Origin: an uncultured Chroococcidiopsis sp.
GTDB lineage: Bacteria; Cyanobacteriota; Cyanobacteriia; Cyanobacteriales; Chroococcidiopsidaceae
Assembly (NCBI GenBank): GCA_964248365.1
Contig: CAXTYC010000001.1
Location: 160,001 to 224,000, forward strand
Length of the DNA stretch: 64,000 bases
Direction of reading: 5' to 3'
Shown here: piece after piece, positions 1 through 64,000 of the stretch
Layout: each line of letters begins with the position of its first letter
How positions within the stretch are numbered: the first letter of the stretch is position 1
Made by a program: the position numbers and the translations under genes
Notes under the pieces: model-generated
What the model saw: the letters and a program-made list of their open reading frames with translations, nothing else
What the model was told of the DNA's origin: nothing
Databases searched by the model: none

Positions 1-738
1 TTTCTGCCCTTGTACATCGCCAAGGATTTCACCCATTTGGGGAGAAAATTCAGATGCTACTTGCTTCAGGTTTTGTAGAAGTAAATCTTGTTCTGTTTGC
101 GCCTCTTGTCTCAGTTGAGATAGTTGAGAGGTAAAACCTATTTCTAGATTTTCTAGTGCTTGTTTAGAATTGATTCTTTGTGTATCTAATTCTTCTAATA
201 CCTGTTGCTGCGACTGGGACAATTCGGATAGCAGATGAGATATATGTTCTCGTTTAGAGCCTATCTCCTGTTGTAAATCATCTGCCTCATTATTTATATC
301 ATCTACAGCGTCTTCGGCTTCTTTGAGGATGTTTTGGACTTTTTGGTTAGCCTCACCAAGTCTGTCTTCTAATTCTCCCAGTTCTTTGAGGTGGAGTTGA
401 ACAATCTCTGCAACTTCTCGAATTACAGCTCGGCGTAATAAAAATAAGGCTGCTAGAGCCGCCGCCAAAAGCAGCGCTAGGGTAGCAAGCAAAATATTGA
501 ACAGCGTCATTGTGCGGCTGAAGATACGATTTGCTTCAGCTTGAACTTGCTGTTGAACTTGTCTTTCTTGTTGCAACTGTTCTAGTTGCTGCGCCTGAGC
601 AATAATTACTGTCTTGGTTGGTTCTATGTTGGGTTTGATCGATTGGGCTTGGGCAAAACCAATAGACACTAGGAAGGTTGAAAGGACAATACCGCTTTGC
701 GACACCAATGGCAAGAGCTTTAAATTGAGGTGCTTCAT
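1..738 (-). CDS. Partial CDS running off the window start; signal-peptide/TM plus coiled-coil protein (possibly the N-terminal half of a TPR protein)
   Basis: Manual translation from ATG at 738: MKHLNLKLLPLVSQSGIVLSTFLVSIGFAQAQ...FNILLATLALLLAAALAALFLLRRAVIREVAE...; not in the ORF track because it has no stop inside the window. Confidence 0.7.
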   Translation of the reverse strand, partial: MKHLNLKLLPLVSQSGIVLSTFLVSIGFAQAQSIKPNIEPTKTVIIAQAQQLEQLQQERQVQQQVQAEANRIFSRTMTLFNILLATLALLLAAALAALFLLRRAVIREVAEIVQLHLKELGELEDRLGEANQKVQNILKEAEDAVDDINNEADDLQQEIGSKREHISHLLSELSQSQQQVLEELDTQRINSKQALENLEIGFTSQLSQLRQEAQTEQDLLLQNLKQVASEFSPQMGEILGDVQGQK

Positions 739-1108
739 AGAACTTCCTATGCCTGTCGGTTTTGTTTTGCGTTGTTGTTATTGTAGCTTCGCACCATTAG
801 CATAATTGAGGTTGGCGATCGCCACTTCTCCAATCTACCAGCACAAGGGAAATTGGGTTGCCTTGGTGGGGAAATGCTGTCGAGTGTGGGAGCGGCCCAT
901 GTGTTTAACTCATGCAGACATTAGCCTTAGTGCGAACGAAGAATTAACTACAAATGTGTATAAATATTGCGGATTATTTAAGAAATTAAGTTTTATTCAC
1001 AAGTCTCTCATATTTCCGAACTATTCTATAAATAGAAACAGCTGATTGTTCAGTTCCTCAAGGATTAACAACAAGCTGCCACCATTGATAGAACACAGGT
1101 TTAAAACT

Positions 1109-1279
1109 ATGAATATTTGCCCTTGTTGTTCCAATACACTTTTGTGTCACATACGCAATCATCAAGTTTACTGGTTCTGTCAAAACTGCCGACAAGAAAT
1201 GCCAGTGCTAGATAGAAAAAATTGCCCATCCTTAGAGGTTGTAAGAGAAGAGTTTCCAAGAAAGCTTCAGCCAGTATAA
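1109..1279 (+). CDS. Small zinc-ribbon protein
   Basis: MNICPCCSNTLLCHIRNHQVYWFCQNCRQEMP contains two CxxC pairs; ATG at 1109 is a more plausible start than the ORF-track start at 1046. Confidence 0.7.
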   Translation: MNICPCCSNTLLCHIRNHQVYWFCQNCRQEMPVLDRKNCPSLEVVREEFPRKLQPV

Positions 1280-1293
1280 AAAGCTATCGTATG

Positions 1294-1321
1294 TAGAGAC
1301 GCGCTCTAATTGCGTCTCTAC
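1294..1321. repeat. REP-like GTAG hairpin
   Basis: GTAGAGACGC-gctctaatt-GCGTCTCTAC perfect 10-bp inverted repeat just after the zinc-ribbon gene. Confidence 0.7.
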
Positions 1322-1344
1322 TGAGATCTTGCACCTGTTGCAAC

Positions 1345-1469
1345 AACCGCCTGTCACTTAAGTGACAGACTAATAGCCCTCACCTGTTGAAACGGGTTTA
1401 AACCTGCATTTGCGAGTCTACTAAGGTAAACTTCTACTATCAGTTCCTTGGAATTAATTCCAAGGTGGG
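1345..1469. mobile_element. Multi-hairpin MITE/REP-like element
   Basis: Perfect palindromes CTGTCACTTAAGTGACAG (1351-1368) and CCTTGGAATTAATTCCAAGG (1446-1465), with CTAATAGC/CTATCAG linkers and internal imperfect hairpins. Confidence 0.55.
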
Positions 1470-1598
1470 ATTTATGACAGGCGCAAGATGTAAGTCTACA
1501 AGTTTTGATCGCATGAAACAGATCGACCATGCTCACCTTGGTTAAACTGTTGGGTAGATATTGGTGGAATCCCAAATAAGCGATCGTGCTACAAAACT

Positions 1599-2214
1599 AT
1601 GCAAATAACACAACGGCATTACACTCCAGAGGAATACCTAGAGCTAGAGGAGGCGGCTGACTACAAAAGCGAATATATTGACGGACAAATCATTCCTATG
1701 GCAGGTGGATCGACAAATCATAATAGAATCGCATTAAATCTAAGTGCTGGATTGAACTTTGCATTCAGACAGCAGGATTACGAAGTTTTCATGGGGGATG
1801 TGCGTTTGTGGATACTCCAACAAGCGGATCTACACATATCCAGATGTAATGGTTGTAGCAGGTGAACCAGAGTATTTCAACAACCGTACAGATACGATTA
1901 CTAATCCCCAAGTTATTGTAGAAGTTTTGTCGAAATCTACCAAAGGTTATGATCGTGAGGAGAAATTTAAGGCTTACCGGACGATCGCAACCGAGGAGGA
2001 ATACTTATTAACAGATCAAACCAGGATATTGGTAGAACAATATTCTAAGACTGGGAAGAAGCGATGGGAATTGCGGGAGTATGACGAGGAAGATCTTGCG
2101 ATCGCTTTAACTTCTGTCCCTTTTGAGATTTCGCTACAGGATATATACAATAAGGTAAAGTTTGAAGTGGAAGATGTAGAAGGTGATGGGGCTGATGTTG
2201 AGGAAGTGGGTTAA
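1599..2214 (+). pseudogene. Uma2 family (DUF820) endonuclease-like gene, frameshifted
   Basis: ORF 1599-1865 (YTPEEYLELE...KSEYIDGQIIPMAGGS) and ORF 1759-2214 (YTYPDVMVV...VIVEVLSKSTKGYDR) are two halves of one Uma2 protein; one extra base near 1816-1819. Confidence 0.8.
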
Positions 2215-2231
2215 AGGGGGCGAAAGCCTGC

Positions 2232-2795
2232 TTATCTTCCTACCTTTAACCAACTAAACACTTGAGAAACATTTAGATTGAGTTCTATAAATTCTAATAC
2301 AGGTAATTTATCATCGCGTGTCAATTCTATCGGTTGCTGGTTTGGCAGAAAGGCAAGCACCAAGCGCTCATCTGGATCGACAAACCATCCTAATTGAGTG
2401 CCATGTCGCAGGCAGTGTAGAATATTACTAACTACCTTTGTTGCCTTTTGATCGGGTGAAAGAATCTCAATCGTCCAATCTGGGTAAGTCTCAAACACGT
2501 TTTCGATTTCCCCATCAGCATCAAATGGAATTCTGTCCCAAGAGAAGACAGTTACATCTGGTACAATTGAACGCCCGCCAAAAGTACAGCGTAATTCTGG
2601 AAACGCTAGCGCAATTCGTCTTTCTTCCGCAACTTGATTTACCGCATCGCAAAGCTTTAACTGTAATCGAGAGTGTTTGCCTTGAGGCATAGGCTTCTGG
2701 TATATGTGACCATGAATAAATTCATTAGCAGGCTTTGTCTCTGGTAACTTGAGGAACTCTGCTAGGGTAATTGGTTGGTGAACAGTGGTTGTCAT
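2232..2795 (-). CDS. Uma2 family (DUF820) endonuclease-like protein
   Basis: TLAEFLKLPETKPANEFIHG...PELRCTFGGRSIVPDV...PDWTIEILSP motifs. Confidence 0.9.
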   Translation of the reverse strand: MTTTVHQPITLAEFLKLPETKPANEFIHGHIYQKPMPQGKHSRLQLKLCDAVNQVAEERRIALAFPELRCTFGGRSIVPDVTVFSWDRIPFDADGEIENVFETYPDWTIEILSPDQKATKVVSNILHCLRHGTQLGWFVDPDERLVLAFLPNQQPIELTRDDKLPVLEFIELNLNVSQVFSWLKVGR

Positions 2796-2860
2796 ATTAC
2801 GCGATCGCCTTTCCTAAAATACTCTGTATCGTGAATATTAAAAGGACTAATTGCATTGCT

Positions 2861-3088
2861 ATGTCACAAAAACCTGTCAGCCCTTGGAACTACAAACCTT
2901 GGTGGTGTCAACCTTGGTCTATTCTCCTCACAGGTGTTAGCTTAATGGGTGGGAGTTGGTTACTGTTCAAAATCCTTTGGTTAACCGTTCTTGTCTCTAT
3001 ACCTGTACTAACTTGGATGGGCTTTTTCTTGTTAATTTGGCCAAGATTAATGATGCAAATAAGAGAGGGAGTAGGGAGTAGGGAGTAG
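2861..3088 (+). CDS. Small conserved cyanobacterial membrane protein (DUF6737-like)
   Basis: SPWNYKPWWCQPWSILLTG followed by two hydrophobic helices; ATG at 2861. Confidence 0.75.
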   Translation: MSQKPVSPWNYKPWWCQPWSILLTGVSLMGGSWLLFKILWLTVLVSIPVLTWMGFFLLIWPRLMMQIREGVGSRE

Positions 3089-3204
3089 GGAGTAGGGGAG
3101 CAGGGGGGAGAATGATTAATTTCGAATTTCCTTTACCCTTTACCCTTTCACCAACTACCAACTACCTGTACAGACGTAGCAGTGCGCTCGTCTCTACCAG
3201 CATT

Positions 3205-3789
3205 CTAATTTACGACTTGGCTACTATGAAGACGCGGATCATCTCCCCCAGAAGGTGCTACAGGAGCAGAAAATTTAGAAACTTGTCCACTAGCTTGGGC
3301 ATAAGGCAAAGGCGTGTCGGCAACCAAAGCCTCTAAGTTAGTCGCCATAATCGTACGCGGTTGTTCACCAATAGCATTCGCTATCGCCTCTCCTTTTTGA
3401 TTCAAAAACACAAAATGTGGAATCCCATCTACCCGATACTTCAACATCTCCGGCAACCACTTGGTATTATCTACATTCAGCATGACAAAATTAAGCTTGT
3501 CGGTATACTGCTGCTCGAACTGAGCAATATCAGGAGCCATCGCCTGACAGACAGTACACCAATTTGCATAAAACTCCATTAGTGTAGGCTTACCATTACT
3601 CAAAGCCACTTCGAGTGGAGTTGATTTTTCATCCAAAGCAGTCAAAGAAACTTCTTCGGTTTGACTCCTTACACCTAAAAATAAAGCAACACTCAATGCG
3701 ATCGCCACTATTACAACCAATAAATTCCTAACACGCTTCCCCACACTCAATTGGTTCGCTCCACCCGTCGATTCACCTATGCCTGCCAT
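3205..3789 (-). CDS. txlA: Membrane-anchored thioredoxin-like thiol:disulfide oxidoreductase (TxlA/HCF164 family)
   Basis: N-terminal TM helix, FYANWCTVC active site, YRVDGIPHFVFL. Confidence 0.85.
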   Translation of the reverse strand: MAGIGESTGGANQLSVGKRVRNLLVVIVAIALSVALFLGVRSQTEEVSLTALDEKSTPLEVALSNGKPTLMEFYANWCTVCQAMAPDIAQFEQQYTDKLNFVMLNVDNTKWLPEMLKYRVDGIPHFVFLNQKGEAIANAIGEQPRTIMATNLEALVADTPLPYAQASGQVSKFSAPVAPSGGDDPRLHSSQVVN

Positions 3790-3944
3790 AATACATTTAT
3801 TAAAACTTATTAACTGTTTTGATCTTTAGTTTAACCGAACACTCTACCAACCTCTTGGTTCCTCCTTGCTGCGCTTGGTTCGATAAATCAATCTCCCTTA
3901 CGCTATAACGCCCGAAAACACCTTATTAATCCCTATCCGCTTCC

Positions 3945-4349
3945 ATGAAAAAACGGGTAACACTAACCTTTCCCAAACGTGCCATTCAGATGCCAGTAAC
4001 CTACCGACTGGCAAAAGATTTTAACGTAGCTGCAAACATTATCCGCGCTGCTGTTGCTCCCAATCAAATTGGCACTTTAGTAGTTGAACTGTCGGGAGAT
4101 ATCGATCAGCTAGATGCAGCAATTGAGTGGATGCGATCGCAACACATTAACGTCTCCTCCGCCCTTGCCGAAATTGTCATCGACTCTGACGTGTGTGTAG
4201 ACTGTGGTTTGTGTACGGGAGTTTGCCCTACCGAAGCCCTTACCCTGCACCCTCAGACAAGTCGCCTGACATTTACGCGATCGCGCTGTATCGTCTGTGA
4301 ACAATGTATTCCTACTTGTCCCGTACAAGCAATTTCTACTAATCTTTAG
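3945..4349 (+). CDS. NIL-domain 2x[4Fe-4S] ferredoxin
   Basis: N-terminal NIL domain plus CVDCGLCTGVCP and CIVCEQCIPTCP motifs. Confidence 0.9.
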   Translation: MKKRVTLTFPKRAIQMPVTYRLAKDFNVAANIIRAAVAPNQIGTLVVELSGDIDQLDAAIEWMRSQHINVSSALAEIVIDSDVCVDCGLCTGVCPTEALTLHPQTSRLTFTRSRCIVCEQCIPTCPVQAISTNL

Positions 4350-4422
4350 GTTTACTGCTAGATTACCAACCCTACTTTCTCATCAATTCATGGTCTCCAA
4401 AATCCAAAATCCAAAATTGATA

Positions 4423-5493
4423 TTAGCCCAGTTTAAATACATCTACTACCACATCCCCATCTCCCCTTAGTCTTTCCTTTGCTGGCGAATCATAAACTAC
4501 TAATAATGAGGGCATTTTTGTAATATCATGAAATAGGCTTATTCCCTCAGCGCGATCATCAAGATTTCCGTAGGGAATCTCCTGCACCATGTCTGGTTTT
4601 GACAGCACATTTTCTTGCAAATTTACCCCACTTTGTAACCGATAAATTCTTACAGGACCATCTAAATCCATTGTTGGTCCCGCTAAAATTAATATGTCTT
4701 CACCCATTAAACATAAATCCCGAATTCCTAAACCATTCAAGTGAATAAAATGTTTTTTATAAAGCTGATCCTGTCCAATTTGTTTAAGCTTTAATAATTC
4801 TGGGCTACTTGTTTCTAACTCTATTTCTAGCATAATCGCCCAACCGCGTAGCACAGGACCGCGCAAACCTAAAAAGAGGCGATTTTGATAAATGGCTATA
4901 CCTTCAATATCAAAGCCGTTATCTTTTCCTGGAATTGTTGCATTGACAAAACAGCCTAGATGTGCATCTTTCTCCAGCGCATCTGTCAGTAAGTTTCCCC
5001 CTTTGGTTAACTCCAATTTGGCAGCACTCAATTCTACATTTGGATCGTCAGGGTGTTGACAAGTTTTAACTAATTCGCCTCCAATCATAGGAATGCGCCC
5101 TAAAATATAACGGTTTGCTTCCGTTTTGATTTGTGCTAGTCTGGCAATATTTTCTACATCTGTTTTATTTGATTTTGGTTTTTTGCGCTTCCAACTATGG
5201 GAACCAACAAACCAAAGGTAGTAATCAGTATAGGCAATTCCTTCAATATCAATTTCTTGGTCTTCTGGTTCTGGCAATTTAATAAAATCTTGAACATGAA
5301 ATCGTTTGTGAGTATCAAAAGTCTGCTCATCAATAAAAGATAAGCGTTCAATAGTTGCAGTTTCGTCTGACCCTAACCATAAATATTTGTCAGAGTCAAG
5401 TGTTAACAAAACAGCCGAAATATCTTCACGATGTTCTTTAAATCCATCTTCAAATTTTAGTAATACTTGATTTAGCAATGACGGGTTATTCAT
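4423..5493 (-). CDS. DUF3616 domain protein (probable beta-propeller)
   Basis: LWLGSDE, EIDIEG, VGSHS, KDNGFDIEG, LGLRGPVLRGWA, GLGIRDL, LAGPTM motifs. Confidence 0.75.
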   Translation of the reverse strand: MNNPSLLNQVLLKFEDGFKEHREDISAVLLTLDSDKYLWLGSDETATIERLSFIDEQTFDTHKRFHVQDFIKLPEPEDQEIDIEGIAYTDYYLWFVGSHSWKRKKPKSNKTDVENIARLAQIKTEANRYILGRIPMIGGELVKTCQHPDDPNVELSAAKLELTKGGNLLTDALEKDAHLGCFVNATIPGKDNGFDIEGIAIYQNRLFLGLRGPVLRGWAIMLEIELETSSPELLKLKQIGQDQLYKKHFIHLNGLGIRDLCLMGEDILILAGPTMDLDGPVRIYRLQSGVNLQENVLSKPDMVQEIPYGNLDDRAEGISLFHDITKMPSLLVVYDSPAKERLRGDGDVVVDVFKLG

Positions 5494-5636
5494 AGCTTTT
5501 GCTCGCCTTTGTAAATCTAGATTGTAGCCTGATTATTAGTTAAAAAAATCTTTACAAGTATGTATATAAAAAGTTAGCGATTAGCTTTTAACAGCTAACA
5601 GCTAATCGCTAAAAGCTAACAGCTAATCGCTAATAT

Positions 5637-6719
5637 CTATTTAATCGTGTTTACGGCACTTCTCACCCTACTTACTACACTAGAGGGGAGGGGAACGTAC
5701 CCTAGCTGGGGTGAGTATTTTTGTCCTTGTGTTAAACCCCAGTTCAGCATATCTTTCAAGGCTTGTGCCTTATTAGCATCCTGGTAGTTTTTGCTAGCTA
5801 GTATCCATGTATAGGTAACAATTGGATAAGAACTTTTACCAGCAGGGTCTGTGATAAAAGCAACTAAATTCTTAGGTAGTTTCACTGCTTCTAAGGCTGT
5901 AGCAGCTGATTGTGGCGATGGAGCAACATAACTACCAGATTTGTTTTCCAAAGTAGCTACAGCTATATTATTCTGTACGGCGTATCCATACTCTAAGTAA
6001 CCAATAGTTCCTGGCGTTTGTTGAATTTGAGCCGTAATGCCTTCGTTACCCTTTGCTCCAACCCCCACTGGCCAATTTACCGTTTTACCCGAACCAACTT
6101 TGCTTTTCCATTGAGGGCTGATAGCACTAAGGTGTTTTGTAAAGACTGCTGTAGTACCACTACCATCAGAGCGATGTACTACTGTGATGGGAGTATTGGG
6201 TAAGTTTACACCAGGGTTAGCTTTAGCAATTCTAGGATCATTCCAAGTCTTGATATTACCCAGAAAGATATCGGTGTAGACTGCGCGTGGAAGCTTCAAA
6301 CCAGATTGCACATTTGGCAGGTTATAACCTATAACTACGCTACCTGCTGTCATAGGTAGCAACACCACACCTTGTTTTACCCTCGCAATTTCTTGAGGTG
6401 TCATCGCAGTGTCGCTGGCTCCAAAGTCCACTGTTCCCTGAGTAAACTGTTCTACACCAGCACCGCTACCAACAGATTGATAGCTGATTTGAACATTAGG
6501 ATTACTCTTGTTGTATTCAGAAAACCAACGCTGATACAAAGGAGCAGGAAAGCTAGCACCTGCACCGACAAGGCTAACCCTGGAACCGCCTTGAGCCAGA
6601 AGGGAGGAGGATTCTGCGGTAACGCTCTCAGATGGGATTTGACTAGTAGCAACACTTGCACTGAAGGCGATTAAGCACACAAGAACATCCCGCCGTTTGA
6701 ATTGAACTCGATTTAACAT
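5637..6719 (-). CDS. pstS: Phosphate ABC transporter substrate-binding protein PstS
   Basis: GAGASFPAPLY, YQSVGSGAG, DFGASD, HRSDGSGTT, GAKGNEG; ATG at 6719 preceded by GGAG. Confidence 0.95.
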   Translation of the reverse strand: MLNRVQFKRRDVLVCLIAFSASVATSQIPSESVTAESSSLLAQGGSRVSLVGAGASFPAPLYQRWFSEYNKSNPNVQISYQSVGSGAGVEQFTQGTVDFGASDTAMTPQEIARVKQGVVLLPMTAGSVVIGYNLPNVQSGLKLPRAVYTDIFLGNIKTWNDPRIAKANPGVNLPNTPITVVHRSDGSGTTAVFTKHLSAISPQWKSKVGSGKTVNWPVGVGAKGNEGITAQIQQTPGTIGYLEYGYAVQNNIAVATLENKSGSYVAPSPQSAATALEAVKLPKNLVAFITDPAGKSSYPIVTYTWILASKNYQDANKAQALKDMLNWGLTQGQKYSPQLGYVPLPSSVVSRVRSAVNTIK

Positions 6720-6765
6720 TTTTTGGCACACTCCTACTACTAACCGAATCAACAGTACTACCAGT

Positions 6766-6784
6766 TGGTAAAGCCAAAGTTAAG
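6766..6784 (-). promoter_or_regulatory. Putative Pho box (SphR/PhoB site) upstream of pstS
   Basis: Minus strand CTTAACTT-TGG-CTTTACCA: two 8-mers with an 11-bp period resembling the cyanobacterial PyTTAAPyPy(T/A) consensus. Confidence 0.55.
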
Positions 6785-6979
6785 GAGTGTATAGCTTTTA
6801 TCAAAGCTATTAGCTATTAGCTGTTAGCTGTTAGCTTTTTGTCCTTTGAAGGATGACCAATAATCAATGAATAATGACTAATAACTAATAACTATTGACT
6901 CTTGACAAATGACACTTGACTCTTGACGAATAACGATGGTAGTAAGTTCTAACTATAAACAGCGATCATCAGGTAAGTT

Positions 6980-7705
6980 ATGATTGACCATGACTCTTTT
7001 ATTCCAGAGGAGATGATGAGTGCGCCAAAACATCCTCTGGTGAATAATATAGAATTACCACTGCCAGATTCGCAAATTGCCTCTAGCTCAGAAATTCGGG
7101 AAATTCAGCAGCGCGATCGCATTCCTGGTGTTGTCAAACGGCTGATTCCATTTGATAGTGGTACATATTGGGAATATTGGTGGTGTGTTCCTGGGCGCGT
7201 GTTATTGCCTGAAGATGTAGAATTATTGCAACGCGATCGCAATCGTGTCGAGGCGATCGCAACTAAACTCGTTTGGCTATGGGGTGGACTGTGCTTTACT
7301 AAAGATACTTGCCGCGATCAAAACAGCAAACCTGTGTATGATTGGCAAGAGGTAATTGCTTTTGCCCACCAGCAAGGAATCAAACCTGATTTTTTAGATA
7401 TCGATTTTTTGCCACTTACAATCAAATCAGATAACCGAAATTCTAACTCAAATCCATCTACCCCAACTCATATTGCTGTTGAACCAAACCACTGGCACAT
7501 TGAATTCTTCCAACTACAACCTACACAAGGGGGGTTTGAACTGCAAGAAGATAAAAATGTTTGCAGTTGCCAAATTTGGACAGGTAAACCCTTCATCAAG
7601 TATCTAGACACCGGAGAAACAATTACTCGCTATGACTTATGGGTTTCTAGTCCTCTCGATCTAACTATTCCACCTTGGCAACCATCTTTAATGGCTAATG
7701 AGTAA
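6980..7705 (+). CDS. Hypothetical protein
   Basis: 241-aa Trp-rich ORF with no family I recognise. Confidence 0.65.
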   Translation: MIDHDSFIPEEMMSAPKHPLVNNIELPLPDSQIASSSEIREIQQRDRIPGVVKRLIPFDSGTYWEYWWCVPGRVLLPEDVELLQRDRNRVEAIATKLVWLWGGLCFTKDTCRDQNSKPVYDWQEVIAFAHQQGIKPDFLDIDFLPLTIKSDNRNSNSNPSTPTHIAVEPNHWHIEFFQLQPTQGGFELQEDKNVCSCQIWTGKPFIKYLDTGETITRYDLWVSSPLDLTIPPWQPSLMANE

Positions 7706-7817
7706 CAATTTTTTGATTCCCCAATAGGGAATAAGTCATAAGCAGCATGACTGGTAAATTTCCCTCATGCTAGTATGGATAACTCTAAGTTAATCGACGC
7801 TGACTCCAAACAGCATC

Positions 7818-8822
7818 ATGACAGTCAATATACAAACTAAGGCAAAGACATTAGGGGATTGGGCAGCTCTAGCAATTAAGAAACACTTAAATAAAATCAT
7901 CAAGCATGAAGATGATGTGCTAGCAGATCGATCTCCAGAAGCGTTGCATCAAATGCGTGTCGGTATGCGTCGCCTTCGTAGTGCTATAACTGGTTTTGCG
8001 CCAGCTTTAGATTTACCAAAACCAGCCAAAGAAAAGAAAATTGGTGATATTGCTCGGATATTGGGAAGCCTGCGAGATCTAGATGTTTTGCGCGAAGCAT
8101 TGCAAAATGAATATAAACCGAAGTTACCTGCAAAAGAAAAAAAAGAGCTAGAAACCGCTTTAGACGACTTAGTTAAGCCGCGCCGTCAAGCATTAGCAGA
8201 GGTTAAAAAAACTCTAGAAAATGAGCCTTATCAATCTCTCAAGCAGTCTTTGAAGAAATGGCTAAAACAGCCACAATTTCAAGAAATTGCTAAGATGCCA
8301 ATTGAGGAAGTATTGCCAGATTTACTTTTACCTGAAGTCAGTAAACTGTTGCTTCATCCAGGCTGGTTAGTGGGAACTCAGGTTAAGGAAGGAGAAATTT
8401 TACATCAAGAATTAGCACCAGAAATAGTAGAGCAAAAATTGCTAGAGCAAGGAATACTTCTTCATAGTTTGCGTAAAGAAACCAAGCGTATCCGCTATCA
8501 GATGGAGGTATTTGAAGACTTTTATAGTGGAGCATACGAGGCATATCTCAAAGATATGAAGAGTGTCCAAGAAGTTTTGGGACAGATTCAAGACAGTTTC
8601 GTTTTATCGGAGTTTATGACCAATGCCTTGCAATCCCAGATGAAAAAATCCCTTCCTACCTTGGCAGAACAATTGTCACAGAAAAGTTACATCGCATGGC
8701 AACAATGGCAAACCCTACAGCGACGGTATTTGAATCTCGAAATTAGAAAAGGTTTTCACATAGCTATACTTCAACCTACCTGGGGGAATCTCAGTAATAG
8801 TAAAAGTTTTGAGAATGAGTAA
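7818..8822 (+). CDS. CHAD domain protein (polyphosphate-binding family)
   Basis: EALHQMRVGMRRLRSA, LGSLRDLDV, LHSLRKETKRIRYQME, QEVLGQIQD. Confidence 0.9.
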   Translation: MTVNIQTKAKTLGDWAALAIKKHLNKIIKHEDDVLADRSPEALHQMRVGMRRLRSAITGFAPALDLPKPAKEKKIGDIARILGSLRDLDVLREALQNEYKPKLPAKEKKELETALDDLVKPRRQALAEVKKTLENEPYQSLKQSLKKWLKQPQFQEIAKMPIEEVLPDLLLPEVSKLLLHPGWLVGTQVKEGEILHQELAPEIVEQKLLEQGILLHSLRKETKRIRYQMEVFEDFYSGAYEAYLKDMKSVQEVLGQIQDSFVLSEFMTNALQSQMKKSLPTLAEQLSQKSYIAWQQWQTLQRRYLNLEIRKGFHIAILQPTWGNLSNSKSFENE

Positions 8823-8955
8823 ACCACCCATGCCCACCGTGGAAACTTCAACCTACCTGGGGGAATGTAACGGTACAAGTGGAAACCAGTAGGTGGGCAT
8901 GGGTGGTATACGATCCTGATTAAGGGAGATATGATCGATTGTGCAGAGATAGGCT

Positions 8956-10998
8956 CTAAAAACTACCAGGGTTATCGTCCAAAGCCAGCAAGAAATTAAT
9001 CAAATCATTCTGTTGCGCTGGAGTAAAACCAGTAGTTTGATCCACATAGAATTCATGACCAGTGCCATCGAGGTTACTACGCTCTAAGGCTGGGTTAGCA
9101 ATATTTGCGGCAACAACTTGATTACGCAGATTGCTATCAACTAAAGCACGTAAGCTGCTAGCACTATCAGCAGGTTTGGCTTGGCTGAGAGTCCCAGTTA
9201 ACCCCAAACCACTTGGATCTACGACGGTAAAACTGCCATTACGCTTAAACTGAAGTGTGCCTGCTCGCACCGCTACCCCACCATCATGCAGATATGGCGC
9301 ACTGAGATACAAACCGCGTAACGGAGTAGTTCTGTATCCACCGTCTGGAAGCAGACCATTAGGTAGTGTCGTTGGGCTAGCACTGATACCCTCTGTTGGT
9401 ACATCCAGCACCTCAGCATCAGGGGGAGCAGGAACAGGAGTGTTGAAAGTGTAAAGCTTAGGTGGCACAAGCAAATCGTTCCAAGCAAGGTGAGATTTAC
9501 CTCGTGCTGGGTTAGTTCCAATTTCACTGATGGGGTGAATTTTATTGTCAGTAAAGAAAGGTGGAATGTGACAAGTTGCACAGTTTGCCCGCTCAAAAAC
9601 TTTAGCACCACGCCCAACAGAACCACTTTTGAGTGCCTGCAAGTTCTGCCGATTGCGATTTGCAGGTGGCACTAGGCTATTTTGGAAAGCAGCCAGCGCA
9701 TTATCTGCAAAGAAGAAAGGTCCACTTGCCGGATCGTTCTGAGCAAAAGTGTTTGGACTGAATAACAGACCGTTAAAGGTGAGAAGACTTGGTTTTAGGT
9801 TTGGATAATCACCTGCTCCTGGTGCAGGAATCTGGTCTTCATTCTCGGCTGAATAGGGGTTGGGAGCGACTTGACGCAACCACTCTGAGGGTTTGACTGC
9901 TTCTCCATTAGGTAAACGAATACTCGGATCGACAGCGTTTTGGAGTACAACACCTAAATACACTTCAGGATCTATGCCTATAGTCGGTTCGCTTAGCTGA
10001 AATGCTGCTAGTAAATTGATCTCAGAGGAGTGGACGGAATTGGTTAGAGTAGCCAATCCTGCGAAAGGACCTACTCCCGCTTCTCCACTAAATGAGTAGG
10101 GGGCTGTCTTAAACGTAAAAAGATTTGGGATTTGAACCGTGTTATTGATGCGATCGGGCGAACTCTCAAAGTTACCGAAAGGTACATCAAGTACGATGTC
10201 GTCAAAGGCAGTCTCAAACTTTTGAGGATCGGGAAGCTTAACTAAATTGTTATGGCTATCGATGATTGTTTTGCCATTACCTTGGTATTTAGGATCGAGG
10301 GGATCGATATTAAGGCGAGCAAAGCCTGCTGCTGAATTTGGTGCTAGAGCAACTATTAAGGCAATGCCGAGATCTCCATTTGGTACTCCTTTAAGGCGTT
10401 GACCTGTCTTATCTAAGACAGCATGACACGTTGCACAAGTAAAGTTACCATTAGCTGTCAGTCCTAGAGGTAAATTAGCTCCCCTTTCTACATCAAAGCC
10501 TGTATCGATCTCACTCCCTTTAGGAAAAGTCCGACTACCTAACTTTAAATCTTTCTGAAGAGTAATCCGCAAGTTACTTGTTGGTTGACCATGTAAATCG
10601 CGAATCGCTTTGTTTATTTCCGGTTGGATCAAAGCTAAGCCTGTACCGAAACCAAACGCGCGCTGAAGACCAAATGTATCACCAATCTTGCGATTGAAAA
10701 ATATGTTTTCGCCGCTCTCAAGTAATTGCTGAGTGATATGGACGGCTCCAACCCGTTCAAAAGAGCCAGGAGCGCTAGGGTTAAGTCCCTGCTTGCGGAC
10801 TAACTGCTCTGCTTGTTGTGGTGTAAGTAACTCCCCAAAGTAGTCGTATTGACCTATAGGTTGGGTTGGGGCAGGTTGAAGCAGAGCCTCAGTTGCTAGG
10901 GTTGCCTTTGGTGAGATTAGGCTAGTTGATAAAAGTGCCGCAGCAAAACTAGCAACAAGCATCAGGACAAATAGCGAAATCTTTCTACGCCATCGCAT
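8956..10998 (-). CDS. Exported di-heme c-type cytochrome of the bCcP/MauG/RoxA superfamily
   Basis: Signal peptide, two CATCH (CxxCH) motifs, YRTTPLRGLYLSAPYLHDG signature. Confidence 0.75.
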   Translation of the reverse strand: MRWRRKISLFVLMLVASFAAALLSTSLISPKATLATEALLQPAPTQPIGQYDYFGELLTPQQAEQLVRKQGLNPSAPGSFERVGAVHITQQLLESGENIFFNRKIGDTFGLQRAFGFGTGLALIQPEINKAIRDLHGQPTSNLRITLQKDLKLGSRTFPKGSEIDTGFDVERGANLPLGLTANGNFTCATCHAVLDKTGQRLKGVPNGDLGIALIVALAPNSAAGFARLNIDPLDPKYQGNGKTIIDSHNNLVKLPDPQKFETAFDDIVLDVPFGNFESSPDRINNTVQIPNLFTFKTAPYSFSGEAGVGPFAGLATLTNSVHSSEINLLAAFQLSEPTIGIDPEVYLGVVLQNAVDPSIRLPNGEAVKPSEWLRQVAPNPYSAENEDQIPAPGAGDYPNLKPSLLTFNGLLFSPNTFAQNDPASGPFFFADNALAAFQNSLVPPANRNRQNLQALKSGSVGRGAKVFERANCATCHIPPFFTDNKIHPISEIGTNPARGKSHLAWNDLLVPPKLYTFNTPVPAPPDAEVLDVPTEGISASPTTLPNGLLPDGGYRTTPLRGLYLSAPYLHDGGVAVRAGTLQFKRNGSFTVVDPSGLGLTGTLSQAKPADSASSLRALVDSNLRNQVVAANIANPALERSNLDGTGHEFYVDQTTGFTPAQQNDLINFLLALDDNPGSF

Positions 10999-11116
10999 AT
11001 ATGCCCCCTATAAGAGGTATATTAAAAAAGTTGTTTGTATTGTACGATACGATTAATTGTTAAAGACAATAAGATACAAAAATTAGGACAAAAATTAGGG
11101 GATTTTAAAAGAAAAC

Positions 11117-11143
11117 TGGTTTCTAGACTCAGCCTAGAAACCA
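11117..11143 (-). terminator. Intrinsic terminator-like hairpin in the leader of the di-heme cytochrome gene
   Basis: TGGTTTCTAG-N7-CTAGAAACCA followed on the minus strand by GTTTTCTTTT. Confidence 0.55.
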
Positions 11144-11318
11144 AAAGGGGATTAACCCTGATATCATCGATTGTGCAGTTTTGAGATAGCCTCTTAGTCA
11201 TGTGCATTCTAAGCGCGATACCAACGGTCACACAACGCCCAGGCGGAATGCTCTAAATTTAGGTAATTCAAGAGCTTTCTACTTATGATCAAAAGTAGGA
11301 ACTATTTAATTTTTGGGC

Positions 11319-14300
11319 ATGAAACGCATCGTCTTGATTGCTGGGTTTGAATCTTTCAACGCCGACTTGTACCGAAAGGCAGCTCAAGAAGCACTTATCA
11401 GCTGCCCAGAATTAGATATTAGGGTGTTTAGCGATCGCAATATCACTACCCACGCCGCAGAAGTAGAAGCAGCCCTGCAAGGAGCTGATGTGTTTTTCGG
11501 CAGTTTGCTATTTGATTATGACCAAGTATTATGGTTACGCGATCGCATATCTCACATCCCCATTCGCCTGGTGTTCGAGTCAGCCTTGGAATTAATGAGT
11601 TTGACTCAACTCGGTGCGTTTGCGATTGGCGACAAACCCAAAGGAATGCCCAAACCGATTAAATTCATCCTTGATAAATTCAGCCAGGGACGAGAAGAAG
11701 ACAGACTAGCTGGATATCTCAGCTTTTTGAAAGTAGGACCAAAATTATTAAAATACGTACCAGTGCAAAAAGTGCAAGACTTACGCAACTGGTTAATTAT
11801 CTATGGTTATTGGAATGCAGGCGGATCAGATAATGTTGCTGCCCTATTTTGGACACTAGCAGAAAAATATTTAGGAATCAAGGTAGGCGAGATTCCCCCG
11901 CCCCTCGAAACCCCCAACATGGGATTACTACATCCCGACTATCAAGGATTTTTTGAATCACCCCGCGCATACTTGGAATGGTATCAGGGCGAGAGGCGAG
12001 AGGCGTTAGCGAAGCGGGACGAAGTCCGAGGCGAGAGGCGAGAGGACAAGGAGACAATTACCAACTACCGTACGGGCGGGTTTATCAGACATACTTGTGA
12101 ACCTCCAGATACTCGTTTAAACCCGCCCCTACCAACTACCAATTACCAATTACCAGTAGTCGGCATACTGCTGTATCGCAAGCACGTAGTTACGCGCCAG
12201 CCTTATATTCCTCAATTGATTCGCAGCTTTGAACAAGCCGGATTAATACCTTTGCCTATATTTATCAATGGGGTAGAAGGTCATGTCGCTGTGCGAGATT
12301 GGATGACTACCACCCATGAAGTCGCGCAGAGACAACAAGGTAATGTAGAAATTCCTTCCCTGTCCGGTGAAGCAGTTCATGTAGATGCTATTGTCTCTAC
12401 AATTGGCTTTCCTTTAGTTGGTGGTCCTGCTGGCTCAATGGAAGCAGGGCGGCAAGTGGAAGTTGCTAAACGCATCCTGGGGGCTAAAAATGTACCTTAT
12501 ATAGTAGCTTCCCCACTACTGATTCAAGATATTCATTCTTGGACACGACAAGGCATTGGGGGGTTGCAAAGTGTCGTATTATATGCATTGCCAGAATTAG
12601 ATGGCGCGATCGATCCAGTTCCCTTGGGTGGCTTGGTGGGAGAAAAAATTTATCTAATTCCCGAACGGGTACAGCGTTTGATTGGTAGGGTGAAAAACTG
12701 GATTGCCTTGCGGCAAAAGCCAATATCAGAACGCAAAATTGCAGTTATTCTCTATGGCTTCCCGCCTGGTTACGGTGCTACGGGAACAGCTGCTTTACTC
12801 AATGTACCGCGATCGCTCCTCAAGTTCCTGCAAGCACTCAAAGCACAAGGTTACACTGTCGGCGATTTACCTGAAGATCCAGAAGAATTACTTCGCCGCG
12901 TCAAAGAGGCAGATGAAGATTTAATGTCACGCAAAGACGCAAAGGCGCTAAGAGATTCGGAAGGTTCCTTCCTTTGCGCCTTAGCGTCTTTGCGTGAAAC
13001 AAAATCACCAGTTATGGTTCACACGCGGATATTAGAAAAATGGCTGGGATATCTACATACATCTCGAATTGAGAAACATTGGACTTTGACGGGTAGTGGG
13101 ATTAAAACCTATGGAGATGAATTTTTACTCGGTGGTGTGCACTTAGGTAATGTTTGGATTGGTGTGCAGCCGCCATTAGGTATCCCTGGCGATCCGATGC
13201 GGCTGATGTTTGAGCGTGACTTAACTCCTCATCCTCAGTATGCAGCTTTTTATCAATGGTTGCAGCATGGTTTGCAAGCTGATGCTGTTGTTCATTTTGG
13301 GATGCACGGTACTGTTGAATGGTTGCCAGGATCTCCTTTGGGTAATACAGGTTACTCTTGGTCTGATATTCTCTTGGGGAATCTACCTAATCTTTATATA
13401 TATGCGGCTAATAATCCCTCAGAGTCAATTTTGGCAAAGCGGCGGGGTTATGGGGTGATCGTTTCTCATAATGTACCGCCTTATGGTCGGGCTGGGTTGT
13501 ATAAAGAATTAGTCGCCCTGCGAGATTTGATTTCGGAGTATCGGGAAGATCCAGAAAAAAATTATGCTCTGAAGGAGGCGATCTGCAAGAAGATTGTAGA
13601 TACGGGGTTAGATGCCGATTGTCCGTTTGAAGAGGCAAGGCGTTTGGGTATTGCTTTTACTCCTGAAAATGCACGGATGTTTAGTGCAGCTGTGTTTAAT
13701 TCTTATCTGGTGCAGTTGTATGAGTATTTGCAAGTTCTCGAAAATCGTCTTTTCTCTTCTGGGTTGCACGTATTTGGGGAACCTCCTACAACAGAGGAAC
13801 TGGCAAGTTATCTGAAGGCTTATTTTGGGGAGGAGTTGTCGGAGGAGGTGTTGAGTGCGATTACAGAAGGAAACGTAGACGCGGTAGCGGCTTCTCGAAG
13901 AGTACCGCAAAGACGCGCCAGCGAAGCGAAGGGCGATAGCCCGTTAGCACACGAAGGGGGGGAGGAGAGGATAGAAGAGGCGAGGCAAATACGTGATTTG
14001 TTGTTGCAAACAACTGATGAGTTAACAAATCTGTTGCGGGGGTTGAATGGTGAGTATATTTCGCCTGCACCAGGAGGGGATTTGCTCAGGGATGGTATGG
14101 GTGTTTTGCCGACGGGACGTAATATTCATGCTTTAGATCCTTATCGGATGCCGTCGCCTGCTGCTTATGAAAGGGGACGCGCGATCGCTCAAAATATTAT
14201 TACCCAGCATCTACAAGAACATGGGAAATATCCCGAAACTGTTGCTGTAATGTTATGGGGACTAGATGCAATCAAAACCAGGGGCGAATCTCTAGGTATT

Positions 14301-15287
14301 CTTCTAGAATTGGTAGGAGCTGAACCTGTTAAGGAGGGAACTGGGCGCATTGTCCGCTACGAGTTGAAACCTTTGGCAGATGTTGGACATCCGCGCATTG
14401 ATGTGCTAGGGAATCTCTCTGGTATTTTCCGCGATAGTTTTGTCAATATCATTGAATTACTCGATGACTTATTCCAACGGGCGGCTGATGCTGATGAACC
14501 AGAGGACAAAAATTTTATTCGCCTCCATGCTAAGGCTTTAAAAGCACAGGGCGTAGAAAATCCCTCGGCTAGGTTATTTTCTAACCCAGCAGGAGATTTT
14601 GGTTCAATGGTGAATGAGCGTGTGGTAGATAGTAGTTGGGAATCAGGCAATGAGTTGGGTGATACTTGGCGCGATCGCAATGTTTTTAGTTATGGTAGAC
14701 AAGATAAAGGTAATGCTAGACCAGAAATTCTCACTCAATTGTTGCACTCTTGCGATCGCATTGTGCAAGAAATTGACTCAGTTGAATATGGTCTAACTGA
14801 TATCCAAGAATACTACGCCAATACAGGCGGCTTGAAAAAAGCAGCCGAAAAACAACAGGGTAAAAAGGTTAACGCCAGTTTTGTCGAAAGCTTCTCTAAA
14901 GACACCACACCGCGCAACCTCGAAGACTTACTTAGAATGGAGTATCGCACCAAGTTACTGAACCCCAAGTGGGCGGAAGCAATGGCGAATCAAGGTTCAG
15001 GTGGTGCATTTGAAATTTCCCAGCGGATGACTGCACTCATTGGTTGGGGAGGTACTGCAAATTTTACTGATTCATGGGTATACGATGGAGCAGCCGATAC
15101 TTATGCCCTAGATCAAGATATGGCGCAAAAATTGCAACAAGCGAACCCTGAAGCCTTCCGCAATATTGTCGCCAGAATGCTAGAAGCGCATGGACGAGGT
15201 TTCTGGCAACCGAGTGAGGATAAGTTAGAAAAGCTACGCGAATTATACGAATTAACCGATGAGGAACTCGAAGGCGTAAAGATTTAA
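11319..15287 (+). CDS. bchH: Magnesium chelatase subunit H (BchH-type paralogue of ChlH, CobN/ChlH family)
   Basis: STIGFPLVGGPAG, HFGMHGTVEWLPG, YAANNPSES, LPTGRNIHALDP, KLLNPKWAE motifs; N-terminus MKRIVLIAGFESFN is typical of the second cyanobacterial H subunit. Confidence 0.85.
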   Translation: MKRIVLIAGFESFNADLYRKAAQEALISCPELDIRVFSDRNITTHAAEVEAALQGADVFFGSLLFDYDQVLWLRDRISHIPIRLVFESALELMSLTQLGAFAIGDKPKGMPKPIKFILDKFSQGREEDRLAGYLSFLKVGPKLLKYVPVQKVQDLRNWLIIYGYWNAGGSDNVAALFWTLAEKYLGIKVGEIPPPLETPNMGLLHPDYQGFFESPRAYLEWYQGERREALAKRDEVRGERREDKETITNYRTGGFIRHTCEPPDTRLNPPLPTTNYQLPVVGILLYRKHVVTRQPYIPQLIRSFEQAGLIPLPIFINGVEGHVAVRDWMTTTHEVAQRQQGNVEIPSLSGEAVHVDAIVSTIGFPLVGGPAGSMEAGRQVEVAKRILGAKNVPYIVASPLLIQDIHSWTRQGIGGLQSVVLYALPELDGAIDPVPLGGLVGEKIYLIPERVQRLIGRVKNWIALRQKPISERKIAVILYGFPPGYGATGTAALLNVPRSLLKFLQALKAQGYTVGDLPEDPEELLRRVKEADEDLMSRKDAKALRDSEGSFLCALASLRETKSPVMVHTRILEKWLGYLHTSRIEKHWTLTGSGIKTYGDEFLLGGVHLGNVWIGVQPPLGIPGDPMRLMFERDLTPHPQYAAFYQWLQHGLQADAVVHFGMHGTVEWLPGSPLGNTGYSWSDILLGNLPNLYIYAANNPSESILAKRRGYGVIVSHNVPPYGRAGLYKELVALRDLISEYREDPEKNYALKEAICKKIVDTGLDADCPFEEARRLGIAFTPENARMFSAAVFNSYLVQLYEYLQVLENRLFSSGLHVFGEPPTTEELASYLKAYFGEELSEEVLSAITEGNVDAVAASRRVPQRRASEAKGDSPLAHEGGEERIEEARQIRDLLLQTTDELTNLLRGLNGEYISPAPGGDLLRDGMGVLPTGRNIHALDPYRMPSPAAYERGRAIAQNIITQHLQEHGKYPETVAVMLWGLDAIKTRGESLGILLELVGAEPVKEGTGRIVRYELKPLADVGHPRIDVLGNLSGIFRDSFVNIIELLDDLFQRAADADEPEDKNFIRLHAKALKAQGVENPSARLFSNPAGDFGSMVNERVVDSSWESGNELGDTWRDRNVFSYGRQDKGNARPEILTQLLHSCDRIVQEIDSVEYGLTDIQEYYANTGGLKKAAEKQQGKKVNASFVESFSKDTTPRNLEDLLRMEYRTKLLNPKWAEAMANQGSGGAFEISQRMTALIGWGGTANFTDSWVYDGAADTYALDQDMAQKLQQANPEAFRNIVARMLEAHGRGFWQPSEDKLEKLRELYELTDEELEGVKI

Positions 15288-15290
15288 CGG

Positions 15291-15320
15291 GTAGGGTGCG
15301 TTAACGCAGTGTAACGCACC
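15291..15320. repeat. REP-like GTAG hairpin after chelatase H
   Basis: GTAG-GGTGCGTTA-acgcagtg-TAACGCACC inverted repeat. Confidence 0.6.
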
Positions 15321-15472
15321 TGACAAATCGAATTGATAAAACTTCTTATGTGTGAGCTTTTCAAAATCCAAGAACCCCTCATCTAAAATATAGCAGTAAG
15401 TAGATAGATTAGGACAAGCCAATTTACTAGAAGACAATTGTTACAGGACTTTTTACCCTACTCCCTACTCCC

Positions 15473-15535
15473 GTACGGGCGGGTTGATCAAGCATACTTG
15501 TAAGCAAACAGGTAACTCATTTAAACCCGCCCTTC
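15473..15535. repeat. Dispersed ~63-nt GGGCGGGTT...AAACCCGCCC hairpin element
   Basis: Closely similar to the copy at 12070-12132 inside chelatase H; flanked by (CTACTCC) STRRs. Confidence 0.75.
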
Positions 15536-15554
15536 TTTACTCCCTACTATAGTA

Positions 15555-16160
15555 TTACGAACACCCCTCAATATATTCGACTTGGGGACGTTTACCGGAT
15601 CTGAATTGAGTTACTCGCTTGCCGTCAGTCTCAAATATTACACGATAGTTGCTATCTGCGCGGTCTTTTGGTACTAACGTCAGGTAATGCCCACCTTGAA
15701 CGTATTTATGAGGGGTAACTTGAATTTGTCCCTGGTAGAGTGACTTGATTTTGGCTTCCGTATCACCAATCTTCGCGCCGCTGTGGGTAGTAATGCTCCT
15801 ATTTTTCCACACATCTACTCTAGCAATGTGATCCCCCACTACCATAAATCCAATCGAGTTGGGTTCTCGTTGCGGCTTGACGTAAAAGCAACTGGAATTA
15901 ACTTGATAGCCATCCTCTCGAACAAGCCTCGTACCAGCAGCTTTTGATGCTTCAGCTACAGTCATACCAACTCGAACTGATCCAATACCATTAATATATA
16001 CTTTCGAGGAGTTTGTAAGTTTTGTTTGTGCTATTACTGCCTCTACACTCAGAGAAAAAAAAGCAAGTGTGCCGAGCAAAAAAGTTAAAAAAGGAGTGCG
16101 GCAGGACATGGCAACGCTATTAATAATTCTCGGTTTAATTAGCATTTCAACTTTAATCAA
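15555..16160 (-). CDS. Secreted hypothetical protein
   Basis: Hydrophobic signal-like stretch, GIGSVRVGMTV...GAKIGDTE, C-terminal EGCS; true start may be downstream. Confidence 0.7.
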   Translation of the reverse strand: MIKVEMLIKPRIINSVAMSCRTPFLTFLLGTLAFFSLSVEAVIAQTKLTNSSKVYINGIGSVRVGMTVAEASKAAGTRLVREDGYQVNSSCFYVKPQREPNSIGFMVVGDHIARVDVWKNRSITTHSGAKIGDTEAKIKSLYQGQIQVTPHKYVQGGHYLTLVPKDRADSNYRVIFETDGKRVTQFRSGKRPQVEYIEGCS

Positions 16161-16284
16161 ATGAGCGACAATAAAAGGAAATTGTTGCCAAAATTGTCAA
16201 ATCAACGCCCGCATTTGCCAAATGTAGCCAGACACGAGGATTAGGAGTCTCTTAACCCAAGCTCGAGCGCAAGAGCGCCCCTCT

Positions 16285-17793
16285 TCAATCAGCCTCAATT
16301 TGTCTGGCTACCGTCAGCGCTGAATAACTCACACCCGCTGTTCCTTCGCCTGGATGGGTGGAGTCACCAACTAACCACAGGTGCTTAATCGGTGTACGAG
16401 TAGCAAAACCAAAAGGACCAAAAGTAGGGATTCTTTGACCGATACCGCCGACTATACCTTGATCGCGCGCAGTATAACGGGCAAAGGTGCGGGGTGTAGC
16501 GGCTTCTTGGTGGAGAATGGTTTCTGGGGTGAGATGGAAGAATTGGGAAAGTTTTGCGATCGCCTCTTGTGTATACTTCTCCTTCATCGCCTCATAATCA
16601 TCATCTCGCCACCAAGGATTTGGATCTACAAACGAAGATGCAATAATTGTCGCCTTCCCTTCTGGGGCGCGTCCATCTCCTGGTTTGCTGACTGAGACAA
16701 ACAGAGAATTATTTTCCCCAATTGGACCCGTCGCATCATACATAAATTGTAAGTGGGGCGGACACCTTGGGGGAATGGCGCTTTCGTCTACACCCAAATA
16801 CACTACAAATGCACCTGACGCAGATGGTAGTTTTTCCACTCGCTGTTTGTAGCCTTGGGGTGCATTTTTACCCAATAATTGCACCAGATTTTGTACTGTT
16901 ACATTAGCAACTACATGATCGGCTGGTTCTGTCCAAGCTTCCCCAGTTTTCTGATTGCGAATTACTACACCCACTGCTTTACCATTCTCTACTTTGATGC
17001 GATCGCCAGTATGTTGCATTAATAGCTTACCGCCATCTCGTGTTAAAGATTCTTCTAGGCGATCGCTCAATACTTGCATACTACCTTGAAGATGAAATAA
17101 TCCTTGCGGTAACTGAGAAACACTCAATGCTGTCGCCGCATAAAGTAGGGCTGTTTCGTCTGCATCCACCTGAGAATAAAGCTTGAGTTGCAGATCTAAA
17201 AACGTCCTCAACCGCCAGTCATCTTCTAATCCATGACCGCGCAAAGCACCCCCTACTGTTAAAAAAGTGTAGGGTAGAGTAAACAAAGTTCCCAAACGCA
17301 ATGCTTTTGTTAGTTGCCACAAATCCCACACATTGCGCGGTGGTAAAATTGGATCGCGTTGCTGAAACTCCCAACTCGCCCTGAATAAGTCATCCATCAG
17401 TAACCAAAAGCGATCGCTACCAGGAAACTGTTGCTGTCTTTCTAGCTTCCACCTTTTGGGATCTCGCCAAACATTTATCGGTTGAGTTTCGCCAGGTAAA
17501 TACACCGCACAAGCAGGATCGCAGGGTGTTGCTGCTGGTAAATCTATTTCCAGTTCTGAGAAAATGCGATGGTGAATTCCTCCTGGTTCCAATCCCGCTA
17601 CTTGAGTAGCACCTACATCGAAAGTAAAGCCTTTGCGTTTGAAGGTAGAAGCACATCCCCCAGGTACAAGGGCTTGATCTACTACTATGACTTGATAGCC
17701 ACGCTTGCACAGTAACGCCCCAGCTGTCAAACCACCAATTCCAGCACCTATTACTACTACACGGGATTTATTATTGGCTTGACGGCTTGACAT
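16285..17793 (-). CDS. crtD: Carotenoid C-3',4' desaturase CrtD (myxoxanthophyll pathway)
   Basis: VIGAGIGGL FAD motif, GGCASTF...FDVGATQVAGLEPGGIH, GDSTHPGEGTAGVSYSA. Confidence 0.85.
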   Translation of the reverse strand: MSSRQANNKSRVVVIGAGIGGLTAGALLCKRGYQVIVVDQALVPGGCASTFKRKGFTFDVGATQVAGLEPGGIHHRIFSELEIDLPAATPCDPACAVYLPGETQPINVWRDPKRWKLERQQQFPGSDRFWLLMDDLFRASWEFQQRDPILPPRNVWDLWQLTKALRLGTLFTLPYTFLTVGGALRGHGLEDDWRLRTFLDLQLKLYSQVDADETALLYAATALSVSQLPQGLFHLQGSMQVLSDRLEESLTRDGGKLLMQHTGDRIKVENGKAVGVVIRNQKTGEAWTEPADHVVANVTVQNLVQLLGKNAPQGYKQRVEKLPSASGAFVVYLGVDESAIPPRCPPHLQFMYDATGPIGENNSLFVSVSKPGDGRAPEGKATIIASSFVDPNPWWRDDDYEAMKEKYTQEAIAKLSQFFHLTPETILHQEAATPRTFARYTARDQGIVGGIGQRIPTFGPFGFATRTPIKHLWLVGDSTHPGEGTAGVSYSALTVARQIEAD

Positions 17794-18011
17794 GAGTTAA
17801 GAGTTAAAAATTTCTTCTACACTATCTTTATATAATTTAGTTTAACCAATTTTCCACAATCAAGCAAATCTTATATTTCCAGCATCAATTAAAGCTTGTT
17901 TGAGCAAATTAGATGTTGAAGAACTTAGTTTAGGAAGGTTAGCTAGGATAAGCAAATCATAGTATTATTTAATTATTCTAGCTATCTTATTTAATTCAAT
18001 ATTTATTTCAT

Positions 18012-18917
18012 TCAAAAAGGAATATCAGCGTAGCTTGGCTCCACAGCTTTAGGAAGCTTTTGAATAGCTAGATATTTGAAGTTTATGTTACTTCTGGGAA
18101 TTAAACCATCAGCACCAGTAAGAAGATTATTTCTAATAACTGGTGGCAGTATAAGCGATGAGTGCAAATGAATGTCTCCTGCAGTATAGCTACGTATGAT
18201 TTTTGATTTAGTGCTGATGCTAACGTATGCCTCAATCTGCTCCATTAAACTAACAACTGATCTATAGTTCAAATCCGCTATTATAATAATACTGTTAGCA
18301 GGCATCTCTGTAATTAGAAAATCTAGGTTCTTAATAAATATTTCAGAATTAGAGATAAACTCGTTTAAGCAATTTTGGACAAAAAACAAATTACTAGTTT
18401 GAATTATGTCTCTAATTGAAGGGAAAACATTTTTTTGACATAGATTGAGACTATATCCATTTAGCGTGAATTCCCAACCTGGACATAAATTTGCTACAAC
18501 ATCCTTTGTAATTTCTCTACTTCTACTCCATGTACTTGCAGCAATGTCATAAGTATGGGCTACAGCATATTTAGCAGCGGAGTAATTAGAACTTAGGTAT
18601 TTTACCCAAGCAACAGTTTCAGGTGCTGGACCAGCACAAAAGAAACAAGCCTGTAACTTTCTAGAGCCTACAAAGCAAGAATGAAGGTAATTATAATTAA
18701 GATCACAAAGAACCTTAAAAGTCATTTCAGTATACTGTGGGTAGTAAGCCAGGAGATATGCCGCCTGGATATTAGAGTCACTGTAATCAACCGTCACTTG
18801 ATTTACTTTATAGCTCTGCCTTAACTGTTTTACATAATCCTGTAAACTTTGTAAGTAAAGTTCTACGTTATTAATTTGATTGTGCTTGACAATACCATCC
18901 AGAATGTAGCTATACAT
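18012..18917 (-). CDS. Hypothetical protein, probable class I SAM-dependent methyltransferase fold
   Basis: AAYLLAYYPQY helix, motif-I-like CFFCAGPAPE, acidic TYDIA, VQNCLNE; AT-rich; C-terminus EPSYADIPF. Confidence 0.55.
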   Translation of the reverse strand: MYSYILDGIVKHNQINNVELYLQSLQDYVKQLRQSYKVNQVTVDYSDSNIQAAYLLAYYPQYTEMTFKVLCDLNYNYLHSCFVGSRKLQACFFCAGPAPETVAWVKYLSSNYSAAKYAVAHTYDIAASTWSRSREITKDVVANLCPGWEFTLNGYSLNLCQKNVFPSIRDIIQTSNLFFVQNCLNEFISNSEIFIKNLDFLITEMPANSIIIIADLNYRSVVSLMEQIEAYVSISTKSKIIRSYTAGDIHLHSSLILPPVIRNNLLTGADGLIPRSNINFKYLAIQKLPKAVEPSYADIPF

Positions 18918-19084
18918 TGGAAGGGTTGATGTGCGTTTTACAATTCAAGGATAAAAAACACATCAACTATGTGATAACAGTACTTCCTCTGAATTATTTC
19001 AATATTGATTTTCCCTAATTTTACTTATGCTTTAGTTTATCTAATCTTCATTTTAAGCTAACACAAACTCCTTTGACTAAACTT

Positions 19085-19735
19085 TCATTTTATTACTCTG
19101 AAGGTAAGATTAATTCTTGGTTCAACTAACTTAGCTGTCTTTGGTATTTGATGCTGCCAAAAATGCTGAGTAGAACCTTTCATGAGCAGAAAAGTTCCAT
19201 GAGCTAAATTTACTTCCTTTTTTAGCTCTTTTTTGTACTTATGCCTAAACATAAAGCGTCGTGTTCCACCAAAGCTAACAGATCCAATTACTGGATTTTC
19301 ACCTAGTTCAGGTTCATCATCACTGTGCCAAGCTACGCTATCACTACCACTTCGATATAAATTAAGCAATACGCTATTAAATTCAACTCCTGATAAAACT
19401 TCTATTTTGGATTTTATTTCTAGTAATGTGGGAGTCCAAGGCTGAGGATTCATTGCTATTTTTGAGTATGTGTAGGACTTTCCACTATCTCCATACCAAG
19501 CTGTAAGTCTAGGTATAGGAACAGAATTACCATACATTTTTATATATTCTTGTTTCCAATTCGGATCGTTGTACAAATTTGAAAATAATTGATTACTTTC
19601 CTTTTCGTCAAATAAAGTTTGGTAGATAACAATATCACCTTCAGGCATTGATAATGAGTCTGCTATCGGCTGGCTTGTTTTTGGTGTCTTTTCTGAATTT
19701 TCTAATTTGTCCCAAAGACCCTTTTGCTTATACAT
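19085..19735 (-). CDS. alkB: Alpha-ketoglutarate-dependent dioxygenase, AlkB (ALKBH2/3-like) family
   Basis: IPRLTAWYG, FNSVLLNLYRSGSDSVAWHSDDE (HxD), WQHQIPK, RINLTFR. Confidence 0.9.
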   Translation of the reverse strand: MYKQKGLWDKLENSEKTPKTSQPIADSLSMPEGDIVIYQTLFDEKESNQLFSNLYNDPNWKQEYIKMYGNSVPIPRLTAWYGDSGKSYTYSKIAMNPQPWTPTLLEIKSKIEVLSGVEFNSVLLNLYRSGSDSVAWHSDDEPELGENPVIGSVSFGGTRRFMFRHKYKKELKKEVNLAHGTFLLMKGSTQHFWQHQIPKTAKLVEPRINLTFRVIK

Positions 19736-19907
19736 ATTAAACCGAATAATTCGCTACTTTGATCTTCCTCTAATTTAACTAATAATATGCTGCCTTTTGT
19801 ATTTTTAGGCAATGTTTAAAGATAGTGAATATATACGTGAAGATTTAGCAAATACTTACGCAGTAAGCAAGTAGTAGTAGGGTGTAGCAACGCACCCTAC
19901 AGACAAA

Positions 19908-21227
19908 CTAAAACATCCAGTTCACTTGCAAGCCTACAATATCGACAGAATTATCGAATTTCCCTGTCAAATTGCCGTTGGTTGTACTCACCTGATTGAT
20001 TTGGGTATCATCAACAAAAAGATGGGCATACCCTATATCAAAGCTGAGTGAGTCAGATGCTTTGTAACTTGCACCAATCGCTAGCCATGTCCGATTACTA
20101 TCAGGAATTCTCGGTGTGATATACTTTTCATCAGCAGGGCTTTCGTCATAGGCAACACCAGCACGTAATTGCCAAGCATTATTTAATGTGTAATTGACTC
20201 CCAACGCATAGCGAAAAGTGTCATGCCAATTTTCAGGTAGGACGCTATCGGGTTGTACTGGGTTATCGAATTTAATTCGTAACTCCTCAAAACGACTCCA
20301 ACCAGTCCAAGTAATATCGGCTGTAGCTGCTAGGCGCGGACTAAGTTGCTGGTAGGCGCTAAGTGATACTGTTGCAGGTAATTTCAATTTCGCCCTAATA
20401 TCACTATCTGTGAAGCGACCAGTTGCTGCCAAGGGTGCGGCGGCTGTAGGTACTCTAAAGTCTGCGTCTCCTTCTAAATTGTGCGTGATGGGGGAACGAA
20501 AAGCTAACCCAATTCTGGTATTCTGGCTAGGTTCGTACAGCAAACCCAGATTATATCCCCAACTCCAGTCATCGCCATTAAGTTCAACAAAACCGTCGGC
20601 TGTTTGAGGGCGTGTAGGTAATCTATTACCCAAGCCAATTAAACCGAAATCGATCCCATTGGTAAGTTTAGCATTTGCATATTGCAAGTTGATACCAGCG
20701 CCGACAGATAAGTTATCAGTTAGCTTAGCTGCTAGGGTGGGATTGATGTTGATCGTAGTCAGTTCTGAATCAATCGCGTAGTAACGCCCTACCCAGGTGT
20801 CATTGTATTTTGTTTTTAGACCAAAGGGCGAATTGATGCCTAAACCAAGCTTGATGCGATCGCTAACATCCCACGCAGCATACAAATTTGGTAGTAAGAT
20901 ATTAGCACCACCATCGCCACCATTATTCCCAGTAAGTGGAGTGCCTGTAACAATGGTAGATCCTCTGTTCTGGAATACAGCCGACGGAGATATATAGTAT
21001 ACAGCAGCATTTACAGAACTGCCTGATAAGCGAGTTAGCCCCGCTGGATTAAAAAATATTGTACTGGCATCTTCAGCCGCCGCACTGCCAGAAAAGGCAT
21101 TGCCCAAACCACGTACACTCTGTTCAGTAATCGCAAAGCCTGACGCTAAAGCAGAAGCAGCTGTACCAATAATACCCAAACACACCAAAAACGGCAACAA
21201 CGCCGCATTCAATCGAAGCTTTCTCAC
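19908..21227 (-). CDS. fadL: Outer-membrane long-chain fatty acid transport protein (FadL/OmpP1 family)
   Basis: Signal peptide, SGFAITEQS, FFNPAGLT (NPA motif), RIPDSNR, terminal aromatic residue (WMF). Confidence 0.85.
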   Translation of the reverse strand: MRKLRLNAALLPFLVCLGIIGTAASALASGFAITEQSVRGLGNAFSGSAAAEDASTIFFNPAGLTRLSGSSVNAAVYYISPSAVFQNRGSTIVTGTPLTGNNGGDGGANILLPNLYAAWDVSDRIKLGLGINSPFGLKTKYNDTWVGRYYAIDSELTTININPTLAAKLTDNLSVGAGINLQYANAKLTNGIDFGLIGLGNRLPTRPQTADGFVELNGDDWSWGYNLGLLYEPSQNTRIGLAFRSPITHNLEGDADFRVPTAAAPLAATGRFTDSDIRAKLKLPATVSLSAYQQLSPRLAATADITWTGWSRFEELRIKFDNPVQPDSVLPENWHDTFRYALGVNYTLNNAWQLRAGVAYDESPADEKYITPRIPDSNRTWLAIGASYKASDSLSFDIGYAHLFVDDTQINQVSTTNGNLTGKFDNSVDIVGLQVNWMF

Positions 21228-21533
21228 TGTGATTTCTAATTTTTCGGTACACCAACTATAGACCTTTGAGATGTTACACTTATAGCTTTAAAGTAAATAA
21301 ATAAATTATTAAATAGTTACAATTTTTTATAGTTTTGCTCATTAAGTTGATTAATTCGTAATTTATAATTTTGCTTACTCTCCTACGGGAATTTACCAAA
21401 CATTCTTGTAAGTACGGGCTGAGCGTCGCTATATGCCTTTACAGTATATGATGACTTTTTTAATATTGAGAATTACAAAATAACGAAACTAGTGGAGAGA
21501 TTATTAACGAACAATGAACAAGTGGTAATTGGG

Positions 21534-21580
21534 AATTGATAATTGATAATTGATAATTGATAATTGATAATTGATAATTG
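21534..21580. repeat. STRR heptamer array (AATTGAT)x6+
   Basis: Six perfect AATTGAT units plus a partial unit directly upstream of ureD. Confidence 0.9.
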
Positions 21581-21598
21581 TCCCCCAGCCCCTTACCA

Positions 21599-22516
21599 AT
21601 GCAGACACTATCTAATCAGTGGCATGGTAGCCTTAACTTGGTGTTTGCTAAAGTTCAGAATAAAACTGAACTAATTTACAATCAGGTACAAGCGCCCCTG
21701 AAGGTACAGCGACCATTTTATCCAGAAGGATCAGAGGTTTGTCATAGTGTAGTATTGCATACAGCAGGGGGAATTGTCGGTGGCGATCGCTTAGATTTAA
21801 ATTTCCAACTGCAACAGGAAGCGAAAGCTTTAATTACTACAGCTGCTGCAAGTAAAATTTATCGTAGTAATGGGTTACAAGCACGACAATCCATTCAGAT
21901 GCAAGTTGACGCTGATGCTACTTTAGAATGGTTGCCCCAGGAAACAATTGTATTCAATGGTGCAATTTATCGCCAAGACTTGAGAGTAGAATTAGCTCCG
22001 AAAGCAACTTGGATAGGCTGGGAGATTACAAGATTTGGGCGTAGTGCCAGAGGAGAAAGATTTCTACAGGGAGAGTGGCGCAGTAATACCGAAGTTTGGC
22101 AGCAAGGCATCCCCCTTTGGATAGATAGACAATGGCTACCAGGTAATGAGGAAATCATCAACAGTCCTCACGGCTTAGCAAAACAACCGATTGTAGCAAG
22201 CCTCGCCTGGATAGGGCAACCAGTCTCACCAGAAATAGTAGAACTAGCACGTTCCTTGTGGAGTCCCACGTCAGAAGCCAGAAGTCAGGAGACAGGAGTT
22301 AGGAGTCAGGAGACCCACGAAGATCGACCCACGACAGAATATTTAATTCTTTCATCTCCCTCATTTGGTGTTACTCGTCTTCCTTGTGGATTATTATGTC
22401 GCTATCGTGGCTCTTCTACCACACAAGTGCGAAACTGGTTTACAGCTGTGTGGCAGCTATTGCGTGTATCCTATTTAGGACGCTCTAGCTGTCTACCTAG
22501 AGTTTGGCAAATCTGA
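21599..22516 (+). CDS. ureD: Urease accessory protein UreD
   Basis: PLKVQRPFYPEG, LHTAGGIVGGD, TTAAASKIYRS, LEWLPQETI; precedes ureABC. Confidence 0.92.
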   Translation: MQTLSNQWHGSLNLVFAKVQNKTELIYNQVQAPLKVQRPFYPEGSEVCHSVVLHTAGGIVGGDRLDLNFQLQQEAKALITTAAASKIYRSNGLQARQSIQMQVDADATLEWLPQETIVFNGAIYRQDLRVELAPKATWIGWEITRFGRSARGERFLQGEWRSNTEVWQQGIPLWIDRQWLPGNEEIINSPHGLAKQPIVASLAWIGQPVSPEIVELARSLWSPTSEARSQETGVRSQETHEDRPTTEYLILSSPSFGVTRLPCGLLCRYRGSSTTQVRNWFTAVWQLLRVSYLGRSSCLPRVWQI

Positions 22517-22527
22517 AGGGATAATCA

Positions 22528-22830
22528 ATGCAACTCACGCCGCAGGAAAAAGACAAGCTACTTATTTTCACTGCTGCCTTATTAGCAGAACGACGCAAAG
22601 ATAGAGGATTAAAATTGAATTACCCAGAGGCAGTTGCTTACATTTCTGCCGCAATTTTAGAAGGAGCTAGAGATGGTCGTACTGTAGCAGATTTAATGAG
22701 CTATGGTGCAACTTTGCTGACAAGAGATGATGTGATGGAAGGTGTACCAGAAATGGTGCAGGAAGTGCAAGTAGAAGCAACATTTCCCGATGGTACAAAA
22801 TTGGTGACAGTTCACAACCCAATTCGTTAG
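22528..22830 (+). CDS. ureA: Urease gamma subunit
   Basis: [12 protein letters not shown]...LNYPEA...[17 protein letters not shown]. Confidence 0.97.
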
Positions 22831-22996
22831 ACTCAATTACACCACACTTGGCAAATAGAATTCAAGCTTCACGCGCTTTGAGATTCAAATTCTAGCAACC
22901 AATAGATGCGTACGGTGCGTTAGTTTCTCGCTTTCTATGACAAAAAGATTAGTGATACAAAACAAGTAACCTAGAGAATGATTTGAGGAAGGGGTA

Positions 22997-23308
22997 ATGA
23001 TTCCAGGGGAAATGATAGTTCAGCCAGGGGAAATTGAACTGAATGCCCAACGTGCGGTAATTCGTTTGCAGGTAGCAAATACAGGCGATCGCCCGATCCA
23101 AGTCGGTTCCCACTTCCACTTCTTGGAAGTCAACCCAGCCTTAGAATTCGACCGCGAACAAGCCTATGGTATGCGCCTAGACATCCCAGCAGGTACAGCA
23201 GTACGCTTTGAACCAGGAGACGAACGAGAAATATCACTAGTACCCCTAGCAGGAAGCCGCATTGTCTACGGCTTCAACGGCACAATTAACGGAAAACTAG
23301 ACACTTAA
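22997..23308 (+). CDS. ureB: Urease beta subunit
   Basis: MIPGE...[15 protein letters not shown]...[12 protein letters not shown]. Confidence 0.97.
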
Positions 23309-23403
23309 AAATCTTACGGGCGCGTTTTCCTGGGGTTTAAACCCTAGGCTAATGCGTCCTTTGCGGTTCGATAATTCTTCTAAAACTCTTTTGAGGAGTC
23401 CAT

Positions 23404-25119
23404 ATGAGTTACAGAATGGATCGCCGTGCTTACGCTGAAACATTTGGACCAACACTGGGGGATCGCATTCGCCTCGCCGACACAGAATTATTCATCGAAG
23501 TCGAACAAGACTTTACCACCTACGGCGATGAAGTTAAATTCGGCGGCGGTAAAGTCATCCGCGACGGTATGGGACAATCCCCCATTTCCAACGCTGATGG
23601 TGCGGTAGACATGGTAATCACCAACGCCCTCATTCTCGACTGGTGGGGCATTGTCAAAGCAGATATCGGCATCAAAGACGGTAAAATATTCAAAATTGGT
23701 AAAGCTGGAAATCCGTACATTCAGGACAACGTAGATATTATCATTGGTCCTGGTACTGAGGTAGTAGCTGGCGAAGGCAAGATTCTCACAGCCGGAGGAA
23801 TTGACACTCACATTCACTTTATCTGTCCTCAGCAAATCGAATGTGCGATCGCCTCCGGTATCACTACAATGATCGGCGGCGGTACAGGTCCCGCAGCGGG
23901 TACAAACGCCACAACCTGCACCCCAGGACCTTGGAACATTCACCGAATGCTACAAGCAGCTGAAGCCTTCCCCGTCAACTTAGGTTTCTTAGGCAAAGGT
24001 AACAGCAGCCAACCCCAAGGATTAATTGAACAAATTGCAGCTGGCGCGATCGGTTTGAAACTACATGAAGACTGGGGAACCACACCCGCCACTATTGATA
24101 CTTGCCTGAGCGTTGCCGATGAATATGATGTACAAGTGGCAATTCACACAGACACCCTAAACGAAGCCGGATTTGTCGAAGCAACCATCGCCGCCTTTAA
24201 AAATCGTGCTATTCATACTTACCACACCGAAGGTGCAGGCGGCGGTCACGCCCCAGATATTATTAAAGTCTGTGGTGAAGCTAATGTCTTGCCTTCTTCC
24301 ACCAACCCCACACGCCCTTATACAGTCAATACCCTGGATGAACACCTAGATATGTTGATGGTATGCCATCATCTCGATCCTAGCATACCAGAAGACGTTG
24401 CTTTTGCCGAATCACGTATTCGCCGCGAAACGATCGCCGCCGAGGATATTCTGCACGACTTAGGCGCATTCAGCATGATTTCCTCCGACTCCCAAGCGAT
24501 GGGACGAGTAGGAGAAGTAATTATTCGCACTTGGCAAACAGCACACAAAATGAAAGTGCAAAGAGGACATTTATCCCCGCAAGGAGAGTCATCAGAAAAT
24601 GACAACTTCCGCGCCAAAAGGTATATTGCCAAGTACACAATTAATCCCGCCATTACTCACGGTATTGCTAATACGGTTGGTTCAGTCGAAGTTGGGAAAC
24701 TAGCAGATTTATGCCTCTGGCATCCTGCCTTTTTTGGTGTGAAACCAGACATAGTAATTAAAGGCGGTGCGATCGCAATTGCTCAAATGGGAGATCCTAA
24801 CGCCAGTATCCCCACACCTCAACCAGTGCATATGCGTCCAATGTTTGCTAGTTTTGGCGGTGCGATCGCTGCTACATCCCTCACATTTGTCTCACAATCG
24901 GCAATAGATCGGGAAATTCCCATTCAACTAGGTTTACACAAGCAGACTGTTGCAGTATCACAGACACGACAACTAACTAAAACCCACATGAAACTAAACG
25001 ATGCTCTACCTCACATGGAAATAGACCCAGAAACCTACGAAGTTAGAGCAGACGGTCAACTACTCACCTGCGAAAGTGCCACCGTCCTTCCCCTCGCCCA
25101 ACGCTACTTTTTATTTTAA
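23404..25119 (+). CDS. ureC: Urease alpha subunit
   Basis: [46 protein letters not shown]. Confidence 0.98.
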
Positions 25120-25434
25120 TAACTAGCTATTAGCTATTAGCTTTTAGCTGTTAGCTGCTCTGACACCAAACCCTTAAAACCTTACTTAACTTTACCTCTT
25201 AGCGCCTTTGCGTCTTTGCGCGACACTATACTTAAATTACAACTACAATTAAGCAAGTTGTTATTAAAAGCTGTATAAATTTAATTACACCTTGCTAATA
25301 ATAAAAAGGCATCAACTATCAAAAGACAGAAAAACATTCATCCCTTAGTAAGAGGTCAAAAAAGCAGTCAAAAGGAAAAATGATACAGATATAGATATAT
25401 TAAAAAATCTTAATCTAATCTAACTGCTGATTCC

Positions 25435-26535
25435 ATGACTGCCCAATCCTCTGCCGTTGACAGGATATTAGTTGTAGACGACTCTCCAGATAACGTATTC
25501 CTCATTCAAACGATTTTGGAAGAGGAAGGATATGATATTAGCACAGCAGAAGATGGTCCCTCTGCTTTAGCACAGATTGACGAATGTGCACCACATTTAA
25601 TATTGCTGGATGTAATGATGCCAGGAATGGATGGCTTTGAAGTAACTCAACGCATCCGAAAAAATACTAAATTGCCATTTATCCCCATTCTGCTAATCAC
25701 CGCCTACGACCAACCCAGCGTAGCGCAAGGATTAGATATGGGTGCAGATGATTTCATTCGCAAGCCAGTTGAAGTTGATGAATTGCTAGCACGAGTGCGA
25801 TCGCTCCTTCGACTCAAGCATAGCGTAGACGAACGTGACCAAATCGCCCGCCAACGGGAAGATTTTGTTTCTCGTCTGACTCACGATCTACGCACTCCCT
25901 TGGTAGCAGCAGATCGAATGCTGTTGCTATTTCAGCAAGGTGCTTTAGGAGAACTGTCGCCTATCATGCACGAAGCAGTTGACACCATGATTCGCAGCAA
26001 CAAAAACTTGCTGCAAATGGTTAATACTCTGCTGGAAGTATATCGTTTTGAAGCTGGACGCAAAAATCTCACCTTTTTACCAGTTGACATTGCAGATGTA
26101 CTCGAAGAAGTGGCTAAGGAATTGACTCCCTTAGCTGGGGACAAAGGACTACCATTAAAGTTACAATTCGATCAAAAACCAACTTCAACCAAAGTATTAG
26201 GCGATCGCTTAGAGTTGCATCGCGTCTTCACTAACCTTGTGGGCAATGCGATCAAATTCACCGATGCTGGTTCAGTCACTATCCGTCTCCTACCCGATCA
26301 GGCAACAAACAACACCATGAAGATTGAGGTAGAAGATACTGGTTCCGGTATCTCTCCTCAAGATCAAGCCACCTTATTTGAACGATTTCGCCAAGGTAGC
26401 CACAAGCGTTCCGGTAGTGGTTTGGGACTTTATCTTTCTCGCCGCATCGTTGAAGCTCACAAAGGCAGCATTGAGGTTAACTCAGAGTTAGGTAAAGGTA
26501 GTCTCTTCATTGTCCGCCTGCCTATATTGATCTAG
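25435..26535 (+). CDS. Hybrid response regulator/histidine kinase (REC-HisKA-HATPase)
   Basis: LVVDD, LLDVMMP, THDLRTPL, NLVGNAIKFT, DTGSGI, GSGLGL. Confidence 0.92.
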   Translation: MTAQSSAVDRILVVDDSPDNVFLIQTILEEEGYDISTAEDGPSALAQIDECAPHLILLDVMMPGMDGFEVTQRIRKNTKLPFIPILLITAYDQPSVAQGLDMGADDFIRKPVEVDELLARVRSLLRLKHSVDERDQIARQREDFVSRLTHDLRTPLVAADRMLLLFQQGALGELSPIMHEAVDTMIRSNKNLLQMVNTLLEVYRFEAGRKNLTFLPVDIADVLEEVAKELTPLAGDKGLPLKLQFDQKPTSTKVLGDRLELHRVFTNLVGNAIKFTDAGSVTIRLLPDQATNNTMKIEVEDTGSGISPQDQATLFERFRQGSHKRSGSGLGLYLSRRIVEAHKGSIEVNSELGKGSLFIVRLPILI

Positions 26536-26858
26536 CTGAGGGGGCTGACTCCTCTGAGGAGGCAAAAGGTAGATTAAGAATTAATATTCTGTCTTCTGTC
26601 TTCTGTCTCCTGACTCCTGACTCCTAAGAATAAAAAATCGCGTCGGGCTGAAAAGATATGGCTGTACTTTTTTGCTAAATTCGTGTATGATTTTCTTAAT
26701 AATGGAAATCTGTGCAAAATTATTATTAAGGGTTATATTCCCATTATTAAGTAGATAATACCAAGCTGCTTGAAATTTTGCAATAGCTCCTTTAAAATTT
26801 GTCGTTGCTCAATCTCAAGCTATAAAATAACTGTATTGTTTAGTATCCTTGCCTTGCG

Positions 26859-28241
26859 ATGCTCACTCAATCAACCGTCAGTGACATCATCCGTCAACAA
26901 AGAGACTTTTTTCAAACTGGAAAAACGAAAGACATTGCTTTTCGCATTAGTGGGTTAAAAAAGCTAGAGCAAGCAATTAACGACAATGCAGCAGCGATTA
27001 CTGATGCATTAAAAGCAGATTTAAATAAACCAGAATTTGAAACGTATTTGACAGAAATTGCGCTCAGCCAAAAAGAAATTAGTTATGCGATTAAAAATAT
27101 AAAGACTTGGACTAAGCCACACAAAGCTAATATTGGGCTTGAGCAACTTCCAGGTTTTGGGCGGATATTGGCAGAACCAGTGGGTGTAGTTTTAATTATC
27201 AGTCCTTGGAACTATCCATTCCAGCTTATTATTACACCGTTGGTAGGAGCGATCGCAGCGGGTAACTGTGCCATTCTCAAACCATCAGAAAACGCCCCTC
27301 ATACTTCTCGTATCTTAGCCAAGATTCTGCCACAATATTTTGATCCTGCCTATATTGCCGTATTAGAAGGTGGCGTTGAAACTAGTCAACAACTATTAGC
27401 CCAAAAGTTTGACCACATCTTCTTTACAGGTGGCACTACGATAGGCAGAATGGTGATGGAGGCAGCAGCAAAACATCTTACCCCAGTCACTTTGGAATTA
27501 GGCGGTAAAAGTCCTTGTATTGTAGATGCACATACCAATATTGAATATACTGCCAGACGCATTACTTGGGGTAAATTTATCAATGCTGGTCAAACTTGCG
27601 TTGCTCCTGACTATCTTTTAGTTGAGCAAAAAATTAAGCAAGAATTAATAGATAGCATTCAAAAGTGTATTCGAGAATTTTTTGGTGAGCAACCGATTGT
27701 AAGTCCTGACTATGCCAGAATTATCAATCAAAAGCACTTTAACCGACTAGTTGAATTTCTCAAAGACGGTGAAATTATTATTGGCGGACAGAGCAATTTA
27801 GATGAGCGTTATATTGCTCCTACTCTGCTCAATTGTACTTCCTTGCAAGTGCCAGTAATGCAAGAAGAAATTTTTGGTCCAATTCTACCTGTATTTACCT
27901 ATAGTGACATAGAAGAAGCGATCGCCATCATCAATCAAAAACCAAAACCCCTAGCTCTGTACTTATTTTCTCGCAACAAAAACCTACAACAGCGAGTTTT
28001 ACACTCAACTTCATCCGGCAGCGTTTGTATTAACGATACAGTGATACAGTGTGCTATCCCAACTTTACCTTTTGGCGGCGTTGGTGGTAGTGGCATGGGT
28101 AGATATCACGGTAAAGCTAGTTTTGATACCTTCTCCCACTATAAAAGTGTATTGAACAGATCTTTACTGCTCGATATAAAATTGCGCTACCCTCCATATA
28201 CCCCTGGTAAATTCCAGCTACTCAAACGCATCCTTGGATAA
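26859..28241 (+). CDS. Aldehyde dehydrogenase (family 3-like)
   Basis: ISPWNYP, FTGG, LELGGKSP, NAGQTCVAPDY, EEIFGP, LPFGGVG. Confidence 0.93.
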   Translation: MLTQSTVSDIIRQQRDFFQTGKTKDIAFRISGLKKLEQAINDNAAAITDALKADLNKPEFETYLTEIALSQKEISYAIKNIKTWTKPHKANIGLEQLPGFGRILAEPVGVVLIISPWNYPFQLIITPLVGAIAAGNCAILKPSENAPHTSRILAKILPQYFDPAYIAVLEGGVETSQQLLAQKFDHIFFTGGTTIGRMVMEAAAKHLTPVTLELGGKSPCIVDAHTNIEYTARRITWGKFINAGQTCVAPDYLLVEQKIKQELIDSIQKCIREFFGEQPIVSPDYARIINQKHFNRLVEFLKDGEIIIGGQSNLDERYIAPTLLNCTSLQVPVMQEEIFGPILPVFTYSDIEEAIAIINQKPKPLALYLFSRNKNLQQRVLHSTSSGSVCINDTVIQCAIPTLPFGGVGGSGMGRYHGKASFDTFSHYKSVLNRSLLLDIKLRYPPYTPGKFQLLKRILG

Positions 28242-28426
28242 GGTGAGGGGTTTGGGGCTTGAGGCTTGAGGCTAGGGAAAAGGTGAAGGATAAAGGTTGA
28301 AGGTTGAAGGTTAAAAATTAAATATTAAATTTTACACTTCACACTTCACACTTACACTTTATACTTCGCGCCTTCATATTTTACACTTCGCGCCTTCCCT
28401 AGCCTCCAGCCTCCAGTCCCCAGCCC

Positions 28427-29026
28427 CTAAAAAAAGCCACTATAGCGCTCTTCTGCCCAAGGTTCTCCGCGACGGTGGTAGCCATTGCGTTCCCAGAAAC
28501 CCAATTCTTCGTTTTCTAGAAACTCCAGACCATTAATCCACTTGGCGCTTTTCCAGGCGTAGAGGTGGGGAACGACTAGCCGCAGTGGACCGCCATGTTC
28601 TGCTGGTAGTGGTTCACCAAATACGGTGTGAGCGAAAAAGTTTTCTTCCCGCACAAAATCTGCGATCGCAATATTGGTAGTATAACCACCGTAGCAGTGT
28701 TCCATAACGTAGGCGGCTTTTGGATCTACCTCAACTTGGCGCATAAAGTCTGTAACTTTAACACCAGTCCATTTAACATCAAGCTTAGACCAGCGCGTTA
28801 CACAATGGAAATCCGCTGTAAAATCGTGCTGAGGCAGTGCCATAAAGTCTGACCAGGTAAAGGTAACTGGTTTTGCCAAACCCCATACCCGAAATTGCCA
28901 ATCTTCAATGCTGACAGTGGGGGTTTGACCGTAGGTAAGGACGGGGAATCCCTTAGTCAGATATTGACCAGGAGGAACGCGATCGCTTTGTTCTCCTCCT
29001 GGTTTTTGGAAAAATTTTCCTAGCAT
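28427..29026 (-). CDS. Sulfite oxidase-like molybdopterin oxidoreductase
   Basis: VPPGQ, DFHCVTRWS, EHGGPLRLVVPHLYAWKSAKW, GFWERNGYH. Confidence 0.9.
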   Translation of the reverse strand: MLGKFFQKPGGEQSDRVPPGQYLTKGFPVLTYGQTPTVSIEDWQFRVWGLAKPVTFTWSDFMALPQHDFTADFHCVTRWSKLDVKWTGVKVTDFMRQVEVDPKAAYVMEHCYGGYTTNIAIADFVREENFFAHTVFGEPLPAEHGGPLRLVVPHLYAWKSAKWINGLEFLENEELGFWERNGYHRRGEPWAEERYSGFF

Positions 29027-29222
29027 TTGGCGTAAATAGATAAGTTGTGTTTACAAGCTTCTGTTGCTGTTAACTGTTAGCTGTTAGCTGTTCCTCTTTA
29101 TTTCTAGCAGATGGTTATCTTTGTAACGAGGCGAGTCAATTGTGTTGCTACTTGCTAAAAGCTAAAAGCTAATCGTTAAAAGCTAATAGCTAAAAGCTAC
29201 TAGCTCCTTAAGCCCTGCTTGT

Positions 29223-29399
29223 TTAGGATTCTTCTTCCTCTTCTGCTTCTGGGTTAGGATAAACAAATTTAGAACGCCCAGACAGAATAGACTTGCCTAG
29301 AGAAAGTGCTTTCTGAGCCTGTAGCTCTGCCTTTTTTCTCCAAGTGGTTCTACGCTTATCTCGTTTTGACTTAGATGTTTTCTTCTTGGGAACAGCCAT
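29223..29399 (-). CDS. rpmF: 50S ribosomal protein L32
   Basis: Manual translation [48 protein letters not shown]...; 58 aa, below the ORF-track cutoff. Confidence 0.95.
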
Positions 29400-29501
29400 G
29401 ACAGATTAACCAGTAATTTTTCACAACCTTTCTATCATAATTCGTAATTCGTAATTTTCCCCCTGCTCCCACAGCGAACCCTGCTCTGTTGCGCACCCCT
29501 G

Positions 29502-30530
29502 TTATCGGGATGAGGGGATGATTCCAGGTGTAGTAGTAGTTGTACTGTTGCCCGACGGTGTGCTTCCAGTTGAGTTCGTATAGCTTCTAGAATTAGAGTT
29601 ATTTGGTGTAATAGGAGTCAGAGGTTGGCTTTGTGGGGCTACGGGGGCTGCGACGGGCGCAGAGGGAGTCAATGTTCCTGATGGCGAGGTCGAATTGGGT
29701 ACAGAGCTAGGGGTATTTAATGGGGTGGAACTGGGTGATTGGGGCGTTAATCCTCCTCCAGTCGGCAAAGTTTGACCAGTAGGTGAAGTGCTATTACTAG
29801 TGCCTGTTTGACCGGAGGGAAAATTGCTGGAGGGAAAATTATTCGTAGATTGTCCCGATGTAGAGGGTGTTACCACACGCCCAGGTTGAGAGAAACTGCC
29901 ATTATCACCAAAGCCTTGTCTGACGTTACCTGGATTCAAATTATGTGGCGGTCTTGATGATGTAGAGTTAGTATCCCTTGATCGAATTCGAGATGATCGG
30001 TTAGTGTTGTTTGACCTACCTGTAGAAGTACCAGGATTAGTGGTAGCTAGGTCTTCCTCAAGTCGAAGTAGCAATCGCGCCTGATTGAAGTAAGTAATGT
30101 CGCGCCTTGCATTAGGACTAGAAGAGTTAGTGCGGCTAACTTTCAAATTCAAGACTGGGGCGATCGCACCTCGATTGTGAGCTACTACGGTAATGGAGAT
30201 ATCATCCGCCTGCCTATTTCGGGCTAAATTGTTTGCAGCTGCTGCCCTTGCAACCGCTTCCGCACGCTTGACCAAACTTTCGTAGGTTTCATTTGGTTGG
30301 CGCTCAATAGTAACGTCATAAGTAACGTCATAGCTAGCTGTTTGTGAGGAGGCAATTTGTGGGATGTATACTGCCTGTGCCAACCATAAACCGCTTCCTA
30401 ATCCCAGTGACACTAATGAGGTTGCAATCCAAGTTTTCCAGTCTTGAAGTCGAGGTTCCATCAAGACGTAGCTCAAATTGATCGCTTGATTAATTGCTGT
30501 TGAAGATTGACCGCGAATATTGTCTCGCAT
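29502..30530 (-). CDS. Hypothetical membrane/secreted protein with a long Ser/Thr/Pro-rich low-complexity C-terminus
   Basis: TM segment, VTIERQPNETYESLVKRAEAVARAA core, disordered tail; start uncertain. Confidence 0.7.
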   Translation of the reverse strand: MRDNIRGQSSTAINQAINLSYVLMEPRLQDWKTWIATSLVSLGLGSGLWLAQAVYIPQIASSQTASYDVTYDVTIERQPNETYESLVKRAEAVARAAAANNLARNRQADDISITVVAHNRGAIAPVLNLKVSRTNSSSPNARRDITYFNQARLLLRLEEDLATTNPGTSTGRSNNTNRSSRIRSRDTNSTSSRPPHNLNPGNVRQGFGDNGSFSQPGRVVTPSTSGQSTNNFPSSNFPSGQTGTSNSTSPTGQTLPTGGGLTPQSPSSTPLNTPSSVPNSTSPSGTLTPSAPVAAPVAPQSQPLTPITPNNSNSRSYTNSTGSTPSGNSTTTTTPGIIPSSR

Positions 30531-30814
30531 AGCCGCTCATTCCTTGCTTCTGACCTGGGATGATTAGCTTAGTATAACTTTATCCTCAATCATTAGTCAT
30601 CTTCACGAATGGCGCTTTTAGTGGAACCAGTGACTAGTGGCGCTTTGGCTAGAAATGAGGAGCGTTCTTCGCAGGGGGAGCAGGGGAGAGTGGGAATCAG
30701 GGGAGAGTGGGAGATGAAGAATTAACTATTCTGACTTCTGTCTTCTGTCTCCTGACTTGGAGACTTCTGACTACTAACTACTGACTTCTATCTACTCACT
30801 ACTTTTCTACTTAC

Positions 30815-31192
30815 TTAGCAGTAGCAGGTAACGTCTTCACCACATTCATCAGCTAGATAGCATAGCGCCCGAAAACGTAAGCTAACGACTTCTTCATAAA
30901 GTGGGTTGAGCTTACACATTGGCGGGATGTGGAAGAGTGTGCGACCCATAAAACATACATCACGCTCAAAAGGACACTGCGCCGGAATAAGTTTGCATAG
31001 GCGATGTGCGATTTTGGGATTGCGGATTTTAACGCTGTCTAGCCATTGACGTAGCGGTTGCAGAATATCAACGGTAGGCTTTTTAATTGGCTGGTGTGTA
31101 TGGTCGATATTACTAACAGGTGCTGATTCTTGGTCAATCCAAATCAAGCTAGCTAGAGAAATATCTTGAGTTGTATAGGGGGAAGCATTCAT
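30815..31192 (-). CDS. Mo-dependent nitrogenase C-terminal domain (Mo-nitro_C) small protein
   Basis: LRQWLD...LCKLIPAQCPFERD...HIPPMCKLNPLYEEVVSLRFRALCYLADECGED. Confidence 0.85.
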   Translation of the reverse strand: MNASPYTTQDISLASLIWIDQESAPVSNIDHTHQPIKKPTVDILQPLRQWLDSVKIRNPKIAHRLCKLIPAQCPFERDVCFMGRTLFHIPPMCKLNPLYEEVVSLRFRALCYLADECGEDVTCYC

Positions 31193-31497
31193 AGTTCACT
31201 CCTCTATTTGGTTCAGCTAAATTGAACTTTCTACAGAATATCTACAATGTTTTAACGCTTTTTCCCGAAATAAGTTTCCGTTAGTTAGAAATTTATAACG
31301 AGGTTATTTACTTTTTCTTAGGTACTTACTACTACTTCATTACGTTACCTAACGATTTGGCATAAACAGAAGGTTGGTCGGGTAATTTTGTCAGAATTTT
31401 AATCTATTTAAAACTTTAGTGAAGCAAAGCATATTTGACTGGCGGCAGATGTAAAAGCAGCATCTATTTAATGCATTAAAAACATTTATAAATATTC

Positions 31498-31513
31498 TGT
31501 ATTTAAAGATACA
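31498..31513. promoter_or_regulatory. Candidate NtcA binding site
   Basis: TGTA-TTTAAAGA-TACA matches TGTAN8TACA exactly; no -10 box at the class II spacing. Confidence 0.4.
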
Positions 31514-31803
31514 TCTATATTTTTTGTTGCTTTCAATACAACTTGTCCAATCAATCTATCTTTTTTTTAAACCTCTCAATTTAGATTTGCTTTAGATTTT
31601 GGCTGAAATATCTTACTTTTGAATGAGAAACATTACTGAAGTTTGTGAGAATCTAAAGAAAATATTAAAAGTAATTTGCGTAAATTTACTGAGGGTATTT
31701 ATTCTTATAATGGTTGGGCGTGGGTTGGTACGCTGTTTGCCTTCCAGGCTCTGTCAGGTGGGAACGAGTCTTACCGATACTCTAATAGAGGCTGAAACTG
31801 GAT

Positions 31804-31956
31804 ACAACTAGTTACCCAGTCTGAGACTGGGTACTAAATAGGGGAGGTTCGCTCCTCGTTAGAGTGCAAGATGTGAGTTGATATTCTGTTGTAGCGGTGT
31901 TTGACAACTAGTACCCAGTTTGAGACTGGGTACTAAATAGGGGAGGTTCGCTCCTC
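31804..31956. repeat. Two direct copies of a 53-54-nt double-hairpin unit (candidate sRNA module)
   Basis: 31804-31857 and 31904-31956 differ by one indel and one substitution; 46-nt unique spacer. Confidence 0.85.
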
Positions 31957-31978
31957 CTTTACTGTGCATCAGTCGCAC

Positions 31979-32019
31979 AAAAATTAGGGGCGGAAGGCGA
32001 TCATACCCTCCACCCCTAA
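31979..32019 (-). terminator. Intrinsic terminator of the asd-dapA-rnj operon
   Basis: TTAGGGG...CCCCTAA stem followed by a T-run on the minus strand, about 20 nt after the rnj stop. Confidence 0.7.
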
Positions 32020-32037
32020 GCGCTGCGTAACTTAAAA

Positions 32038-33807
32038 TTACGATGCTACTTGCGCGGCGGCAGAACGCCTGCGTCTTCTCCCATCGGCAACCTTTACAGG
32101 TTCTTCCGGTGTTGGCATCAACAAGGTGACAGTAGGTTGGCATTGCAGTTCGCGCCGAATTGCTCGCCCTAGTTCCCGCTCTAAATGTGCTTGCAATCCA
32201 GCCCAATCTACATCTGGTTGTTGCCCGTCAAAGGATTGGGCAAAACCTGACCAGCGATCGCTTAGAATTTGTTCTATGCGCTCTTGCACCCACTTTTGCA
32301 GCAAAGAACGCTCCATTGATGTCACTACACCCCGTAGGTGAATCTCTGGCTTCGTCAACAGCTTGCCATTCCAATCAATCGCCGCAGCAATTGTAATGAT
32401 GCCTTCTTCTGCCATCTGCTGGCGTTCCTGTAGCACTTGACCGTTGACAATCCCACAGCCAGATGTATCTACCAGTTCAATACCTGATGGTACTTTCCCA
32501 CCTACTCTAATCTCATCCTGGGACAGTTCCACCACATCGCCATTGTTGATAATCACCATGTTTTCAGGTGGGATGCCCATGCTTTGCGCTGTCTGAGAGT
32601 GTTTGACTAACATCCGATGCTCTCCATGCACTGGCAAGAAGAATTTAGGACGAGTTAGGGCAATCATCAACTTTTGGTCTTCTTGACAACCATGCCCAGA
32701 TACGTGAATTCCCTGTTCTCGACCATAGACTACTTTAGCGCCCTGCATCATTAACCGATCAATTGTATTCACTACGGCGATCGTATTGCCTGGAATCGGG
32801 TTAGCTGAGAATACTACTGTGTCTCCAGGGCGGATTTTGAGGTGGGGATGTTCACCTCTGGAGATACGAGTCATGGCTGACATCGGTTCGCCTTGTGAAC
32901 CCGTCGTTAGAATCAAGACTTTCTCGTCAGGTAGTTGACGGATAGAATTCAACGGCTGCAACAAATTATCTGGACACTTGATATATCCTAAATTGCGGGC
33001 ATGGGCAATTAAATTCAGCATTGAACGCCCTACCACTGACACAACTCGATTATGCTTCTGCGCCAGTTCCAAAATCATATTGATTCGGTGTACCGACGAA
33101 GCAAAGGTTGTGACTAGCACTCGTCCAGCCGCCCCAGAGATAATGCGGTCAAGATTGGGATAAACTGAGCGTTCGGAAGGTGTGTGTCCAGGGACTTCTG
33201 AGTTAGTAGAGTCGCTAATTAGGCAAAGTACACCTTTTTCACCGTGTTCGGCTAGCCGCTGTATATCAAAAAACTCGCCATCAACGGGGGTATGGTCAAA
33301 TTTAAAGTCTCCCGTGTGGATTACTACTCCGATTGGGGTGTGAATGGCAACGGTGAAACTATCGGCAATTGAGTGGGTGTTGCGGATGAATTCTACCAAA
33401 AATCCAGAGCCAATTCTTACTATTTCGCGGGGACGAACTGATCTTAATTCGGTGCGATCGCGTACTCCTGCTTCTTCGAGTTTTCCCTCTAGCATTGCCA
33501 TCGCTAGGCGAGGACCATAAATTACTGGAATATCAAACTGCTTTAGGTGAAATGCTATCCCGCCAATGTGATCTTCATGACCGTGAGTGACGATCATGCC
33601 TTTAATCTTATGCCGATTTTCTCGCAAGTAAGTTACATCTGGCAGGACGATATTTACTCCGTGCATCTCATCGGTGGGAAAAGCTAGTCCAGCGTCTAAC
33701 AGAACGATTTCATCGTTGTACTCGAAAACACACGTATTTTTTCCAATTTCATGCAATCCACCCAGAGGAATAATTTTCAGGGCAGAGTCGGTTTCGTTTT
33801 TGCTCAT
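32038..33807 (-). CDS. rnj: Ribonuclease J
   Basis: IPLGGLHEIGKN, THGHEDHIGG, HTGDFKFD, TGSQGEP, HVSGHG, PVHGEHRM. Confidence 0.96.
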   Translation of the reverse strand: MSKNETDSALKIIPLGGLHEIGKNTCVFEYNDEIVLLDAGLAFPTDEMHGVNIVLPDVTYLRENRHKIKGMIVTHGHEDHIGGIAFHLKQFDIPVIYGPRLAMAMLEGKLEEAGVRDRTELRSVRPREIVRIGSGFLVEFIRNTHSIADSFTVAIHTPIGVVIHTGDFKFDHTPVDGEFFDIQRLAEHGEKGVLCLISDSTNSEVPGHTPSERSVYPNLDRIISGAAGRVLVTTFASSVHRINMILELAQKHNRVVSVVGRSMLNLIAHARNLGYIKCPDNLLQPLNSIRQLPDEKVLILTTGSQGEPMSAMTRISRGEHPHLKIRPGDTVVFSANPIPGNTIAVVNTIDRLMMQGAKVVYGREQGIHVSGHGCQEDQKLMIALTRPKFFLPVHGEHRMLVKHSQTAQSMGIPPENMVIINNGDVVELSQDEIRVGGKVPSGIELVDTSGCGIVNGQVLQERQQMAEEGIITIAAAIDWNGKLLTKPEIHLRGVVTSMERSLLQKWVQERIEQILSDRWSGFAQSFDGQQPDVDWAGLQAHLERELGRAIRRELQCQPTVTLLMPTPEEPVKVADGRRRRRSAAAQVAS

Positions 33808-33989
33808 TTGTTTCCTTAGATTCAGTTGTTTTTTTTGCAGATAAAAAGAGTTAACCCAAGTAGCGCAATAGTTCTAAATTGTTTACTAGAGTAATTTTCT
33901 ATACACTGGAATATTCCTATAAAAGCTGTCGGGGATAGCATTTATCAGGATGTTTGGCGCAGCACATATTTAGTTGTCAAAATCGCAGC

Positions 33990-34874
33990 TTACACTAAAG
34001 CTAAATCTGCCAGAACTGCTTTTAATTTTTCGCTTACCCATTGAGAGTCTTCGCACAGAGGTGGACGAGTAGAACCTACATCCCAGCCTTGGAGTTTCAA
34101 CGCCTCTTTAATTGGAATTGGATTAGTAGTCACAAATAAAGCTTTGAACAGTCCGAACAGCTTTAGATGAATTTGATTAGCAACTTGAACTTGTCCTGTT
34201 TCAAAGGATGAGATCATTTGTTGCAGTTGCTTGCCAACTAAATGACTTGCCACACTCACCACGCCACAGCCACCAATGGCAAGCATTGGTAATGTCAGAG
34301 AATCATCACCAGAATAGATTTTGAAATCAGGATGCGTGATTCGGCGAATTTCACTTGCTTGGTCTAAATTCCCGCTTGACTCTTTTACCGCCACAATGTT
34401 GTCAACTTCAGCTAAACGAGCAATTGTTTCTGGCTGAAGATTTTGACCTGTACGACCTGGTATGTTGTATAGCAACATCGGTAGGTCGGGGACTGATGAC
34501 GCGATCGCCTGGAAGTGGTGATACAATCCGGCTTGCGGCGGCTTATTGTAATAGGGAACGACTTGTAAAGATCCATGTACTCCTATTTTAGCGGCTTTTT
34601 GGGTTGCTGCGATCGCTTCTTCTGTGGAATTTGAACCAGTTCCCGCAATCACCAAAGCTTTACCCGCCACTGCTTTAATTACCACCTGAAATAACTGATA
34701 TTCTTCATCCCAATTCAGTGTAGGTGATTCTCCGGTTGTACCACACACTACTAATGCATCTGTACCCCCATCTGCCAGATGTGCTGCTAGTTGTTCTGCT
34801 ACGGCATAATTCACACTGCCGTCAGGGTTAAACGGCGTAACCATAGCGGTTATAACCCGTCCAAAATCTACCAC
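33990..34874 (-). CDS. dapA: 4-hydroxy-tetrahydrodipicolinate synthase
   Basis: [42 protein letters not shown]. Confidence 0.96.
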
Positions 34875-35014
34875 ACTCTTCTAGCTCCTCATTCACTTGG
34901 GTGTAAAGAAGGGGAAAGGGAAAGGGAAACAATTATCAATTATCAATTATCAATTGTTCATTGCTCCTGAAGCCCCTATGCCCCTTATGCCCCTTATGCC
35001 CCTGCCCCTTATGC

Positions 35015-36073
35015 CTACACCCTAGACGCTACACCCATTTCTGAAATTCCCGAAGGCTTGAGCAGATCTTTTTCTACCAATAACTCGGCGATTTGTACCG
35101 CATTCAATGCCGCACCTTTGCGGATTTGGTCGCCACAAAGCCAAAGTTCTAATCCACAAGGATGAGAGATATCCGAACGTATACGACCTACTAACACTTC
35201 ATCTCGTCCGGTTGCTTCTATGGGCATGGGAAAATGATTTGCTGCCCAGTCTTCCATTAATTGAACACCTGGGGCGTGACTCAAAATTTCCCTTGCCTCT
35301 GCTGGAGTCAAAGGCTGCTCAAATTCTAGGTTAATTGCTTCTGAGTGCGCCCTTAGTACGGGAACCCGCACACAGGTTGCGGTAATTCTTAGCTGTGGGG
35401 CAGAGAAAATTTTGCGTGTTTCGTTAACCATTTTCATTTCTTCCTCACAGTACCCTTGGTCGTTTAAGGGTGAGTTGTGGGGAAAGAGGTTAAACGCTAA
35501 TGGGTAAGGAAAAACTTCTGCTGTTGCTGGCTTGTCTTGAAGTATTGCTAGAGATTGATTTTTGACTTCTTCCATTGCCCTTGCGCCAGCACCACTTGCC
35601 GATTGGTAAGTGGCTGCAACAATTCGTTGCACCTTTCTCACTTTATGCAAGGGGTAAACGGCAACTGCCATCAAAATTGTAGTGCAGTTGGGATTTGCAA
35701 TGATGCCCTTGTGGGTAAGGGCGGCTTGTGGGTTTACCTCTGGTACTACTAGAGGTACTTCTGGGTTCATCCGAAAAGCACTAGAGTTGTCAATCACCAC
35801 TGCGCCCCTTGCGACGGCTTTCGGGGCTAGCGCTTTTGAGGTAGCACCACCTGCTGAAGCTAGAACTATATCTATATTCTCAAACGAGCGATCGCTTACT
35901 GCCTCTACTGGTATATCTTCACCCCGAAACCGCATCGTTCTTCCAGCACTCCTCGCCGATGCCAATAGCCGCAAATGGGCTACGGGAAAATTCCGCTGCT
36001 CTAGCAGTTCGAGTAATTCTGTGCCAACTGCTCCTGTTGCCCCTAAAATCGCTACACGATAAGATCCTTTCAA
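35015..36073 (-). CDS. asd: Aspartate-semialdehyde dehydrogenase
   Basis: GATGAVG, IDNSSAFR, ANPNCTT, YQSASGAG, CVRVPV, DQIRKGAALNAVQIAE; TTG start at 36073 after GGGAGG. Confidence 0.96.
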   Translation of the reverse strand: MKGSYRVAILGATGAVGTELLELLEQRNFPVAHLRLLASARSAGRTMRFRGEDIPVEAVSDRSFENIDIVLASAGGATSKALAPKAVARGAVVIDNSSAFRMNPEVPLVVPEVNPQAALTHKGIIANPNCTTILMAVAVYPLHKVRKVQRIVAATYQSASGAGARAMEEVKNQSLAILQDKPATAEVFPYPLAFNLFPHNSPLNDQGYCEEEMKMVNETRKIFSAPQLRITATCVRVPVLRAHSEAINLEFEQPLTPAEAREILSHAPGVQLMEDWAANHFPMPIEATGRDEVLVGRIRSDISHPCGLELWLCGDQIRKGAALNAVQIAELLVEKDLLKPSGISEMGVASRV

Positions 36074-37040
36074 ACTTAATAGCCTCCCTTTCAACAGTAC
36101 AATCAAACAATTTTCTTTTAAGACTTGTAAATATTTTTCATTTTAAATACTAATATTTCATTTTAGCCCAGTTAATTGAATGACAATAATTTGCTACTTT
36201 CAAGATTTTGAAACATTTTTTATAGTAAGCAATAATTGTATTGAATCTGTCGTCTGTTGGTTATTGTGAATAAAAGTTAGGCTTTTAAGACAATATGTAA
36301 AAATTTAAGTGCTTTTAATCAAGATCATCGCATATAAGATCCCATATTGTCAGAAAATTAAGGATGAAAGCAAAAATATATAATGGTGGTTGATAAAAGA
36401 ATAATGTAATATGATGCAAATGCAAAGAAAATCAGCTAATAAGTTCTCACTACCAAAGTGTAAGCTCAAGATCTGGTAGACAAAATAGCTACTGGTCCGT
36501 CAGCATCGCGTTTTTGCGCGTTGGCACGTCATGGTTTAGCCTAAGCGACAGATAGCAGCGAAGCAGCAAAGTGCGTTATTGCTAGGGACTCTGAAAGGGG
36601 GCATCTGCTAAACCGAAAACAAGTTTAGTGGCACAATCAGGATAGCACAGTATCTAGAGGAACTAGGGACTAGGGGCTAGGGGCTAGAGAAGAAATATAG
36701 CATACCGTAGGGTTTTATTGGTGCAAAATTTGAATTACAGCAAACCAATTGCACTTCTATCGGGTTTTATAATCCAAAATCTAAAATCCAAAATGGTACA
36801 CTCTCTATTTGAGTCATGAAATACTCGCTCTAGTCGTCATTGGTGTTGAACATAGACGCGCACATGGGAATCTGCTAGGGCGCTTGATGCAAAGGACGCT
36901 CGTACAAAGGACAAGTTACGTACCACGTCGGGGCATAATGCTTGAAGCTCCACTTTTGCCAACGGTGACTCAAAATAAGAGAAATACATCAGCGAGTGAA
37001 GCGATCGCGCAGTCAAAAAATAGTCGGAAAATAAAGCAAG

Positions 37041-38483
37041 ATGAAAGTCACCCAGGAAAAACTTCCCGCTAGTCAGATTGGTCTGGAAATAGAAATTCCA
37101 CCGGAAAAATCCCAGCAAAGTTACGAGCAAGTAATTCAAAACTTTACCCGTGCTGCCAATATTCCTGGGTTTCGTAAAGGCAAAGTGCCTCGCCAGATAT
37201 TGCTTGCTCGGCTAGGGGTAGCTCGCATCAAAGCAACGGCTCTAGAAGAATTGATTCAAAATAGCATTACTGAAGCAATCAAGCAAGCAGACATTAAGCC
37301 AATTGGTCAACCTCAGCTACGCTCTTCTTTTGAAGACTTAATTAGCTCTTTTGAACCAGGACAACCACTAACCTTTTCGGCTGCCATCGATGTAATGCCA
37401 GATGTAAATCTGAGTGGGTACACTGGCTTGCAAGTCCAAGCAGAGGAAGTGAAGCCAGATGCGACAGGAATCGAAAAAGTCTTGGAAGAAAATCGTAGCG
37501 AAAGGGCGACATTAATTCCCGTCGAAGGACGTGCGGCGCAAATGGGAGATGTGGCGGTAGCAGATTTTAAAGGTTATCTGGCAAACGAGGGCGAGGAACA
37601 AGCCGAACCTGAAGAGATTCCTGGTGCTTCTGCTACCGACTTTCAAGTCGAACTACAGCCAGGACGGTTTATTGAAGGTTTCATTGATGGCATAGTGGGG
37701 ATGAATCCAGGGGAAACCAAAGAAATAGAAGCACGGTTTCCCGATGATTATCCACAGAAAGAATTAGCAGGTAAAGCCGCTAAGTTCACAGTGACATTGA
37801 AAGAAATCAAAGAAAAAGAGCTACCAGAACTGGATGATGATTTCGCGCAAGAAATCAGCGAGTTTGAAACCTTAGAGGAATTGCGCTCTGATCTAGAATC
37901 AAGATTTCAATCGGAGGCTGAGCGTAAAACTAAAGCTAACAAACAGCAGGCACTCTCGGATGCATTGCTAAAGCTTGTAGAAGTGGAATTACCAGAAACT
38001 TTGGTTGAGCAAGAAGTAGATTCGTTGCTTAGCCAAACAGCAATGCAACTGAGTAGACAAGGAATTGATATTAAGAAATTGTTTACTCAGGAGATGTTAC
38101 CAGCTTTACGCTCGCGATCGCGCCCAGAGGCAATCGAGCGACTCAAGCGATCGCTTGCCTTACAAGAAGTGGCTAAACGAGAATCTATTCAGGTAGAACC
38201 AGCAGCAGTTGAAGCACGAGTTAAAGAGCTATTGCAGCAGTACTCGGATCGAGACATCGATCAAAATAGACTGCGAGAAGTGGTAGAAGAAGAACTTTTG
38301 ACCGAAAAAATTATGGATTGGTTAGAAGAACATTCTACCATTGAACTTGTACCTGAAGGTTCTTTGACGGCAAATGAGGAAGACGAACAGGAAGAAATTA
38401 CGTCAAGCGGGGAAGATGCACCTGCTGAGCAAAGCGATGCACCCGTCAACCTGGTTGACACAGAACAATCTGAAACTGAATAA
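37041..38483 (+). CDS. tig: Trigger factor
   Basis: IPGFRKGKVP ribosome-binding motif, FKBP domain (FIEGFIDGIVGM); upstream of clpP-clpX. Confidence 0.96.
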   Translation: MKVTQEKLPASQIGLEIEIPPEKSQQSYEQVIQNFTRAANIPGFRKGKVPRQILLARLGVARIKATALEELIQNSITEAIKQADIKPIGQPQLRSSFEDLISSFEPGQPLTFSAAIDVMPDVNLSGYTGLQVQAEEVKPDATGIEKVLEENRSERATLIPVEGRAAQMGDVAVADFKGYLANEGEEQAEPEEIPGASATDFQVELQPGRFIEGFIDGIVGMNPGETKEIEARFPDDYPQKELAGKAAKFTVTLKEIKEKELPELDDDFAQEISEFETLEELRSDLESRFQSEAERKTKANKQQALSDALLKLVEVELPETLVEQEVDSLLSQTAMQLSRQGIDIKKLFTQEMLPALRSRSRPEAIERLKRSLALQEVAKRESIQVEPAAVEARVKELLQQYSDRDIDQNRLREVVEEELLTEKIMDWLEEHSTIELVPEGSLTANEEDEQEEITSSGEDAPAEQSDAPVNLVDTEQSETE

Positions 38484-38730
38484 AAGGGACTAGGGACTAG
38501 GGGCTAGGGACTAGGGGACAAGGGGAAAGAACACTATTCTTAACCTCTTTTTGTCCCCCTATCCTCTTACTAGCCTCTGGTTCCTCTAGTTCCTCTCACC
38601 CCTCACCCCTCACCCCTCATTAATAAGGCATAATAGTCAATAGATAGCGGAGCCACTGATTCATATTGCTGCAAACAGCTAGAGCCAGCTAAATGCACCG
38701 CGTCCAGTCCCATTTGGCGGAAAACTGTAT

Positions 38731-39426
38731 ATGGTCGTATCTCAGTCTTTGCACGCACAAATCAGCAGCTTCCATCACTTAGACGTAAACTCCCTTGGTA
38801 GTCCCAGCAACATCGTGCCGATGGTGGTGGAACAATCAGGCATGGGAGAACGCGCCTTCGATATCTACTCCCGATTGCTCAGAGAGCGAATTATCTTTTT
38901 GGGAACCCAGGTAGATGATACTGTTGCTGACTCGATTGTTGCTCAACTATTATTCTTAGATGCTGAAGATCCAGAAAAAGACATTCAGCTATACATCAAC
39001 TCTCCAGGCGGTTCAGTAACAGCAGGAATGGCAATTTATGACACAATCCAACAAATTCGCCCAGATGTTGTTACCATTTGTTTTGGGTTAGCTGCTAGTA
39101 TGGGAGCGTTTCTCTTAACAGCGGGAGCAGCTGGTAAGCGGATGTCTCTACCTAGTGCTAGGATTATGATTCATCAACCATTAGGTGGCGCTCAAGGACA
39201 AGCAGTTGACATCGAAATTCAAGCAAGAGAAATTCTCTATCATAAACGTAGATTGAATGAATTGTTAGCTCATCACACAGGTAAGCCATTGGAGAGAATT
39301 GAAGCCGATACTGAAAGAGACTTTTTCATGTCGGCAGCAGAAGCGAAAGATTATGGATTAATCGATCAAGTTATCTCCAGGCAAAATAATCTCCCCCGTG
39401 TCGAAGCAGTCACCACAGTGAAATAA
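38731..39426 (+). CDS. clpP: ATP-dependent Clp protease proteolytic subunit
   Basis: [47 protein letters not shown]. Confidence 0.97.
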
Positions 39427-39436
39427 GAGGCTTGCT

Positions 39437-40774
39437 ATGTCCCCTAAGTACGACTCCCATTTAAAATGTTCCTTTTGCGGCAAATCGCAAGAGCAGGTGC
39501 GGAAATTGATTGCCGGACCGGGAGTGTACATCTGCGATGAGTGTGTTGATTTGTGTAACGAAATTTTGGACGAGGAATTACTCGAAACAAACAGTGCTGC
39601 ACAGGTGCAGCAACCTCGTCCAGAACCTCCTCAAAAGCGGCGCAATCGTTCTAGCATCTCGTTAAATCAAATCCCCAAACCGCGAGAGATTAAAGAGCAT
39701 CTAGACGAACACGTCATCGGTCAAGACGAGGCGAAAAAAGTCCTCTCAGTGGCGGTGTATAACCACTACAAGCGGCTGAGCTTAGTACAAGCAAAAAGTA
39801 GTAAAACTGGGTCGGATGATGCAGTAGAGCTACAAAAATCCAACATTCTCTTGATTGGACCAACAGGGTGCGGTAAAACTTTGCTAGCGCAAACTTTGGC
39901 GAAAATTTTGGATGTGCCGTTTGCTGTTGCTGATGCCACTACACTAACCGAAGCAGGTTATGTCGGCGAAGATGTAGAGAATATATTGCTCAGGTTGCTT
40001 CAAGTAGCTGACTTGGATGTGGAAGAAGCCCAACGCGGTATTATCTACATTGACGAAATTGACAAAATTGCTCGTAAGAGCGAAAATCCTTCGATTACCA
40101 GAGATGTGTCTGGAGAGGGCGTACAGCAAGCTCTGCTGAAAATGTTGGAGGGAACGATCGCCAACGTACCACCCCAAGGAGGGCGCAAGCATCCCTACCA
40201 AGATTGTATTCAAATCGATACCAGCAACATCCTGTTTATCTGTGGTGGAGCTTTCGTCGGTCTGGAGAAGGTGGTAGAGCAGAGAATTGGCAAAAAGTCA
40301 ATAGGCTTTATTCAGCCAGGAGAAGGGCAGTCGAAAGAAAAACGGGCAGCAGATATTCTCCAGAGTTTGGAGCCGGACGACTTAGTGAAGTTTGGCATGA
40401 TTCCAGAATTCATTGGGCGCATACCAATGGTAGCCGTTGTAGATCCATTGGATGAAGAAGCACTAATGGCAATTTTGACCCAGCCTCGCAGTGCCTTAGT
40501 CAAGCAGTATCAGAAGCTGCTGAAAATGGATAACGTGCAGCTGGAGTTTAAGCCAGAAGCTCTCAAAGCGATCGCTGGGGAAGCCTATCGGCGCAAAACT
40601 GGTGCTAGAGCCTTGCGGGGAATTGTCGAAGAACTGATGCTGGAAGTGATGTATGAGTTGCCCTCGCGTAAGGATGTGACTCGCTGCACAGTGACACGCG
40701 AGATGGTAGAAAAACGCTCAACAGCCGAGCTGCTAATCCATCCCTCCTCAATTCCCAAGCCAGAAACAGCCTAA
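39437..40774 (+). CDS. clpX: ATP-dependent Clp protease ATP-binding subunit ClpX
   Basis: CSFCGK...ICDEC zinc finger, GPTGCGKT Walker A, IDEIDK, RKHP, IGF loop. Confidence 0.98.
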
Positions 40775-40989
40775 AAAGGGACTAGGGGCTAGGGGCTAGG
40801 GGCTAGGGGCGCGCGTGAGGGCAGGGGGGCAGAGTTGCCCAGGGGCAGAGGGGAAATTACCTTTTACCTTTACCCTTAACCCTTTTCCCTTTCACCAACT
40901 ACCAATTACCAACTACCAATTCTTCATACTACCCTTCACAGAACGCTACACTTCGTGAACGCGTACATACTTCACACTTCAGCCTTCAG

Positions 40990-41886
40990 ATGTCTTACAT
41001 TTCAGTTCGTGGAGTTGAGCATTATTACCACTGGATTAGAACACCAGAGACTGGTGTAAATAAGCCAGTCATGGTGTTCATTCACGGCTGGGCTGGTTCA
41101 GCGAGGTATTGGGAAAGCACGGCGAGGGCGCTTTGTGAGCAATTTGATTGTTTGTTATACGATTTGCGGGGGTTTGGACGCTCAAAAGGCAAACCCTCCT
41201 TGCCTGAAGCAAGCAAAGATGTGGCACAAGCCGAATCAGAGCAAGAACAATCAGCAGCTATAGCAGAGTTGACTTATGAGCTAGAGGAGTATGCCCAAGA
41301 CTTAGCAGCCTTGCTCGACGCTTTGAAGATAGGGAAAGTTTACATTAATGCCCACTCGACAGGAGCGTCTATTGCTACGTTTTTTTTGAATCTCTATCCC
41401 CAGAGGGTAGAAAAAGCGATTCTCACCTGTAGTGGTATTTTTGAGTATGACGAAAAAGCATTTGCAGCCTTTCATAAATTTGGTGGCTATGTAGTCAAAT
41501 TTCGTCCCAAATGGTTAGGGAAAATTCCCTTTGTTGACCAAATGTTTATGGCGCGATTTTTACATCGTTCCATACCAAAACGCGATCGCCATGCATTTCT
41601 AGATGATTTTTTAATGGCAGATTACGATGCTGCTTTAGGCACTATTTTTACTTCGGTGAGTAAGAAAGCATCTGAAGTAATGCCACAGGAGTTTACTAAG
41701 CTGAGTGTGGCTACTTTATTGGTGGCTGGAGAGTACGACAAGATTATTCCAGCCGAGATGGGTCGTCAGGCAGCCGCATTGAATGATAAAGTTAAGTTTG
41801 TGATGATTCCGAATACGGCTCACTTCCCGATGCTGGAAGATCCTGTTACTTATTTGCAGCAGGTGCGAGAGTTTTTGCAGAACTAG
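40990..41886 (+). CDS. Alpha/beta fold hydrolase
   Basis: VFIHGWAGS, YDLRGFGRS, AHSTG nucleophile elbow, AHFPMLE. Confidence 0.88.
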   Translation: MSYISVRGVEHYYHWIRTPETGVNKPVMVFIHGWAGSARYWESTARALCEQFDCLLYDLRGFGRSKGKPSLPEASKDVAQAESEQEQSAAIAELTYELEEYAQDLAALLDALKIGKVYINAHSTGASIATFFLNLYPQRVEKAILTCSGIFEYDEKAFAAFHKFGGYVVKFRPKWLGKIPFVDQMFMARFLHRSIPKRDRHAFLDDFLMADYDAALGTIFTSVSKKASEVMPQEFTKLSVATLLVAGEYDKIIPAEMGRQAAALNDKVKFVMIPNTAHFPMLEDPVTYLQQVREFLQN

Positions 41887-42005
41887 GGGCTAGGGGCGAG
41901 AGAAGTATGAAGTATGAAATTTCAAACTTCAGCCTTTATCCTTCAACCTTTTCCTTTCCCCTTTACCCTTTTCCCTTTTACCCTTTCCCTTTCACCATTC
42001 ATGAT

Positions 42006-42989
42006 TTAATCTAAGCCCAGTTCGTGTTTAAGCGAATTAATTGCATTGGTGGCAATGAAATTTTCACAGCTAACTAGTTGAGGCGGACGAATAATGTTGT
42101 CTCTTGCTGCTTGTAAAGCAGCTTTGAGTGTAGCAAAACTTGCGCGATCGCTGATAATTAAATGAGCGCTCTTAACTACAGCATTTAGTTTGTAAGTGTC
42201 TGAGGATTGAGCCGTTCTTACTAGTAGATCATTTCCCCGCAGGCTGTAGATGATCACTTCTGCTGCTCTGAGTAAACCAGAACTCAGGCTAACAATGCCT
42301 ACACAGTTGCCTTGTGGTAGTTTTTTTAGCAGTTGAATTTCTTTGGAGTAGTCGTAGACATCAACAGGGATAACGCGGACAGATTTCGGCGTTGCGATCG
42401 CTTCGGCTACCCCTAGAAAATAGCGACTTGTCACTACGGTGGCAGATGGTGTTTGCTCTAGCACATGGGCTAATTCCTCTAACGGTACTAACTGCACTGG
42501 TACACCTAATGATTGCTCCAGTTCATCAACCATTAACTTACCAGCACCAATATCCTCAACCGGAACTGTAACTATTACCTGAGCGCTAGAGCGTAACCGC
42601 CAGTCAATTTCCGCTAAAAATAGCTCTCTGGCTTGGTTGAGTGAGCAACCTTCTTTGAGCAACTCATCCAAGCTTTGTTGCACAATTTTTTCAGCTTGCG
42701 GATATTTTTCCAGAATTGGGTTGTGAGGTCGAGTAACATCGTTGTAAGCTTGAGCGCGGACGTAGATACCGGAACCTGCAAGGCTTTCTACAAATCCGTC
42801 TTCTTCTAGCTGGCGGTATACCTTGCTAATCGTATTACGGTGCAAACCAGTCTGAATCGCCAACGCGCGGGTGCTGGGTAATCGGTGTCCTGGGGAAAAT
42901 TGGCGGGAGGCGATCGCATAGCGAATTTGATTCAACAATTGAGTTGAGGCGGGAATGTCACTATCTGCTTGAATATGAAATTGAACCAT
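42006..42989 (-). CDS. plmA: GntR-family transcriptional regulator, PlmA subfamily
   Basis: IPASTQL...RLPSTRALA...LHRNTISKVYRQLE HTH and cyanobacterial PlmA C-terminus; divergent from a dienelactone hydrolase as is usual for plmA. Confidence 0.85.
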   Translation of the reverse strand: MVQFHIQADSDIPASTQLLNQIRYAIASRQFSPGHRLPSTRALAIQTGLHRNTISKVYRQLEEDGFVESLAGSGIYVRAQAYNDVTRPHNPILEKYPQAEKIVQQSLDELLKEGCSLNQARELFLAEIDWRLRSSAQVIVTVPVEDIGAGKLMVDELEQSLGVPVQLVPLEELAHVLEQTPSATVVTSRYFLGVAEAIATPKSVRVIPVDVYDYSKEIQLLKKLPQGNCVGIVSLSSGLLRAAEVIIYSLRGNDLLVRTAQSSDTYKLNAVVKSAHLIISDRASFATLKAALQAARDNIIRPPQLVSCENFIATNAINSLKHELGLD

Positions 42990-43144
42990 TACTAAAACTC
43001 CAAGGCAATCCTAGAAACCGATGAATAAAACAATCACTTAACAATGAAATTAAATGCTATATGAGAAATCTGGCAGTATTGATAATTTGATGGTGTGTGT
43101 TAACAATAAATTCCACAATAAGGGCAATACAGAGCAAAATTATT

Positions 43145-43891
43145 ATGACTGAACACGAGATTGATACCAAATGGGTTAAAGTTCCCAATGGCGATTTGGA
43201 AATTGATGCTTACCTAGCAACACCCACAGCTGCTGGAACTTACCTTTGTATTGTGGTAGTGCAGGAAATTTTTGGTGTCAACGCCCACATTCGGGATGTT
43301 ACCGAACGAATAGCAAAAGAAGGATATGTAGCGATCGCACCAGCGATCTATCAACGTATCGCCCCCCATTTTGAAACTGGCTATACACCCCAAGACATTG
43401 AAACTGGGAAAAACTACAAGCAACAAACTAAAGCAACAGAGCTATTAAGCGATATTGGGGCTACGATTAACTATCTCAAAAATCTGCCCCAGGTTAAAAA
43501 AGATGCATTTGGTTGTATCGGCTTCTGCTTTGGTGGTCACGTTGCTTACCTGGCTGCAACTTTACCAGATATAAAAGCAACCGCTTCTTTCTATGGTGCT
43601 GGTATTACCACAGAGACACCAGGGGGCGGATCTCCCACCATCACTAGGACACCAGAAATCAAGGGTACTATCTACGCCTTCTTTGGCATGAAAGATCCTA
43701 GCATCCCCGCTCAACAGGTAGATCAGATTGAAGCAGAGCTAGAAAAGTACCACATACCCCATCGCCTCTTTCGTTATGATGGAGCAGATCATGGTTTTTT
43801 TTGCGATCAGCGTGCAAGTTATAATCCTGAAGCTGCTGGTGATGCTTGGGAGCAAGTTAAACAGCTATTTGAAGTAATTCGTAATTCGTGA
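43145..43891 (+). CDS. Dienelactone hydrolase family protein
   Basis: VVQEIFGVN, GFCFGG, ASFYG, ADHGF; ATG at 43145. Confidence 0.9.
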   Translation: MTEHEIDTKWVKVPNGDLEIDAYLATPTAAGTYLCIVVVQEIFGVNAHIRDVTERIAKEGYVAIAPAIYQRIAPHFETGYTPQDIETGKNYKQQTKATELLSDIGATINYLKNLPQVKKDAFGCIGFCFGGHVAYLAATLPDIKATASFYGAGITTETPGGGSPTITRTPEIKGTIYAFFGMKDPSIPAQQVDQIEAELEKYHIPHRLFRYDGADHGFFCDQRASYNPEAAGDAWEQVKQLFEVIRNS

Positions 43892-44060
43892 GGAGTCAGG
43901 AGTCAGGAGTTGTGAAGACAGAAGACAGGAGACAGAAGTTAGAAGTTGTGAACTCGTGAATTTTAATTCTTCATCTCCCACTCTCCCCTGATTCCCACTC
44001 TCCCCTGATTCCCCCTCTCCCCTGATTCCCACTCTCCCCTGATTCCCCCTTTCCCCTTTT
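43890..44060. repeat. Composite STRR element (AGGAGTC)n-core-(CTCCCCTGATTCCC..)n
   Basis: Heptamer runs, TTAATTCTTCATCTCCC core, then four ~18-nt units; related copies near 22270, 26576, 30683 and 50790. Confidence 0.8.
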
Positions 44061-44092
44061 CCCCTTTAATTGCAACTGCATTTTTATTACTC

Positions 44093-45004
44093 ATGAAATC
44101 TGACTCTAAAATTTCTCAAGCCGCCGATACATCTTTTTCGATGGAGGATTTTGCCAAAGCACTGGAAAAACATGACTATCAGTTTCAGAAAGGGCAGATA
44201 GTACGCGGCAAAGTATTCCAATATGACAGTGATGGTGCGTTGGTAGATATTGGTGGCAAAAACGCTGCATTTTTGCCAATTAATGAAGTTTCATTGAAAC
44301 CAGTGGCAGATTTGTCTACCGTTCTACCTTTGCAGGAAGAACAGGACTTTGTGATTATTCGGGAACAGGATGCAGACGGACAGGTAACGCTTTCACGCCG
44401 CCAGCTAGAAATTCAGCAAATCTGGGAACGGCTGGCGCAAATGCAAGAAAATAATCAAGCGGTACAAGTGCGGGTAACTGGAGCGAATAAGGGTGGTGTG
44501 ACGGTAGATTTGCAAGGTTTACGAGGCTTCATTCCGCGATCGCACCTAGTTGAACGTGACAACTTAGAAGCGCTTAAAGGTCAAACTCTCACAGCAAGTT
44601 TTTTAGAAGTTAATCCCGATAGCAAAAAACTCGTACTCTCCAATCGCTTAGCAACTCGTTCTAGCAGCTTCAGCCAACTAGAAATCGGTCAGCTAGTCGA
44701 AGGCAAAGTTACTGGAATTCAGCCTTTTGGTATTTTCGTTGATTTAGATGGTGTTAACGGTTTGCTGCACATTAAGCAGGTGAGCCAAAATTACATTGAA
44801 TCTCTGCCCTCACTATTCCAAACAGGACAAGCAATCAAGGCTGTGATTATCGATTTGGATGAAGGCAAAGGACGCATTTCACTTTCTACGCGGGTGTTAG
44901 AAAATTACCCAGGTGAAATGCTAGAAAAAATGGATGAAGTAATGGCAAATGCGGAAGCTAGGGCAAATAAAGCCAAGAAAGCAGTGACTAATGAGCCAAC
45001 GTAG
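44093..45004 (+). CDS. rps1b: 30S ribosomal protein S1 homologue (Rps1b-type, three S1 domains)
   Basis: FSMEDFAKAL, VDIGGK, NKGGV...LRGFIPRSHL, GLLHIKQVS, RISLSTR. Confidence 0.85.
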   Translation: MKSDSKISQAADTSFSMEDFAKALEKHDYQFQKGQIVRGKVFQYDSDGALVDIGGKNAAFLPINEVSLKPVADLSTVLPLQEEQDFVIIREQDADGQVTLSRRQLEIQQIWERLAQMQENNQAVQVRVTGANKGGVTVDLQGLRGFIPRSHLVERDNLEALKGQTLTASFLEVNPDSKKLVLSNRLATRSSSFSQLEIGQLVEGKVTGIQPFGIFVDLDGVNGLLHIKQVSQNYIESLPSLFQTGQAIKAVIIDLDEGKGRISLSTRVLENYPGEMLEKMDEVMANAEARANKAKKAVTNEPT

Positions 45005-45015
45005 TCCGTTAAAAG

Positions 45016-45468
45016 CTAACAGCTAACAGCTAATTGCTTTTGACGATATCGCGATCGCAGTTTTTGCAACATATCTTCACCAAAAGCAAATTTGATTTCC
45101 CTAATCAATCTCCCCCAGTTGTGTAAAATCTCGACTGAGGGAGATTGGTGAAATTGATGGACAAAAAATTGTACCCAAAACGGTGGTGCTTGTCTTTTTT
45201 GTTGCTGGCGTTGTCTTTGTTTCCAACGTCGTCGCCACAAAGCAAAATCTTTATCCTTAGGTGGTGCTACTCCTAATATGGGGGGAAAGTCGGCATAACT
45301 CACAAACCGACTCACGCCCAAGCCGTGAACATAGACAATATTCGCCCAGCGTTCGACTGAATATATCTCGTCCACTGCTAGATTAAACATGATGGCGGCT
45401 GCTTGTTTGGAAACAAAACGAGCAAGTCGGTGCAGAGGGTTGGAGTTTCGTCGTAGTCTTGATACCAT
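45016..45468 (-). CDS. Conserved hypothetical protein divergent from the XRE pair
   Basis: RFVSKQAAA...ERWANIVYVHG...RFVSYADFPP; ATG at 45468 preceded by AGGAG. Confidence 0.7.
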   Translation of the reverse strand: MVSRLRRNSNPLHRLARFVSKQAAAIMFNLAVDEIYSVERWANIVYVHGLGVSRFVSYADFPPILGVAPPKDKDFALWRRRWKQRQRQQQKRQAPPFWVQFFVHQFHQSPSVEILHNWGRLIREIKFAFGEDMLQKLRSRYRQKQLAVSC

Positions 45469-45629
45469 AGAAAATAGCTCCTGTATTCTTGTATTACGGA
45501 GAAAATACATCCCATAATCTATGGGATATTTGTGAAATTAGCGATCGCTTTTCAGTTTCCTACGCCGAGGGCGATCGTTTTTTACAATATAATTATTAAA
45601 GACTAATATCAGTCATTTGTCAAATAAAT

Positions 45630-45842
45630 ATGGGCTTGATTAGGTTACGAATTCGAGAGTTCGCTGCCCAAAGGGGTTGGACTATTAAGGAAGTGTCTGA
45701 TCGCTCTGGTGTAGTGTACAGCACTCTCCGCACCTATGCGCGATCGCCAGGACTAGAAACAATTGACTTTACATCGCTGCACAAGTTAGCCCGTACATTT
45801 GATGTGATGATTGAAGATTTAGTAGAAATTGTAAAAGAGTAG
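45630..45842 (+). CDS. XRE/Cro-C1 helix-turn-helix regulator (copy 1)
   Basis: IREFAAQRGWTIKEVSDRSGVVYSTLRTY...LHKLARTFDVMIEDLVE. Confidence 0.9.
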   Translation: MGLIRLRIREFAAQRGWTIKEVSDRSGVVYSTLRTYARSPGLETIDFTSLHKLARTFDVMIEDLVEIVKE

Positions 45843-45934
45843 GCGATCGCCTTTGTGTTTCCTACGCCCTTCGGCGATCGCTTTTTAGGATATAAATATT
45901 AAGCGATTGAATTCAATCATTTGTCAATACGTAC

Positions 45935-46147
45935 ATGGGGCTGCTCCGGCTAAGAATTCGAGAATTCGCTGATAAAAAGGGTTGGACACTCAAGGATGTC
46001 GCCGATCGTTCTGGAGTTGCTTACAGTTCGGTCAGAGCTTATGCTCGGTCACCTGGGCTGGCAATGGTTGACTTCACATCTATCCAAAAGTTAGCCCAGA
46101 CGTTTGATGTGATGCTCGAAGAATTGGTTGAGGTAGTGGAAGAGTAG
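45935..46147 (+). CDS. XRE/Cro-C1 helix-turn-helix regulator (copy 2)
   Basis: IREFADKKGWTLKDVADRSGVAYSSVRAY...IQKLAQTFDVMLEELVE; same length as copy 1 and clearly paralogous. Confidence 0.9.
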   Translation: MGLLRLRIREFADKKGWTLKDVADRSGVAYSSVRAYARSPGLAMVDFTSIQKLAQTFDVMLEELVEVVEE

Positions 46148-46152
46148 GCGAT

Positions 46153-46176
46153 GCCTACGGCAAGTGCTTCGCCCTA
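46153..46176. mobile_element. 24-nt small dispersed repeat inserted into a HIP1 site
   Basis: GCGAT-[GCCTACGGCAAGTGCTTCGCCCTA]-CGC; the equivalent position after XRE copy 1 is intact GCGATCGC. Confidence 0.7.
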
Positions 46177-46522
46177 CGCGCTTAATATAAGTTTTGCGAT
46201 CGTAGCTACCTCTATTACAAACGGAAAACAGCAATTTCAAAGCGATCGATGGTTTAATTGAGTTTTGGCACTAATAGTTAGCGTATTTTTGGGACTACTG
46301 GTAGTCTGGAGTCGCATTGTACATAGTTAGTAACGACTTTGAGATGGGTACTTTAAGAACAAGTGTTGCTTAGAGTACCAACTAGCTATAACACAATTTA
46401 ACGTTCAGCAAATCTGCCATGCATAGGATTGCAATGACTTACGGGTAGACTCAGCAGCGTGAAGTGCTTTAAACAGGAGGAGATCTAGCAGCTAGACAAA
46501 ACCTGAATGCATTGATCTAACT

Positions 46523-46681
46523 ATGCCAACTTGGACTGTTTCGCCTACTAGAACCTTCCTCAACGAGTTGCTAAATTTACCCAAAAATGTTAGCAAAAAG
46601 GTTCCCCGAATTATCGAAATCTTGGAAAACGATCCTATCTCTGCCCAAGGGGATGATAGATCCCATATCTTTTTAACTTGA
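46523..46681 (+). pseudogene. Truncated RelE/ParE-like 5' gene fragment
   Basis: Manual translation MPTWTVSPTRTFLNELLNLPKNVSKKVPRIIEILENDPISAQGD, then runs into the antisense of the PemK gene and stops. Confidence 0.5.
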
Positions 46682-46962
46682 AAGGCATCTGCATCAGAAA
46701 TTCCCCCAATTCGCGCTATTAACAAAGATTTCTCTAGGCAGCCCAGTCGAGATAAATGCACGGTTGAAGCGACTTTCAGAGCGCTTGTTGCCCAATCATT
46801 CAAGGGTACATCAGTTTGTGTGCGTGGATTAGCTGATGTAACAACTGCTGCTACAATATCATTTCCATCTAACCAAAGTACGAGGATGGGACGCTTTTTA
46901 GAACCCATGCCGTTTGTGAATGGAATATCTGCTACCTAAAAGTCACCTGCTGGGATAGTCAT
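46655..46962 (-). pseudogene. PemK/MazF-family toxin with a nonsense codon and truncated 3' end
   Basis: MTIPAGDF*VADIPFTNGMGSKKRPILVL...AVVTS...DW...LKVASTV; TAG at 46936-46938; start overlaps the upstream gene's end. Confidence 0.75.
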
Positions 46963-47167
46963 CATAAAGTCCTTCGTCTTCTGGTTCATAACCATTCAAA
47001 AACCCATCGTGGCTACGGGTAACTACAGATTTTTGCTCTGTGAATGGCTCAATAGTAATTCTCCAGCGACCTGCACTAATACTGTTCACCAAAAAATCTG
47101 GCAAAGACAATTTCTCACCTGGAAGGATTTCAATTTCATAAGTTAGATTCATTAATTTGCTTTTCAT
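46943..47167 (-). CDS. Putative antitoxin partner of the PemK-like gene
   Basis: Small acidic protein (GFLNGYEPEDEGLYDDY) overlapping the toxin start; GGAGG RBS. Confidence 0.65.
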   Translation of the reverse strand: MKSKLMNLTYEIEILPGEKLSLPDFLVNSISAGRWRITIEPFTEQKSVVTRSHDGFLNGYEPEDEGLYDDYPSR

Positions 47168-47293
47168 TATTCCTCCTTTGATTTGCGAGAAGTATTTAAG
47201 TAACAATCAAGCAATCTTGTAAACCAACAATCTGCTAGATTCCTCCCTCATCTGCGATTTTCTTGGTGCGATCGCCTTTATTTGAGCATTTAT

Positions 47294-47494
47294 CTAATCT
47301 ACTTGATTCAATTTCTCTCTAAAAATTGCCTCTAGTTCTTCAGGTGACATATCGTAAGGGTAAGGGTAACGCTTGGCATTTGGGTTACGACGGTTGACAA
47401 ACAATTCTCGAATAGCTTCATCATCAGTTGGATGACTTCTGATATACTTCTTCAGATCAGAACGACTCATCTGTTGAAAATTCGGTATGCTCAT
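47294..47494 (-). CDS. DUF6887-like small protein
   Basis: PNFQQMSRSDLKKYIRSHPTDDEA pattern; coupled to the upstream DUF6888-like gene. Confidence 0.7.
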   Translation of the reverse strand: MSIPNFQQMSRSDLKKYIRSHPTDDEAIRELFVNRRNPNAKRYPYPYDMSPEELEAIFREKLNQVD

Positions 47495-47672
47495 CGTTAA
47501 ACTCCCAGTTACCGTCTTCAAAAACAATTACTTCAATGCTCTCTTGAAAACGAGCTATTATATACACCTGCTTTGTTAGTGTGTCATAGCGGAACAGATG
47601 AATAGACTGTAATAGATTTGATAGCATTTGGCATACAAATATAGAAGCAAACACTTGTTTTTCTATTGGCAA
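47457..47672 (-). CDS. DUF6888-like small protein
   Basis: CQMLSNLLQSIHLFRYD...VYIIA...IEVIVFEDGNWEF pattern. Confidence 0.7.
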   Translation of the reverse strand: MPIEKQVFASIFVCQMLSNLLQSIHLFRYDTLTKQVYIIARFQESIEVIVFEDGNWEFNDEHTEFSTDESF

Positions 47673-47787
47673 ATAAACACTCCTGTCCAGAAATTAGCTC
47701 CCAATGCCCTCTGTTCCAATATATTAGGCTAAGCCTTACACATTCCTCCCTTATCTGCTATTTTATTGGTGTGATCGCTCTTTTCAC

Positions 47788-48657
47788 CTATGCTAAAATC
47801 TGCGAAATCATTCGGTTTGCTTGCGACTCGTAGCTACCACCAAATAAGTTGAAGTGATTCAAGATGTGGTAGAGATTGTAAAGTGTTTTCCGCTTTTCGT
47901 AACCACAATCTAATGGGAATACTTCGTTATATCCACGATAAAAAGCAGCAGGGAAACCACCGAATAATTCTGTCATAGCAACATCGACTTCGCGATCGCC
48001 AAAATAAGTTGCAGGATCAAAAATTACTGGTTCCCCACTAGCGGTAAAAGCCGCATTACCACCCCATAAATCCCCGTGTACCAACGAAGGCTGAGGGTGG
48101 TGATCCCCCAGTAGCCCAGCAATAGCCGCTAGTAATTGTTCTTGCAAAGGGAAATGTCCTCCTCGCCTAATTGCAAGTTGAAATTGGTAGGCGAGGCGGT
48201 GTTGAGCGTAGAATTCTGCCCAATCTGCTGTCCAAGTGTTAATTTGTGGCGTGGAACCAATCGTATTATTTATGTCCCAGCCAAAACTACTACTAGTGTG
48301 CGAGTGCATCGCCGCCAGCCTTCGTCCCATTTCCTGCCAAGAAGAGTTACTCCCGCGTCCCATTTCTAGCCATTCCAAGACTATGTAGGCTGAGCCAGAT
48401 GCTGTACCCCAGCAAATCGGTTGGGGAACGCGGATAGATGCCGTTTGCAGCATTTGTTTTAAACCCAGCGCCTCAGCCTCAAACATGGCAACGCCAGATG
48501 CAGAGTTTAGCTTGACGAAGTAAGTGGAAGTACCATCAGTGACCGCATAGCCTTGATTGATACAACCTCCACTCACATCGCCACGCCTCTTTACAAAAAA
48601 CTCTGTTTCTGTAATTTTAGAAATATGCTGGGCGATTTGTGTCCACATTTTGAGCAA
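47788..48657 (-). CDS. Fructosamine kinase family protein
   Basis: VSGGCIN, YFVKLN, MFEAEALGL, PSLVHGDLWGGN, FDPATYFGDREVD. Confidence 0.92.
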   Translation of the reverse strand: MLKMWTQIAQHISKITETEFFVKRRGDVSGGCINQGYAVTDGTSTYFVKLNSASGVAMFEAEALGLKQMLQTASIRVPQPICWGTASGSAYIVLEWLEMGRGSNSSWQEMGRRLAAMHSHTSSSFGWDINNTIGSTPQINTWTADWAEFYAQHRLAYQFQLAIRRGGHFPLQEQLLAAIAGLLGDHHPQPSLVHGDLWGGNAAFTASGEPVIFDPATYFGDREVDVAMTELFGGFPAAFYRGYNEVFPLDCGYEKRKTLYNLYHILNHFNLFGGSYESQANRMISQILA

Positions 48658-48764
48658 TAAGCTATTAGCTATTAGTTATTAGCTTTTCTCATTGTCGCGC
48701 TTGGGTCAAGCAAAGTTTGTTAACCGACTGTGGAAACTTACAAATCAGCCTAAAAGCGATCGCG

Positions 48765-50081
48765 CTAATTGCTTTTGATTGCGACTACACCATAGGCTGT
48801 GGGGGAGAGATATTTTTGGGCAGCTGAACGTAAATCATCTGTATTCAAGGCTTGAATAGCACTTGGGTAGCCCAGGGCGGGTTCCAAGTTGCCCAGCATG
48901 GATTGATAGTAGCCGTATAAACTAGCGCGATCGCTTGGTGTTTCATTGCTAAAAATAAACCGATTCGCCACTTGTGTACGGATACGGGCAATCTCTGCTT
49001 CTTCGACTGGCTCATTTTGCAGCTTGTGGATGTGGTTTGCGATCGCCATTTCTACTATCTCCAAATTTTCTGCTGGGAGTTGAGCGGAAACATAAAACGT
49101 CCCCTGCAATCTTTGAGTCATATTGCTCACAGAAATATGGTCAACTAAACCCCTCTCTTCCCTGAGATCTCTAACTAACCTAGATGTCCGCCCGTGTGAC
49201 AAAATTGCTGCTAACACATCCAATGCATAAGTTTCACTTATTTGATTCAATCCAGGTACGCGCCAAACCATCACCAGCCGTGCTTGCTGAAGGCTATCAT
49301 CGACAAATTCCCTACGGACGATTTGTGTAAAAGCTGATTCGGGTGCATGAGGTTGCTCTGGGTTTAACCCTATTGTCGTGTCTAGGGGTATGTTTGATAA
49401 ACCCGCCCTTGTAGATCCCTCAAGTGCATCTGTAAAGCCATTTGCCACGATTTCGATTAATTCCTCTTCTGGCAGATTACCTACAGCCACAGCCACTGTT
49501 GACTGGGGTTGATACCAACGAGCGTGAAAATCCCGCATTTGCTGCGCCCGAAGCTGTGAAATCACCTCAACTGTTCCTAAAACTGGTCGGCGGTAAGGCA
49601 AACGCTCAAACGCCGTTTCAATTGCTCGTTGGAAAGTACGGCGACGGGGATTATCATCACTGCGACGAATTTCTTCTAAAATGACTTTTCGCTCTAGTTC
49701 AAAGGCATCATCTGGAATCAAACTATTGAGAACTATATCTATTTGCAGTGGTGCTAGCTCGTCAAAATCTTTAGGGGCAGTAGTGATGTAGTATTGCGTG
49801 TAATCCCCGCTCGTTGCAGCGTTGGTAATCGCACCCCGCGCTTCAATTTGCCGCTCAAACTCACCGATACTAAGCCGCTGACTGCCTTTGAACACCATAT
49901 GCTCTAGAAAGTGAGCCATGCCGTTGATGGCATCTGATTCTACCGCTGAGCCAACATTAAGCCACAAGCTAAGATTAACGGCTTCGACTGGCATTTGCTG
50001 TGCCACTATCGTCAAGCCATTGGACAACTGGCGCAGCGTAGGGGCTTGGAGGTGAGGGAATTTCACGAGAGTTGAAGTCAT
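48765..50081 (-). CDS. M16 family (pitrilysin-like) zinc peptidase
   Basis: GMAHFLEHMVFKGS (HxxEH), NAATS, SRLVRDLREERGL. Confidence 0.92.
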   Translation of the reverse strand: MTSTLVKFPHLQAPTLRQLSNGLTIVAQQMPVEAVNLSLWLNVGSAVESDAINGMAHFLEHMVFKGSQRLSIGEFERQIEARGAITNAATSGDYTQYYITTAPKDFDELAPLQIDIVLNSLIPDDAFELERKVILEEIRRSDDNPRRRTFQRAIETAFERLPYRRPVLGTVEVISQLRAQQMRDFHARWYQPQSTVAVAVGNLPEEELIEIVANGFTDALEGSTRAGLSNIPLDTTIGLNPEQPHAPESAFTQIVRREFVDDSLQQARLVMVWRVPGLNQISETYALDVLAAILSHGRTSRLVRDLREERGLVDHISVSNMTQRLQGTFYVSAQLPAENLEIVEMAIANHIHKLQNEPVEEAEIARIRTQVANRFIFSNETPSDRASLYGYYQSMLGNLEPALGYPSAIQALNTDDLRSAAQKYLSPTAYGVVAIKSN

Positions 50082-50265
50082 TGGCGCTAATAAATGAACC
50101 TATACTTCTTTATTTTATCGATTTGCCTTAACAGCCTTATTTGTCCTTTGTCCTTTGTTCTATACCAATGACTCTTGACTAATGACCAAGATTTATTGAT
50201 AAAAATTACTGGCTCTATAAATTATTTATAATTTTAACTTGACAGATTTCACATGAAGTTTTGAT

Positions 50266-50405
50266 TATAGCATTCCTAAATGATTTGCAAATTTCTTTCT
50301 ACTTCTTAACTTTGCGTCCTTTGTGTCTTTGCGGTATCCGGAACTGGTGACGCTACGTGTCTATGTTAAAAAAGTCTATTTCATAAATCAAATAGGAGCG
50401 CTAGA
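50266..50405. mobile_element. MITE-like element with degenerate ~26-bp terminal inverted repeats and nested small repeats
   Basis: Left TATAGCATTCCTAAATGATTTGCAAA versus reverse complement of right TCTAGCGCTCCTATTTGATTTATGAA (18/26); interior CTTTGCGTCCTTTGTGTCTTTGCGG repeat. Confidence 0.55.
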
Positions 50406-50898
50406 GCTATTTTTTTATTATACTCAAATGCCAAAATAAATCCGAATAAATACGGTTGTCTTGGCATATTTTTGCAGCTAAGTCTCGCAGTAAATAGTTT
50501 TTAATTAAATAGAAACATGATAAATATGCGATCGCACATCGCATCAAGTTATATAAATTAATTGCTCAATAGGTGAAATACAAAAAATACTAATGACATA
50601 ATGCCTCCGTTGTAGCTGGCTAAATTTGAGGTTATGGTTATGATAGTAAATGCTGCCATCAATTGCGCTAGGTAATGGCAATGCACTAAGAAAGAAAGTT
50701 ATAAAAGCGAAATTACCCATCTCTTTCCTAAGCAGCATTCTTCTATATCTCGTATCTTAAAATACAAATAATTATTTCTTCAGCAAGTGAGAAGTCAGTT
50801 GTCAGAAGGTGAGGAGTCAGGAGTCAGGAGTTGTGAATATTTAATTCTTCATCTCCCCCTTCTCCCCCTCTCCCCCTCTCCCCCTAGCCCCTGTATAG

Positions 50899-52827
50899 AT
50901 GGAAGCATCTTTTGAAATTACGTTGCAGATAGTGATTGCTGTCGTCGCAGGCATCAGCGCTCAAGTAATTGCTGAATACCTGAAAATTCCCAGCATCGTC
51001 TTTCTGCTACTGTTTGGCATTGTGCTTGGTTCTGATGGCATTGGTGTATTGCATCCCCAAGTGCTAGGTGCTGGACTAGAAGTGATTGTAGCTCTCTCGA
51101 CGGCAGTGATTTTGTTTGAGGGGGGACTGAATCTGGAACTGCGTGAATTAGGTCGGGTTTCAGGCAGTTTACGCAACCTCGTTACTTTGGGAACGTTGAT
51201 CACGCTTTTGGGTGGAAGTATGGCAGCTCACTGGCTGGGGGAATTTCCCTGGGCGATCGCTTTCTTGTATGGTTCCCTAGTTGTGGTAACAGGACCAACT
51301 GTAATCGCTCCCTTACTCAAACTAATCAAAGTAGACCGACAAGTCGCCACTCTATTAGAGGGAGAAGCAGTTTTAATCGACCCAGTGGGCGCTATTCTGG
51401 CTGTAGTGGTACTAGACACAATTTTGAATGGGGGGAGCGATCCCCTAGCCGCAATCAGCGGTATGATCTTACGCCTGGGGATCGGCGGTAGCATCGGCGT
51501 AGCAGGTGGATGGTGTCTAGCGGGGATGTTTAAACGCGCTCACTTTATTTCCGATGAGTTGAAAAATTTAGTAGTACTAGCGGGATTGTGGGGGTTATTT
51601 ACTCTAGCTCAATTCAGCCAAAACGAGTCGGGACTAATGGCTACTGTAATTGCAGGAATGGTTCTAGGTTCCTCCTCGCTGCCAGAAGAGCGGCTATTAA
51701 GGCGATTTAAAGGTCAGCTAACAATTTTAGGTGTATCGGTACTGTTTATTTTACTGGCAGCAGATCTATCAATTGCCAGTATCTTTGCTTTGGGTTGGGG
51801 TAGTTTATTCACTGTATTGGTATTGATGTTTGTGGTACGACCGATTAGCGTTGGCGTATGTACCATAAACAGCGGGTTAAACTGGCGACAGAAACTATTC
51901 TTGTCTTGGATAGCACCCAGGGGAATTGTTTCAGCGTCTGTGGCTTCTTTGTTTTCAATCTTCTTGACACAGCGAGGAATCAACGGCGGTGATTCGATTA
52001 AGGCGCTGGTTTTCCTGACAATTATTATGACTGTAGTTTGTCAAGGACTAACAGCAGGTTGGGTTGCTAATTGGCTGCAAATCAAATCAACAGAGGCAAC
52101 GGGAGCTTTAATTGTTGGTTGTAATCCCCTTAGCCTATTGATTGCCCGTTTGTTTCAAGAGCGGGGAGAAGCTGTAGTAATGATTGATACTGATCCAGAA
52201 GCGTGCCAAAAAGCCCAAGCACAAAACTTGCAAGTTTTCTTAAGCAGTGCCTTGGATACAGCAGTATTAGAAGAAGCTGGATTGGCGAAGATGGGAACTT
52301 TCTTGGCGATGACTAGTAATGGGGAAGTTAATTTTGTGTTGGCTCAACGGGCTGTGGAAGAATTTAAGCCACCCAGAGTTTTAGCAGTATTCCCCCGAAT
52401 GCCGCAAGCTAGTACACCAGCAAATAAAAATAAGATTCATCAAGCTTTCGTGCCAGACTTGGCGCTTAAGACTTGGAGTGATTACATTAGTGATGGACGA
52501 GTGAAGTTAGGTATAACAACGCTAGATGAAAAGGGGTTTGCTTTTCAACAAGCTCATTTGCAGGCATTAATTTTGGCTGGGGAATTAGTGCCGTTATTAT
52601 TGGAGCGAGAAGAGCGGTTGCAAGTTCTGCCAGCTAATGAACAACTGCAAAGTGGCGATCGCTTAATTTATCTTTTGCATGACCCCAGACCTATACTATT
52701 AAAGCGTTTATCTGGGGGCAGTCAATCGATTCGTCTCACCATCGAAAAGCTACCGGAAGTAGAAGAAGCACCAATTCCAAATGCTGTGGAAACGCTTTCT
52801 GGCACCGGATCTCCGGTTGAATCTTAA
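50899..52827 (+). CDS. CPA1/NhaP-type cation:proton antiporter with C-terminal TrkA-N (RCK)-like domain
   Basis: About 12 TM segments, ILFEGGL, VTGPTVI, EGEAVLIDPVG, APRGIVSAS; IVGCNPL..IDTD. Confidence 0.9.
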   Translation: MEASFEITLQIVIAVVAGISAQVIAEYLKIPSIVFLLLFGIVLGSDGIGVLHPQVLGAGLEVIVALSTAVILFEGGLNLELRELGRVSGSLRNLVTLGTLITLLGGSMAAHWLGEFPWAIAFLYGSLVVVTGPTVIAPLLKLIKVDRQVATLLEGEAVLIDPVGAILAVVVLDTILNGGSDPLAAISGMILRLGIGGSIGVAGGWCLAGMFKRAHFISDELKNLVVLAGLWGLFTLAQFSQNESGLMATVIAGMVLGSSSLPEERLLRRFKGQLTILGVSVLFILLAADLSIASIFALGWGSLFTVLVLMFVVRPISVGVCTINSGLNWRQKLFLSWIAPRGIVSASVASLFSIFLTQRGINGGDSIKALVFLTIIMTVVCQGLTAGWVANWLQIKSTEATGALIVGCNPLSLLIARLFQERGEAVVMIDTDPEACQKAQAQNLQVFLSSALDTAVLEEAGLAKMGTFLAMTSNGEVNFVLAQRAVEEFKPPRVLAVFPRMPQASTPANKNKIHQAFVPDLALKTWSDYISDGRVKLGITTLDEKGFAFQQAHLQALILAGELVPLLLEREERLQVLPANEQLQSGDRLIYLLHDPRPILLKRLSGGSQSIRLTIEKLPEVEEAPIPNAVETLSGTGSPVES

Positions 52828-53480
52828 GGCGTTTGAATTAACTCTTGGTCTTTTTTGCCTTGCAGTTGGGAATTCGATGCTGTTGCTACAACTGGCAAGT
52901 TAGTTTGTTTCTCTTGCCACAATAAACCCACTAGATGAATTACGGCAAGCAAAATCGCACTAACAGAGATGATATAACTGTGTATCGTATAGAGGTGTTC
53001 AACTGTTGTAGTGTTAATTGCTCCACCGCCAGTAATGATATCACGCAGCGTTGAACCAATTACAGGTATTGCTTCAATCGTGCTAAGCTCAATCCGAAAG
53101 CGCCAGTAACCTATTTGGCTCCAGTCTAAAATCATTGCCGTCCAGCCCAGAGCGATCGCATTTAAAATTAACAGAATATTGGCGATCCAGCCAGTCAGCC
53201 AACTGGTGCGATATTGCCTACCCAGAAACATCACCACCATTTGGATCAGCGCTACGCCAATTAGTAAATTCCCAGCCATATTGTGCAGACTGTGAATGAG
53301 TAAGCCATTAGGAACTTCAGAATCAATCCATTTCAAAGCTTGATAAGCCCCGCCTGCCACTGGCTCATAATAAAAAGACAGCAAAATGCCTGTAATAGCA
53401 GCGATCGCACTCAAAGTGATAATAGCAATTGATAAAACTGTTGCCATTCGCCGCAACATGAATTCATAGGACTTTTGCAT
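52824..53480 (-). CDS. Cytochrome b/b6 N-terminal domain protein (PetB-like paralogue)
   Basis: TGILLSFYYEP, GLLIHSLH, WLTG, LDWSQIGYW, IPVIGS, LYTIH...IH. Confidence 0.8.
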   Translation of the reverse strand: MQKSYEFMLRRMATVLSIAIITLSAIAAITGILLSFYYEPVAGGAYQALKWIDSEVPNGLLIHSLHNMAGNLLIGVALIQMVVMFLGRQYRTSWLTGWIANILLILNAIALGWTAMILDWSQIGYWRFRIELSTIEAIPVIGSTLRDIITGGGAINTTTVEHLYTIHSYIISVSAILLAVIHLVGLLWQEKQTNLPVVATASNSQLQGKKDQELIQTP

Positions 53481-53700
53481 ACCACACTCTTGCCAACGCT
53501 TTCATATTCTTTACTTTTCTTAATATGATAGCGAAGCAATTAATACAAGAGTTCTTTCCGTAGACGTAAATCGAGGGGCTTTGGCGCGGGGGCGCTATAG
53601 CTAGAGGAATCAGAAAAAGGGAAAGGGGAAAAGGTAAAGGGTAAAGGGTAATTCGTAATTCGTAATTAATAATGCCCCTGGAGCCCCTAGTCCCTAGCCC

Positions 53701-54399
53701 CTAGCCCCTCATTAAATAAGACACCCAAGATGGTATAATCTGGGGGGAACCGTACCAAAGTCCTGGTGCTTTTGGCGAGTGTTTTACACCTTCTACAACT
53801 AAATTTTCTGCACCTGCTAGATGTGCCGCAGTAATGGGAGTAATACCATCACCCCAACAGTTACCCTGTCCGCAGGTTAACTGATAGCTGCTGTAAGCTA
53901 GCCAGCTACCGCGCCGCCGTTCGCCAAAAATACTTTTACCAGCCACACAAACATAGCGCACATCGGGGTAGAAAGCTCCAGGGTAGTTGTTATTAACAAA
54001 ATCAAGATTCCAGCGTGTCCAGCGTTCTTGGCTAATGTGGGGAGTTCCCAATGTGACGAGAGTGCTAACTAACTCGTGAGCTGACCAAAGGGATGGTTTT
54101 ATTTCACCACGTCCTAGGTACGGCTTTTCTCCCAGGTAAATACGAGAGATCCAACCTCCAGCAGAATGACCAATTAAGTTAATTTGAGAAGCATTATATT
54201 GCTGTAATATCTGCTTTACTGTACGGTCGAGTTGCTGCAAAATTGGCGTTACCGATCTTCCTCCCAAAGTAGGGAACCAATCTCGACGGCGCAGCGGTAC
54301 TACTGTTGTAGGAAAACCCATCTGTTGTAAAGATTGTTCTAGCTGACGGTAGGCGATCGCACTTTCTAGATATCCAGGCAGAATTACAGTAGGTAGCAT
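53701..54399 (-). CDS. Lipase/esterase-family alpha/beta hydrolase
   Basis: LIGHSAGGW (GxSxG), VTLGTPH, GDGITP. Confidence 0.85.
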   Translation of the reverse strand: MLPTVILPGYLESAIAYRQLEQSLQQMGFPTTVVPLRRRDWFPTLGGRSVTPILQQLDRTVKQILQQYNASQINLIGHSAGGWISRIYLGEKPYLGRGEIKPSLWSAHELVSTLVTLGTPHISQERWTRWNLDFVNNNYPGAFYPDVRYVCVAGKSIFGERRRGSWLAYSSYQLTCGQGNCWGDGITPITAAHLAGAENLVVEGVKHSPKAPGLWYGSPQIIPSWVSYLMRG

Positions 54400-54654
54400 T
54401 GAGGGGCTAGGGGCTAGAGGCTGGGGGCTAGAGGATAAAAAATAAATAGGTAGTAAACAAGTATTTTAATACTACTTAACATTACGCAAGGGTAGGTAAG
54501 GAATAAAGTAGCCAGTGTATTGGTAGTTGCCCAACGATTGCGATTGACATACTAGTAAAGTGAGATATGAAACAGTGGAAATAACTAATTCCTTATTGTT
54601 TGTTCTTCCCACTCTTTCCCTAACCCCTAGCCCCTAGCCCCTAGCCCCTGACTT

Positions 54655-55368
54655 GTGGAAATCGGCACTTTATACGGTATCAGTGTGGGTCCTGGTGATC
54701 CAGAATTAATTACGCTTAAGGGACTGCGATCGCTTCAACAAGTGGCCATCGTTGCCTTTCCTGCTGGAGTTGAAGGTAAACTAGGCATGGCACAGCAGAT
54801 TATCTCCCCTTGGCTGAGTCAACAGCAGCAGCTGCTGGCTCTAAAATTTCCCTATGTGCAGGATATGACAGTACTAACTCAAGCTTGGACTGATGCAGCC
54901 GAGCAAGTTTGGAAATATTTACAACAAGGCTTGGATGTAGCTTTTGCCTGTGAGGGGGATATAAGTTTCTATAGCACCTTCACTTATTTAGCACAGACAT
55001 TACAAGAATTACACCCTGAAGCAGTTATAAAATTAGTGCCTGGAGTTTGTTCACCAATGGCAGCTGCATCGATCCTGGGATTACCTTTGACTATTCGCCA
55101 TCAGCGCTTGGTAGTACTGCCAGCACTTTATCACATCGGGGAATTGGAAGCTGTATTAGACTGGGCGGATGTGGTGGTACTAATGAAGGTGAGTTCAGTG
55201 TATGAACAAGTATGGAAAGTATTGGAGCGAAGGGCAATACTTAGCCATAGCTGGGTAGTAGAACGGGCAACATTACCGGATATGGTAATTCATGCAGATT
55301 TAAGCGATCGCCCCTTGCTCAAATTACCCTACTTCTCGCTCCTAATTGTCCAAGTTACAAGGAGCTAG
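54655..55368 (+). CDS. cobI: Precorrin-2 C20-methyltransferase
   Basis: GISVGPGDPELITLKG, CEGDISFYSTF, VPGVCS, VLMKV, LPYFS. Confidence 0.88.
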   Translation: MEIGTLYGISVGPGDPELITLKGLRSLQQVAIVAFPAGVEGKLGMAQQIISPWLSQQQQLLALKFPYVQDMTVLTQAWTDAAEQVWKYLQQGLDVAFACEGDISFYSTFTYLAQTLQELHPEAVIKLVPGVCSPMAAASILGLPLTIRHQRLVVLPALYHIGELEAVLDWADVVVLMKVSSVYEQVWKVLERRAILSHSWVVERATLPDMVIHADLSDRPLLKLPYFSLLIVQVTRS

Positions 55369-55512
55369 TATCAATTTTAGTACATAGTAGCGATTAACAA
55401 TTAGCGGTCTTTGATGAGTAATTAGCCATCATTGGTTAATATTTATGGATACTAACAACAAATTAATAGATAAAAAGCTAAAAGCGCGCCAGCTAAAAGC
55501 TAACAGCTAAAT

Positions 55513-57009
55513 ATGTCCTACTCGTCTCTAATTCAATCTTTGCCAGAAGTTTGGCGTTCTTCCAGTGGATTAGCTGCCCTAGCTTCTTTGGGAATTCACG
55601 GGTTACTCCTAGCCTTCTTACCATTTGTGTCATTAGATTCTCCAGATGAGCAGTTGCCGCAAAATGTCCCAGTTGTAGCATTAACGCCAGAAGAACAAAG
55701 TCGCCTGCCCCAAGTAGTACCGCAAGGAGTACCCACTCAAACTACAATTCCATCTACTGCTATAGGACAGAGTAATTTACCACCCTTACCACCATCAAAT
55801 CCGGCTGTTGGATCAGATATCTTACCGCCTCTACCACCAACACCCACTTTCTTGCCACCACCGCCCCCAGTAAACACACCAACTTACCAGTATCCCATCA
55901 GCAATTCTCCGCCTCCATCCCAAATTCCAACTGTTCCAATCCCCTTACCTCCACCTGCTGAGAATCGTTCATTTGTTTCTCAGTATCCGCCTGATCAATT
56001 GCCCCCGCCAGAACCAAATCAAACTATTAGAAACCAGCCGTTACCACCTTTACCACCCTCCGCAGTTCCTCCTAGTCCAACTTTACCTTCTACTACCCAA
56101 CTCAAAAGAAGTGAATTTTCTCCTCCCACAGCTAACCAACCATCGATCCCACAGCCCAACACCGATCAAAGCCAAAATCAAGTTGCTATAAATAATCGCA
56201 CCAATGGGCAAAGACAGCTCTTAACTCCGCCCTCGCTTCCTGAACGGACAAAACAAGAGCTAATAGCACGCCGGAATGTAGTTAGTAGAGAAAGATCTGC
56301 TAACAGCATTGTTACCCCTAATAGCGATCGCCAACGCCTAGCAGCCCTCTTGCAACGCCGACGGCAACAAAAGAGCGATCCCACTAACGCCCCCACTAGT
56401 AACAGCCAACGTCTAGCAGCCCTCTTGCAACGCCAACGGCATCCACAGCAACCACAAAGCGATCGCACTTCTGCCAATAGCGACAGCCAACGTCTAGCAG
56501 CCCTCTTGCAACGTCGCCAGCAACAACAGCAACCACAAAGCGATCGCACTTCTACCAATAGCGACAGCCAACGTCTAGCAGCCCTCCTGCAACGCCGCCA
56601 GCAACAACCAAACCCTGCTTCTACTCCTAGCCCATTATCTAGGTCAACGACACAAACTATTGCCCAAATAGACGCTTTTAAGGAGCAGCAACACAGAGCC
56701 TTGCAAGCTTCTCCCACAGCTACAATAGGACGACCAATCCGCTACAAAATTAAAACGTGTAACAAGCAACTTGATGGTGGTGTTGCTGTATTGGCAGCAC
56801 TAGTAAACTCAGACGGTAAGATTATCTCTGGACCTGAATTGCTGTCAAAAAATAGCTCGCCTGATATCGGGCGGGCTGCTAAAACATTTGTTAAAGAATA
56901 TTCATTTCCCAAAACTGCTAACCCTGTGAATCAATCATTTCGCTTGGACTTCAGTTACGACTCTAAAAGTTGTCGAGCAAACACTAAACAGCCTCGATCT
57001 AATTCGTAA
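55513..57009 (+). CDS. TonB-like membrane-anchored Pro/Gln-rich protein with internal repeats
   Basis: ALASLGIHG (SxxxH) TM motif, long Pro-rich linker, C-terminal VNSDGKI...AAK..V TonB-C-like domain. Confidence 0.6.
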   Translation: MSYSSLIQSLPEVWRSSSGLAALASLGIHGLLLAFLPFVSLDSPDEQLPQNVPVVALTPEEQSRLPQVVPQGVPTQTTIPSTAIGQSNLPPLPPSNPAVGSDILPPLPPTPTFLPPPPPVNTPTYQYPISNSPPPSQIPTVPIPLPPPAENRSFVSQYPPDQLPPPEPNQTIRNQPLPPLPPSAVPPSPTLPSTTQLKRSEFSPPTANQPSIPQPNTDQSQNQVAINNRTNGQRQLLTPPSLPERTKQELIARRNVVSRERSANSIVTPNSDRQRLAALLQRRRQQKSDPTNAPTSNSQRLAALLQRQRHPQQPQSDRTSANSDSQRLAALLQRRQQQQQPQSDRTSTNSDSQRLAALLQRRQQQPNPASTPSPLSRSTTQTIAQIDAFKEQQHRALQASPTATIGRPIRYKIKTCNKQLDGGVAVLAALVNSDGKIISGPELLSKNSSPDIGRAAKTFVKEYSFPKTANPVNQSFRLDFSYDSKSCRANTKQPRSNS

Positions 57010-57245
57010 TTAGCTGTTAGCTATTAGCTATTAGCTGTTAGCTAATTTGGTAATTGGTAATTGGTAGTTGGTAGTTGATGAAAGGGAAAAGGTAAAAGGT
57101 GAAAGGTAAAGGTGAAAGGGTAAAGGGTAAAGGGTAAGGGTAATTTCTCCCCATCTCCCCCTCTCCCACTCTCCCCATCTCCCCCTCTCCCGCTCTCCCA
57201 CTCTCCCACTCTCCCTAGCCCCTAGCCCCTAGCCCCTAGCCCCTT
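57010..57245. repeat. Intergenic STRR mosaic
   Basis: Consecutive blocks of (TTAGCTG/TTAGCTA), (ATTGGTA), (AAAGGGT), (CTCTCCC) and (CTAGCCC); similar mosaics at 28245-28426, 38488-38620 and 40778-40985. Confidence 0.9.
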
Positions 57246-57249
57246 CGGT

Positions 57250-58275
57250 ATGACAGAACATTCTGATTTCGCGTTTGTGCTGCATTCGTGTGCTGATAGA
57301 TTATTTGAGCTAATTGATCGTTTTAGTCAAGCACGGGTGTTGGTAGTAGGGGATTTGACGCTAGACGAGTTTATCACTGGTCAGGTGGAACGGATTTCTA
57401 GGGAAGCACCAGTATTAATTTTGCGCCATGAAACTACCACTCGATCGCCTGGGGGCGGTGCGAATGCCGTCTCTAATCTGGCTTCGCTGGGGGCGATCGT
57501 CAAAGCAGTGGGACTATTAGGTAAAGATGAACAAGGGCGATCGCTGCGACAAATTTTAGACGACTCTGGTATTAATACTGGAGGTGTTTTGATCGATCCA
57601 GACCGTCCAACAGTTACTAAAACCAGGATTTCGGGACACTCTCGTCAATCTGTCACTCAGCAAATTGTCCGTTTAGATCGCAAATCTGATTCTTTGCCAG
57701 ATTTAAATTTACAAAGCCAACTGGCAGAATATATCCGATCGCAAGTGAATTCGGTTGATGCAGTTGTCTGCTCTGATTATGGCGATGGCGTTCTAACTGC
57801 GCCCCTGATCGAAGCTGCTTTGTCCCATCCTAGGACTATTGTGGATACTCAGAAGCAACTGGGGCGCTATCTGGGCGCTACCTTGTTTACTCCAAATCTG
57901 CCAGAAGCAGAAAAAGCGGTAGGCTATGCAATTACTAATCCTCAAACGCTGACTAGAGCAGGTAAAGATTTGCTAAAACTAACCCAGGCAAAGCAAATAC
58001 TGATCACAAGGGGTGAACAGGGGATGAGTTTATTTGATCCTACTGGCAATGAACAACACATCCCAGCGTTTAACCGAACAAAGGTGTTTGACGTGACAGG
58101 GGCGGGAGATACAGTAGTAGCAGCGCTGACACTGGGGTTAATAGCTGGCGCTTCGTTTTGGGAAGCAGCCATTTTGGGAAATTTGGCTGCAAGTATTGTA
58201 GTAAGGCAGTTTGGTACGACTACGACGAGTACATCCCAGATGAAGGCAGCTTTACAGGGGTTGTTGGAAGGATAA
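57250..58275 (+). CDS. rfaE1: D-glycero-beta-D-manno-heptose-7-phosphate kinase (RfaE domain I/HldA, PfkB family)
   Basis: VVGDLTLDEF...RISREAPV, PGGGAN, SDYGDG, TPNLPEA, VFDVTGAGDTV. Confidence 0.88.
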   Translation: MTEHSDFAFVLHSCADRLFELIDRFSQARVLVVGDLTLDEFITGQVERISREAPVLILRHETTTRSPGGGANAVSNLASLGAIVKAVGLLGKDEQGRSLRQILDDSGINTGGVLIDPDRPTVTKTRISGHSRQSVTQQIVRLDRKSDSLPDLNLQSQLAEYIRSQVNSVDAVVCSDYGDGVLTAPLIEAALSHPRTIVDTQKQLGRYLGATLFTPNLPEAEKAVGYAITNPQTLTRAGKDLLKLTQAKQILITRGEQGMSLFDPTGNEQHIPAFNRTKVFDVTGAGDTVVAALTLGLIAGASFWEAAILGNLAASIVVRQFGTTTTSTSQMKAALQGLLEG

Positions 58276-58323
58276 GATAAACGAACCGCACTCGACGCGC
58301 TCGTACGCAAGGGAGGAGAGGAG

Positions 58324-59538
58324 ATGACGGGACAAGGGGACAGAAGAAAGCTGGGGGAGCAAGAGGGGATGGGGGAGCAAAAAGAAAATTCTTCTCTTTG
58401 CGCCTTTGCACCGGACACTTTGCTCAACGGGGGGAACCCCCGCACGCAAGTGTCCTCGTCTTTGCGCGACCAAAATCCAAAATCCAAAATCTTAGTAACG
58501 GGTGGTGCAGGTTTTATTGGCTCGAATTTTGTTCATCATTGGTGTAATGTTTACCCGAATGACCGAGTGGTAGTGCTCGATGCGCTGACTTATGCTGGAA
58601 ATCGAAGCAATTTGGAGGGTTTAGACGGGAAAAATTTTCGTTTTGTACAGGGGGATATAGGCGATCGCTCTCTTGTCGATCAGTTGCTTGCGGCAGAAGA
58701 TATCAACATTATTGCCCATTTTGCGGCTGAATCTCATGTCGATCGCTCTATTTTAAAACCTGGGGCTTTTATTCAAACGAATGTAGTCGGAACTTTCACC
58801 CTACTAGAAGCTTTTCGTCAACACTGGGAGGCTAATGGTAAGCCAGCCGAATACCGTTTTCTCCACGTTTCTACTGATGAAGTTTACGGTAGTCTCGGTG
58901 TGAATGATCCTGCTTTTACTGAAACTACACCCTATGCCCCTAATAGTCCATATTCAGCATCTAAAGCTGGTAGCGATCACTTAGTTCGAGCCTATTATCA
59001 TACCTATGGCTTGCCGACAATTATTACTAATTGCTCTAATAATTATGGTCCTTATCAGTTTCCAGAAAAGCTGATTCCCCTAATGTGTATCAATATTTTA
59101 ATGGGCAAATCACTACCTGTTTATGGTGATGGGCAAAATGTCCGAGATTGGCTCTATGTGGGCGATCATTGTAGTGCATTAGATGTAGTAATCAGGGGTG
59201 GTAAGCCTGGTGAAACTTACAACATTGGTGGCAATAATGAAGTTAAAAATATCGAAATTGTTAAAATGTTGTGCCAATTGATGGATGAATTAGCTCCCGA
59301 TTTACCTGTGTCTCCTTCTCATCAGCTAATGACTTTTGTTAAAGATCGCCCTGGACACGATCGCCGATATGCTATTAATGCCAATAAAATTAAAACTCAA
59401 CTGAGTTGGACACCCGCAGTAACTGTACAATACGGGTTACGACAAACAGTTGAATGGTATTTATCTCACCGCGAATGGTGGCAACCTCTACTTTCCCCAG
59501 AGTATAAAGCTTACTATCAAAAGGTTTATGTTAGCTAG
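58324..59538 (+). CDS. rfbB: dTDP-glucose 4,6-dehydratase
   Basis: ILVTGGAGFIG, HFAAESHVDRS, VSTDEVYG, YSASKA, NNYGPYQFPEK, DRPGHDRRY; repeat-derived N-terminal extension, so start uncertain. Confidence 0.93.
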   Translation: MTGQGDRRKLGEQEGMGEQKENSSLCAFAPDTLLNGGNPRTQVSSSLRDQNPKSKILVTGGAGFIGSNFVHHWCNVYPNDRVVVLDALTYAGNRSNLEGLDGKNFRFVQGDIGDRSLVDQLLAAEDINIIAHFAAESHVDRSILKPGAFIQTNVVGTFTLLEAFRQHWEANGKPAEYRFLHVSTDEVYGSLGVNDPAFTETTPYAPNSPYSASKAGSDHLVRAYYHTYGLPTIITNCSNNYGPYQFPEKLIPLMCINILMGKSLPVYGDGQNVRDWLYVGDHCSALDVVIRGGKPGETYNIGGNNEVKNIEIVKMLCQLMDELAPDLPVSPSHQLMTFVKDRPGHDRRYAINANKIKTQLSWTPAVTVQYGLRQTVEWYLSHREWWQPLLSPEYKAYYQKVYVS

Positions 59539-59723
59539 CTGGATTTAAGAATGTTAAGGTATTCACCAAAATTGAGATCAGTGTGAATAAAAGCAGCACT
59601 CATACGAGCAATGAAATGTTAGATGTCGTACCTTTCAAAAGCATTTAGATAGCGTAGTATCTTAATTAAAACTTACAATTCCAGATTAGGCGGAATTCAT
59701 GTTCTGGAATATAAGACACACCA

Positions 59724-59966
59724 TCACCAAGCTTCACAGCCTACAGAACTACCAGTGTCTACCTCAGTATGAAGATTTTCTGGCGGAACTCCTGCAAGTA
59801 GTTCTTCAAGGTTATATTTCTTAGGCTCAGGTGTGACAACCAATCTACCTTCTGATACGCTAATACCTACATCTGTATCTTCTTTTAAATGAGCTTTTTG
59901 GGCAAGCTCTTTGGGAATGCGAAGGATAAAACTATCTCCCCACTTTTCAACTACTTGGGAGTACAT
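59724..59966 (-). CDS. mazE: AbrB/MazE family antitoxin (orphan)
   Basis: KWGDSFILRIPK...LVVTP..KYNLEELLAGVPPENLHTEVDTG..VGCEAW. Confidence 0.85.
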   Translation of the reverse strand: MYSQVVEKWGDSFILRIPKELAQKAHLKEDTDVGISVSEGRLVVTPEPKKYNLEELLAGVPPENLHTEVDTGSSVGCEAW

Positions 59967-60061
59967 ATTTTTTAGTGCGTCTTTAGAAGTATAATATTAT
60001 ACTTCTAAAGACGCAATGCGAGTCTGGAATTTCCTCTGTGTCCCATGCATTTTTTGCAGTT

Positions 60062-60586
60062 TTACCCACCCATCACTTGGGGGTAAGTGGTGTACAAAAA
60101 TACACCTACAGTTGCGATCGCCAACACCCCCTGAATTAAATTCCCCACCAACGAACCTACTACAATCCCCACTCCAGCCTTCAGTGCTAGCCCCAGATCG
60201 CGCTGATATAGGTATTCTCCCAAAAACGCGCCAAGTAGTGGTCCGATTAAAATCCCCAGTAATGGTCCTCCAACGGGCAGTGCTGGTAATAAACCAAGAA
60301 TTCCCACCAACAAGCCAACAAAAGCGCCAATTTGCCCCCATTTACTAGCTCCTGCACGTTTCGCACCCCAATAAGTAGCCAAAAAGTCAATTCCTACACT
60401 GAGCAGCAAAACGGCGATCGTGACAATTAATGGTATAGTTACAAGACTCAAGGAACCGCTAACAAATCCCCAAATTACAATCGCAACCAAAATCAAGCTA
60501 GTGCCTGGAATTGTAGGTACAACAGCGCCGATAATGCCAACAACCATTACAGCAACTAGGAGCCAGTAGACGTAGACAATTGACAT
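60062..60586 (-). CDS. DUF456 family membrane protein
   Basis: GAVVPTIPG, GAKRAGASKWG, GPLLGAFLGE. Confidence 0.85.
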   Translation of the reverse strand: MSIVYVYWLLVAVMVVGIIGAVVPTIPGTSLILVAIVIWGFVSGSLSLVTIPLIVTIAVLLLSVGIDFLATYWGAKRAGASKWGQIGAFVGLLVGILGLLPALPVGGPLLGILIGPLLGAFLGEYLYQRDLGLALKAGVGIVVGSLVGNLIQGVLAIATVGVFLYTTYPQVMGG

Positions 60587-60647
60587 AATGGGTAATCGAT
60601 AATTGGTAATGGGTAATTGTCTTGTTATTCCCCAAGTTTATTACTTT

Positions 60648-61316
60648 TTACCCGTTCGCGTTGCCAATATTATTCAAATAAGTGTTGAGTGTTACATCTA
60701 ATTTATCTGCAATTCCAGCAATCCAAGTTTCATCTTGCTTGGTATAACTGCGCGGAGCATTAGCTGCTAAGATCAACACACCTTTTTCACCAATCGGCTG
60801 GCAAATTACTCCTTGAGTATTTTCTGGTAAATAATCAAATTCAACTCGCCCTGGATATATTTTCAAATCTACCAGGTAGACAGGTTTGTGTTTTTCCAGC
60901 ACCCGCTGCAAAATTGCTCCTGGTTTCACCTGGGATTTAGCAGGTAAAATGCCCCGTCGTAGAAGTACTTTTTCTTGATAATAAACCAGTAGCGATCGCG
61001 TGGCTGTATTAGTTAACAACAGATGGGATGCCCAAGCTAGCTCTATTCTCACAGGCTGGGGTAAAAACTGTTCTAGCTCAAACTTTTCTTGTCCGACAAG
61101 TTGGACTGCATCAGGCGATCGCGGTGCAACTTGCTGCCACAATAAACCAGTCAAAATCAACAACGCACATAATATCACACCCAGCGCATCCGATCTAGCT
61201 TGAGCATCAGTCAACCCACTTGTTAACAACCGATTTATCAGCAGCAAGACACCACCCAACCCACCTACTACAATGGGTAAGCGCCGCAAAACTCGATTTG
61301 GATCAGGTTTAGCCAT
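60648..61316 (-). CDS. ccb4: Cofactor assembly of complex C subunit B (CCB4-like; heme ci attachment to cytochrome b6)
   Basis: LLINRL, QARSD, ELAWASHLLLTNT, YPGRVEFDYLP, PRSYTKQDE. Confidence 0.8.
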   Translation of the reverse strand: MAKPDPNRVLRRLPIVVGGLGGVLLLINRLLTSGLTDAQARSDALGVILCALLILTGLLWQQVAPRSPDAVQLVGQEKFELEQFLPQPVRIELAWASHLLLTNTATRSLLVYYQEKVLLRRGILPAKSQVKPGAILQRVLEKHKPVYLVDLKIYPGRVEFDYLPENTQGVICQPIGEKGVLILAANAPRSYTKQDETWIAGIADKLDVTLNTYLNNIGNANG

Positions 61317-61431
61317 ATTTTAGAAGGGACTAGGGATTAGGGGCTAGGGGCGAGGGAAATAATTTGTAATTCGTAATTGTTTTTTGCTCCCCCAGCTCCC
61401 CACAGCGAAAGAAAGCTCCCCCAGCTCTCCA

Positions 61432-62160
61432 TTACTCCTCTCCTGGTTCAATAATTCGTTGAAATAGATAGCCAGTACCCCTGGCGGTGAGAATTAACTC
61501 TGGATTACTTGGATCGTCTTCCAATTTTGCCCTGAGGCGCGAAATGTGAACATCTACTACCCTAGTATCTACGTGTCGTTCTGGGGTATATCCCCACACC
61601 TCTTGTAAAATTTCCGAGCGAGAAAAAGCTTCTCCTGAGCGACTTACTAGCAGTTCTAGTAAGCTAAACTCCATCCCAGTCAGCCGAATCCGCTCATCGC
61701 CTTTGTAGACTTGCCGCTTGTTGGTGTCAATTTTTATACTAGACACCTGAATTACACCAGAACTGGGAATTCCTGATGCACCAGTTTTGTCTACTCGCCG
61801 CAATACCGAGCGAATCCTAGCTTCTAGCTCTTTGGGGGAAAATGGTTTAACTACATAATCATCAGCACCTAGCTCTAGCCCGGTGATGCGATCAGCTACA
61901 TCTCCCAATGCTGTTAGCATAATAATAGGTACATCAGATTCCTTACGTAGTTCTTGACATACACCGTAGCCATCCAGCTTCGGCATCATTACATCTAAGA
62001 CTACCAAGTCTGGATCAGCTTTGCGAAATGTATCTAAGGCTTCTTCGCCATCAGCAGCTGTCACGACATCATAACCAATCATCGACAGCCGCGTTTCCAA
62101 AATGCGGCGAATGCTGGCTTCATCATCCACTACCAGGATTTTTTCTTTATGGCTTTCCAA
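61432..62160 (-). CDS. rpaB: OmpR-family response regulator RpaB (Ycf27)
   Basis: KEKILVVDDEASIRRILETRLSMIGY...RHVDTRVVDVHISRLRAKLEDDPSNPELILTARGTGY. Confidence 0.95.
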   Translation of the reverse strand: MESHKEKILVVDDEASIRRILETRLSMIGYDVVTAADGEEALDTFRKADPDLVVLDVMMPKLDGYGVCQELRKESDVPIIMLTALGDVADRITGLELGADDYVVKPFSPKELEARIRSVLRRVDKTGASGIPSSGVIQVSSIKIDTNKRQVYKGDERIRLTGMEFSLLELLVSRSGEAFSRSEILQEVWGYTPERHVDTRVVDVHISRLRAKLEDDPSNPELILTARGTGYLFQRIIEPGEE

Positions 62161-62336
62161 ACTTCTTAGCGCTCCTTGAATGAAAATTTAGAAGATTAAA
62201 TTTTAGTACCATACATTAATTATTTTATCTCATGGAGTAGTTGTAAAAAAGCCAGAATTCCTACCATGTCTGACTTCCAGGCTTTGTAAAAGTTTGCGAA
62301 ATGTGAAGATTATTTAACTTATTTAACTAATAACTA

Positions 62337-63884
62337 ATGGCAAAGGCTAAAACCTACTACGTTTGTAATGAATGCGGAGCAGAATCACCCCAATGGTTCG
62401 GCAAGTGTCCCGCCTGTGGCACATACAATTCCTTAGAAGAACAACTTGCTTCGTCCAATGCAGTACCAAGTCGGGGAGTAAGTTGGCAAGCGGCTGCTGG
62501 TAATGGTAAATCAATTACTAAGGTAGCCAAAGCTCGCGCTTCTCTGACATTTGACCAAATTAGCGATCGCACTGTAACTCGTTGGGTTTCTGGCTATGAA
62601 GAACTAGATCGAGTTCTAGGCGGTGGGATTGTTCCAGGTTCTTTGGTATTAATTGGCGGCGATCCTGGCATTGGCAAATCAACCCTGCTGCTGCAAGTTT
62701 CCAATCAACTAGCACAAAATTATCGCATCCTTTATGTTTGCGGGGAAGAATCAGGACAACAGGTAAAGTTAAGAGCTTCTCGCCTGGGAGTTACCAACTC
62801 GACTAATGATACCGATGACGAGGAAGTAGTAAAAACACCATCGCCAGCACTACCAACAGTTGTACACTCCCAACATCCGCCTTCCCAAATAGAACGGGGA
62901 AACCAGGCAGCTGGTGCAGATTTATATGTTTTGCCAGAAACGGATCTCGAAGAGGTTCTGCGGGAAATAGATTCACTCAAACCAAATGTGGCGGTGATTG
63001 ATAGTATTCAAACAGTGTATTTTCCCGCTTTAACTTCTGCACCTGGATCAGTTGCTCAGGTACGTGAATGTACTGCGGCGTTGATGCAAGTAGCAAAACG
63101 CGAAGATATTACAATGTTGATTGTGGGACACGTAACGAAAGAAGGAGCGATCGCAGGTCCCAAAGTATTAGAGCATTTAGTTGATACAGTACTGTATTTT
63201 GAAGGCGATCGCTTTGCTTCTCATCGTCTGCTGCGAACTGTGAAAAACCGCTTCGGCGCAACTCACGAAATCGGTATCTTTGAAATGGTTGATCGAGGGC
63301 TGCGGGAAGTCTCCAACCCCTCAGAAATATTTTTGGGCAACCGCAATGAACCCGCACCAGGGACAGCGCTTGTGGTAGCCTGTGAAGGAACTCGACCAAT
63401 AGTAGTTGAACTGCAAGCCTTGGTGAGTCCGACTAGTTACTCCTCGCCGCGTCGTTCTACGACTGGAATTGACTATAATCGACTGCTGCAAATTTTGGCA
63501 GTGTTGGAAAAAAGAGTAGGCATTCCTTTATCGAAATTAGATTCTTATGTAGCATCAGCTGGGGGATTGAATGTAGAGGAGCCAGCTGTAGATTTAGGAG
63601 TAGCGATCGCTGTTGTTGCTTCTTTCCGCGATCGCATTGTCGATCAGGGTACTGTATTAATCGGTGAAGTAGGATTGGGTGGGCAAGTACGCCCAGTTTC
63701 CCAAATGGAACTACGTTTGAAAGAAGCTGCTAAGCTAGGATTTAAGCGGGCAATTGTTCCCAAAGGGCAAACCTTCCCTGATGTAGATTTAGAAATTATC
63801 CCCGTCGCAAAGGTAATCGATGCAATCATCGCTGCTATCCCGCCACAAAGCTTTTCAGAATCGGACTTGGAAGAAGAAGAATAG
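62337..63884 (+). CDS. radA: DNA repair protein RadA/Sms
   Basis: CNECG...CPACG zinc finger, GGDPGIGKST, KNRFG motif, Lon-like C-terminus. Confidence 0.97.
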   Translation: MAKAKTYYVCNECGAESPQWFGKCPACGTYNSLEEQLASSNAVPSRGVSWQAAAGNGKSITKVAKARASLTFDQISDRTVTRWVSGYEELDRVLGGGIVPGSLVLIGGDPGIGKSTLLLQVSNQLAQNYRILYVCGEESGQQVKLRASRLGVTNSTNDTDDEEVVKTPSPALPTVVHSQHPPSQIERGNQAAGADLYVLPETDLEEVLREIDSLKPNVAVIDSIQTVYFPALTSAPGSVAQVRECTAALMQVAKREDITMLIVGHVTKEGAIAGPKVLEHLVDTVLYFEGDRFASHRLLRTVKNRFGATHEIGIFEMVDRGLREVSNPSEIFLGNRNEPAPGTALVVACEGTRPIVVELQALVSPTSYSSPRRSTTGIDYNRLLQILAVLEKRVGIPLSKLDSYVASAGGLNVEEPAVDLGVAIAVVASFRDRIVDQGTVLIGEVGLGGQVRPVSQMELRLKEAAKLGFKRAIVPKGQTFPDVDLEIIPVAKVIDAIIAAIPPQSFSESDLEEEE

Positions 63885-64000
63885 TTATCTTTGGCTGCTT
63901 TGTGGCGGGGATAAATTTACTAGACACAAGAAAATAACAATCATTGCCAGCTACTGGTTTTGGTGTTAGACAAAATACATTGTGAATCGGGAGTAACAAT

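Follow-up and report, generated by a model that had tools for sequence, protein, structure and literature searches.

A mobile gene pair of Chroococcidiopsis joining an Rsm22/METTL17/Bmt6-like methyltransferase fold to an ALKBH2/3-type AlkB: a possible writer/eraser module

In DarTG and related toxin-antitoxin systems, a toxin modifies single-stranded nucleic acid and a partner enzyme removes the mark. The same modify/erase logic is proposed here for a two-gene island of an uncultured Chroococcidiopsis sp., found in a 64,000-nt stretch of DNA that was analysed as a whole (the window), and pairing a methyltransferase-like protein of 301 aa with an AlkB dioxygenase. The two cases share no homology: DarTG works by ADP-ribosylation with a macrodomain or NADAR protein, whereas the present candidates would be methylation and a dioxygenase or a radical-SAM-like protein. 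Among published systems, the UG25 reverse-transcriptase system comes nearest, as its N-terminal methyltransferase domain is associated with DUF1848; its defence prediction was inconclusive (PMC9226505). The likeness to the present family is one of domain description, and no RT fusion occurs among 107 longer homologues. For the AlkB half, slr7097 was reported to let MMS-treated M13 survive about 8-fold better and MS2 about 7-fold better in alkB-null E. coli, and not to complement MMS mutagenesis of the chromosome, cyanobacterial AlkBs having a greater effect on the ssRNA phage MS2 than on M13 (PMC3265494). In its available text, that source treats slr7097 as a stand-alone repair enzyme, and the word "operon" is absent. 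Full-text literature searches, mostly of open-access papers, returned no published description of the methyltransferase-AlkB pair, which is a widespread but patchy module, built from known folds and apparently undescribed in print.

The alkB gene (19085-19735) and the 301-aa gene (18012-18917) are co-oriented on the minus strand, 167 nt apart, between a FAD oxidoreductase gene and an OMPP1/FadL/TodX gene, and open reading frames and Pfam matches agree with the arrangement given in the original prediction; "crtD" was that prediction's own name for the oxidoreductase, to which Pfam assigns Amino_oxidase/NAD_binding_8. The pair fills a low-GC island without HIP1 (17800..19900) in a variable intergenic slot. 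Its GC content is 0.331 against 0.434 for the genome, and 0.27% of 2614 genome tiles (2.1 kb each) are equally low; the HIP1 octamer GCGATCGC, present about once per kb in the genome, is missing from the island, which lies in a HIP1 gap of 3446 nt (17410-20856) that is matched by 2.7% of 5455 genome gaps. These profiles uphold the AT-rich, HIP1-free character first ascribed to the island, GC being the stronger foreign signal because 12% of the 2.1-kb tiles are without HIP1 anyway. Five genomes of the same genus keep both flanking genes (one of them with a fadL remnant only) and have other ORFs in between, and among 60 relatives G019 alone matches the 301-aa protein, by a remnant left where a single deletion removed both genes and fused the beginning of alkB with the last part of its neighbour. 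Recent acquisition of the two-gene island is the simplest reading, and the low GC, together with the missing pair at the same site in the five relatives, supports the horizontal origin that had been proposed. The slot itself found no support as a defence hotspot: the ORFs that relatives carry in it, judged by eye, are kinase-like, small or membrane-protein ones. Neither att-like sites nor direct repeats at the ends were seen for the island, and no promoter or terminator excess was found at the locus. A 16-bp inverted repeat (18925..18967) ends 8 nt upstream of the start codon of the methyltransferase gene, and could be a translation damper or a terminator; this hairpin is not conserved, and the whole 191-nt region folds no better than shuffles (z 0.13).

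The 301-aa protein (18012..18917, minus strand), the proposed writer and toxin, was assigned to no family by Pfam, NCBIfam, PADLOC and PDB-sequence searches, and has 1074 relatives at E<=0.001. Its AF2 model (pLDDT 92.6) is a Rossmann-like seven-strand fold, and the top three fold matches among 48161 chains (Z 20.9, 20.6 and 18.5; rmsd 4.1-5.0; 243-266 residues aligned) are chains of mitoribosome assembly intermediates of the Rsm22/METTL17 type (PDB 8d8j_0, 8csp_7 and 6sg9_F1; mt-SAF1/METTL17/Rsm22), above all other class I methyltransferases (Z<=17.1). One Foldseek row also names METTL17/Rsm22, and viral fold matches are generic. By its predicted fold the protein is a class I SAM-dependent methyltransferase of Rsm22/METTL17/Bmt6-like type. 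A methyltransferase had been guessed from a motif-I-like FCAGPAPE segment, which indeed occupies residues 93-100 within the SAM-binding motif I region CFFCAGPAPE (residues 91-100; 18618..18647, minus strand). In an alignment of 75 diverse family members, G96, E100, D124 and Q181 are invariant (75/75), D124 sitting at the end of strand 2, following motif I, as the acidic residue of class I enzymes does; at position 94 the usual Gly of motif I is a Cys in the 301-aa protein (Cys in 3/75). The alignment also reveals a family signature, QNCLNE, after strand 4 in an active-site position (18360..18377, minus strand), whose Cys183 is present in 74 of the 75 members and is not kept in a sister subfamily. 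SAM-dependent methyl transfer would be the activity of such a protein.

What would be methylated is hinted at by more distant kin. The sister subfamily, linked to the 301-aa family by HHalign (99.6%), matches PF11312 (Methyltransf_34), the family of Bmt6, with one of four members tested above the Pfam cut-off (L081) and the others at E 2-5e-5. The 301-aa protein itself has no PF11312 match, 10 of 75 members of its family match only at E>=0.019, and the nearest ESM Atlas clusters hold PF11312 in 14% and 44% of their members. PF11312 has been associated with EC 2.1.1.312 (PMC5307852), the Bmt6 reaction that yields N3-methyluridine (m3U2843) in yeast 25S rRNA; unlike the bacterial family described here, Bmt6 orthologues are, in the available text of the source, reported only in lower eukaryotes (PMC3950682). 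The sequence matches suggest a distant Bmt6/PF11312 kinship, which may hint at the chemistry of the 301-aa protein and does not fix it. Rsm22, METTL17 and the trypanosome mt-SSU assembly factor have in common with the 301-aa protein an extended fold beyond the core, whereas identity is 8-12%, no Rsm22 is among the listed Pfam families and no PDB sequence matches; these are mitoribosome factors, and the 301-aa family is a mobile bacterial cassette. METTL17 and Rsm22, the closest folds, are rRNA-binding assembly factors.

The protein ends in EPSYADIPF (18015..18041, minus strand), as originally described, and the end is flexible or of low confidence in the model (pLDDT 56-57 for the last residues). 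This tail resembles the tip of SSB, taken as a terminal [ILV]-Pro-Phe after acidic residues (PMC10164576), in having a terminal DIPF on a flexible segment with one Asp and a distant Glu, and is less acidic than the DVDDIPF of the host SSB. Ends of the form [DE][ILVM]PF are found in 3 of 4298 host ORFs against 0.22 expected, namely the 301-aa protein, the SSB ending in DVDDIPF, and an ORF of 147 aa that neighbours another SSB gene. The expectation that homologues keep the tail held in part: it recurs across clades, in cyanobacterial and Chloroflexota-type homologues, but of 147 homologues of 280-350 aa just 42 end in [ILVM]P[FY] (29 of these after D/E), the other 105 having no such tail, nor have the copies on pSYSA and other plasmids. 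Longer homologues carry TPR, Hsp70, S1, NERD, TBP-TOTE, HTH, DEAD or UvrD helicase extensions instead, and some show a coiled coil with an apparent membrane anchor (read by eye). Judged from these sequences, the tail is a real but optional module, with a presumable role in targeting. Prophage DUF669 proteins, which end in DDDIPF, have likewise been put forward as non-SSB mimics of the SSB tail (PMC13687109); they are ssDNA-repair proteins, whereas in the present family it is an enzyme that carries the tail, and not every member has it.

The second protein, of 216 aa (19085..19735, minus strand), is an ALKBH2/3-type Fe(II)/2-oxoglutarate dioxygenase (PF13532, E 6e-36, above the cut-off) and the proposed eraser and antidote. 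It is the only PF13532 protein found in the host genome; its closest solved structures are human ALKBH3 (E 1e-45) and ALKBH2, and its metal ligands (H137-D139-H195) and 2OG ligands (R207/R213), in the HxD..H and R..R pattern, are invariant across 24 homologues. The PADLOC model CARF_2OG matches it at E 2e-53, but over the dioxygenase part alone, the island AlkB being without a CARF domain. With these ligands intact, the island AlkB belongs to the same subfamily as ALKBH2, ALKBH3 and slr7097; the AlkB encoded on pSYSA of Synechocystis PCC 6803, 49% identical to the island AlkB, is presumably slr7097, as slr7xxx numbers denote pSYSA. Because slr7097 rescued MMS-treated M13 and MS2, the subfamily would erase N-methyl lesions on single strands, demethylation of m1A/m3C being shown, indirectly, only for this 49%-identical homologue. 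The N-terminus reads MYKQKGLWD, as had been noticed, and contains QKGLW (19712..19726, minus strand), a degenerate Q-[LI]-x-L-[WF] motif that resembles the consensus of peptides binding the beta clamp; in an alignment, homologues read QLSLF, QLNLW or QISLW at this place. Support for a clamp-like motif comes from these homologues, since QxxL[FW] in the first 15 aa is found in 16 host ORFs against 13.8 expected, no excess over chance. The proposed clamp-like start thus recurs in the family, but it is degenerate here and generic to paired and solo AlkBs (26/49 paired, 4/6 solo cyanobacterial ones). A docking of the DIPF tail on its own AlkB was considered and set aside; E. coli AlkB was reported to bind the linker of SSB and not its tip (PMC10164576).

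The linkage of the two genes is conserved. In 30 of 37 GTDB loci (one at a locus edge) an alkB stands close upstream of the methyltransferase gene, in the same orientation, which answers to the co-occurrence anticipated by the original prediction. A wider set of 81 loci was assembled from GTDB, metagenome, plasmid and genome-search loci, with exact duplicates removed and with loci fetched through AlkB, through the present genome or through its flanks left out. Of these, 64 have 900 nt or more on either side; they include close kin and are not independent, and 43 of them have AlkB, 10 DUF1848, 8 both and 3 neither, a partner standing within 800 nt of the methyltransferase in 61. Two of the three partnerless loci represent the same Thermoflexus-like site, and the Thermoflexus-like genome checked has DUF1848 192 kb away on the same contig and no AlkB match; the third is a truncated gene with an AlkB elsewhere in its genome. 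Five arrangements occur, with AlkB upstream, downstream or divergent, and DUF1848 co-oriented or convergent, and distant Chloroflexota homologues adjoin DUF1848 in 3 of 3 cases. Four of the five genomes whose locus is without AlkB have no AlkB match genome-wide. One protein (P0254) fuses DUF1848 to the methyltransferase; no AlkB-methyltransferase fusion was found among 44 scanned proteins or the 107 longer homologues, and two candidates (P0123 and P0127) were rejected, their extra regions being pentapeptide or coiled-coil. In several Microcoleus/Tychonema genomes the pair is inherited at one constant position, which counts against the mobile toxin reading preferred below.

The original prediction had overlooked DUF1848 as a substitute for AlkB. 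The DUF1848 model is a radical-SAM-like barrel, its best fold matches being radical SAM enzymes with modest Z values (8-9.6), with an invariant CxxxCxxC that is, yet, near the C-terminus, and 12 of 17 distinct copies have a clamp-like end of QLELF type (loose pattern). It is present in 45 small genomes of one family (f51), in which neither the methyltransferase nor this AlkB type was found and which, going by size and rank, probably belong to the non-photosynthetic gut lineage. DUF1848 could, on this model, act as an eraser.

Does one gene depend on the other? In one sample of 401 Cyanobacteriota genomes, the methyltransferase is present in 18 (two of them fragments) and this AlkB type in 55; the 18 have AlkB in 17 cases and DUF1848 in the remaining one, while the 55 include 38 with a solo AlkB. 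Split methyltransferases beside an intact AlkB were counted at 7 loci, and a split AlkB beside a methyltransferase at none, leaving aside L118, L122 and L124 (contig ends or distant homologues) and the "solo" L046 (a cut-off distant methyltransferase); this asymmetry is only suggestive, at about p 0.03-0.07 by hand after gene length, five of the seven being MAG or metagenome contigs. Two loci show the same site with a broken and a missing methyltransferase (L037 and L047), a further genome has a methyltransferase remnant beside an intact AlkB (G245), and in a quickly built tree the solo AlkBs fall within the paired ones. The methyltransferase also diverges faster (mean identity 37% vs 55% for AlkB), and the pairwise distances of the two proteins are correlated (Spearman 0.56; 31 pairs from 43), as kinship alone can cause. 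The pattern fits a one-way dependence in which the methyltransferase is nearly always escorted and AlkB is often solo, the counts being small and kin-dependent and the role of DUF1848 assumed.

The conserved pair travels on mobile DNA. On pSYSA, where the methyltransferase homologue is WP_011153766, the pair follows shortly after a type III CRISPR locus. Other copies are found on a Picosynechococcus plasmid beside DUF1156/DUF499 and on a Planktothrix plasmid, plasmid copies include one beside a type I RM system, one copy lies within a BREX cluster, and two mobilisable Nostocales plasmids carry copies of the sister subfamily. The defence-island association suggested at the outset is seen in a minority: in a scan of 145 neighbour proteins against PADLOC and of 74 chosen proteins (71 from that set) against NCBIfam, an uncontrolled count gave convincing defence neighbours in 7 of 36 neighbourhoods, and most flanks are housekeeping genes. 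No PADLOC model matches the methyltransferase.

The reading tentatively preferred, to which somewhat less than an even chance is given, is a mobile writer/eraser module made of an N-methylating toxin and an eraser antidote. With SAM as donor, the methyltransferase would N-methylate a base of single-stranded nucleic acid on the face used for pairing, a mark of the m3U/m3T/m3C or m1A class that would block copying or decoding, and the co-transcribed AlkB would strip it oxidatively and so protect the host, docking at the fork through its putative clamp-like peptide. Among these marks, m3U and m3T are weaker ALKBH3 substrates than m1A and m3C, which counts against this reading. DUF1848, with its clamp-like end, would replace AlkB in other lineages, and the SSB-like tail or the TPR, membrane, Hsp70 or helicase extensions would direct the writer to its target or set it off. 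What the host gains would most likely be anti-phage or anti-plasmid defence, or addiction. This reading is preferred because the putative writer is seldom without one of two unrelated repair-type enzymes that bear a presumed fork tag, and because it decays or disappears where this escort remains and exchanges its C-terminal modules. A one-way dependence with quicker decay would also be expected of any accessory gene that can be dispensed with, and the mostly housekeeping neighbours speak against a toxin.

An accessory operon for the repair or tolerance of alkylation damage would explain the linkage almost as well, the methyltransferase, AlkB and DUF1848 all serving one damage response, and the methyltransferase-fold protein being harmless and aiding repair, either as a SAM-binding sensor or scaffold whose tail gathers SSB-interacting proteins, or as an enzyme that methylates a lesion or a protein. 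AlkB and DUF1848 are common stand-alone genes with clamp-like ends, all three genes meet in 8 loci, the island AlkB is the only one of its host, the pSYSA AlkB repairs MMS damage (PMC3265494), and the housekeeping neighbours suit this view; AlkB moreover adjoins DUF1848 without the methyltransferase in L150, so that repair genes cluster anyway. Such an operon would not readily explain the rapid divergence and varied C-terminal fusions, nor the near-absence of partnerless methyltransferases, nor the intact SAM site, and no LexA-like box was found upstream; it is held to be somewhat unlikely, if worth serious weight. A reversible mark on rRNA, tRNA or mRNA, which would tune or pause translation until AlkB resets it, accords with nearest folds and a Pfam family that act on rRNA, with S1 RNA-binding fusions and with the greater effect of cyanobacterial AlkBs on MS2 than on M13 (PMC3265494), but the clamp-like ends of both partner types and the SSB-like tail indicate DNA at forks, and the patchy, mobile spread (18/401 genomes) is unlike that of core rRNA enzymes, which makes this account improbable. 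Still further down stands the modify-then-oxidise pair of the original prediction, in which methylation would be followed by stable AlkB oxidation or DUF1848 radical chemistry to give a protective hypermodified base. A writer joined to an exchangeable oxidase has the right architecture, but the island AlkB is an ordinary ALKBH2/3-type protein, usually solo (38/55 genomes), no phage or viral copy was found and no glycosyl- or other transferase is among the conserved neighbours; the idea is disfavoured, to the point of being very improbable, because the homologous Synechocystis AlkB is an ordinary eraser of MMS lesions (PMC3265494).

A bolder form of the toxin and eraser reading, itself rather unlikely, would be a new toxin chemistry, in which an enzyme deliberately makes the cytotoxic N-alkyl lesions that AlkB repairs and is aimed by an SSB-mimic tail at forks or phage single strands. 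If true, AlkB would gain an endogenous enzymatic adversary, and DUF1848, common where this AlkB was not found, would be its oxygen-independent radical-SAM counterpart. Should the marks be of the m1A/m3C/m3U type, the pair would be a toxin-antidote or defence system that works by methylation, would supply "alkylation damage" in programmable form, and would give access to the function of two orphan families, the bacterial PF11312-like methyltransferases and DUF1848. As the model strain Synechocystis PCC 6803 has a homologous pair on its plasmid pSYSA, with a published activity for the AlkB half, the module is directly testable.

Within the window, a 16-bp hairpin (18925-18967) ends 8 nt 5' of the methyltransferase start codon, and its conservation was absent in the ten other loci compared. 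In relatives, the crtD-fadL interval, which here holds the AlkB and methyltransferase genes, contains small Ala/Gly/Ser-rich ORFs of 77-108 aa (loci L138, L139 and L140) that look like peptide precursors. Elsewhere in the window, short elements at 21500-21590 and 22260-22315, the latter lying within a ureD-like ORF, recur in many copies across genomes of the same genus, and a chelatase-like ORF of 1324 aa (11313-15287) carries in-frame low-complexity insertions, such as TTNYQLP-type repeats.

The host genome encodes three SSBs (L040, L041 and L042), only one of which terminates in DDIPF, the remaining two ending in AEEF and NANF. Immediately 3' of a second SSB gene, on the forward strand, lies a 147-aa ORF ending in DSEIPF (G000:C72:2570-3013, or L041:1956-2399), which is probably a plasmid or phage OB-fold protein with an SSB-type tail.

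At loci L015, L027, L030, L036, L093, L101 and L118, the clamp-like peptide of the paired AlkB is replaced by an N-terminal extension, matching HTH_28/29 in L030, and the complete methyltransferases of these loci have a hydrophobic, membrane-anchor-like C-terminal segment. In a large group of proteins with a total length of about 850 aa (P0162-P0348, for example P0271), the methyltransferase is joined to an Hsp70-like domain, the named members coming from Bacteroidota.

As for DUF1848, the radical-SAM-like alternative partner, a BREX-like cluster (L114:135-14422) comprising PglZ-like, 1464-aa helicase-like, PglX-like, DUF3800 and BrxL genes encloses both DUF1848 and the methyltransferase. In the small genomes of family f51 (L149-L178), DUF1848 is solitary, in varied surroundings, frequently with C-terminal NLKLF/QTLF/QISLF-like peptides, and is there a candidate oxygen-independent repair enzyme.
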